Shown one piece after another: positions 1-64,000 of a stretch of DNA of 64,000 nucleotides (position 1 is its first letter; every line of letters starts with the position of its first letter). Location of the stretch: contig DMZH01000001.1 of assembly GCA_003484955.1 (NCBI GenBank), positions 151,848 through 215,847 on the forward strand, written 5' to 3'. The DNA comes from Candidatus Woesebacteria bacterium (GTDB lineage Bacteria; Patescibacteriota; Microgenomatia; UBA8517). The notes beneath the pieces were generated by a model that was not told the DNA's origin, made no database searches, and saw only the letters and a list, made by a program, of their open reading frames with translations. A program made the position numbers and the translations under genes.

Positions 1-208
1 TTTCCCGCGCGGCTTTCTCCGTAAAAGTAAGGGCTAATATTTCAGAGGGTTTTGCGTGTTTTCCCAGAATTAAATATTTTATTCTTTCAGTTACAACTGT
101 AGTTTTTCCGGTTCCGGCACCGGCAATAATAAGGAGAGGTCCCTTGCCAAATTTAATCGCATCGATTTGTTCTTTATTTAGTTTTAAATTTGAAAAGTCT
201 TTCGTCAT
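1..208 (-). CDS. UvrD/PcrA-family DNA helicase, N-terminal fragment (continues beyond the window start)
   Basis: Reverse-strand translation from the ATG at 208-206 gives [69 protein letters not shown]. It carries a Walker A motif (GAGTGKT) and the UvrD-typical [10 protein letters not shown] segment. Its start overlaps the rmuC stop as ATGA. Confidence 0.7.
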
Positions 209-1209
209 TGTCCTTCTACTTCCTTTTTATCCTCCTTAAGTCCGTCTCCTAAGTTTTGTGTAGAAGAGATTTTTTGTCCCAACTGATTAAATGAAGAGAA
301 AACGTTGGTCATCATGTTGTAGGCATTGTTAAGGTGTTTTTGAAGTGTTCCCAAATTTTCTTCAACTTTTCCGTAATCTTTTTGGATGGCTCTTAAAATC
401 CTGAAAACCTCTTTGGATTTTAATTCCAAATCTTTTCCTTCAAACGAAAGGAGGAGGACTTGGAGGTGGGCGTACAAAGTATTCGGGGAAACAGGATAAA
501 CCCTGAGGCGTCGGGCAAAATTTGATAGTTCGGGAATATTAACCGCTTCATAATAAACGGCTTCCGATGGGATATACATTAAAGCAAAATCCATTGTTCC
601 CTCCTCGGGAAGTATATATTTTCTACCGATATCTTCGATGTGTTTTTTAACATCCTGTATAAATTGCTTTTTAGCGGAGTTTCGTTCTCCTTCAGTTTCG
701 GCTGTATGCATCAAGTTAAAATTCTCCATCGGGAATTTGGAATCAATACAAAGCAACCCTGCGTCGGTTTTCAAAACAGCATCAACTTTTACTCCACTTT
801 TAAACGGATACTGCAAATGAAAGGCATTCTTGGGAAAAGTTTGCCCAATCATCTCTTTTAAAACTTCCTCCCCAAGTCCCCCGCGGAGTTTTGGCGACTG
901 CAAAAAATCCTGAAGGGTGCGGATTCCCTTTCCAATCTCACTCATTTCACCTAAATTTCTTTGTACTTGAGAGATGACTCTCGCGGCATTATCTAACCGT
1001 TCATTCATTGCCTGAGTGTTTTTTTGTAAAGAAGATAGAAGATCCCGTCTGTCCTCACGGGAACCGCTTTGAAGAGTTTTTATTATTTCCAAAAGCTCAT
1101 CGGAGGGCTTTTGGGATTCTTTCAGATCAATTAGTTTTCTGTTAATAAATAGGGCTACAATCAGTAGGGCGGCTAATACTATAATAAGGGTAATAATAGG
1201 ATCCATCAC
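205..1209 (-). CDS. rmuC: DNA recombination protein RmuC
   Basis: 334-aa ORF with an N-terminal TM helix and a long coiled-coil region. The C-terminal domain has RmuC-like conserved segments ([37 protein letters not shown]). Confidence 0.75.
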
Positions 1210-1240
1210 TCAATTCTAGAGTAAAAATTTAAAATTACAA

Positions 1241-1576
1241 ATGAAGAAACATTTCAGAAAAGAACAAATTTTAAAAAGAAAGAATTTTCTTCCGACCCTC
1301 CTTTTGACAATTCTTCTTTGGATTTTTTTTGCAGGACTTGTTTATTTTGCCGATCCCCAGACATTTGGAGCGGTGCCACTGTTTTTTCTGCTGCTTTTTA
1401 TCACCTTACTTTTTACATTTTCCTTGCTTTTTGCTAATTCCCGCCGCGGTCTTGTTATTTCCCTATCTCTCATTCTTTTTTTTATTCTTTTATTTCTAGG
1501 CGTCGGGAACATATTAAATTTGATCCTAATACTTGCAATAATGGTCTGTGTAGAGCTATATTTCTCAACTAGATGA
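1241..1576 (+). CDS. hypothetical small polytopic membrane protein
   Basis: 111-aa ORF that is almost entirely hydrophobic (3-4 predicted helices). No recognisable motif. Confidence 0.35.
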   Translation: MKKHFRKEQILKRKNFLPTLLLTILLWIFFAGLVYFADPQTFGAVPLFFLLLFITLLFTFSLLFANSRRGLVISLSLILFFILLFLGVGNILNLILILAIMVCVELYFSTR

Positions 1577-1905
1577 ATCCATCACTCAAAAAACAGCTTC
1601 TTAAAACTTTTTCCAAGATGATAGATGACCTTGAGGGTCTGAGTGAGATTGAAATATTTTTGAAGGATTTTTTTGACGATGTAGAGCTTGAAAAATATAT
1701 CAAAAGAATAGCCATTGCTTATTGGCTCAAAAAAGGCAGAGATAAAGAAAATATTAAAAGAAACTTACTTGCCACCCCAAAAGAAATACTTGATGCTGAA
1801 AAATTACTCAAAAAAGACGGAATCAAGCTTGCTCTCAAAAAAATTGAGGCCGAAGAGTGGGCTAATGTTTGGGCCGAAAAAATTAAGAATTTTACCAAGA
1901 AGTAG
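1573..1905 (+). CDS. TrpR/YerC-YecD-like small DNA-binding protein
   Basis: 110-aa basic protein. The first half resembles the TrpR-related YerC/YecD family (LEGLSEIEIFLKDFFDDVELEKYIKRIAIAYWLKKG). It overlaps the upstream ORF by 4 nt, consistent with co-operonic arrangement. Confidence 0.4.
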   Translation: MNPSLKKQLLKTFSKMIDDLEGLSEIEIFLKDFFDDVELEKYIKRIAIAYWLKKGRDKENIKRNLLATPKEILDAEKLLKKDGIKLALKKIEAEEWANVWAEKIKNFTKK

Positions 1906-1938
1906 CTTCAATCCCCTCTTAAGCTGTACAATACAACC

Positions 1939-3354
1939 ATGGACAAGAAATATTATCTGACAACAACATTGCCTTACGTGAATGCCGAGCCCCATATTGG
2001 TTTTGCGCTTGAAATTGTGCAGGCAGATGCCTTGGCGCGTTTTCATAAGCTTTTGGGAGAAGAAGTTATCTTTAACTTTGGAACGGACGAGCATGGCCAA
2101 AAGATTTACCAAAAAGCACGAGAGCTTGGGAAAGACCCTCAAAAATATTGTGATGAATACGCAGCCAGGTTTGACGCTTTAAAAAAAGCTCTCAACTTAA
2201 GCTACAACCGCTTTATCAGAACCACAGATCCTCATCACATAAAATCGGCCCAAGAATTTTGGAAACTTTGTGACAAAAACGGGGATATCTATAAAAAACT
2301 TTATAAAACCAAATATTGTGTCGGTTGTGAATTGGAGAAGACGGATTCAGAGTTGGTTGATAATAAGTGCCCCCTTCACCCCAACCAAAATCTGGAAATT
2401 ATTGAAGAGGAAAACTATTTCTTCAGATTTTCAAAATATCAAAAACCGCTTTTGGATTTTTATGAAAAAAGTCCGGATTTTGTAATACCGGAGGGAAAGT
2501 TTAACGAGATCAGGAGTTTTGTTAAAGAAGGTTTGCAGGATTTCAGTATCTCAAGACTTAAAAATAAGATGCCTTGGGGAATTCCCGTCCCGGGAGATTC
2601 AGCTCAAGTTATGTACGTTTGGTTTGACGCCCTTATTAACTACATTTCAACCCTAGGCTGGCCGGAAGATACTAAAAATTTTGAAGATTACTGGCCGGGA
2701 TTCCAGATTGCAGGTAAAGATAATTTAAGACAGCAAACAGCAATCTGGCAAGCAATGCTTGCCTCGGCTGGGCTTCCTTTTTCCAAACAAATATTTATTC
2801 ACGGGTTTGTCACTGCCAACGGCAAAAAAATAAGCAAGAGTCTGGGTAACACAATAAACCCTATCGAAGTCGCCGAAAAATACGGAGCTGACGCCTTGAG
2901 ATACTATCTACTCGCCAAAATTAACCCAACCGAGGATTCTGATTTCACCTTTGAAAAGTTTGAGGAAGTATATAATGGCGAACTTGCCAATGGACTTGGA
3001 AACTTGATTTCAAGAGTGGCAAAACTCTGCGAAAAATCCGGTTTTGAATTTAAACCCACAAAAACACAAAAAGATGAAAAAATCGGAAATGCGTTGAAAG
3101 AATATAAATTTGATCTTGCTCTCAAAATTATCTGGGACGGAATTACCCAAACCGATCAATTTATAAATGAAGAGGAACCATGGAAGCTAATCGGCGGTAA
3201 ACTTGAGAAAGTTTTAATTCACCTGGTTGACCACATAAGGGAAATCTCTTTTAATTTGGAGCCTTTTTTACCCGAAACTTCCGAAAAAATTCAAAAACAA
3301 TTTGGGGGTTCAAAAATTGCATCAGGCAGTCCCTTATTTCCCCGCCTGAGTTGA
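1939..3354 (+). CDS. metG: methionyl-tRNA synthetase (short form)
   Basis: 471 aa. The class I HIGH region appears as NAEPHIGFALE and the KMSKS motif as KISKSLGN. The TTTLPYVNAEPHIGF start is typical of MetRS, as is the anticodon-binding helical C-terminus. Confidence 0.9.
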   Translation: MDKKYYLTTTLPYVNAEPHIGFALEIVQADALARFHKLLGEEVIFNFGTDEHGQKIYQKARELGKDPQKYCDEYAARFDALKKALNLSYNRFIRTTDPHHIKSAQEFWKLCDKNGDIYKKLYKTKYCVGCELEKTDSELVDNKCPLHPNQNLEIIEEENYFFRFSKYQKPLLDFYEKSPDFVIPEGKFNEIRSFVKEGLQDFSISRLKNKMPWGIPVPGDSAQVMYVWFDALINYISTLGWPEDTKNFEDYWPGFQIAGKDNLRQQTAIWQAMLASAGLPFSKQIFIHGFVTANGKKISKSLGNTINPIEVAEKYGADALRYYLLAKINPTEDSDFTFEKFEEVYNGELANGLGNLISRVAKLCEKSGFEFKPTKTQKDEKIGNALKEYKFDLALKIIWDGITQTDQFINEEEPWKLIGGKLEKVLIHLVDHIREISFNLEPFLPETSEKIQKQFGGSKIASGSPLFPRLS

Positions 3355-3364
3355 AATATTAGCT

Positions 3365-4855
3365 ATGCGTAAATTTATTGAAAAGCACGACAAAGGAATT
3401 CTACGGGCCCTGGAAATTTTGCCAGGATTTACCTCCTGGAACTTGATTCTTTTTCCGTACTGGGGAATTTTTGTAATCCCTAAGGTCGTGGCATATTTCG
3501 TTCTCTTCTTTAATATTTATTGGTTTTACCAGTCATTTCAAATTGCAATATCAGCCGTAATATCAAACATGAGGATACAGGCTGCAAAAATTTATGACTG
3601 GATGGGAGACGTAAAAGATTTTCCAGATTGGAAAAAAGTCCGACACGTTGTCATAATTCCTACCTATAAAGAACCCCTTCATATTCTCGAAAGAACTCTC
3701 GATTCTCTTGCCGCCCAGGAATTTCCCACTAAAGGAATTATTCCCGTTCTTGCTATGGAAAAAAACGAACCCGAAAAAGATCGGTTATCTAAATGGAAAT
3801 CGTTAAACGAAAAATACGGAAAGACATTTTGTAAACTTTTTGTCACCGTACACGAACTTAAAGCCGGTGAGGTTACAGGAAAAGCTTCAAACGAAAAATA
3901 CGCTGCCGTCTGGGTGAAAGAGAATTATATAGACGCGGAGAGACTTAATATTGATTATTTCACAGTCACCTCTTGCGATGCGGATCATAAGTTTCATCCC
4001 AAACACTTTGCCAATCTTGCTTTCAAATTTTTGGATAACCCCAACCGATATAAAGTGTTCTGGCAACCCTCTGTTATGTTTTATAACAATATTTGGGAGA
4101 TCCCGGCAATTACCCGCGTGTTAAATACACTAATGTCGATTTCAAATCTTTCCCAACTTGCGCGTAAAGACAAACTCATTAATACTCAAAATTACTCACT
4201 TTCTTACAAACTGCTGGATGCCGTAGGATACTGGGATGCCGATAAAATCCCTGAGGACTGGGGAATATTTTTCAAGGCATTCTATAAAAGTGGTGGCGGA
4301 GTTGAAGTCGAACCAATCTATCTTCCGCTTATGGCTGATGCCGCGCAGTCTGGTTCTTTTTGGAAAACAATTAAAAATCAGTATCAACAACTTCAAAGAT
4401 GGGCCTGGGGAGTAAGTGATGATCCCTGGATAATAAAAAGTTATCTCCTAACAAGGAATATTCCTTTTTGGGATAAAACAATGAGACTGATTCAGGTTCT
4501 TTGGTCGCACTTTTTGTGGCCCGTTAACTGGTTCATCATTTCGGTGGGACTAACCATACCAACCCTTCTTAATCCGGCTTTTGGAAGAACAGCCCTGGGT
4601 TACACTGTTCCTAAATTATCATCTTTGATTTTGACACTCGCACTCGTATTCCTATTGGTAATGATAATTATTGACAACATTCAAAAACCAAAAAGGCCAA
4701 GTAATGTGTCTCTACTCAGGAAGATTTTAATACCTTTTGAATTTATTCTAATGCCTCTGGCAGGGTTTCTTTTTACGGCCCTTCCCGGAATCGATGCCCA
4801 TACCCGTCTTATGCTTGGAAAGTATATTCAATACAAAGTCACCGAGAAGGTATAG
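3365..4855 (+). CDS. polytopic family-2 glycosyltransferase (cellulose-synthase-like fold)
   Basis: 496 aa. The GT-A signature has an N-terminal VVIIPTYKEP segment, a DAD-like TSCDADH segment and a QxxRW-like QRWAWG motif. Multiple TM helices at the N- and C-termini. Confidence 0.65.
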   Translation: MRKFIEKHDKGILRALEILPGFTSWNLILFPYWGIFVIPKVVAYFVLFFNIYWFYQSFQIAISAVISNMRIQAAKIYDWMGDVKDFPDWKKVRHVVIIPTYKEPLHILERTLDSLAAQEFPTKGIIPVLAMEKNEPEKDRLSKWKSLNEKYGKTFCKLFVTVHELKAGEVTGKASNEKYAAVWVKENYIDAERLNIDYFTVTSCDADHKFHPKHFANLAFKFLDNPNRYKVFWQPSVMFYNNIWEIPAITRVLNTLMSISNLSQLARKDKLINTQNYSLSYKLLDAVGYWDADKIPEDWGIFFKAFYKSGGGVEVEPIYLPLMADAAQSGSFWKTIKNQYQQLQRWAWGVSDDPWIIKSYLLTRNIPFWDKTMRLIQVLWSHFLWPVNWFIISVGLTIPTLLNPAFGRTALGYTVPKLSSLILTLALVFLLVMIIIDNIQKPKRPSNVSLLRKILIPFEFILMPLAGFLFTALPGIDAHTRLMLGKYIQYKVTEKV

Positions 4856-4875
4856 AGCAAACTTCAGGTTTAAAA

Positions 4876-5820
4876 TTAAAAATTACTTTTGTAAAACTCA
4901 ATAGTCTTTTGAAGACCCGCTTCAAGATTTGTTTTCGGTTCCCAACCAAGTATTTCCTTTGCTTTTGTAATATCCGGTTGTCTTCTCATTGGATCGTCTT
5001 CTCTGAACGTTCCACTATACTCAATTTCTGATTTAGAGCCTGTAAGTTTAATAATTTTTTCAGCCAACTCCTTAATGGTAAATTCGTCAGGGTTCCCTAA
5101 ATTAAAGATCTCCCCCGTGGTTCCCGGTGCAAACATTGCTTTCTCAATTCCTTCAACCAAATCATCAACGTAGCAAAAAGATCTCGTTTGACTCCCATCG
5201 CCATCTATTTTTATCGGAGCATCCGAAAGAGATTGCATAATAAAGTTGCTTACCACTCTCCCATCGTCCTTTTGCATTCTGGGTCCATATGTGTTGAAAA
5301 TGCGTATTATTCTGACATCAATATCATGTTTTCGAAAATAAACATATGTTGCAGATTCTGCAAATCTTTTGCTTTCGTCATAGCAGGATCTCGGACCGAA
5401 AGTGTTTACATTTCCAAAATATGTCTCCTTTTGGGGATGTTTTAGGGGGTCTCCGTAAACTTCTGAGGTTGACGCAATCAGCACCTTCGCCCCAGTTTCT
5501 TTGGCCAATTTTAATACGTTTAGAGTACCCATAGAATTGGCCAAAAGCGTTTCTTCAGGGTAATTTTGATAATCAATTGGAGATGCTGGAGACGCCAAAT
5601 GAAAAATGTAATCCGATGACCGATTGTTAAAAATTAATGGCTGAACAACATCCGCTTCGACAAATTCAAAGTTGGGATCGTCCAAAAGATGTTCTACATT
5701 TTTTTTTGATCCCGTCAGAAGATTGTCTAAGCAAATTACTTTATAGCCTTCTTTGACCAATCTATTGCAGAGGTGACTACCGATAAACCCTGCACCACCC
5801 GTAACCAAAACACTTTGCAT
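4876..5820 (-). CDS. NAD-dependent epimerase/dehydratase, UDP-glucuronate decarboxylase (UDP-xylose synthase)-like
   Basis: 314 aa. N-terminal Rossmann motif VTGGAGFIGSHL and a catalytic YDESK segment (SYDESKRFAE). Overall collinear with UXS/ArnA-type SDR enzymes. Confidence 0.75.
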   Translation of the reverse strand: MQSVLVTGGAGFIGSHLCNRLVKEGYKVICLDNLLTGSKKNVEHLLDDPNFEFVEADVVQPLIFNNRSSDYIFHLASPASPIDYQNYPEETLLANSMGTLNVLKLAKETGAKVLIASTSEVYGDPLKHPQKETYFGNVNTFGPRSCYDESKRFAESATYVYFRKHDIDVRIIRIFNTYGPRMQKDDGRVVSNFIMQSLSDAPIKIDGDGSQTRSFCYVDDLVEGIEKAMFAPGTTGEIFNLGNPDEFTIKELAEKIIKLTGSKSEIEYSGTFREDDPMRRQPDITKAKEILGWEPKTNLEAGLQKTIEFYKSNF

Positions 5821-5852
5821 ATGAGCAAATTATATCTTAAACTAAGAGTAAT

Positions 5853-7361
5853 ATGAAATCACTTTGGCAAAAGCTTCATAGGGTAGGTGATTCCCTCCAC
5901 CTGCCCGATATTCCAAACTGGCTTATCGTAATACTGGCTTTGGTGTTTCTCCTAAGAGTTCCCTCATTCTTTGAACCTTATTACTATGGCGACGAGATGA
6001 TTTATCTGACTCTTGGACAAGGGGTACGCCAGGGACTTACTCTTTACAAAGATGTCTACGACAATAAACCGCCTCTTTTGTATCTGGCCGCTGCCGTTGC
6101 CGGAAATCTTTTTTGGTTTAAAGTAATTTTAGCCTTTTGGAGTCTGATAACGATATTTCTTTTTTACAAACTCACAAAAATAATCCTGGAAAAAAATGAA
6201 AAAGCGCAAAAAATATCAACATTTATTTTTGCACTGCTAACCACACTTCCCCTCCTTGAGGGTCTAACAATAAATTCCGAACTTTTTATGATTGCCTTTA
6301 CAATTGCCGCGTTTCTCATACTCTTGAAGAATGATTTAAAGATAAAGGGAGTGTATTTTGCCGGAATGCTTTTGGGTATAGGCGCACTTTTTAAAATCCC
6401 AGCGGCATTTGACGCACCGATTATCGTAATTTACTGGATCATTACAGACGGCCTGAAAGATTGGAGGAGGATTCTTAAAAATACTTTCATACTTGTGCTG
6501 GGCTTTACATCTCCAATTGTCTTAACCTTAATTTGGTACTATTTCAGAGGTGCACTTCCCGAATATATAAAGGCTGCTTTCTTGCAAAATGTTGGTTATT
6601 TAAGCAGTTTTAGACCCGGGGACGTTCAAAAATCATTTCTGGTCAGGAATGCCCCGCTTTTGATCCGAGGTCTTGTTGTATTGATTGGATCAGGAACCCT
6701 TTTTGTATTCCGAAAAAAGTTTTCAAAGAAGTTTATTTTGCTGTCTCTCTGGATACTTTTTGCCCTTTTTGCTATCACTCTCTCGGAACGTCCTTACCCG
6801 CACTACATTATTCAGGCTGTTGCACCCATTTCAATACTCCTCTCGATATTCTTTGCGGAAAAAAGTTTGGAGCAATCCCTTGTTGTTCTTCCTCTGGCTC
6901 TGACTTTCTTCGTACCAATTTATTATAAATTCTGGCTTTATCCGACAACATCTTATTATTCAAGGTTTGTCAGCTTTGCCATTGGAGGAGGGGGTAAATC
7001 GGCATACTTTAATGATTTCTCGCCAAAAATAAACAGAGATTATCAAATCGCGGATTTCTTGGTTAACTCGAGTATGCCTGATGATAAAGTCTTTATGTGG
7101 GACCCCGGCTCTCCCACCGTTTATGCTTTGTCGAAACATTTACCCCCTATCAAATATGTCGTTGATTATCACATAAATGACTATTCAAGTAAGACAAAGG
7201 AGGCGGAAAATATTGCGAAAGATCCCCCTAAATTTATAATTCTTACCGATTCTTACCCTTACCCGGAACTTAACCCCCTTCTTAAAAGCAAATATTTGTT
7301 GATTAATCAGATCGATGATGCCAACATTTATTCCCGAATCAATTTTGCTCCCACAAAATAG
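5853..7361 (+). CDS. GT-C fold membrane glycosyltransferase (ArnT/PMT/GT39-GT83-like)
   Basis: 502 aa. An N-terminal extracytoplasmic loop with a DE motif (YYYGDEMIY) is followed by about 10 TM helices and a soluble C-terminal domain. This architecture is typical of lipid-linked sugar transferases. Confidence 0.55.
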   Translation: MKSLWQKLHRVGDSLHLPDIPNWLIVILALVFLLRVPSFFEPYYYGDEMIYLTLGQGVRQGLTLYKDVYDNKPPLLYLAAAVAGNLFWFKVILAFWSLITIFLFYKLTKIILEKNEKAQKISTFIFALLTTLPLLEGLTINSELFMIAFTIAAFLILLKNDLKIKGVYFAGMLLGIGALFKIPAAFDAPIIVIYWIITDGLKDWRRILKNTFILVLGFTSPIVLTLIWYYFRGALPEYIKAAFLQNVGYLSSFRPGDVQKSFLVRNAPLLIRGLVVLIGSGTLFVFRKKFSKKFILLSLWILFALFAITLSERPYPHYIIQAVAPISILLSIFFAEKSLEQSLVVLPLALTFFVPIYYKFWLYPTTSYYSRFVSFAIGGGGKSAYFNDFSPKINRDYQIADFLVNSSMPDDKVFMWDPGSPTVYALSKHLPPIKYVVDYHINDYSSKTKEAENIAKDPPKFIILTDSYPYPELNPLLKSKYLLINQIDDANIYSRINFAPTK

Positions 7362-7389
7362 ATATCGTACAATATAGACCTTAAGCGGT

Positions 7390-7725
7390 ATGCATTGGAA
7401 AAAAGTCACTTTTTATAACTACTTTCTGACTGCCTTAATTTTGAGTGTTTTATCCATCGTCGGAATTCTTCTTGTCAAAAAATTCCTCCCGCCTGTTATT
7501 CCTATTTTTTATGGAAAACCGGTGGGAACGGAACAGCTAAGCACCTTTTGGTTTTTCTTTATCATTCCAGCTGTTTCAATTCTAATTACAGGTGTCAACC
7601 TTTTAATTAACATATCGATGAAGGACGTATTTATTAAAAAAATATTAGCAGTTAGTGCCCTTGCTATTTCACTGATGGCAAGCGTGACTATTTTGAAAAT
7701 AGTCCTCCTGGTTGGTTTTTTCTAA
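7390..7725 (+). CDS. hypothetical small membrane protein
   Basis: 111 aa with three hydrophobic helices. Sits between two glycosyltransferase genes and overlaps the next gene. Confidence 0.3.
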   Translation: MHWKKVTFYNYFLTALILSVLSIVGILLVKKFLPPVIPIFYGKPVGTEQLSTFWFFFIIPAVSILITGVNLLINISMKDVFIKKILAVSALAISLMASVTILKIVLLVGFF

Positions 7726-8818
7726 AATGGATGAATTACGTAATATTTTCTTAATACCGTGGCTTATCTCAGCGGTAGTTGCTTTTCTGACAACACCTTT
7801 GGCAATCAAGTTCGCCGAAAGAATCGGTATTATAGATGATCCGGCTAAAAATAAGCATCCTAAAGTAATTCACACCTATCCGATTCCCCGTGGAGGCGGG
7901 ATTCCTATTTTTATAGCTGTCCTTGTGTCTAGTCTTATATTCTTACCGATAGACAAACAGCTAATTGGAATTTTAGTGGGTGCTACTATTTTGGTCGTTA
8001 TGGGGGTGCTTGATGATAAATACAATCTAAATCCATATCTAAGACTTCTGATCGGGTTTGTGGCGGCAGCCGCTCCAATTGCAGCCGGAATAGGAATTTC
8101 ATTTATTTCAAATCCCATGGGAGGAACAATAAGCCTGAGTCAGCCTCAAATTAATTTTGAGCTTTTTGGGGAAACACGCAGTATCTGGATCGTCTCCGAC
8201 GTCTTTGCAATTCTTTGGATCACTTTTTTAATGAATATTGTAAACATGGGGGCAAAGGGAGTTGATGGACAGCTTAGCGGGGTAACTGTAATTGCGGCTC
8301 TAACTATTGCATTTTTATCTTTGAGATTTTCGGCTGATATTACCCAATGGCCAGTTATAATTTTAGCGGCAATTACTGCGGGAGCCTATCTGGGATTTTT
8401 ACCTTGGCATATATTCCCTCAAAAAATTATGCCCGGATACAGCGGCAGTACCCTCGCAGGGTATCTCCTGGCAGTTCTTTCAATTCTTTCAACAACAAAG
8501 GTTGGAGCCTTGATGGTTGTACTGGGAGTCCCTCTTATTGATACCGGATACACAATTATTAGAAGGATTGTTAATCACAAATCCCCCGTCTGGGGAGACA
8601 GGGGACATCTCCACCACAGGCTTCTTGATGCCGGTCTTTCCAAAACTCAAGTTGCAGTTTTTTACTGGGCAATAACAGGAGTTCTCGGTTTTTTGGCACT
8701 TAATTTGAATACAACCAGTAAGATCTATACAATGATAGGTATAGCCATGTTGTTAGGCGGCTTGATACTATGGTTGACGTACCGACCCAAGAAAAACAAC
8801 AGTCAAAAACCCCTCTGA
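7712..8818 (+). CDS. polyprenyl-phosphate N-acetylhexosamine-1-phosphate transferase (MraY/WecA/TagO family, GT4)
   Basis: 368 aa and polytopic. Conserved MraY/WecA segments include HTYPIPRGGGIPIF, DD (LDDKYNL), NMGAKGVDG and HLHHRL (a cytoplasmic loop 5 HHH-like motif). Confidence 0.8.
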   Translation: MVFSKMDELRNIFLIPWLISAVVAFLTTPLAIKFAERIGIIDDPAKNKHPKVIHTYPIPRGGGIPIFIAVLVSSLIFLPIDKQLIGILVGATILVVMGVLDDKYNLNPYLRLLIGFVAAAAPIAAGIGISFISNPMGGTISLSQPQINFELFGETRSIWIVSDVFAILWITFLMNIVNMGAKGVDGQLSGVTVIAALTIAFLSLRFSADITQWPVIILAAITAGAYLGFLPWHIFPQKIMPGYSGSTLAGYLLAVLSILSTTKVGALMVVLGVPLIDTGYTIIRRIVNHKSPVWGDRGHLHHRLLDAGLSKTQVAVFYWAITGVLGFLALNLNTTSKIYTMIGIAMLLGGLILWLTYRPKKNNSQKPL

Positions 8819-9747
8819 TAATTGCGGTAATTAAAGTTGCCAGACCTGTGCATTGGATTAAAAATGTCTCTGTTTTTGCAGCCATTTTTTTATCGGGATA
8901 TTTATTTGAAAAAGATCTCTTCCTAAAAACTTCATGGGCTTTTGTGGCTTTTTGTTTTACAACTTCGGCAACATACATTATCAATGATATTTTTGACAGA
9001 AAGATGGACCGCCTGCATCCTATTAAAAAGAATAGACCCATTGCTTCCGGATCTCTTTCTATACCCCTCGCTTTAATTGAAGCATTCCTTCTGATTTTGG
9101 GGGCAATTATGGCTACTTTTGCCGGAAATCTGGATCCAATCTTTTTAACAATAATATTCATTTACCTGGCTCTGCAGCTTTTCTACAGCCTGGGCCTCAA
9201 AAATATTGCAATTTTGGATATCATCATCATTGCGGCCGGATTCGTTTTAAGGGTTTATGCGGGAGCATTCGTGATCAACGCACACCTTTCGGTCTGGTTT
9301 CTTCTTTGTGTAATTTCTGTTGCTTTGTTCCTGGCGTCGGGGAAAAGGAGAGCAGAGCTAAACCTCATTCAAAATACCGACACGACAACCCGAAAGAGTC
9401 TTAGAGCTTACGAAAAGGACTTGTTAAATTCTTACGTTACCATGTTCGGAAACGCATCCTGGATGTCATGGGCCCTCTTTACATTTTTTGAAAGCCCGCG
9501 CGCCTCGCTTCCATTCTGGCTTGTACTTGCAGAGCTATCCAAGACAACAACGATAGGAAAACTTTTAATGTTTACTATCCCCGTAACAATTTTCGGACTG
9601 ATGAGATATGAGGCTCTAATCTTCCAAGGTAAAAGCGAAACCCCGGAAAAACTACTTCTTACCGATAAAGCCTTGATTGCGGCAGTTTCTCTTTGGGTAA
9701 TTCTTGTTTATTGGGTTCTTTATAGCGGCATTACCGTTACGCAATAA
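8770..9747 (+). CDS. UbiA-family prenyl/phosphoribosyl transferase (decaprenyl-phosphate phosphoribosyltransferase-like)
   Basis: 325 aa and polytopic. The first Asp-rich UbiA motif is NDIFDRKMDRLHPIKKNRPIASG, with a second D-rich region downstream. The true start may be internal, since the ORF overlaps the previous gene by 49 nt. Confidence 0.7.
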   Translation: MVDVPTQEKQQSKTPLIIAVIKVARPVHWIKNVSVFAAIFLSGYLFEKDLFLKTSWAFVAFCFTTSATYIINDIFDRKMDRLHPIKKNRPIASGSLSIPLALIEAFLLILGAIMATFAGNLDPIFLTIIFIYLALQLFYSLGLKNIAILDIIIIAAGFVLRVYAGAFVINAHLSVWFLLCVISVALFLASGKRRAELNLIQNTDTTTRKSLRAYEKDLLNSYVTMFGNASWMSWALFTFFESPRASLPFWLVLAELSKTTTIGKLLMFTIPVTIFGLMRYEALIFQGKSETPEKLLLTDKALIAAVSLWVILVYWVLYSGITVTQ

Positions 9748-9751
9748 CCCT

Positions 9752-10624
9752 TCATCTCGCTACAGCGCTTACTGTTGCATAATCTGCCGAAATCCATCCG
9801 ACAATTCCTGATGGCAAACCGGGTTTTGGCGCTCCGTATTGAATTTCAATCCAGCCGGTTGCAGCATCTGTATCAAGATAAGGGAATGTTTCGCCCGGTT
9901 TTACCTGAGCAATTTCCTCTCCACCGGCTCCCGGTTTTGATCTAACCCTAAGGTACCCTGTTGGGGTCTCTAAAATCTGCACAATTTTGATTTCCGTTTT
10001 CAAGGACTCTTTGATGGAGTCCGTATTTTGAGAATCTGTTTTTTCCAATTTCGCATAAAATGTAAGTCTGTAACCGATTAAGGTTTTTACTGTCATTGAT
10101 AAATCCGAATATCCTGGAGCTTTGATTGCAATTGTGTGCATTGCAGGGGCTATTGCCGAAGTGCTATACGGTGAAAAGCCTCTGGAAACCCCGTCAACCA
10201 GTACCTGAGCGTTGTCCGGCTGGGAAATGACTACCAATCCTGCTGACTGTGACCCGGTTTTTTCAAAAGAAATGATACGACCGGAGGATGTATCCTCACT
10301 TGTTCCAAAATTTCTACCTACAAATGTTTCGATACCGGGTGTTAAAGTTATTGATGTCTCAAAAGGCACGAGGTTTTCGGAGGACCCTGTCGGAACCAGT
10401 CTTAAAATAACCGCACCCGCTTTATACATCCCAGTAAAAGGAGTTTCCCCAACCAAACTGCCGTTGACAAAAACTGTAGCCTTTGGGGTAGTTTCGATTC
10501 TTATTCCCCCCTGTTTTGGACTTAAAAGTCCAACCAGATAGAAAGCAGTTCCTGTCAAAATTATCAAAGAGACAACGGAAATTAGAATAATTTTTACCGT
10601 CTTCATAGTCACCGAGTGTAACAT
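9752..10624 (-). CDS. secreted/membrane-anchored protein with PEGA-like beta-sandwich repeats and a C-terminal SH3-like domain
   Basis: 290 aa. An N-terminal signal anchor is followed by two PEGA-like segments (ATVFVNGSLVGETPF, AQVLVDGVSRGFSPY). The C-terminal region (GYLRVRSKPGAGGEEIAQVKPGETFPYLD) resembles bacterial SH3. The true start may be the second Met, at 10606. Confidence 0.45.
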   Translation of the reverse strand: MLHSVTMKTVKIILISVVSLIILTGTAFYLVGLLSPKQGGIRIETTPKATVFVNGSLVGETPFTGMYKAGAVILRLVPTGSSENLVPFETSITLTPGIETFVGRNFGTSEDTSSGRIISFEKTGSQSAGLVVISQPDNAQVLVDGVSRGFSPYSTSAIAPAMHTIAIKAPGYSDLSMTVKTLIGYRLTFYAKLEKTDSQNTDSIKESLKTEIKIVQILETPTGYLRVRSKPGAGGEEIAQVKPGETFPYLDTDAATGWIEIQYGAPKPGLPSGIVGWISADYATVSAVAR

Positions 10625-10737
10625 ATGGTAAGCAAGCTTGGCCAGTCAAAACCCTGGTAAGCAAGGCTTGCCACTCGGCAAAACACTAGCCTCGTGGTAA
10701 ACAAGTTTGTCACTTGCATGATAAAATACAGGGACTC

Positions 10738-10809
10738 GACCGGATGTCGAAGTGGAAACGAAGGTGTCTGCAAAACACCCATGCGCGGGTTCGATTCCCG
10801 CTCCGGTCT
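10738..10809 (+). tRNA. tRNA-Cys (anticodon GCA)
   Basis: Hand-folded. Acceptor stem GACCGGA pairs with TCCGGTC; anticodon stem GGTGT pairs with ACACC; the loop CTGCAAA gives anticodon GCA. T-arm is GCGGG-TTCGATT-CCCGC, discriminator T, no encoded CCA. The overlapping 6-frame ORFs here are spurious. Confidence 0.8.
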
Positions 10810-10825
10810 CTAAAGAAATTGTGAA

Positions 10826-10853
10826 CACCCCAAACTTGACTTTGGGGCTTTTC
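10826..10853 (+). terminator. rho-independent terminator after tRNA-Cys
   Basis: Hairpin CACCCCAAA-cttgac-TTTGGGGC followed by a TTTTC run. Confidence 0.6.
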
Positions 10854-10874
10854 ATAAGCTACAATAGCGACTCG

Positions 10875-10896
10875 TCCCGCAATAGCGGGATTTTTT
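10875..10896 (+). terminator. second rho-independent terminator hairpin
   Basis: TCCCGC-aata-GCGGGA followed by TTTTTT. Confidence 0.55.
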
Positions 10897-10988
10897 GTGT
10901 CTGCCCACACATACGGGTGAGGTTTTTAGCTTCTGCCAAAAATCGAGCTTGGAATATGACATCCTGTGCCAGGATCTAATGGCACATT

Positions 10989-11663
10989 ATGAGAAAAATA
11001 AACGTTGAACTGCCTAAGTATCGCCTCCAGCTTAATGTAAAGCTGGTAAAAAGGCGAAAACCTTTGCTGGAAGAACCGATTCTTCCCAAGGCTTCTCTTG
11101 TGAGAAAAAAATACCGAAAAGGGACTTTTCTCGGCAGGCTTGCTAGATATTTTGCGGATCATAAAAATATACGAAAAATTTTTGCTTCCAGTTTTGCTTT
11201 CATTGCTATTACCACTACCTTTATTCCCCAGTCTGGTGGAGTCCAGGCACAGGGATCGGAAAACATCGTTATTGAAGCTCAAACCAACCTTGTAACCGAA
11301 AAGGGTATGCTTTATCCTGTTGACCAGATAAAAATGAACCAAGGTTATAGCATTTTTCACAAAGGAATAGATCTTGGGGGAAAAACAGGAGAACCAATCA
11401 AGCCCATAATGGAAGGTGTCGTTGCCTATGCCGGATGGGACCGTTCGGGATATGGAAATTTGGTTGTATTGCAACACAAAAACGGCCTTGATTCGTACTA
11501 CGCTCATCTTTCCAAAATCGAAGTTAAAACCGGCCAAACCGTTGACGTAAATACAGAGATTGGGAAAATGGGAGCAACAGGACGCACCACAGGCACCCAT
11601 CTTCATCTTGAGATTCATCAAAACGGAATTTCCCTCAATCCCTTAACAATCTTAAGTAGATAA
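10989..11663 (+). CDS. M23-family (LytM) peptidoglycan endopeptidase
   Basis: 224 aa with an N-terminal TM anchor. The M23 catalytic signatures are HKGIDLGG, YGNLVVLQH, DSYYAHLS and ATGRTTGTHLHLEIHQNG (HxxxD and HxH zinc ligands). Confidence 0.85.
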   Translation: MRKINVELPKYRLQLNVKLVKRRKPLLEEPILPKASLVRKKYRKGTFLGRLARYFADHKNIRKIFASSFAFIAITTTFIPQSGGVQAQGSENIVIEAQTNLVTEKGMLYPVDQIKMNQGYSIFHKGIDLGGKTGEPIKPIMEGVVAYAGWDRSGYGNLVVLQHKNGLDSYYAHLSKIEVKTGQTVDVNTEIGKMGATGRTTGTHLHLEIHQNGISLNPLTILSR

Positions 11664-11664
11664 G

Positions 11665-12261
11665 CTATCTGTTTTCCAGAGATCTCCAAAGATACCAAGA
11701 GGCAACTGTTCTATAAGGAGACCAGTTTTTAAGGGCAAATTTGGCGGACTTCTCTTTATCAAATTTTTTACCTGTTACTTTTTCAAATCCGTTTTTAATG
11801 CCCAGATCCTCCACAGGAAAAACATCTGGCCTACCCAGTTTAAACATTAAAAACATGTCTGCAGTCCAGGGCCCTATACCTTTGACCGCTACTAATTCCT
11901 TCCGGACTTCTTCATCGGATAGTTTGTCCAAACTTTTTACTTTTAGCTCTCCATTTTGGGTTCTTAAGGCCAAATCTTTAATGGCTCTGACCTTACTCCA
12001 GGCCATTCCGCAATTTCTTAAAATGTTTTCATCCATCTTCAGAATCTTTTCCGAAGTCATTACGCCTTTAATCTTGGTCCTCAAACGGCTTTCGATTACA
12101 TCTGCAACCCTACCTGAAAGCTGTTGGCCGATGATATCGCCCACAAGCCCCTGAAAATAATCTATATGAAGCTTGGGTTTGATTGTGCAATGCCCCCACT
12201 TTTTAACAAGGGGCCTTAGACTTTTGTCTTTCAGCAGAAATTCCTCAGCATTTTTCCACAC
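11665..12261 (-). CDS. HhH-GPD superfamily DNA glycosylase (AlkA / 3-methyladenine glycosylase II-like)
   Basis: 198 aa. The helix-hairpin-helix plus Gly/Pro-Asp motif appears as LVAVKGIGPWTADMFLMFKLGRPDVFPVEDLGI, with the catalytic Asp in VEDLG. Confidence 0.7.
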   Translation of the reverse strand: MWKNAEEFLLKDKSLRPLVKKWGHCTIKPKLHIDYFQGLVGDIIGQQLSGRVADVIESRLRTKIKGVMTSEKILKMDENILRNCGMAWSKVRAIKDLALRTQNGELKVKSLDKLSDEEVRKELVAVKGIGPWTADMFLMFKLGRPDVFPVEDLGIKNGFEKVTGKKFDKEKSAKFALKNWSPYRTVASWYLWRSLENR

Positions 12262-12305
12262 ACAACCAATTGTAAATTATTAATTGATAATTGGAAATCA
12301 GAAGT

Positions 12306-13925
12306 TTAGTAGTCCATTCCGCCTGCGGGCATCTGGGGCTCTTTCTTTTCTTCGGGGATATCCGTCACCAGGCCTTCCGTAGTTAAAACCATCATGGCAA
12401 CGCTTGCAGCGTTCTGAATAGCACTTCTGGTAACTTTGACCGGATCAACTATACCCATTTTAGTCATTGATCCGAATTTTCCGGTTAGAGCATTATATCC
12501 AAAGTCATTATCCTTACTTGCCAAAACTTTTTTCAGGACCTCTTCCCCGTCTTCTCCTGCATTTTTTGCCAACCATTTTATGGGTTCCTCTAGGGCTTCC
12601 TTAACAATATCAACGCCAATTTGCTCGTCTCCTTTTTCAACTTTTATATTTTTTACTGCTCCAGCCGCCCTTAGAAGTGCCGTTTCTCCCCCGGGAACAA
12701 TTCCCTCTTCAGTTGCTGCTTTGGTGGCCCCAACCGCATCTTTGACTCTCTCTTTTTTATCGTTAAGTTCAATCTCTGTGGCTGCCCCCACATTTATTTG
12801 AGCAACTCCACCTGCAAGTTTGGCCAGTCTTTCTTCAAACTTTTCTTTATCAAAATCGCTGTCGGAAGCTTCGATTTGTTTTCTGATAGAAGCGACTCTG
12901 GCATTGATTAATGTCTTTTCTCCTTTTCCACCGATGATTCTTGCATTATCTTTATCTGCCCAAACTTTATCGGCACGGCCAAGGTCTGTTACCTCAATTG
13001 ATTCAAAAGTGCGTCCGGTATCCCCTGATATGACTGTTCCGCCAGTCAGAATTGCAATGTCTTCCAACATTTCACTTCGACGATCTCCAAAACCTGGAGC
13101 TTTAATGGCTAAAACACTAAAAGTACCACGAAGCTTGTTAACCACCAATGTAGCCAAGGCTTCACCTTCGATCTCGTCAGCAATAATTACCAAATTCTTC
13201 GAAACTTTGACAAATTTCTCCAAAAAAGGAAGAAGTTCCTGAATTGAAGATATTTTTTTGTCGGTTAAAAGAATATAAGGTTCCTCAATTTCCGCTTCCA
13301 TCTTGTCCGGATTGGTAACAAAATATGCTGAAGCATAACCCCTGTCAAACTCCATGCCCTCTTTATACTCAATATCAATTGTTAAACCCTTTCCTTCCTC
13401 AACCGTAACAACGCCATCGCGTCCGACTTTGTCAAGAGCTTCGGCAATTTTAGCGCCAATTTCGTCATCCCCTGCAGATATACTCGCAACTTGAGCAATT
13501 TCTTCTTTATTTTTGATTGGCTTAGCCATTTTTTTAAGTTCTTCAGCAACAGCTTCAATTGCTTTCTCAATCCCCTTTTTGACAATCATTGGGTTCGCGC
13601 CGGCATTAATCTTAGCCATTCCTTTTTGGGTCATTACTTGTGCAAGAAGTGTAGAAGTTGTTGTCCCATCACCAGCATTATCGTTGGTTTTGCTGGCTGC
13701 CTCTTTAACAAGCTGCGCACCCATATTTTCAAATGGATCAGGAAGATCAATTTCTTTGGCTACAGTTACTCCATCATGTACTATGTTCGGAGCTCCCCAC
13801 TTTTTATCCAAGGCAATATTTCTGCCCTTCGGACCAAGAGTCGTTACGACTGCTTTAGCAACAGTGTCAATTCCTTTTAGCAACGCCTCTCTGGCGTCGT
13901 TTGAAAATTTTAATTGTTTTGCCAT
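12306..13925 (-). CDS. groL: chaperonin GroEL (60 kDa)
   Basis: 539 aa, [39 protein letters not shown]... Collinear with GroEL throughout and ends in the GGM-type tail (PAGGMDY). Confidence 0.95.
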
Positions 13926-13951
13926 ATAGAGTACGTCAAACGCATGAATAC

Positions 13952-14248
13952 TTAGGCCTCTGTGGCCAAAATATCCTCAAATTTAACAAACATATATTCC
14001 TTGCCCTCAATTTTTACCTCATTTCCTCCCCATTTTTTATAAAAAACAACTTCATTTAGTTTGGCGGGAGATTCTATTTTTTGACCTTCTTGCAAGGCAG
14101 ATGCTCCCACTGCAATCACTTTTCCTTTTTGTGGTTTTTCTGAAGCGTTATCGGGTAGATAAATCCCGGAGGCAGTTTTTGTTTCTGCCTCTAAAGGCTC
14201 AATTAAAAGATATCCTGCGGTCGGTTTAAGATTTAATTTACTTGCCAT
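13952..14248 (-). CDS. groS: co-chaperonin GroES (10 kDa)
   Basis: From the internal Met the sequence [48 protein letters not shown]... matches GroES, including the mobile loop. The listed ORF start at 14293 adds 15 non-conserved residues, so the start is placed at 14248. Lies immediately upstream of groL. Confidence 0.9.
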
Positions 14249-14326
14249 ATTTTTAATTTTGTAAGCGACAATTGGGTTAGCATTCCAACCCAATGAGTGC
14301 TATTTTAAGAACTCGCCAGTGCATTG

Positions 14327-15178
14327 TCAATAGGCCATTTTGCCAAGAATCTTCTTACTCAGGTTATTTGGATGAAAAATTGCTCTTGTAGGAGTGACTA
14401 CTTCACGGGTAATTTTCTGTTTCATATAAGAGTATTGAATTTTGAAACATAGCATTTCTAACATGTTTAATTTCAAAGGTTTCGTATATGATGAACTGTT
14501 CTTGTTTAGTCTCACTTCGGCAGCATTTGGCCAAAATTTTAAAGCCCATTTATTCACTGACAAAAAGCGTTCATATGCTCCCCCTCTGTTAATAAGTGGG
14601 GTTATCTGAAGAATTTCGTGAGCAGTGTAAAAGTTTCTTTCTTTCTTACTCCAAGTAAGATCGCTTTCATCGAGCCAAATATTTAAACATAGTCTGTCTT
14701 TCTGGCGCGGATTTAGCGGCTTTCTTAAACGAAAATTAAAAAGTTTGAGAAGCACATAAACTGCAATTCTTGTGGTCCAAAGCCTTCCCTTTTTTGTAAT
14801 AAAAATCAGATCAATATCGCTCTCTTTTCCTGCATTATCCATTGCCAATGAGCCACTTATGGCAACCATCTTTACACCGGGAATGAAAAAGACAATTTTA
14901 GAAACTCTTTCGGCAATTTTTCTCTTCCTTCGGGAAAATCTTTTTCTGACAGTTCTCTTATAAACCAATCCATCCTTCCCTTCGATAAAATAATATCCAT
15001 TCTTATAATCAACTCTGGAGCCGATTTCCGGCGCATCTCCGGGAGTCCATTTGACAAGTTCAGAGAAGGTTAACGGATATTCAAAAAGGTTATGGTAAAA
15101 CACAGAAAATCTTTCTGAAGCATTTAAACCGCCTCCCGGCGGGTTTTTCCCTGAAGTAAATTCATGCAAAACAGACAT
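14327..15178 (-). CDS. Pol-beta-superfamily nucleotidyltransferase domain protein
   Basis: 283 aa. The minimal nucleotidyltransferase fold signature is GSLAMDNAGKESDIDLIF (G[SG]...D.D). It is basic and has no partner HEPN/antitoxin ORF adjacent. Confidence 0.45.
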   Translation of the reverse strand: MSVLHEFTSGKNPPGGGLNASERFSVFYHNLFEYPLTFSELVKWTPGDAPEIGSRVDYKNGYYFIEGKDGLVYKRTVRKRFSRRKRKIAERVSKIVFFIPGVKMVAISGSLAMDNAGKESDIDLIFITKKGRLWTTRIAVYVLLKLFNFRLRKPLNPRQKDRLCLNIWLDESDLTWSKKERNFYTAHEILQITPLINRGGAYERFLSVNKWALKFWPNAAEVRLNKNSSSYTKPLKLNMLEMLCFKIQYSYMKQKITREVVTPTRAIFHPNNLSKKILGKMAY

Positions 15179-16602
15179 TATTTTACGGAGATGCCGTACT
15201 GTACCAGAATTTGAGCAACACCCTGAGCGACTGTGGCGAGAGCCTCGGTTGCTGATTTTTTACCTGTCACGACAGCGTTGACTGCATCTGCAAAATAATT
15301 GGAAATTTGAGTATTTATTCCGGTAGAACCGTCAAAAGTACGGCTGGCGAGGTACCAGCTTCTGGCACCCGGTGCTTGTGTAATAATTGATCCGATAATG
15401 GGGTGATCTTTGAGTAATGCTGCCATATCGGTTCTGGGATAGGGCTCGCCAAAATTCCTTACAGCCGACTCGTTTTTATAAAGTTTTTGTAAGGACTCAG
15501 CACTAACCAAATAATTTAGCAGATCCCAGGCAGTGGACTTATTCGGGCTCTTTGACCAAACACCCTGCGCCCAGTAAGTTGCGTAGGTAATGTCTACCTC
15601 ATTAGGGCTATCTTTGGGAAGCTGGGGAATGGGAACTGTTTTATATTTTAAATTCGGATTTTTCTGTTGTATTTCAAATGCTCTCCAGCTCGGAGCTATA
15701 AACATAGCCAGTTTCCCTGCCGCAAAGGCCTGAGTTGAGGTTGGAAGGGTTGCGTCCCAAACTCCGTCAACCGAGGAAAAAATTGTAAAAAACGTCAAAG
15801 CATCCTCTGCATTTTTTCCGACAGGGTTGCCCAAATCCACACCGTTTTGGAGCATCAGGAGAGCTAAAATCTCCTGCCAATGATCAACGTTTTCTGTTCT
15901 CCCAAGAGCTATGCCGGATTGCGTTATGCTTCCTTTATCATCTTTTATGGTTAGCTCTTTTGCCAGACTTCTTAAGCCGTCCCAGGTTGTGGGAGGAGTC
16001 TTCCCGGCTTTGTCAAAGATATCCTGATTTATATACAAGGTCAGAGCATCATAACCAATGGGGATACCGACAATAGAATTACCGTAGGAAAAATCAGAAG
16101 TAATAACCGGATAAAAGTTTTTGGAATAATCCGCTGCTGTCATTACTGAAGAGGGAAGCGCATCAAGATCGGATTTAAACATTGGCGTCCAGGTGTTGTG
16201 AAATGTAAAAATATCCGGACCCTCTCCTTTTGTCAGAGCATTTGACAACCTCACACGATAATCTTGAGGTGACTGAATAATATATGTAATTTTTATTCCC
16301 GGATGCGAAGACTCATATGAGGAAATTAGCGGCGCAACAATACTCGAGTCCTCCCAAAGTCCCCACCAAGTTATGTTTCCCGAACTTTTATCTGTGGATT
16401 TTCCCAATAGTTTAAAGGCAGCAAAACCCAGTACTGCCAATAAAAATATTATTCCGACAACAAGCAAAATTTTGGGAAATTTTTTCTTTGGCAATAGAAC
16501 GACTTGGGGAGGAGGAACGTTTGACGGACTATCCGGCGTGCCAACGGGTACACCAACAGGACTTTGAGTGTTATTGTTTTGGTAAATATTAAGAGGTGGC
16601 AT
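15178..16602 (-). CDS. ABC-transporter family-1 extracellular solute-binding protein (sugar-type), membrane-anchored, no cognate permease adjacent
   Basis: 474 aa. An N-terminal Pro-rich segment and TM anchor are followed by a periplasmic-binding-protein fold (ITWWGLWEDSS...PDIFTFHNTW...). No permease or ATPase gene is nearby. Confidence 0.55.
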   Translation of the reverse strand: MPPLNIYQNNNTQSPVGVPVGTPDSPSNVPPPQVVLLPKKKFPKILLVVGIIFLLAVLGFAAFKLLGKSTDKSSGNITWWGLWEDSSIVAPLISSYESSHPGIKITYIIQSPQDYRVRLSNALTKGEGPDIFTFHNTWTPMFKSDLDALPSSVMTAADYSKNFYPVITSDFSYGNSIVGIPIGYDALTLYINQDIFDKAGKTPPTTWDGLRSLAKELTIKDDKGSITQSGIALGRTENVDHWQEILALLMLQNGVDLGNPVGKNAEDALTFFTIFSSVDGVWDATLPTSTQAFAAGKLAMFIAPSWRAFEIQQKNPNLKYKTVPIPQLPKDSPNEVDITYATYWAQGVWSKSPNKSTAWDLLNYLVSAESLQKLYKNESAVRNFGEPYPRTDMAALLKDHPIIGSIITQAPGARSWYLASRTFDGSTGINTQISNYFADAVNAVVTGKKSATEALATVAQGVAQILVQYGISVK

Positions 16603-16650
16603 TTTCTCTGCGTTTTGGGTTATATTTAAATGGTATCATATGCCTAGAAT

Positions 16651-18435
16651 ATGGCAAGTAATTCCGATAATAAAATGGGGAAGATAGCTGGATCTTTTTT
16701 CAAAAAATATCTGCTCCGAGGTGTTATTGTTCTTGGCACACTAATATTAATCGTCCTTGCAGGAATTTTATCCTATTTAATAGTCTATAACGGAAAAATT
16801 TACCCGAACATTTCTGTGGCCGGCATTAAAGTTGGTGGAATTATCTCTTCTGAGGCTTCCGGTATTTTATCTAAAAATACGATTACACCCTCAGAGCTAA
16901 CTCTTACCTATCAAGACCAAGTTTTCAAAATAAAAACAGACGACATCAATCTTTCCTATGATTTTCCAGCCTCTGCCAATAGAGTTTTCGAGTTTACAAG
17001 AACAGGAAATATTCTTTACGATCTTGAAAACCGTATTAGATTACTCTTTTACCCTAAAAACTTTGGCCTTGTTACCAATATAAGCAGCGATAAGCTTGCA
17101 AAAACTGTTTCTATTATTGCCGGGCAAATTTCCATCGACCCGATTAATCCGGGTATTAGTAAAGTTAATGGCAGCATTGTTGTAAACAGGGGTTCCCCCG
17201 GAAAGGAAGTCGACCAAGAACGGTTAACATCTGATATTGTGCAAAGCTTATCTGTGGGTTCGGCCAGTCAAATTTCAATTCCCGTTGATAATGTCGATAA
17301 CACCCTAAATGAAGTTGAAGCAAAAGCGCTTACAGAACGTGCGCAGAAATTTCTCGGAAAAACCATTTCGTTAAAATTCGAGTACAACAATATCCAGCTT
17401 CAAGATACTGATTTGTTCAAACTTCTCGATCCGAAGGAGGGTTATAAAGACGATGCTCTTTCCGAATCTATTCAAAAAGTTGCGGAGACAATTGAGCGTG
17501 ATCCGCAAAACCCAAAGTTTGTATTTGAAAATGGAAAAGTAACTGAATTTCAACCGTCCCTCCCCGGCGTAAAAATAGACAATGAAAACTTTAAAAATTT
17601 GCTCATTGAAAAAATGGATATACTAGCCGGTTCAACGGATAAAAATTTAGATCTTGATATCCCCGTAGTTAAATCGCCACCTGAAATCACAACAGATAAA
17701 GTTAATAATCTGGGAATTAAGGAATTGATTGGGAGGGGAACTTCAACATATTTTCATTCCATTCCAAACCGTGTCCACAACGTATCTCTTGCCGCCTCCC
17801 GAATAAACGGAACCCTTGTTAAACCTGGTGAAACTTTTTCTTTTAATGAGGCCCTGGGAGACGTCTCAGCTTTTACGGGTTATCAACAGGCTTACATTAT
17901 CAGTGGCGGTAAAACAATTCTTGGTGATGGCGGTGGGGTTTGCCAGGTTTCAACTACACTATTCAGAGCGCTTCTGGATGCAGGGCTCCCAATTATTGAA
18001 CGTCAAGCCCACGCCTATCGTGTGGGGTATTATGAACAAGATTCTCCCCCGGGGCTTGATGCCACTGTTTATTCACCCTCTCCAGATTTGAAATTTACCA
18101 ATGATACCGGTAACTATGTCCTAATTGAAGCAAGTGCAAATCCAAAAAATTATTCCTTGGTTTTTGAACTTTACGGAACACTTGACGGAAGAGTTGCCAG
18201 TGTCTCCAAGCCAATTGTGACAAATGTTTCCTCTCCACCCGAAGATCTTTATCAAGACGATCCAAGCCTTCCCACCGGAACAATCAAACAAATTGAGTAC
18301 AAAGCATGGGGAGCAAAAGTTACCTTCAAATATGTTGTCACCAAAAACGGCCAGGAAATTATTAATAAAACTTTTATAAGCAACTATAAGCCCTGGCAGG
18401 CAGTTTACTTGCGAGGAACCGGACCTGTAAATTAG
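16651..18435 (+). CDS. VanW-domain protein with N-terminal peptidoglycan-binding-like repeats
   Basis: 594 aa with an N-terminal TM. The VanW core is GTSTYFHSIPNRVHNVSLAASRINGTLVKPGETFSFNEALG...GGGVCQVSTTLFRALLDAGLPIIERQAHAY. Confidence 0.7.
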   Translation: MASNSDNKMGKIAGSFFKKYLLRGVIVLGTLILIVLAGILSYLIVYNGKIYPNISVAGIKVGGIISSEASGILSKNTITPSELTLTYQDQVFKIKTDDINLSYDFPASANRVFEFTRTGNILYDLENRIRLLFYPKNFGLVTNISSDKLAKTVSIIAGQISIDPINPGISKVNGSIVVNRGSPGKEVDQERLTSDIVQSLSVGSASQISIPVDNVDNTLNEVEAKALTERAQKFLGKTISLKFEYNNIQLQDTDLFKLLDPKEGYKDDALSESIQKVAETIERDPQNPKFVFENGKVTEFQPSLPGVKIDNENFKNLLIEKMDILAGSTDKNLDLDIPVVKSPPEITTDKVNNLGIKELIGRGTSTYFHSIPNRVHNVSLAASRINGTLVKPGETFSFNEALGDVSAFTGYQQAYIISGGKTILGDGGGVCQVSTTLFRALLDAGLPIIERQAHAYRVGYYEQDSPPGLDATVYSPSPDLKFTNDTGNYVLIEASANPKNYSLVFELYGTLDGRVASVSKPIVTNVSSPPEDLYQDDPSLPTGTIKQIEYKAWGAKVTFKYVVTKNGQEIINKTFISNYKPWQAVYLRGTGPVN

Positions 18436-18471
18436 TTTGGGGCAAGCCTCAAATTATAGTAAAATGTCCCC

Positions 18472-19527
18472 ATGCAAATTGTTAAATGTAACAAAGATTC
18501 AATTGAAATTGCCGACGGTATCTTAAAAAGTGGCGGCTTAATAATCTATCCGACTGAAACATTGTATGGTGTCGGGGTTGATGCAACAAACGAAGAAGCA
18601 GTTAAAAAACTTACCGTTTACAAAAACCGTCCTTTGGGAAAACCCTACTCTATAGCAGTTAGGGATATCAAAATGGCCGAGGAGTATGGAAACATAAATC
18701 AAACCGCAAAAAATCTTTTTCTTGAGTTTTTGCCCGGACCATTAACCGTCATTGTTAGAGGAAAACATAAACTCGCCAGGGGTGTTGAATCCGAAAACGG
18801 AAAGGTTGGAATAAGACTCCCCGACTATGAATTTGTCCAAAAGCTAGTTGGCAAATTTGGCAAACCTATCACGGCAACGTCGGCAAATGCCAGTTATAAA
18901 AAAAGGCCATATCAGGTTTCCGATATATTGGACAACCTGAGCCAAAAACAGAAAGATTTGATCGACCTCGTTGTCGATGCCGGAAAACTCCCAACAAGAG
19001 ATCCTTCTACTGTTATCGATACCACCCTTGATGAGCCAATGACATTAAGACAAGGAGAAATAAAACTTTCAGATAAAAATGAAGTTTTAAGCAGAAGTGA
19101 GGAAAACACTCAAAATATTGCTAAGGAAATTTGGCAACATTTTGAATCATACTTGGGTAAAAGATCGATTGTCTTTGCCCTCCAAGGAGAAATGGGAACC
19201 GGAAAAACCCAATTTACAAAGGGGCTTGCCCGTGCAATGGGAATAACAGAACTTGTCACCTCCCCCACTTTTGCCATCGAAAACGAATACGAAACGGGGG
19301 GAAATAAGCTTTATCACTTTGATGCATGGAGATTGGAAAACTCGGAAGAGCTTAACGCTCTTGGATTCCAAAAATTGGTTTTGCAAAAATCGGTCATTTC
19401 TGTGGAATGGGCCGAAAAAGTTGCCGACGTCATTCGCGGGTTTGACGACGAGGCAATAATTATTTGGATCAAAATAAAGTTTGGGGTAAGTGAAAGTGAC
19501 AGGATAATTTCCTGGGGAAATTTATGA
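18472..19527 (+). CDS. fused t6A-synthesis protein: N-terminal TsaC/Sua5/YrdC domain plus C-terminal TsaE (YjeE) P-loop ATPase
   Basis: Residues 1-200 carry the YrdC fold (LIIYPTETLYGVGVDATNEEAV...GPLTVIV...SANASYK). Residues ~215-351 carry the TsaE Walker A GEMGTGKTQFTKGLARAMGI, plus TSPTFAIENEY and HFDAWRL. tsaD follows with a 4-nt overlap. Confidence 0.7.
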   Translation: MQIVKCNKDSIEIADGILKSGGLIIYPTETLYGVGVDATNEEAVKKLTVYKNRPLGKPYSIAVRDIKMAEEYGNINQTAKNLFLEFLPGPLTVIVRGKHKLARGVESENGKVGIRLPDYEFVQKLVGKFGKPITATSANASYKKRPYQVSDILDNLSQKQKDLIDLVVDAGKLPTRDPSTVIDTTLDEPMTLRQGEIKLSDKNEVLSRSEENTQNIAKEIWQHFESYLGKRSIVFALQGEMGTGKTQFTKGLARAMGITELVTSPTFAIENEYETGGNKLYHFDAWRLENSEELNALGFQKLVLQKSVISVEWAEKVADVIRGFDDEAIIIWIKIKFGVSESDRIISWGNL

Positions 19528-20570
19528 AAATATTGGCAATAGACACATCTTGCGATGAGACCTCGGCCGCATTAACGGACGGAACAAAAATTCTTTCCAA
19601 CATTATCTGGTCTCAATCCTCCGCGCATGCAAAATTCGGGGGTGTCATGCCCTCGCTTGCACAAAGAATGCATGAGGAAAGAATCGATTGGGTAATAGAC
19701 AGGGCAATTAAGAACTCAAAATGTACAGTCGGTGATTTGGATGCAATAGCGGTAACCACAGGACCCGGTCTTTCAATTGCCTTGGGGGTTGGAATAGACA
19801 GGGCCAAAAAACTGGCAATTAAACACAATAAGAAGCTTATTGCTATAAACCATCTTGAGGGACACATGCTCAGTTGTTTGGCGGGGCCAAACAGTGAGAG
19901 TTTAGAATTAAAAATTAATAATTTACAATTCCCGGCATTAGGACTTGTTGTATCCGGAGGAAATACCCTACTCGTTAAAATAAATAAAATCGGCTCCTAC
20001 GAGATTTTAGCCCAGACAACAGACGACGCTTTAGGAGAGGCTTTGGACAAAGGGGCAAGAATGTTGGGGTTGGGTTATCCGGGTGGCGCTGTTTTGGAAA
20101 AGGTCGCACGTGGCGGAGACATAAAAACCTATACCCTACCTGTTCCAATTGCGGGGCAGGAGAAAAGGCAGATGTTTACTTATTCCGGACTTAAAACCGC
20201 CTTTTCCCGTCTGGTTAAATCTGAGGAACCACTGACTAAAGTAAAAATTCAGAACCTCGCCGCTTGTTTCCAGGATGTGGCGTTTACCCATTTGGTGCGC
20301 GTTTTGCGTTATTACATAATTCATAATTCATCATTCGTAATTCATAATTTGCTTGTGGGTGGTGGTGTTTCTGCAAACATTGAAATTCGTAAACGCTTAA
20401 GAAAACTGTGCAGTCAATATTCTATAAATGTACTTTTTCCAAAATCTAAAAAACTTTATGGAGACAATGCCGCAATGATTGGTATAGCGGCGTATTTTAA
20501 AGCTCAAAGAAATGAATATATAAATCCGAATTTGATTGACAGAAAGCCGGGCGCAAAGATTTTCGATTGA
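19524..20570 (+). CDS. tsaD: tRNA N6-adenosine threonylcarbamoyltransferase TsaD (Kae1/Gcp family)
   Basis: 348 aa, MKILAIDTSCDETSAAL... with metal-binding HLEGH and LVGGGVSAN motifs. Confidence 0.85.
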   Translation: MKILAIDTSCDETSAALTDGTKILSNIIWSQSSAHAKFGGVMPSLAQRMHEERIDWVIDRAIKNSKCTVGDLDAIAVTTGPGLSIALGVGIDRAKKLAIKHNKKLIAINHLEGHMLSCLAGPNSESLELKINNLQFPALGLVVSGGNTLLVKINKIGSYEILAQTTDDALGEALDKGARMLGLGYPGGAVLEKVARGGDIKTYTLPVPIAGQEKRQMFTYSGLKTAFSRLVKSEEPLTKVKIQNLAACFQDVAFTHLVRVLRYYIIHNSSFVIHNLLVGGGVSANIEIRKRLRKLCSQYSINVLFPKSKKLYGDNAAMIGIAAYFKAQRNEYINPNLIDRKPGAKIFD

Positions 20571-22657
20571 TGCTAAAATACAGGCAAGGCAATATTCAGA
20601 TGGATAAAATTTACGAACACCAGAAATACGAGGACAAAATTTACAAAAAGTGGGAAAAATCCGACGCGTTTACCCCGAAAATTTCAAAATTCAAAAAACC
20701 GTTCACTATAATAATGCCTCCCCCAAATGCCAACGATCCCCTCCATATAGGACACGCGAGGTTTGTTGCCGTCGAGGATACATTAATACGTTATCACAGA
20801 ATGAAAGGAGATCCTGCTTTATGGCTTCCTGGAAGTGATCATGCCGGTGTAGAAACGCAGTATGTCTTTGAAAAAAAACTCAGAGAAAAGGGTCAAAGCC
20901 GTTTTGATTTTGACCGCGAAACTCTCTTCAAGATGATTTGGAACTACGTTCAGGAAAATACCGGTGTAATGGAATCACAACTCAAAAAATTAGGTGCTTC
21001 CTGTGATTGGACAAGATCCAAGTTTACACTTAATCCGGAGATAATAAAAATAGTTTATAAGACATTCAAAAAACTTGCAGATGACGGACTGGTTTATAGA
21101 GATAAAAAACTTGTAAATTATTGCACCCATTGCGGCACTGCTTATTCCAATCTTGAAGTAGACTACATTGAAAGGAAAGATCCTCTCTATTACATGAAGT
21201 ACGGACCGTTTACTTTAGCTACCGTCAGGCCGGAAACAAAATTCGGTGACACCGCGGTTGCGGTACACCCGGATGACATTAGATATAAAAAATATATTGG
21301 AAAAACCATCACGGTAAAAGGACTCATCGGAGATTTCAAAGTCAAAGTCATAGCCGACAGACTGGTTGATCCCATCTTTGGAACCGGTGTCGTAAAAGTA
21401 ACTCCCGCACACGACTTTAACGACTTTGAGATGGGGGGGAGACACGGTCTTGAAATCAAACAGGTAATTGGTCTTGATGGAAAACTCAATGAACTTACAG
21501 GCAAATATCAGGGTTTGTATGTCAACCAAGCCAGGAAACAAATTGCGGAAGATCTGGAAAAAGCAGGTCTTTTGGTCAAAATTGATAATGAATACACACA
21601 CAATGTCGGCATTTGCTACAGATGCAAAAACACCATAGAACCAATGATTATGGAACAATGGTTCCTGAAAGTTGCTCCGTTAACAAAACTGGCTATAACT
21701 GCAATTGATAAGGGCGATGTTAAATTTGCCGCAAAGAAATTTGAAAAGATTGCTCTTCATTGGCTCAAAAATCTCAAAGACTGGAATATTAGCCGCCAGA
21801 TTGTTTGGGGAATAAGGATTCCTGCCTACCGATGTGATAAATGCCTTGAATGGACAATTACGGACGGACCCGCTCCCGAAAAATGCGAATCATGCGGACA
21901 CACCAAACTAACTCAAGACCTGGATACATTTGACACATGGTTTTCCTCGGGACAATGGCCTTTTGCTACCCTTAAGACAACCAATCCGAGAGATTTTGAA
22001 TATTTTTATCCGACCTCAGTAATGGAAACTGCTTACGATATTTTACCCTTTTGGGTGATCAGAATGATTATGCTTGGAACCTATATAACCGGAAAAGTTC
22101 CCTTTAGAGAAGTTCTTATCCATGGGCTTGTTAGAGATAAAGAAGGTCAAAAAATCAGTAAGTCCAAGGGAAATGTGATTAACCCCATTGAAATGGTTGA
22201 AAAATATGGCGCGGACGCGCTCCGCATGAGTTTACTTTGGGGTGCCCTTGTGGAAAACGATATTTCTCTATCTGAGGAGAATATTAATGCCCAAAGAAAG
22301 TTTTGCAATAAAATATGGAACGCCTCCCGATTTGTTTCCCAATTTAGTGATGAGGCTAAATTTAACAAATCGTTTGATAAACATCTAAAAGAAGTTGGCA
22401 AAAACGTTACAAAACGTCTTGAAAAATACCAGCTAAGTCAAGCCGCTGAACTTTTATATTCGGAGTTTTGGCATTGGTTTTGCGACGAGTGTATAGAAAA
22501 CTCCAAAAAAGGAGAGATTGGCGCAAAACAACTTAAAGAAGGTCTAATTATATTTATAAAACTACTTCATCCGTTTATGCCTTTTGTAACAGAACAAATT
22601 TGGAGTGAAATTGGGGAAGGTGAACTTCTGATTACCTCTACCTGGCCGAAAGCTTAA
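20570..22657 (+). CDS. valS: valyl-tRNA synthetase (C-terminally short form)
   Basis: The HIGH region is PPPNANDPLHIGHA and the KMSKS motif is KISKSKGN. ValRS-specific segments include TVRPETKFGDTAVAVHPDD and TPAHDFNDFEMGGRHGL (the CP1 editing region). It ends right after the anticodon-binding LHPFMPFVTEQIW segment and lacks the usual C-terminal coiled-coil. The ATG at 20570 overlaps the tsaD stop; alternative starts are TTG at 20567 or ATG at 20600. Confidence 0.8.
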   Translation: MLKYRQGNIQMDKIYEHQKYEDKIYKKWEKSDAFTPKISKFKKPFTIIMPPPNANDPLHIGHARFVAVEDTLIRYHRMKGDPALWLPGSDHAGVETQYVFEKKLREKGQSRFDFDRETLFKMIWNYVQENTGVMESQLKKLGASCDWTRSKFTLNPEIIKIVYKTFKKLADDGLVYRDKKLVNYCTHCGTAYSNLEVDYIERKDPLYYMKYGPFTLATVRPETKFGDTAVAVHPDDIRYKKYIGKTITVKGLIGDFKVKVIADRLVDPIFGTGVVKVTPAHDFNDFEMGGRHGLEIKQVIGLDGKLNELTGKYQGLYVNQARKQIAEDLEKAGLLVKIDNEYTHNVGICYRCKNTIEPMIMEQWFLKVAPLTKLAITAIDKGDVKFAAKKFEKIALHWLKNLKDWNISRQIVWGIRIPAYRCDKCLEWTITDGPAPEKCESCGHTKLTQDLDTFDTWFSSGQWPFATLKTTNPRDFEYFYPTSVMETAYDILPFWVIRMIMLGTYITGKVPFREVLIHGLVRDKEGQKISKSKGNVINPIEMVEKYGADALRMSLLWGALVENDISLSEENINAQRKFCNKIWNASRFVSQFSDEAKFNKSFDKHLKEVGKNVTKRLEKYQLSQAAELLYSEFWHWFCDECIENSKKGEIGAKQLKEGLIIFIKLLHPFMPFVTEQIWSEIGEGELLITSTWPKA

Positions 22658-23562
22658 GGCTTGGCTGTTGCCGATGGTGAACTTGCAGAACTAGCAGTGG
22701 GTGCCGCCTCGATAAACTTAAAAGTAGATAGGATTTGTTCACTTAACGCAAGTGATCCTTCCTCAGATTCATAATATGCCGCTGTTATTACATAGCCATT
22801 GTTTTGTAAAATAATCAAATAATTAGTCTCTTGTAAATGAGGAACAGGAAAACTTGAAGAAATAATAACTTTTAGCCCCTCGTGATTCGCAACAGTAATA
22901 TCTTCGGTTTTGTATGTTAAGTTTACATCGTAGGGTGGATTATTTGATTTCCAAGAATCCGCAAAAGTATCATATTTGTTTCTACCTTCAGAAGTCCACC
23001 AATCATCAGGATTCTTAGAAGATTTATATAAAGTGACAGTAAGAGGTAAAACATCACTAGCTTCATAACCCACTATGTATTCTTTATCACCTGTAAGCTC
23101 AAATTCCGAAAGAACTTTAACTTCATCAGCGTTAGTATTAGGAGGATACCTAAAAGTCAAATTAACCAAACTTATAATAAACGTTTTCCAGTTTGCAGTT
23201 GGGTCAGGGGTTGGTGAAGTAGTCACCACCGCAATGGGTGTCGGGGTTGGTGTCGTACCGGAACCACTAAAATATTTTAACCACAACAAATAACCGCCGG
23301 CAGCAAGAACCGCAATTAACATTAATATTATTGCAACAATCAGAATTGGAGAGCTTTTCTTTGCAGGTTCTGGAGAGTTTGGCGTGGTTGGTGTTTGTGG
23401 TGCAACAGGAGCACTGGGAACATCTGAGTTATCTTGTATCTGAACAGGAGGAACAAAAGTCTCCTTGGGAGTTATGGGTTCAGTCCCCAAACTTTGGGGT
23501 ATTTGTTCCGATGACTGGGGTGGATTATTTTCCCCTTGTGGTATCGAAGTATTTGGGTCCAT
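22654..23562 (-). CDS. hypothetical Pro/Thr-rich membrane-anchored extracellular protein
   Basis: 302 aa. An N-terminal low-complexity P/Q/T-rich region is followed by a TM helix, a TPTP linker and a globular C-terminal domain. No enzymatic motif recognised. Confidence 0.35.
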   Translation of the reverse strand: MDPNTSIPQGENNPPQSSEQIPQSLGTEPITPKETFVPPVQIQDNSDVPSAPVAPQTPTTPNSPEPAKKSSPILIVAIILMLIAVLAAGGYLLWLKYFSGSGTTPTPTPIAVVTTSPTPDPTANWKTFIISLVNLTFRYPPNTNADEVKVLSEFELTGDKEYIVGYEASDVLPLTVTLYKSSKNPDDWWTSEGRNKYDTFADSWKSNNPPYDVNLTYKTEDITVANHEGLKVIISSSFPVPHLQETNYLIILQNNGYVITAAYYESEEGSLALSEQILSTFKFIEAAPTASSASSPSATAKP

Positions 23563-23577
23563 AATTTAGAGTAACAC

Positions 23578-23844
23578 ATGGATAAGGTTAAGGTCAATAA
23601 AGATACTACATACCTAATTCTTATTGTTAGCGCCTTTATATTACTACTTCTTAGTATGGTCAACATTAAAACAATTTCTACAAACAAAGAAGTTCTTGGC
23701 ATCAATACCCAGACCGAATCTGATGAAAAATTTTGGAATGATTTTTTAATAAACAATCCAAACTATATCCCCGGTTGGATTGAAATAGGTAAGTTTGAGA
23801 AAGCTGCCTCCATTAATCCGAACTTTGAAGGTTTAGACAGATAA
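23578..23844 (+). CDS. hypothetical small membrane-anchored protein
   Basis: 88 aa with a single TM helix. No recognisable motif. Confidence 0.3.
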   Translation: MDKVKVNKDTTYLILIVSAFILLLLSMVNIKTISTNKEVLGINTQTESDEKFWNDFLINNPNYIPGWIEIGKFEKAASINPNFEGLDR

Positions 23845-23846
23845 AC

Positions 23847-24530
23847 TTATTCTTTAGGAGCTTCTGTTGGGTTTTCTCCACCCTCGGCCGGCTGCGCTCC
23901 GCCAGTTCCTTCGGCTGCACCCTCAGCAGGAACTTCTCCTTCGACCGGAGCCGGAGCTTCTATCACTTCTTCTTTTTGAGGAGGTTCAACCTTGGCAACA
24001 ATTTCTTCAGCACCGGTTTTAATATCTACCTTAGATTTATCGTATTTTAGATCCTTAACCATTATTGCCTGATCTACCTCGGAAAGAGCACTAACATCCA
24101 CCGTAAATTTCTCGGGTAGGTCTGCAGGCAGTGCCTCGACTTTAATTTCATTGAGATACTGAACTACAGTACCAATCGACTGTTTTTCTGCGGGAGACTC
24201 ACCGGTCAGTTCGACGGGAATATCTGCTTCCACTTTTTCCTTAAGATCAACCTGCAGAAAATCTACGTGAACAGGCTCACTTGTGACTGGATGAACTTGA
24301 AGATTGTGTATAAGAACCGGTCTTTCTTCACTTCCCAAGGTAAGAGTAAGAAGGCCCGTCTCCCCCGCCTCTTTGTATATTTTTTCAAAATCTTTTAAAT
24401 CAACCTGAACAGCCTGTGATTTAACTTTTTTTCCGTAAACGTTTCCGGGTATTATTCCTTTTTTACGAAGATTTTTAACCTTCCTTCCCTCAACCGTTCT
24501 TTTATCTGCTTTAAGTATTGTTTTCGGCAT
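23847..24530 (-). CDS. rplY: 50S ribosomal protein L25 / general stress protein Ctc
   Basis: 227 aa. N-terminus MPKTILKADKRTVEGRKVKNLRKKGIIPGNVYGK and the beta-barrel domain match L25/Ctc. It has an acidic E/P/A-rich C-terminal tail. Confidence 0.85.
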   Translation of the reverse strand: MPKTILKADKRTVEGRKVKNLRKKGIIPGNVYGKKVKSQAVQVDLKDFEKIYKEAGETGLLTLTLGSEERPVLIHNLQVHPVTSEPVHVDFLQVDLKEKVEADIPVELTGESPAEKQSIGTVVQYLNEIKVEALPADLPEKFTVDVSALSEVDQAIMVKDLKYDKSKVDIKTGAEEIVAKVEPPQKEEVIEAPAPVEGEVPAEGAAEGTGGAQPAEGGENPTEAPKE

Positions 24531-24532
24531 TT

Positions 24533-27190
24533 TTAAAATAATATTCGTGCAAACAAATCGCGAACCAATGTTGCATTATAGCAGTATTCATACCCACCCT
24601 GCAACGGCGCGTTGCGGGGACTCTTTGAACACTGGGAAGCAAAGACAGGATTCGATCCTAAAACCTTGACGGGGGTAGTTACTTTTATGCTAACCGGAAA
24701 GCCATCTATCCCGGCTTGTTTCCTGAAGTAAAAACCATACTGGTTCAAAACACCGTCTGTTTTGTTGGTCCAAGAAAATATCAACTTTTTATTTTCCCCT
24801 CCTAACACCTCAGTTATTATGCCAATTTCTTTACGACCCTTTGAATCAGTAATCTCGGGTGTCAGTACCTGATAGTTTTGGCCGAATGTGCTGGTCACGT
24901 TTATGTTGGTGGAATTTTCAGGAACCAAAAGCCTGACATAAGATTTATATCTTCCCGAAGCACCAAGATTAGTATTTGCAGAGTTTTGCAAAGTTAATGT
25001 CAGGGTTTTGTTGATTTCCCCTCCTTTGATATTTATGTCAACTTCAGCACTTCTCTTAACAAAATAGTTTGATTTATTAACACCAACGTTTGCCTCGACG
25101 ATGCCAGCCAGGTCGGAAAAACAATCCCCATCACAACTCGGGATAAACACTGATCCATCCCAATTAAGCGCACTTATCGATTTTTGAACATCTGTTGCAT
25201 GCAAAAATAACTGCACATGTCTTTGTTCTAGACTTTCATAAATTAACTTCAAAACGGATATTTTCTGTGATGATGATAAGTTTCCGATTTCATCAAGTAT
25301 GGTTCTTGAAAGGGCTGTCAAAAAACTGGCTTTTTTGTGTGTACCGGGGAAGAAATTATCCTGTACTTCTGACTGAACTTTTTCATACAAGTTGTTTGAT
25401 GTTATATCCATATTATAATCGGATAAAAATATTGAACCGCTTACTTCCAGAAAATCTTTAATCGGATACAGGTCAATAGAGACAACCCCGTCCACCTGCT
25501 TATCCATTTCTTTATCCAAAAACCACTCGGCCCGCTTCGCAGATGTTGGAAAATCCGGATCCCAGTTTGAATCTCTAAGCCACCAATTTGCCTCACCTAA
25601 ATATTGTCTAATTGGTGCCGGCGGCTCAACATGGCCATTAAGTTGTCCATCAGCTGAATAAACATCACTAATTGCAAAGTCTGAAAGTCTGCCGTTGTCA
25701 AAAGTCAAAAGTCCGTAAGAACCTATGAAGCCTCCTGTAGGACGAAGCTCCATATTATTTTCAAAAAGGACTAAGTATGTTTTACTTTTTTCGCCGCCTA
25801 AAATATCTGGCAGTTTCTCTACAATAATTGTCATTTGAGAAACCAGATTTTTATAGGTTTCAAAATCTACTTTAGACAAAACCATTTTTGCAGCAATCGA
25901 CCCCTCCCCTTTGCCTGTTATTGTTTTTTCTTCAAGAGTTGAAATACTGGTGTAAATTTGACCAAGTTCCCCGTCTGAATCGCTAAGAACACCAGCCGCT
26001 GAATATGGTGAATTTCCAAGCATGTTGCCAAAAAGCGTTTTCCCTTTTTTAATAAGAGGTATCGCACTTATTGCCACATCGGAAGTGTTTTTAAATACAT
26101 ATGATGCATATTCGGTTTCTTTGTAAACCTGTCCTATAAGCGGTATATATTTTAGGACTTTGCTTTCATACAGTCCCACATTAGAAACAATTTTGTTTGA
26201 ATAAAACAGATTTCGAGCAACATCATCACGTCCAGCCCTAAACTCACGATATGCAAAGTAGGTCAAGGATCCACTGACAATTAGGTTTAATATCGGCAGC
26301 AAAAAGACAATTAAAAGCGGTAATAAAATTACTTTTATTCTTTTTCCGGAAGGTTTTCCAATAACTTGTTTATTGTTTTTTTTGAATGGTGGATCTTTCT
26401 GTCTTATATATTTTAAGGGTCTGGAACTGATCCATTTATATGTTTCTGTCAGTGAGTAATTAACATCTCTATTCATCCTGGATATCTCTATGTTTCTTGG
26501 TAATTTATCGGTTGGAGCATTTGGAAGAGAGATATACTTTATATCTCCCACCAATTTGGTGTTGAGTTGCCAAAATACATTGGAGGAGATTTCTGTCCCT
26601 AACAGTAGAATTTCCTTGCCGTAGGGACCAAAAGCAAAAAGCCACTTAACAATCTGTTTTGCCGCGTCACTGGCAAAGACAGGATAAAAAAGCTCTCCTA
26701 CCGGAATTGAAACAGACCTTTCTCCTATCATGTCGTTTAGATAACTGGGTAATTTAAGATTACTTGCCAGGTCGATTCTGGGACCCAAGAGATCACCCAC
26801 ATAAATTACCCCCGCGTTATCCGGGATTTGTAATCCTTCGACACCCAACACTCCATATATTTCTTTGGGTAGAATTACAAACGTTTTAGTGTTTTGAAAA
26901 TCTACAGTCTTCAAAAACTTTTTTATATCACCCTCTGCTGTTGACTTGTTTAAAAAACCTGAACAAAAAATTGTATAGCCGTAGACTACGTTTTTTTGAA
27001 AGGTGTCGTATGCGCCAATACTAAACTTGTTTCTTACGACAATGTGAGATGTCTTCTCTACCCAACCTTTTACATCGGAGGTCACAACGTTTACAAAGCA
27101 ATTGTTTGCCAGAAGATTTTCTAAAATATAGATAGATAGGAAGTTTGGCTCTGAGTAAAGAAGAACTAATGATTTTCCGTCAGGGTTCAT
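24533..27190 (-). CDS. large membrane-anchored protein with DUF4012-like extracellular domain and N-terminal Rossmann-like domain
   Basis: 885 aa with a TM helix around residue 290 (ILLPLLIVFLLPILNLIVSGS). The segment LVLFENNMELRPTGGFIGSYGLLTFDNGRLSDF is characteristic of DUF4012, a family found near polysaccharide loci in Actinobacteria and CPR. Family assignment is from memory. Confidence 0.5.
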   Translation of the reverse strand: MNPDGKSLVLLYSEPNFLSIYILENLLANNCFVNVVTSDVKGWVEKTSHIVVRNKFSIGAYDTFQKNVVYGYTIFCSGFLNKSTAEGDIKKFLKTVDFQNTKTFVILPKEIYGVLGVEGLQIPDNAGVIYVGDLLGPRIDLASNLKLPSYLNDMIGERSVSIPVGELFYPVFASDAAKQIVKWLFAFGPYGKEILLLGTEISSNVFWQLNTKLVGDIKYISLPNAPTDKLPRNIEISRMNRDVNYSLTETYKWISSRPLKYIRQKDPPFKKNNKQVIGKPSGKRIKVILLPLLIVFLLPILNLIVSGSLTYFAYREFRAGRDDVARNLFYSNKIVSNVGLYESKVLKYIPLIGQVYKETEYASYVFKNTSDVAISAIPLIKKGKTLFGNMLGNSPYSAAGVLSDSDGELGQIYTSISTLEEKTITGKGEGSIAAKMVLSKVDFETYKNLVSQMTIIVEKLPDILGGEKSKTYLVLFENNMELRPTGGFIGSYGLLTFDNGRLSDFAISDVYSADGQLNGHVEPPAPIRQYLGEANWWLRDSNWDPDFPTSAKRAEWFLDKEMDKQVDGVVSIDLYPIKDFLEVSGSIFLSDYNMDITSNNLYEKVQSEVQDNFFPGTHKKASFLTALSRTILDEIGNLSSSQKISVLKLIYESLEQRHVQLFLHATDVQKSISALNWDGSVFIPSCDGDCFSDLAGIVEANVGVNKSNYFVKRSAEVDINIKGGEINKTLTLTLQNSANTNLGASGRYKSYVRLLVPENSTNINVTSTFGQNYQVLTPEITDSKGRKEIGIITEVLGGENKKLIFSWTNKTDGVLNQYGFYFRKQAGIDGFPVSIKVTTPVKVLGSNPVFASQCSKSPRNAPLQGGYEYCYNATLVRDLFARILF

Positions 27191-27330
27191 GTTAATTAAT
27201 ATTTTACCGCAACTCCTTATTTTTTATTTAATTAAAATGCTGCAGGAAAATTAGTTTTCAAGTTGGGTTAAAATTATTAAAACTTGCGCCTCACTCGGAA
27301 CGTGAAATTTTCACAGAAAATATCCCGAAA

Positions 27331-27753
27331 TTAAAAGTGTTTGTCCAGTTCTTCGTTTAGCAAAAAATCTGCGACTTTGTTTTGCTCGCGGGGTATGTGT
27401 TTAAAAAATATTTTTTTATCTAATTCGCTAAATATTTTTCTAATCGACAAATTCAAAATCTGTAACTCCGGCTTTTTAATTTTATAAACGCCGTTCAGCT
27501 GTTTAACAACCAGTTCGGAGTCCAGAAAGAAAATAACGTTATTTTCTTTAAATGCGTGTTTACTCTTCAGTAGCCAGTTAAGGGCAAGAAGAACCCCTTC
27601 ATATTCTGCAACGTTATTGGTGTTGGTATTTAAAAATTTTGATTGCTTTTCTAAAACTTTACCTTTCAACTCTGCAACGAAAGCACATGCCGCAGGTCCA
27701 GGATTTCCTCTTGATCCCCCATCTGTATGAATGATTATTGCGTCATTTTGCAT
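27331..27753 (-). CDS. rnhA: ribonuclease HI
   Basis: 140 aa. Catalytic DEDD-type residues sit in the canonical context (IIHTDGGSRGNPGPAACAFV, AEYEGVLLAL, FLDSELVV, NKVADFL). Confidence 0.85.
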   Translation of the reverse strand: MQNDAIIIHTDGGSRGNPGPAACAFVAELKGKVLEKQSKFLNTNTNNVAEYEGVLLALNWLLKSKHAFKENNVIFFLDSELVVKQLNGVYKIKKPELQILNLSIRKIFSELDKKIFFKHIPREQNKVADFLLNEELDKHF

Positions 27754-27844
27754 GCAATAAGTTTACCACGAGACTTTCGTTTCGTTGAGTGGCAAGCTAC
27801 GCTTACTTTGAGTTTACGATAAGCAAGCTCCGCTTATCACAAAA

Positions 27845-29101
27845 TTATATTTTTTCTCTGAAAGAAATTCCCAAGAAAAGGGATAAAAGAAGCATGTTTT
27901 GTTGAATAGTAAACCAGTAGTGGTCAAAAAGTCCCGTCGTCAAAATAAAAAATATTATTAAAATCCCCCAGGTGTTTTTCGTTTTAATATTTTTAACGAA
28001 ACATAGCGAAATAAAATAATAAAGAAGGAGAGTGCCGAGAATTCCTATTTCCGTAATAAGAAGTAAATAAATATTATGAACGGGTTGCAGCAACCAAACA
28101 CCGAAAGAGGTATTTGCATAAAAAATTCCGCTAACAATAAAGTTGTTTAAACCGACTCCAGTAGTCCAACTTCCGGAAAATATTTTCCCTGCAACATCAG
28201 CCAGTTCCAATCTTTCACTAAAGTTTTGCGGAAGGGTGATTTTGCTCCCAAGTATTGATCCGGAAAAAACACTAAAGTAAAAACTTAGCAAAAAAAATAA
28301 AATTATAAGTAAGTTAAACCCCTTAATACTAAGGATATGCTTTTTAAAAACAAAATATAAAACCAGACAAAAGAAGAGTCCGACAAATGCCGATGATGAG
28401 AATGTCAAAACAAAAGCCGACAATATTATCAGTAGCCCAAAAAATCTATAAATATTAATATTTTTCAAATAGTTAAAATGCAGAAAAATTAGGGATGCTC
28501 CTAAAAATCCCGCAAATGAGTTTGGATGAGAAAACGTTGAATAAATCCGAAGACGGTTATCTCCAAACAAATTAACAAGAGCAATACCAGGAGTGAAAAT
28601 TGTAAAAGATCTTTCTCCCAATAGATATAAAATGTTACCCAGTGTTCTCCCTCTGAAAAACTGCAACACCCCGATAAACGAAAAAAATATTAACGAATAA
28701 AATAATGTCGTAGAAACATTCCTGATACTAAATACGTCTTCTCTGTTTTTGACATAATACCCAAGTGCTACAAACTCAATAATTTTCAACCACTTAATAA
28801 ACGACACATAAAAAACAGATGAGAAGAATAAATTAAAGACAATGAGCCCAAAAAGTAATAGCAGTAAATATTTATATTTTTTGATGTCAGATATGACTTT
28901 GATTCTTTTTCTAATAATCCATGGCACAAAAAGACTAATAAATAAAAGGTCTGTTAAATATATTGTTGGCGAGAGATAGTCAACACGTATGCCGAATACA
29001 AATGCAAAGTTTGGCCAAAAATGAATAGCTAATTGTGTCGGAAAAAGAAAAATTAAAAGAAGATTTAAATATTTACCAAGAAGTTTTGATTTAAGAATCA
29101 C
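27845..29101 (-). CDS. O-antigen ligase / Wzy-type polymerase-like polytopic membrane protein
   Basis: 418 aa with about 10 TM helices and one larger extracytoplasmic loop (Wzy_C-like topology). Low sequence information, so this is a weak call. Confidence 0.45.
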   Translation of the reverse strand: MILKSKLLGKYLNLLLIFLFPTQLAIHFWPNFAFVFGIRVDYLSPTIYLTDLLFISLFVPWIIRKRIKVISDIKKYKYLLLLLFGLIVFNLFFSSVFYVSFIKWLKIIEFVALGYYVKNREDVFSIRNVSTTLFYSLIFFSFIGVLQFFRGRTLGNILYLLGERSFTIFTPGIALVNLFGDNRLRIYSTFSHPNSFAGFLGASLIFLHFNYLKNINIYRFFGLLIILSAFVLTFSSSAFVGLFFCLVLYFVFKKHILSIKGFNLLIILFFLLSFYFSVFSGSILGSKITLPQNFSERLELADVAGKIFSGSWTTGVGLNNFIVSGIFYANTSFGVWLLQPVHNIYLLLITEIGILGTLLLYYFISLCFVKNIKTKNTWGILIIFFILTTGLFDHYWFTIQQNMLLLSLFLGISFREKI

Positions 29102-29559
29102 TTTTTAGGACTGATAATTAAGAACCTCTCTTCTCCTTCGCCCTCAGAGGTCGTCTCCACATCCTTATTGTCGGCAAGAGCCATATGGACGATTCTTCTT
29201 TGCCAGGCTTTCAAATTGTAAAGGTTTTGGGCGGCTCCCGTCTCAATTGCTCTTTGTGCAGTTGTGGTAGCTAAACCTTTAAGATATTCTTCCTCTTTTT
29301 GTCTATAATCCCCCACGTTGACAACAATTTTTGACCACTCCCCTGTCTTTTGTTTAAAAAGAACCGATAAAACATTTTGAATACTTAAAAGTGTTTCCCC
29401 CCTTTTGCCAATCAGAAGGCCTGTGGCATCTCCCGCATCAATATCCACGGTAAAAATCTCATCGCCCTCGTTGAAGCTAACCGAGGACTTAACGTCGGTT
29501 GCCATTAAAGAAAAAAGTTCGTTTACAACTTCTTTTAATATTTCGGTTTTTTCTTTCAT
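29098..29559 (-). CDS. jag: Jag/KhpB (EloR) KH plus R3H RNA-binding protein
   Basis: 153 aa. The KH-like segment is TGLLIGKRGETLLSIQ and the C-terminal R3H-like segment is RRIVHMALAD. It sits immediately downstream of yidC, as in the canonical rnpA-yidC-jag arrangement. Confidence 0.75.
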   Translation of the reverse strand: MKEKTEILKEVVNELFSLMATDVKSSVSFNEGDEIFTVDIDAGDATGLLIGKRGETLLSIQNVLSVLFKQKTGEWSKIVVNVGDYRQKEEEYLKGLATTTAQRAIETGAAQNLYNLKAWQRRIVHMALADNKDVETTSEGEGEERFLIISPKK

Positions 29560-37419: not shown

Positions 37420-39240
37420 TTACTTGTCAGTATAGGGATTTGTTGCCACCTTAATTACTTCCTGCGGCTTGGTTGTTATAAGTTTGTTTTCGTTATCCGA
37501 GGCAACAATTCTGATTGGTGCGTGGTGAGGTCCGGCAAAGAAAATTCCTTCTCCGACGTTGGCAGCCAGAAGAAGTCTCTTTTCTCCCTGGGAAAGGTAA
37601 AAGACCTCGCCAATCTTATCAATTGCCGCCGGGGATTGTTTCAGGAGGACCTGCATGGCGCTGTTTGTGACTATGGCCTTTCCTATGTCCTGTCCGAGGA
37701 AGTCTTCGACGTCCTGGGTTATCGTAGTGAGTCCCAGATAGTATTTGCGGGCCCTCTTGACAACACTCCACAAAAATTGGGCCGTATCGGGATACCTCAT
37801 CATGTGCCAAGCCTCGTCCACTATTAAAATTCTTTTCTTCAAGTCCTTTTTAACCCTTGTCCAAATATAATCAAGAATTATAAACATGGCGATGGGGCGG
37901 AGTGCGTCCTGCAGATCTTTAACGGAGAAAACAGTAAATGGGTTAGTGATATTAATGTTTGTTTGTTGGTCAAAAATTCCCACAAAACTCCCTTTGACAA
38001 ACTTTTCTATTCTGGCGGCCAGGTCCAAGGCGTCGGGAACCTCCATTCCAATAAGAGTTTTATAAAGATCTTCCATTAAAGGTGGTTCTTTTCCTTGAGT
38101 ATCAGGATCCATAGTTATTCCCTTGGCTTTATAGGTGATGATAAGGGCCCTATCCAAAAGCGCTTCCTGAGTTGGGGTAATTGCTCCCATAATTACTTTC
38201 ATCAGAGAGTGAAGTGAGAGAATTTTAAGTCCAAGCTGGTTTTCTCCTTCTTCTCTGATTTGTGATAAGTCGAAGGGGTTTATTTTTGCGGTTGAGTTGT
38301 ATGAGAAAGAAATATATTCGCCCCCCACGGCTTCAGCAATGGTTTTGTATTCGCTTTCAGGATCAATAACGATTGTTTCTATTCCGACCATGAGGGATCT
38401 AATTGCTTCCAGTTTGACAAAATAAGACTTGCCGGCGCCACTGGTTGCGAAGATTGTCATATTGGCGTTTTGCAGGCTAAATCTATCAAAAATGATAAAA
38501 GACTCGTTTTGGGAATTTATGCCAAAAAGTACGCCGCGGTCGCTTGAAAGCTCGGTCGAGGTTAGAGGAAAAGTGGTGGCAACGGAGGTTGTATCCATGT
38601 TTCTCGTAATGTTTAACCTGTCTATTCCAAAAGGAGCCGTTGCCGTAAAACCCTCGGACATATCAAGTATGGCATGTTTACTGACAATCATCAGGGATCC
38701 GAGTTGGGATTCAACCTGTTTGGTTATTTGGTTAAGCTCTTCGGGGGAGTTGGCGGGAATTGTTATATAAAATCCAAACTCATAAAAACGCTCGATTCCC
38801 TTTACAAGTTGTTCCTGTAGAGCCTGAGCGTCTTCAAGTTTTGCTTGGGTAAAAGGATCAACGATCTTGCCGCGCTCGATATCTGTCGTCATCTCCGCTT
38901 CCATTTCGGCAATTTTGCGTCTTAGATCGTCAAGCACGCTTTTTCCGTCTACAGGATAAATGTAAAAAGAAATGTCAAGTGAAGTATCAATGTTCACGAC
39001 CGGTTCAAGCCATCCGGGTGCAACGAATCTCGGATAACCTCCAACAAAAATAGTTCTGAAGTAGACATCGTTTATTTTTAAATAATCAAAATCTACCTCG
39101 ACAGATTGAGGGGAAATCACATCCAGTAAATTCATTTTTTGATTCATGACTGAAAAAGACGGAGATATAATCTGCGGTTTAGCCTCGGTTTCCTGGGTGG
39201 GAACCGTCGGTTGCTGGCCTTGTTTGTTGTCTGGTTTCAT
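37420..39240 (-). CDS. VirB4/TrbE/CagE-family type IV secretion ATPase
   Basis: 606 aa. Walker A FATSGAGKSYF, Walker B ILIVDEAWHM and a C-terminal GLTTITQD segment. The N-terminal half is collinear with VirB4 N-domains. Confidence 0.8.
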   Translation of the reverse strand: MKPDNKQGQQPTVPTQETEAKPQIISPSFSVMNQKMNLLDVISPQSVEVDFDYLKINDVYFRTIFVGGYPRFVAPGWLEPVVNIDTSLDISFYIYPVDGKSVLDDLRRKIAEMEAEMTTDIERGKIVDPFTQAKLEDAQALQEQLVKGIERFYEFGFYITIPANSPEELNQITKQVESQLGSLMIVSKHAILDMSEGFTATAPFGIDRLNITRNMDTTSVATTFPLTSTELSSDRGVLFGINSQNESFIIFDRFSLQNANMTIFATSGAGKSYFVKLEAIRSLMVGIETIVIDPESEYKTIAEAVGGEYISFSYNSTAKINPFDLSQIREEGENQLGLKILSLHSLMKVIMGAITPTQEALLDRALIITYKAKGITMDPDTQGKEPPLMEDLYKTLIGMEVPDALDLAARIEKFVKGSFVGIFDQQTNINITNPFTVFSVKDLQDALRPIAMFIILDYIWTRVKKDLKKRILIVDEAWHMMRYPDTAQFLWSVVKRARKYYLGLTTITQDVEDFLGQDIGKAIVTNSAMQVLLKQSPAAIDKIGEVFYLSQGEKRLLLAANVGEGIFFAGPHHAPIRIVASDNENKLITTKPQEVIKVATNPYTDK

Positions 39241-39920
39241 TTATTTTCGAGTATTACCTCGGGCTCCTTTTTAACGGCTGGCTTTTCCGGATTGTAAATT
39301 GAATAAAACAAGTTTATAAGCTCGGGAGTTATAAGTTGTTTGAATTTGATTCCAAGTCGTCCCGCCTGACGGATAAGATGATCGCGTCTTGGGTAAAGAG
39401 CAATTTTCGCTTTTTTAATAACATATGATTTAGTAAATGGAAGGGGTCCGGATAGTTTTGTGACTGCGGCTATAGATTTTGCTACCCCAAGCTCAAGTGG
39501 GGACAGATAAAGAACGACAAAAAATCTTTTTCCCAAAACATTTTTCTTTTTAACGGATTCGGTTATAAAGTTTTTATAATCCTGCATGAGCTTTGCAAGA
39601 AGGGGCTGAGTAATCTTTTTTGATTGCTCATCCAGAAAGTTTAGATATGATGAAATATCTTTCTTTTGAGTTAAAACAACAATTTGTACGGAAAAAGTAA
39701 GTGAATTTATCATGGCTGCATAAGCAGCAATTACGGCCTCCTGCTCTTTTTCTGAAAGGAGCCCGAAGTTCAGGGAGGTTGACTCCATGATAAGAGCCGC
39801 TCCGCCATCTTTATAAATAACGATGTCATTGGTAATGTCGGCAACAGGTACAAAATCCTGGGTGGTTGAAGTTAAAGGTTTGTCGGGAATGTTTATAAAT
39901 GGAATTTTGGGTATATTCAT
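39237..39920 (-). CDS. hypothetical T4SS-associated protein (possible split-off VirB4-N-like or accessory)
   Basis: 227 aa, soluble. Translationally coupled to both flanking genes (4-nt overlaps). No enzymatic motif. Confidence 0.3.
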   Translation of the reverse strand: MNIPKIPFINIPDKPLTSTTQDFVPVADITNDIVIYKDGGAALIMESTSLNFGLLSEKEQEAVIAAYAAMINSLTFSVQIVVLTQKKDISSYLNFLDEQSKKITQPLLAKLMQDYKNFITESVKKKNVLGKRFFVVLYLSPLELGVAKSIAAVTKLSGPLPFTKSYVIKKAKIALYPRRDHLIRQAGRLGIKFKQLITPELINLFYSIYNPEKPAVKKEPEVILENK

Positions 39921-40984
39921 TGGTTTGTCAGTATATTTGTCGGTTGTTGCATTGGGACTGCTTGAGTTGTTACAAGTGATCTTCCTTCGACCAGAATCGG
40001 GGGAATAATTTCTCCTTTGGCCTCAAAATTAACGGGCATAAATTGATATCCGTCCTTTTCACTGATAATGCCGTATTGGCCATTATCAAGAGCGGTGACC
40101 GCCATAAAATGTCCGAGTTTGTTGCTTCTAAGAGCTCTAATGGGTCTGCCGTATTCGTCTCTAATCTCAATAATTGCTCCCTCGATGATTCTTCTTGCCT
40201 CGTCAACAACCTGACCCACCACTACGTTGGGATATGTAGGCGGGTTCGGGGGAGTGGCATCAATTGAAAAAATAGCTTCTCTGGTAGAAACTATTTCTTC
40301 TCCGGCAATTGTAGGATTAACATGCTGAGTCTGGATTTGTACTGTTTGAGAAATGGGTTGAATCCTTTCCTCAACAACAAGATGGGTAGTTTGCATGGGG
40401 GTTATTTTGACAGGTGTGCTTACAGGAATCTCCAGTTTCTTGGGAGTAGGGGGGGGTGTTGGAACGGCGGGAGCTTGGACTGTGGCCACAGGAGTGATGG
40501 GACTTTTAATTCCGGCAAACATTCCGGCAAGAGCAGCCAGAAAACCCTGTTCCGCACCTTCCAATTTGGCAAGGGGTCCGGCCATTTGTTTGGCGCTTTC
40601 CAAATAGTTTTTGAGAGCGGCATCTTGGTTTTGATTTCCTTGTTGGGGCGAAATGTTGCTAGTCGCAGTTTCATCTTGAAAAAACTTAGGCATTTCTTTT
40701 GTTTTTTTCCAGTTGAAAATTGTTGGAGAATAGATTGTTTTGAAAAACGACAGAATCCACTGTTCCAGGGGACGCTCCTCAAGAGGTATAAAAGCCATGG
40801 CAGCACCCAAAATTACAGAAACAATTGCAAACGGCCATTTGATTATTCCGATGAGGGGGGAGGAATAAAAAATTAGACCAACCAAAAAACCACCCGCGAG
40901 TTGGAAAAACTGTTTAAGGGTCATATCTCCCACCAATCGGAATTGGTAAGAAGATATATTTTGCGGAATCGGATGTTGTTCCAT
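39917..40984 (-). CDS. PrgI/VirB3-like small-hairpin membrane protein with Pro-rich extension
   Basis: 355 aa. N-terminus has two TM helices (FLVGLIFYSSPLIGIIKWPFAIVSVILGAAMAFIPL) in the position and style of VirB3/PrgI proteins. The middle is Pro/Thr-rich and a C-terminal globular domain follows. Confidence 0.35.
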   Translation of the reverse strand: MEQHPIPQNISSYQFRLVGDMTLKQFFQLAGGFLVGLIFYSSPLIGIIKWPFAIVSVILGAAMAFIPLEERPLEQWILSFFKTIYSPTIFNWKKTKEMPKFFQDETATSNISPQQGNQNQDAALKNYLESAKQMAGPLAKLEGAEQGFLAALAGMFAGIKSPITPVATVQAPAVPTPPPTPKKLEIPVSTPVKITPMQTTHLVVEERIQPISQTVQIQTQHVNPTIAGEEIVSTREAIFSIDATPPNPPTYPNVVVGQVVDEARRIIEGAIIEIRDEYGRPIRALRSNKLGHFMAVTALDNGQYGIISEKDGYQFMPVNFEAKGEIIPPILVEGRSLVTTQAVPMQQPTNILTNQ

Positions 40985-41126
40985 GCTTTTAAGGCAGGGT
41001 GAAGAAAACCAAAAGCAATCTTTTTTGTCTTTACCCTATACTTCTAGGCTACAGCGTGAACGACTGCTTTCAAGTGGTATACTTTTTCACAACAAATAAG
41101 TATTAATCTTTTGCTTCAGGACAATC

Positions 41127-43847
41127 TTGTTATATAATTTGCATATGCCCGACGGTATGTCACCTGAAAATAAACCACAATCAAGCATTGAATTTATGAA
41201 ATCCCTCGGAGGGCCGACTAGGCTTCCTGCAAATGAGATAACAAGTCAGGCTGCAAAAGATTTTCCACAGCCTGAATCAAGAGCAAATGTTCCTGATATT
41301 AGAATGGAATTGAAAAAAAATCAAAATGAGCAAGATAGGGAATACCTTGAAAGGCAGTTATCTTATGAAAGATTTGTTGAAGATGCAGAAGCACGTATTA
41401 ACAGTACAACTTTGCCGTGGGAGGCTAGGATGGCTGTTCGCGATACCGCGTTTCAATTTATTGATGCGCCACCAGGTTTGGGTGACAACTGGGGTGTCCA
41501 AAGGCTATACAATTTTTTGAGTTCTAGGGAATCGGCAATTCAAAAATTAATAGCACCTGAAGCCGCAAAACAAGCCATTGGTTTAGATGAGGAACCTTGG
41601 CGAGACACAAGTCTAATTAATAGACAAGACAGAACCCTATTACTGACGTCTTTAATGGATACAAATAGTATCTCGAAAACCGATGCGGGGAAAATCGTTA
41701 AAGATAGAGAACAAAAAGCAAAAGAAAGGGCCCCGTATTTTTGTGAAGAGCTTTTGAGAAGTAGGGATGAGTTAGCACTTATTAGGAAATTAACTTTTCT
41801 TTGGTGGGGTTGGAGAAATTCGGCTTCAGGTCAAGAAGTGGGCAATTTCTACATGGAAAACAAAATTACATCCTTGCCACAGCCAAAAGATTTTGCAAAA
41901 CTTTTAAAAACCCCCTCGTATTTTATTTCAGGTGAAGAAAAATTGAAGCCTGGTGATGACAGAGAGGCACAGAAATTACCCGGTTATCCAAGTAAGGATA
42001 AAATTGAGAGGTTTCTTACTACTGTAGAAAAAAGATCAAAAGAAAATGAGCCAATGGGGCAAGTAATAGAGAAGGAGATGCGAATAATGTACACAATAGC
42101 CCTGGGTGACCAGCCAGAAAGATTAATGGAGTGGAAATTCAATGCAGAAAGAGGAAAGCTTAATGAAACCCTCGAACAGAAGGGTATAAATTTGGATTAT
42201 TTGATTCTAAGAGACAAAGGAATAAATTATCATGACCCAGTTGAGGATAAAAAAATACAAGATGTTATAAACGCCTTAAACGATTCGGAAAGGGAGGCAA
42301 TAGAAAACGCTTGGTGGAAACAACTTGGTTTTAAAAATGCGGCAGATGGAAAAGAAGTTATAGGCGACCCTGAAATGTGGATTCCTATAAAGGCAAGAAG
42401 GGGGGATCCCAATATTGGCGCAGCGTTACAAGTAGAATCGTTTGACAGAGATGCCAGGAAAGAACAAATTAATGGGGTCTTACTAAGTTTAAAAAAAGAT
42501 TGGCAGGACCTTTCCCCACTAAATAATCATACCCCTGCAGAAACAGAAGCACTTAGAAAAAAAATAAATGAAGAGATTAACAAGCTACGTAGTCTAGCTA
42601 CGGTGTCTGACAAGAACGGTAAATTAATTACAGTTATCCCGTCTCTGCCCCTAGAAAATGAGTTGAAGCTAAGGGGGCGAGCGACCAAACTAGGATGTGT
42701 TTGGGCGAGGGTGCAGTTGGCAGAAGGTAAAGAGGAATTATTTAAGAGGACTCTCCCAGAACTGGCAGGTGGAGACAAACTTGCCTTTGAAATGTCAGAG
42801 GCCGCAATGGGTCTTTTTGGAATACCAGCCAAATGGGGTTATAACATGAGAGATTATGACCCTTCTTCACCCAAGTTTGGCGACAGTGAATGGAAAGTGG
42901 ACGTGGAGGCTTGGCCGTACACTTCGGAATTCCAAAATATTTTGGCACTAGATAAATTTTCCAGGTACAAAGCTGAAGCTTTTGGACCAGATGGATCTAG
43001 AAATAGGTTTGGACCTCTGATGACAGATTATCTTACCGCAAATCTGATTAGGGATTATGACGAAAATGGAAATGAACTTTTTGTAATTTTTGACAAAGAC
43101 GGGAACTTAAGAAAAGGTAGAGCCGATGAGGGCCTTGTCATTGCGGATACCTCAAGAACTATTTTGCAAGAATGGGAAAAAGGAACCTCATTGAGCGAAG
43201 AAAGGTTGTGGAGAGATGTCCAAGAAGATCCTTTTAGACGTTTCTTATTAAGAAGCTTTTTTGCTGAAGGTAAAGCCGCTCTAGGACCCGGTGGAAATGC
43301 TCTGATGGACTTTTGGAGAAAGAAGGAATGGGACTTAGATAGAGACTTTAATGAGAAATTACTTGATGATTATAAATTGGCAAGGAGGGTAGCTTTAAAA
43401 GCCGAGCTTGACAAAGAGGACATATGGAGAGATATCGTTGCTCCAATTGATGATAAATATAAAGCCGATGCGGCAAATTGCCTTACAAGGTTAAGTCAGG
43501 CCAAAGATATAGCCACCAGGCAAGTGATAATGGAAGAATACTCTTCACTATATGCTAAGTGGAATGATGAGAGATGGAAAGAGGTTTTTAATTATGTAGA
43601 CCAAACCTGGTGGAATGGGGTTATGTCGACACGTTCTTGTGTCCAGTGGGGCATCCAGGAAGTCGAAGTTGCAAAAAAAGAAATTGGGGCCCCATTAATT
43701 CTTAATAGACCGAGTAGAGTACTAACAAATTTTGCCAAAAATGCCAAAAGTAGAGGGATCAATTTATTTGGAAAATACAGTATTCCTGTTAAAGATACAC
43801 CATCAGTTATGGAGTCTGCACGTAAAGAATTTGAATCAAAAAATTGA
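41127..43847 (+). CDS. large hypothetical soluble protein on the opposite strand inside the T4SS-like locus
   Basis: 906 aa from a TTG at 41127; the first ATG is at 41145 (MPDGMSPEN...). It has no TM segments or signal peptide, is rich in W/R/E/D, and has no recognisable catalytic motif. Confidence 0.4.
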   Translation: MLYNLHMPDGMSPENKPQSSIEFMKSLGGPTRLPANEITSQAAKDFPQPESRANVPDIRMELKKNQNEQDREYLERQLSYERFVEDAEARINSTTLPWEARMAVRDTAFQFIDAPPGLGDNWGVQRLYNFLSSRESAIQKLIAPEAAKQAIGLDEEPWRDTSLINRQDRTLLLTSLMDTNSISKTDAGKIVKDREQKAKERAPYFCEELLRSRDELALIRKLTFLWWGWRNSASGQEVGNFYMENKITSLPQPKDFAKLLKTPSYFISGEEKLKPGDDREAQKLPGYPSKDKIERFLTTVEKRSKENEPMGQVIEKEMRIMYTIALGDQPERLMEWKFNAERGKLNETLEQKGINLDYLILRDKGINYHDPVEDKKIQDVINALNDSEREAIENAWWKQLGFKNAADGKEVIGDPEMWIPIKARRGDPNIGAALQVESFDRDARKEQINGVLLSLKKDWQDLSPLNNHTPAETEALRKKINEEINKLRSLATVSDKNGKLITVIPSLPLENELKLRGRATKLGCVWARVQLAEGKEELFKRTLPELAGGDKLAFEMSEAAMGLFGIPAKWGYNMRDYDPSSPKFGDSEWKVDVEAWPYTSEFQNILALDKFSRYKAEAFGPDGSRNRFGPLMTDYLTANLIRDYDENGNELFVIFDKDGNLRKGRADEGLVIADTSRTILQEWEKGTSLSEERLWRDVQEDPFRRFLLRSFFAEGKAALGPGGNALMDFWRKKEWDLDRDFNEKLLDDYKLARRVALKAELDKEDIWRDIVAPIDDKYKADAANCLTRLSQAKDIATRQVIMEEYSSLYAKWNDERWKEVFNYVDQTWWNGVMSTRSCVQWGIQEVEVAKKEIGAPLILNRPSRVLTNFAKNAKSRGINLFGKYSIPVKDTPSVMESARKEFESKN

Positions 43848-43855
43848 CCTAATTG

Positions 43856-45454
43856 TTAGTGAGGCGCGACTTTGGATATTGTTGTTCCAGCATTGGATGT
43901 TTGTCTTCCGAATACTTCCGCACTTGCCGCTCGCCCAGACCTCTTATCGTATTGGGTTTGAGTGATTCTACCTTTATTAAGTTGATTTAATAATTGTTTC
44001 TGTCGCTGCTGCGCTGCCCACTCGATTGTTGCGCCACCAGTTCCTGCTATTTGACCAACAGTTCCTGCCGCACGACCAATATCAGTTCCATATTCAAACG
44101 GTTTGCCTGCAAACAGGGATTGAACCAGCTCCACAACCTTTGTTATCTGGCTAAAAACAAAGAAGCTTATAAATACCCAGATAAGTTGTGATTCTCCGCC
44201 GGATGTGCCTATTGAGAATGGAGGATTAAAGCTTGGTGCTGCACCTATTACAGCCTTCATTGGATGAAAAGGTGTGTTTTCTGCCACCTCCATGGGTACA
44301 TTCATGCCTTGTTTTAGGAAGAAAAATGAGAAGAAAATCATGATGACCAAAACCGGGTATACAGCGACATACGACGTTATTTGTTTAAGCCAGCCACCAA
44401 AACCGGATTTGTTGGTAATAGTTCCAAACAGAATTTGTAATGGGCCAAGCACAATCGTTATCATTAACATAGCAAAATTTTTAATCATCACAATAATTAT
44501 TTTGATAGACCACCAAAGGATTGCGAGTATTGAGAGTATTGCAAAAATTACCAGAAGGATACCCGCCCACCATTGTTTTCCGCTATTAGCAACAGAAAGA
44601 ACAGCATTAGCCAGAAAATGCCACCAATATGAATACATAATGCCAAATCCACTATTTCTAGTCAGAAATTGTTCAAACAAATCTGGTGGAGAGTACCCAC
44701 TCAAACCACCCGTGCTTATAATTGTGGCAATAAGTCCAATAACCACGTACATAAGGTCAATAACAAGACCTGCTATGGCATAAGAAAAGGTTATTAAGAT
44801 AAGAGATACGACCAGTTTTGGGATGGCGGACTGAATGGTTATCACGGTTTGGGGATTTATTTTGACCCTGAACATAATCATAAATGCTATTACAATTGTG
44901 GCGAAAACAAGAAGACTGAAACTAATATTTCTTGTAATTTTCCAAAGACGGAGGACTGATTCTCCTGCGTTTAGACCTACACCATCGGCGGCTTTTACTG
45001 TGGTTATGGGGGAAATCTTCTGCGAGAGATCCTTGACATAACCGACTCCAGAAATAGAACCACCGTTTACCGTTTGCATGTAAACCGATGCCAAACTTTG
45101 GCTGTTGGATACGCTAGCACTTGGATTTAAAATTTCTTGCAATTCATTTGGGAGAGCTGTTATACAATTGTCAATTTGTCCTCCCACAACACAGATAAAA
45201 AGGTCAGGATTACCGGGAACAAGATTCAAAATTGTCGAGAATAAACCATACACTACCCACTGGACCTGGGCGGCTGTATAACGTTCTCCAAAAATCTCAC
45301 TTGATGGCGAGGTGTTTGAATCATAAACTTTAGCATACCAATCAATTAGGCCTTGATTATACCAAGTTGCCTGAGCCTTAGCCTGAGAAAGGGGAGCCAA
45401 AGAGAAAAGGAAAGTAGTGCCGATTAGAAAAGATATGAGCAGTTTTTTAAACAT
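43856..45454 (-). CDS. VirB6/TrbL-like polytopic type IV secretion inner-membrane protein
   Basis: 532 aa. Signal peptide (LAPLSQAKAQA), a periplasmic domain of about 170 aa, then 6-7 TM helices and a hydrophilic Q/R/K-rich C-terminal tail. Topology matches VirB6/TrbL; primary sequence is divergent. Confidence 0.5.
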   Translation of the reverse strand: MFKKLLISFLIGTTFLFSLAPLSQAKAQATWYNQGLIDWYAKVYDSNTSPSSEIFGERYTAAQVQWVVYGLFSTILNLVPGNPDLFICVVGGQIDNCITALPNELQEILNPSASVSNSQSLASVYMQTVNGGSISGVGYVKDLSQKISPITTVKAADGVGLNAGESVLRLWKITRNISFSLLVFATIVIAFMIMFRVKINPQTVITIQSAIPKLVVSLILITFSYAIAGLVIDLMYVVIGLIATIISTGGLSGYSPPDLFEQFLTRNSGFGIMYSYWWHFLANAVLSVANSGKQWWAGILLVIFAILSILAILWWSIKIIIVMIKNFAMLMITIVLGPLQILFGTITNKSGFGGWLKQITSYVAVYPVLVIMIFFSFFFLKQGMNVPMEVAENTPFHPMKAVIGAAPSFNPPFSIGTSGGESQLIWVFISFFVFSQITKVVELVQSLFAGKPFEYGTDIGRAAGTVGQIAGTGGATIEWAAQQRQKQLLNQLNKGRITQTQYDKRSGRAASAEVFGRQTSNAGTTISKVAPH

Positions 45455-45487
45455 GGCAGGTGCCTCTAATTGATTATTAGGATAGCA

Positions 45488-47914
45488 TTAATTTGGGTAA
45501 TTAGGTAGTGCTATTCCCGGTGCAATTACGGAATAAATAAAGTTCAAATCGTTCGTATAACTTGATATTTTATCTTTTTCGTTTTGATTTATTGGGGAGC
45601 AGTGTCCAAACCAAAACATTGAAATAAAAGTATTCATATCCTTTTTACCACACTTGGCAGCATATGAACTTGGTAAATTTAAAAAGAAGTCTAGTTGTTT
45701 ACTAAAATTATTAGTCGGTACACTTTGATTACCATGGATACCAAAATCTTCGACAGGATAGTTTACAGCCTCGTAATTACTTGCATCGGATTCATGAATC
45801 CAAATAGCAAGAGCAAATATTGGATTTATATTTTTGCTTTTTGACCTCTGAATAACATCATTATTACATTCTTTGAAGTACGGTTTGCCGGGACCTGTCG
45901 CATACCAGATCTTGGTTATATTTTCCGCCTCGGTTTTATTTAAACCATTCACCGCAATTTCCGGAATGGTTTGATTACAATTTATTTCACCGCCACTGCC
46001 GGTATCTTCATCAGAATTCGGTGCAAAAGAAATAGTGTCACCAAGCCCTTTAGGTCTGAGGGCGGTTTGAATACCATTTAAAAAGTATTCAGAAATTCCT
46101 CCCAGATGAGGAAGTTTTAAATCAGTGTTTGATTGAGAGATATCCGTACCCGAATAATCAATATTAGTAGATCCCGGTATATCTATTATCTGCCCGACGC
46201 TTCCCGCCGTGTTGGTTTTTGGGAAAATTCTCTTGAAAACCGCCATTGGACCCGCCACAAGGCGCGACCAAATATCGTCGGCGAGAGGAATTTTTGAGGT
46301 AGTTGAGAGGTTGATATAAACATCCTTTTTACATTCCTGGGTGGGAGTGGGAACGGATATTGGGCTGGCGTCAGGATAGAGACAATCTGCACGGCATTCG
46401 TTGGGCGCGCCCCCAAAATAGGTACATCTTTCATAACAACCGGTGGGGACAGGGGCGTCAAAAGTACAAGAAAAATTAGCTGTATAGGAAAGATCCCCCG
46501 TCAGCTGTGTGGCAAAAAGATCATCTCCTTTATTTGAACGCACCTCAACGGTATTACAGGAAGTTTCCGATGCAACATTTGTCGGACTCCCTACTTTGCC
46601 TTCTCCTTTTGGAGCATATGTATCTTGCAGGAGAGAACTAAGCTGGTCAGATTCTTCCATGTGGGAGAAAAAGAGAGTAGCGGGATTTTGATTTGAGAAT
46701 GCAATATTTTTTACAATTACATTTGAGTCTGACGTGCCTTGCGCGGATGATACTTGATCGATGGAAATATTTCCTTCGACATCCTCAGTTGAAGAGAGGG
46801 GGATATAGGAAAAAAGATCAGCATATTTATTTGGAACCAAGATGTTGTCAAGGCAAACCAGATAATTGATAGCGGGGACTATTACACAAGTTTTACCCTG
46901 CCATTCGTTGTAATATTTTTTATATTCCAGACTTGTCATTTGACGTGTCGGTTTTGCGAAAGGATCATCACTCCAGGGAAGGGGAGGAGTTCTTTTGTTC
47001 CAGTGGTTTGCAACAGATGTCCTTATGGCATCCTGAATTCCTGCTATGTTTGGAATTAGCGCAGATATTGCATCAATAATTTTATTGGACCCACTATTCC
47101 AAAATGACAAATCTCCATCCCAGGACCCGAGTCGATAGACGTCATTTTGAGCCTTTGTGTTATTGCCTTGATAACAACTGACGGGTTTACTTTTTCCTAA
47201 CCCAAGAACATCTTGAATTCGACCGGCGAATCCTCCTGAACCCTGTTTTGCACAGACAGCGATTTGATTATGATTTGTTTCTCCGACATTATTGATTGTA
47301 TTAATTCTTTGTGCATCTAAAATAATACCGGGAAGAAGTTTTTGGATAGGACCAGATAAATTAATTGTGTTGTAATCTGTGTTTTTAGCCTCTCCGTATT
47401 CTGCACGATTGATAACGCCGTTTAAGTACCAACTGACATATTCATTTGTCTTTTCCGCATCAGTAAGTTTGTCTGTTGGATTTTGAGAGTTAATAACGTC
47501 TTCCGTATTACCCATAAATGGCAGGTCTGCTCCACTCAGATCAATCGTAATTTGGTGACTGGGGACAGAAACGTTGTATGTGCAATAAACTTTACTTCCT
47601 TTTGTAGTGCAATTACCACCTCCTCCTGTGTATGTTTTTTCGATGGTTTCCTTCAAGGTGAGACTGTTTCCGCAAAAAGTTGCTTCACTGGCCGTTTGAG
47701 AAGTGCATTGGGTATTTGCTTGGTATGGACGAAGAGAGTTAAATTCAGTATCGGAAACATTCCCACAGGAGATGTTTGTATTGGCAGGAACTTGGGCATT
47801 TACAGTTCCAATTTCTAATTTCGAATTTCTAATTTCTAATAAAATTACAATTAATAAAATCACAAGAACTAAAAGTTTAAAATTCAAGATTTTAGATTTG
47901 AGATCGAGAATCAT
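45488..47914 (-). CDS. large Cys-rich secreted protein, possibly with C-terminal lysozyme-like/transglycosylase-like domain
   Basis: 808 aa with an N-terminal TM anchor and about 24 Cys in clusters (CTSQTASEATFCGN, CNTVEVRS...CTFDAPVPTGCYERCTYFGGAPNECRADC). The C-terminal segment NPIFALAIWIHESDASNY loosely resembles the catalytic Glu-Ser region of SLT/GH73 peptidoglycan hydrolases; this is a weak call. Confidence 0.35.
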   Translation of the reverse strand: MILDLKSKILNFKLLVLVILLIVILLEIRNSKLEIGTVNAQVPANTNISCGNVSDTEFNSLRPYQANTQCTSQTASEATFCGNSLTLKETIEKTYTGGGGNCTTKGSKVYCTYNVSVPSHQITIDLSGADLPFMGNTEDVINSQNPTDKLTDAEKTNEYVSWYLNGVINRAEYGEAKNTDYNTINLSGPIQKLLPGIILDAQRINTINNVGETNHNQIAVCAKQGSGGFAGRIQDVLGLGKSKPVSCYQGNNTKAQNDVYRLGSWDGDLSFWNSGSNKIIDAISALIPNIAGIQDAIRTSVANHWNKRTPPLPWSDDPFAKPTRQMTSLEYKKYYNEWQGKTCVIVPAINYLVCLDNILVPNKYADLFSYIPLSSTEDVEGNISIDQVSSAQGTSDSNVIVKNIAFSNQNPATLFFSHMEESDQLSSLLQDTYAPKGEGKVGSPTNVASETSCNTVEVRSNKGDDLFATQLTGDLSYTANFSCTFDAPVPTGCYERCTYFGGAPNECRADCLYPDASPISVPTPTQECKKDVYINLSTTSKIPLADDIWSRLVAGPMAVFKRIFPKTNTAGSVGQIIDIPGSTNIDYSGTDISQSNTDLKLPHLGGISEYFLNGIQTALRPKGLGDTISFAPNSDEDTGSGGEINCNQTIPEIAVNGLNKTEAENITKIWYATGPGKPYFKECNNDVIQRSKSKNINPIFALAIWIHESDASNYEAVNYPVEDFGIHGNQSVPTNNFSKQLDFFLNLPSSYAAKCGKKDMNTFISMFWFGHCSPINQNEKDKISSYTNDLNFIYSVIAPGIALPNYPN

Positions 47915-47951
47915 GTCTAATTATTATATCAGTTAAACCTGAGAAGGTTTA

Positions 47952-64000: not shown

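Follow-up and report, generated by a model that had tools for sequence, protein, structure and literature searches.

T4SSs are widespread and chromosomal in the Patescibacteria, lack recognizable relaxase and coupling proteins, and are essential in S. epibionticum, the one species tested (PMC10633639, PMC11665869, PMC12102498, PMC12857230). Reviews call the role of these systems "completely unknown" and speculate that they export effectors (PMC10633639, PMC11665869, PMC12102498, PMC12857230). The Woesebacteria are ultrasmall, uncultured members of this phylum, from which it is assumed that they, too, probably depend on hosts. To our knowledge, no substrate of a Patescibacteria T4SS has so far been proposed from sequence. 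The protein described here, X900, occupies a fixed position, or slot, within a Woesebacteria T4SS locus. A single-copy slot protein with a lineage-constant N-terminal peptide and exchanged bodies is a concrete and testable T4SS substrate candidate, which lends itself to reporter fusion, to allele-host correlation in metagenomes, and to modeling of the N-terminal module with the machine. Should it prove to be an internal part of the machine, the presence of several unrelated families in one structural position would still be unusual.

Layout of the T4SS locus

The window, the whole 64,000-nucleotide stretch of Woesebacteria DNA analyzed here, contains a 17-kb T4SS-like locus on the minus strand. 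As originally predicted, this locus is divided in two by X900, the sole plus-strand gene between 33953 and 51009, and the neighbors of X900 are T4SS genes according to their Pfam and NCBIfam matches. The features are as follows.

37420 to 39920, minus strand: split VirB4 overall, consisting of a TrsD/VirB4-N-like gene and a VirB4 ATPase core
37420 to 39240, minus strand: VirB4 ATPase core, TraG P-loop (Pfam P-loop_TraG, E 1.9e-27)
39237 to 39920, minus strand: TrsD/VirB4-N-like gene, 227 aa (NCBIfam TrsD and VirB4_plasma matches)
39917 to 40984, minus strand: PrgI (VirB3-like) gene, divergent from X900 (Pfam PF12666, E 1.6e-6, 29 bits against a cut-off of 27)
41133 to 41138, plus strand: -10-like box TATAAT, 6 nt upstream of the ATG at 41145, read from the sequence
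41145 to 43847, plus strand: X900 coding sequence, stop included, for a 900-aa soluble slot protein of family A (open reading frame, identity to P0001, homologues)
41145 to 41306, plus strand: N-terminal module, codons 1 to 54, MPDGMSPENKPQSS..FMKSLG..AAKDFPQPESRANVPDIRM, common to unrelated bodies
41307 to 43844, plus strand: exchangeable alpha-helical body of ~846 aa, an orphan fold with no sequence or fold relatives found
41307 to 45256, no strand: segment without DNA homology to close relatives, comprising the X900 body and most of the convergent VirB6-like gene
43856 to 45454, minus strand: 532-aa polytopic membrane protein, VirB6-like by position and topology, convergent with X900
47952 to 51009, minus strand: tandem array of small two-TM genes, all with two-TM hairpin topology
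47952 to 48233 and 48288 to 48632, minus strand: T4SS pilin genes (PF18895 matches), the only two confirmed as such
48647 to 51009, minus strand: pilin-like genes, called by topology alone

Arrays of small two-TM genes also occur in the related loci L001-L003. Among the window proteins scanned, no T4CP was detected, and the called neighbor genes show no integrase, repeat or tRNA hallmarks.

The assignment of the convergent neighbor as VirB6-like holds for its position and polytopic topology (a signal-peptide-like N-terminus followed by six further hydrophobic windows) but not for homology, there being no Pfam, NCBIfam or PDB-profile match. Its identity to each of the four counterparts compared, that of the closest relative among them, is 31-37%. 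The stretches 27-66 and 171-240 consist of invariant or conserved residues. VirB6 appears "scarce" in profile searches of Microgenomatia because the VirB6-like gene is allelic, with only ~35% identity between near relatives.

One slot protein in every locus

Every Woesebacteria-type locus with enough flank encodes exactly one soluble slot protein of ~470-1,120 aa. Its gene runs divergently from the PrgI/VirB3-like gene, lies tail-to-tail with the polytopic VirB6-like gene and separates the PrgI/VirB4 operon from the VirB6-like/pilin operon. The slot was found in ~50 metagenomic and ~35 GTDB-genome loci, is occupied and single-copy in loci down to ~42% overall PrgI-like identity, and adjoins dnaA-dnaN in L001, L002, L003 and L006. 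The functional link to the T4SS that had been argued from position is strongly supported by the filling of the slot in every inspectable Woesebacteria-type locus with enough flank. Absence from syntenic loci, named in the original prediction as evidence against such a link, is formally observed for family A, which near relatives lack, but an analogous protein fills the slot there. The slot is thus indispensable and family A is not, because near relatives carry the analogous protein in its place.

Replacement of slot protein bodies between close relatives

BLAST sorts the 73 non-redundant slot proteins into 14 clusters, and hhalign leaves at least five superfamilies unlinked (two short dehydrogenase-like ORFs were later removed from the slot set). 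In blastn comparisons of the window with L006/L009, the flanks are 92.5% and 90.8% identical and the segment 41307-45256 has no DNA homology; against L006/L008 and L003, homology ends at 41306/41312 and resumes at 45257/45237, with flanks 91-92% identical. Close relatives are 95% identical to the window in the PrgI-like protein (L009/L010) and 97% identical in the TrsD-like protein, and their slot proteins match at residues 1-74 only. The replacement pattern is repeated in two independent pairs, L065/L068 and L032/L048, and across the loci the deeply diverged slot allele classes are scattered relative to the flank phylogeny.

Within a family, the slot protein evolves ordinarily. X900 is under purifying selection relative to the other family members (pN/pS 0.22-0.49; synonymous sites are saturated), and between the window and L036, it is about as conserved as the PrgI-like protein, indicating that slot diversity arises through allele replacement rather than fast drift.

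The slot protein and VirB6-like types assort independently. The VirB6-like proteins of L065/L068 have a BSR of 0.71 where that of the slot proteins is ~0, and between the window and L036, the slot protein BSR is 0.58 and the VirB6-like BSR 0.26. That one type does not track the other argues against a tight allele-matched structural pairing, which was dropped as an explanation. In two pairs, the replacement of the slot protein body extends to the ~50 codons at the 3' end of the VirB6-like gene, and the similarity of VirB6-like tails weakly tracks the slot protein cluster, a trend confounded by physical linkage and phylogeny.

C-terminal secretion signals, proposed as a check in the original prediction, were sought across the slot alleles, and no common feature or motif emerged. 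The net charge of the last 40 residues is +4 to +6 in family A and ranges from -6 to +7 over slot proteins overall (excluding the two short dehydrogenase-like ORFs). Pfam was searched with ten representatives, drawn from seven of the initial 11 BLAST clusters, PADLOC with eight slot proteins, and PHROGs with representatives of the other slot families, all without a match.

A constant N-terminal module

Residues 1-54 are common to families A, B and part of d0, the bodies of which are unrelated by BLASTP and hhalign. Families A and B match each other in this region only (BLASTP, hhalign), with no more than the N-terminal ~75 columns of their profiles in common (hhalign). The module is predicted to be disordered in both AF2 models, residues 1-58 of the X900 model having pLDDT values of <50, and the first 54 codons are under purifying selection between the window and L009 (pN 0.01, pS 0.43). 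A PD[IV]R[ML] motif, always near the N-terminus, is present in 10 of the 73 slot proteins, from three clusters. The module tracks the lineage of the machine and not the family of the body. In recognizable form it is restricted to the subclade nearest the window, and distant loci share little beyond a G/P/N-rich start with M-[PATS]-[ED]. A search of a large protein database with the 58-residue module as the query returned 0 candidates.

Part of this 5' conservation is at the nucleotide level, since the window, L009 and L016 hardly differ in the first 42 nt; it could reflect a constraint on leaderless mRNA. A 13-bp hairpin in the module coding region (41246-41275) is not conserved in L009 or L016 and was discarded.

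Start site, promoter and codon usage of X900

The ORF at 41127 to 43847 is real and has 906 codons when counted from a TTG at 41127. That start, as first proposed, is superseded by the ATG at 41145, which the sequence indicates is most likely the translation start: it yields 900 aa, matching the length of the database protein P0001, which is 100% identical to X900. The extension "LLYNLH" that precedes this ATG is a translated promoter box. Of 52 slot ORFs, 41 have an in-frame TAnAAT-N4-9-ATG; all clusters are represented among them, and many have a TGn extended -10. The TATAAT box 6 nt before the ATG, along with the same arrangement in these related loci, suggests that the X900 mRNA is leaderless or nearly so and has a dedicated promoter. 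The box was missing from a generic promoter scan because its -35 is weak. Upstream of X900 there is only a 160-nt promoter region before the PrgI-like gene; downstream, 8 nt separate its stop (43847) from the convergent VirB6-like stop (43856), with no small ORF between them.

The deviation in G+C content or codon usage relative to flanking genes that had been proposed as a check was not seen: X900 is typical of the genes of the window (GC 0.401, GC3 0.332, RSCU correlation 0.78), and a foreign origin was dropped on these grounds.

X900 is a soluble protein of orphan fold

Much of the original description of the protein is borne out. X900 has no 19-residue window with a TM-like hydrophobic score, no hydrophobic N-terminus or anchor segment, and no match to Walker A; relaxase motifs are absent, with histidine comprising 0.2% of the 900 residues and no Pfam or NCBIfam relaxase match. 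Its composition is unusual (W 2.8%, E 9.3%, D 7.3%, R 7.1%, H 0.2%, C 0.4%), and it contains the motifs WWGWRN and WWNGVMSTRSCVQWG.

The remote-homology searches recommended at the outset, by profile and by Foldseek, retrieved no relative by sequence or by fold. X900 had no match in Pfam, NCBIfam, PADLOC or PHROGs, and neither its single sequence nor the family A profile matched PDB sequences. The AlphaFold (AF2) model is confident and mostly alpha-helical (pLDDT 75.6, pTM 0.77), and no Foldseek match to it passed E 0.001 (best E 0.27 in PDB and 0.014 in BFVD, with TM-scores of ~0.1); the same was true of the family B model against PDB. A match to enterococcal PrgA (E 5.9, TM 0.05) is meaningless. 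The top BFVD matches of X900 are tape-measure and minor tail proteins, reflecting generic long-helix likeness only.

Family A, defined here (P0001-P0018), contains 18 full-length homologues; X900 is 40-72% identical to 17 proteins over at least 89% of its length. The family has 119 invariant columns and the motifs EAWPYTSEFQN, GPDGSRxRFGPLMTDY and EDPFRRFLLRSFFAEGK, all consistent with the membership of X900. It is rare: a search of 1.84 billion proteins matched no more than 22 representatives, and a profile scan of GTDB species genomes matched no species representative. Family A is seen only in the T4SS slot. Within the 64-kb window, there is no X900 paralogue or second copy of the N-terminal module. 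Conservation across superfamily A+d0 is limited to G, W, R and A residues, which leaves no catalytic-type residue set, and an enzyme or toxin identity for X900 was dropped.

What the slot protein may do

Our best reading, which we hold tentatively and from sequence, is that the chromosomal T4SS of Woesebacteria (Microgenomatia, Patescibacteria) has its own polymorphic slot protein, of which X900 is the allele in this genome. The slot protein would be a specificity module that is exported or faces the host, with a constant N-terminal peptide that docks to the conserved machine and an exchangeable body. The idea of a translocated substrate, raised in the original prediction, gains indirect support from the exchange of bodies for unrelated families between close relatives, in contrast to the 54-residue peptide, which purifying selection maintains. 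The peptide would dock to, or be recognized by, conserved cytoplasmic components of the machine (VirB4, TrsD, PrgI), and the T4SS would receive and export the slot protein, a route proposed because hydrophobicity windows show neither a Sec signal nor a TM segment in it. At or in the host cell, the alpha-helical body would determine host specificity by binding or scaffolding rather than by enzymatic activity. Alleles would be exchanged by recombination at the junction of module and body, driven by host diversity or host defense. The bolder proposal, that slot proteins are the long-sought substrates of Patescibacteria-type T4SSs, delivered onto or into the host bacterium as exchangeable host-specific alpha-helical modules and recognized via a short disordered N-terminal peptide, is possible but doubtful. 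If true, the peptide would be a T4SS targeting signal of a new type, and exchange of cassettes would be the means by which episymbionts switch or track hosts. The signals of known T4SS substrates are usually C-terminal or internal rather than N-terminal, which counts against export.

X900 shares some features of established classes. Like T4SS effectors, it is genetically linked to secretion genes, but Pfam and NCBIfam reveal no effector signals or domains in it (C-terminal Arg-rich or E-block tail, BID, XVIPCD, relaxase TS). Like polymorphic toxins, slot proteins join a constant N-terminal region to variable bodies, but no immunity gene lies directly downstream of X900 and no enzymatic toxin domain is recognizable (Pfam, and PADLOC on slot representatives). 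X900 does not resemble the coupling proteins VirD4/TcpA (no Walker A, TM, or AAA or TraG Pfam match), conjugative relaxases (no HUH/histidine triad with Tyr, no MOB profile), or PrgB-like adhesins (no Sec signal, LPXTG/cell-wall anchor or adhesin domains, from hydrophobic windows and Pfam).

That every locus has exactly one occupant is as compatible with an obligatory machine part as with a substrate. The slot protein might be a cytoplasmic accessory subunit tethered by its N-terminal peptide, serving either as a substrate receptor or gatekeeper that replaces the missing coupling protein or as a VirB6-like channel regulator or assembly chaperone, and diversifying by co-evolution with variable machine parts or by escape from host or phage inhibitors. 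Its single copy and fixed position at every locus, the lack of a T4CP among the scanned window proteins, and the tail-to-tail placement of X900 8 nt from a hypervariable VirB6-like gene agree with such a role, as do the ~50 VirB6-like codons swapped with the slot protein body in two pairs and the weak tracking of the slot protein cluster by VirB6-like tails, itself confounded by linkage and phylogeny. However, the cytoplasmic core of the machine is 95-97% identical where the slot proteins are unrelated, the slot protein and VirB6-like types assort independently, and at least five unrelated superfamilies would be an unusual complement for one structural job in a conserved machine; we consider an accessory subunit unlikely.

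Deeply diverged allele classes scattered against the flank phylogeny, beside a VirB6-like protein that is also allelic (31-37% identity whatever the relatedness), could also mark a determinant of kin discrimination, exclusion or incompatibility between Woesebacteria cells, by analogy with the TraG-Eex exclusion specificities of conjugative elements or with polymorphic toxin-immunity pairs, its alleles being maintained by balancing selection. The VirB6-family protein TraG bears exclusion specificity in the F and SXT/R391 systems, which speaks for this possibility. Such a determinant is nonetheless improbable for the slot, where no immunity-like ORF is adjacent (an 8-nt gap on one side and the 160-nt promoter region on the other), no allele searched has a toxin domain, there are no conserved catalytic residues, and the slot protein and VirB6-like alleles are unmatched. 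Least probable by far is the insertion of X900 by chance as an unrelated cargo or selfish gene, the alternative raised in the original prediction, although its opposite strand, own promoter and lack of T4SS homology are what such a gene would show. We reject it because the slot has a fixed position beside dnaA-dnaN and a single occupant per locus, and because the GC, GC3 and RSCU values of X900 are native; moreover, no slot inspected is empty, the called neighbors lack integrase, repeat and tRNA hallmarks, and family A is found in the slot only.

Comparison with known systems

Read as a specificity module, the slot protein resembles polymorphic toxins and effectors (CDI CdiA-CT, T7SS LXG, T6SS Rhs/PAAR cargo), in which a machine-linked constant N-terminal part is likewise joined to exchangeable, unrelated bodies, with recombination at the junction and alleles scattered over close relatives. 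Unlike them, the slot protein has a constant part of only ~54 disordered residues and a variable part of ~850 aa, no recognizable toxin domain, conserved catalytic-type residues or adjacent immunity gene, and a monoderm-type T4SS as its machine, for which such an architecture is not described in the literature searched. The T4SS effector CagA, encoded within the cag island of Helicobacter pylori, is similarly large, soluble and mostly alpha-helical, has an otherwise orphan fold, lies inside a T4SS locus and varies allelically between strains. X900 has no sequence or fold similarity to it (no match with Foldseek against PDB); CagA varies mainly in its C-terminal repeats, whereas the whole body is replaced in the slot; and CagA employs C-terminal and internal signals along with the chaperone CagF.

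Receptor-binding proteins of phage tail fibers and tailocins also combine a single fixed slot in each locus with a conserved N-terminal attachment segment whose lineage is that of the machine. Their horizontally swapped distal body sets target specificity; the slot protein body is swapped as well and may have a comparable target role. Those proteins are beta-rich and trimeric, often with a downstream chaperone gene, in contrast to the globular alpha-helical body of X900. Finally, among the antigenically variable T4SS components of obligate host-associated bacteria, the pilin arrays of Bartonella Trw and the VirB2/VirB6 paralogues of Anaplasma place variable T4SS parts beside a conserved ATPase core, as does the slot locus with its tandem pilin array and hypervariable VirB6-like gene (PMC12102498). 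Variation in those systems affects membrane and pilus subunits and proceeds by paralogue amplification, whereas in the slot it is a soluble protein lacking a signal peptide that is replaced by unrelated families.

A separately promoted gene between two operons

The slot, the locus position between the PrgI/VirB3-like operon and the VirB6-like/pilin operon, is framed in the window by the following genes.

Genes of the T4SS-like locus in the window
31271-33950: dnaA (31271-32632) and dnaN, directly upstream of the T4SS block
37420-39240, minus strand: VirB4 core (P-loop_TraG, E 1.9e-27)
39237-39920, minus strand: TrsD/VirB4-N-like gene
39917-40984, minus-strand block: PrgI/VirB3-like gene (PF12666)
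47952-48632, minus strand: two T4SS pilin genes (PF18895)

As originally predicted, an ORF lies on the plus strand at 41127-43847, is the sole plus-strand gene within the minus-strand block 33953-51009, lacks a TM-like hydrophobic window and a Walker A motif, and contains both of the sequence motifs singled out at that time. The TTG at 41127 does not hold as its start, which is most likely the ATG at 41145. A TATAAT box (41133-41138) sits 6 nt ahead of this ATG, and an in-frame TAnAAT-N4-9-ATG arrangement, frequently with an extended -10 element (TGn), recurs in 41 of 52 ORFs at the homologous position, across all sequence families, against a rough chance expectation of about two cases; the LLYNLH N terminus read from the TTG is therefore a translated promoter box. 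From the ATG, the protein is 900 aa long and identical to database entry P0001, and the sigma-70 promoter geometry suggests that its mRNA is probably leaderless. The pN/pS ratio against family members is 0.22 to 0.49, with synonymous sites saturated, indicating a real gene under constraint. The original prediction had proposed a check for deviant GC content or codon usage, and there is no such deviation: GC, GC3 and codon usage all match the rest of the window.

The slot protein is an obligatory, single-copy, separately promoted soluble protein of the T4SS locus. Contigs bearing homologues have a single conserved layout, in this order:

rnpA-yidD, then dnaA and dnaN
minus strand: small gene, 620- to 970-aa membrane protein, VirB4, TrsD-like, PrgI-like
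plus strand: large soluble protein (the slot gene)
minus strand: ~560-aa polytopic protein, ~790-aa protein, pilin array; then, plus strand, SpoIID-domain protein

Among loci sampled with the PrgI-like protein as the query (80 metagenomic and 79 from GTDB), every Woesebacteria-type locus with enough flank encodes one soluble ORF of ~470 to 1,120 aa, divergent from the PrgI-like gene; on its other side, a convergent gene for a polytopic protein of ~520 to 600 aa lies within a few nucleotides of it. Shapirobacteria-type loci (~33 to 38% identity) lack this arrangement upstream of PrgI, and in locus L162 that place is taken by a transporter and a 5'-3' exonuclease.

Replacement of the slot body

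Between near relatives, the whole body of the slot protein is replaced by unrelated families. The locus of one relative (L006/L008, on the same contig as L010 and similar to L009) matches the window at 92.5% identity across 38203-41306 and at 90.8% across 45257-46296, with no DNA homology between 41306 and 45257. Its PrgI-like and TrsD-like proteins are 95% and 97% identical to the window's, its VirB6-like protein only 36%, and its slot protein matches only residues 1-74. The left boundary of homology is identical in the comparison with L003 (Microgenomates GW2011_GWC1_41_20), and a profile-profile comparison of family A, the window's, with family B detected no similarity beyond the N-terminal ~75 columns. 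In two additional pairs of lineages (L065/L068 and L032/L048), the flanks are 84 to 94% identical, and homology is lost over the slot body and the final ~50 VirB6-like codons.

The 73 nonredundant slot proteins form 14 BLAST clusters, which hhalign joins into the window family plus d0 (n = 23), family B plus d6 and d8 (n = 18), d1 (n = 15), d3 (n = 6), d4 (n = 5), and singletons; representatives of seven of the first 11 BLAST clusters contained no Pfam domains. The distribution of allele types does not follow flank similarity and is independent of the VirB6-like type. Between the window and locus L036, the slot protein is about as conserved as the PrgI-like protein, and divergence within families is ordinary, so the slot owes its diversity to the exchange of long-established allele classes rather than to rapid drift.

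A constant N-terminal peptide

The N-terminal peptide of the slot protein is constant, selected and disordered. The N-module, codons 1-54 (41145-41306), stops precisely where homology is lost. A single amino acid separates the module of the window (family A) from that of L009 (family B), against differences at 43% of synonymous sites (pN, 0.01; pS, 0.43), so the constraint acts on the peptide. Joined to bodies of three BLAST clusters are the short recurring motifs MPDxMSPEN, S-x-x-x-hydrophobic-[KR]-x-LG, and PE[SW][KR]xNxPD[IV]R[ML]; PD[IV]R[ML] occurs in 10 of the 73 slot proteins, each time within the first 113 residues, and is absent from the 45,787 residues of the bodies. The L065/L068 lineage has its own common N terminus on differing bodies, and N termini from more distant loci share little past M-[PATS]-[ED] and a disordered start rich in G, P, and N. 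The N-module goes with the machine's lineage.

Across the window, L009, and L016, the opening 42 nt of the gene (41145-41186) hardly vary, showing one difference with synonymous sites included; synonymous sites of the PrgI-like gene are saturated in the comparison with L016. Part of the 5' conservation is at the nucleotide level, compatible with leaderless-mRNA constraints, and the pattern suggests that such a constraint acts on the 5' end of the presumed leaderless mRNA. A 13-bp inverted repeat within the N-module coding region (41246-41275), scored as a terminator-like element of the minus strand, is weakened by substitutions in L009 and L016 and so is unlikely to be conserved.

Fold and homologues

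Among 1.84 billion representative proteins, a profile search matched only 22 to the slot protein, and a profile-derived scan of 185,579 GTDB species genomes returned none. The 18 full-length homologues (40 to 72% identity) are all unannotated. Searches of Pfam, NCBIfam, PADLOC, PHROGs, and PDB sequences and profiles yielded no significant match, nor did a Foldseek comparison of the fold with PDB and BFVD. The protein is poor in H (0.2%) and C (0.4%) and contains 2.8% W. AlphaFold2 with the family alignment (pLDDT, 75.6; pTM, 0.77) predicts a mostly alpha-helical protein with a few hairpins and disordered residues 1-58; several of its best-conserved blocks (566-625 and 700-717) are also of low confidence. 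The family B model (pLDDT, 80; pTM, 0.79) is likewise alpha-rich with a disordered N terminus of ~80 residues, and has no PDB match. Conservation across the superfamily of family A and d0 is limited to G, W, R, and A residues, and the protein therefore lacks an enzymatic signature.

Neighboring genes

The VirB6-like protein (43856-45454, minus strand) is allelic, with 31 to 37% identity to all four counterparts compared, the closest relative included. Its residues 27-66, an extracytoplasmic segment following the signal peptide (TWYNQ..EIFGERYTAAQVQW), have 22 invariant columns across 12 diverse loci (27, 31-32, 34, 39, 42-44, 53-64, and 66), and TM region 171-240 is likewise conserved. T4SSs adjoining dnaA, pilin arrays, and an apparent scarcity of VirB6 in Microgenomatia are already published (PMC12102498); allelic divergence may account for that scarcity in profile searches. 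The slot and VirB6-like genes are convergent; 8 nt separate their stop codons (43847/43856), a gap free of terminator-like hairpins, and in other loci the gap is a few nucleotides or an overlap (4 nt in L040). The convergent transcripts must therefore overlap or collide.

Two genes encode VirB4 (37420-39920, minus strand), one for a 227-aa TrsD/VirB4-N-like protein and one for the 606-aa ATPase core; they share 4 nt of coding sequence (39237-39240). VirB4 is split in this way in every related locus. At the far end of this operon, a 950-aa protein (34531-37383, minus strand) with three mid-protein TM segments is mosaic and hypervariable: only residues 1-210 and 483-790 align with that of L003 (~50% identity), despite 95% identity in VirB4. 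It has no Pfam domain or PHROGs match, and its NCBIfam match is subthreshold (15.9 bits against a cutoff of 1,737). The tandem array at 47952-51009 (minus strand) comprises eight small genes, whose products all have a G-G-D/S-x-K-like loop and a predicted pair of TM helices; the two compared with Pfam were both T4SS_pilin, and the rest are alike by two-TM topology. Such arrays have been described in Microgenomatia (PMC12102498). The cumulative GC skew minimum (~30 to 31 kb, within ~30000-33000) adjoins dnaA and dnaN, which fits a replication origin right beside the T4SS locus.

Some loci carry an extra minus-strand gene between the PrgI-like and slot genes (L003, 8810-9904, 364 aa; L002, 9390-9917, 175 aa), with no Pfam match and no equivalent in the window. 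In L056 (8050-9468) and L073 (4567-5829), an ORF of 420 to 472 aa lies between these genes or in place of the expected neighbor; its GGIRFHP motif is reminiscent of Glu/Leu/Phe/Val-type amino acid dehydrogenases. Many GTDB records (L090-L092, L096, L100, L102, L104-L106, L130, and others) carry a Woesebacteria-type T4SS locus under titles such as "uncultured Gammaproteobacteria," "Alphaproteobacteria," or "Bathyarchaeia archaeon," probably placeholder or wrong taxonomy labels in MAG submissions.

Possible roles of the slot protein

We tentatively favor, at close to an even chance, a reading in which the N-terminal peptide would dock the protein to the conserved T4SS machine, the body would be an exported, host-facing binding or scaffold module, and the alleles would track hosts or host defenses. 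The effector suggested by the original prediction is plausible, as a candidate. The main competing explanation, an accessory subunit that stays in the cytoplasm, for example a substrate receptor or a partner gating the VirB6-like channel, would suit the single copy, the fixed position, and the tail-to-tail packing with the VirB6-like gene, but true core subunits are conserved at 95 to 97% and the slot and VirB6-like alleles assort independently, and we consider it unlikely. A kin-exclusion determinant is more doubtful still, since the gene has no immunity partner. The cargo gene once offered as an alternative is contradicted by synteny and composition, leaving unrelated cargo highly improbable.

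We found in the slot protein no known T4SS signals, no toxin-immunity pair, and no features of a coupling protein, relaxase, or surface adhesin. Host Actinobacteria sense and fight epibionts (2026 preprint, PMC13622651), a result not directly about the slot protein, which makes selection for diverse host-facing epibiont proteins plausible. The literature searched assigns the Patescibacteria T4SS no known function and raises effector export as speculation, with no substrate named (PMC11665869, PMC10633639, and PMC12857230), and the slot protein goes unmentioned in the T4SS passages searched. The new content here is the exchangeable-cassette behavior of the slot gene with its constant N-terminal peptide. 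In its setting, as a large alpha-helical orphan inside a T4SS locus, the protein resembles CagA; in its architecture, a constant and presumably machine-binding N terminus joined to a swapped body, it resembles both polymorphic effector systems and phage receptor-binding proteins.
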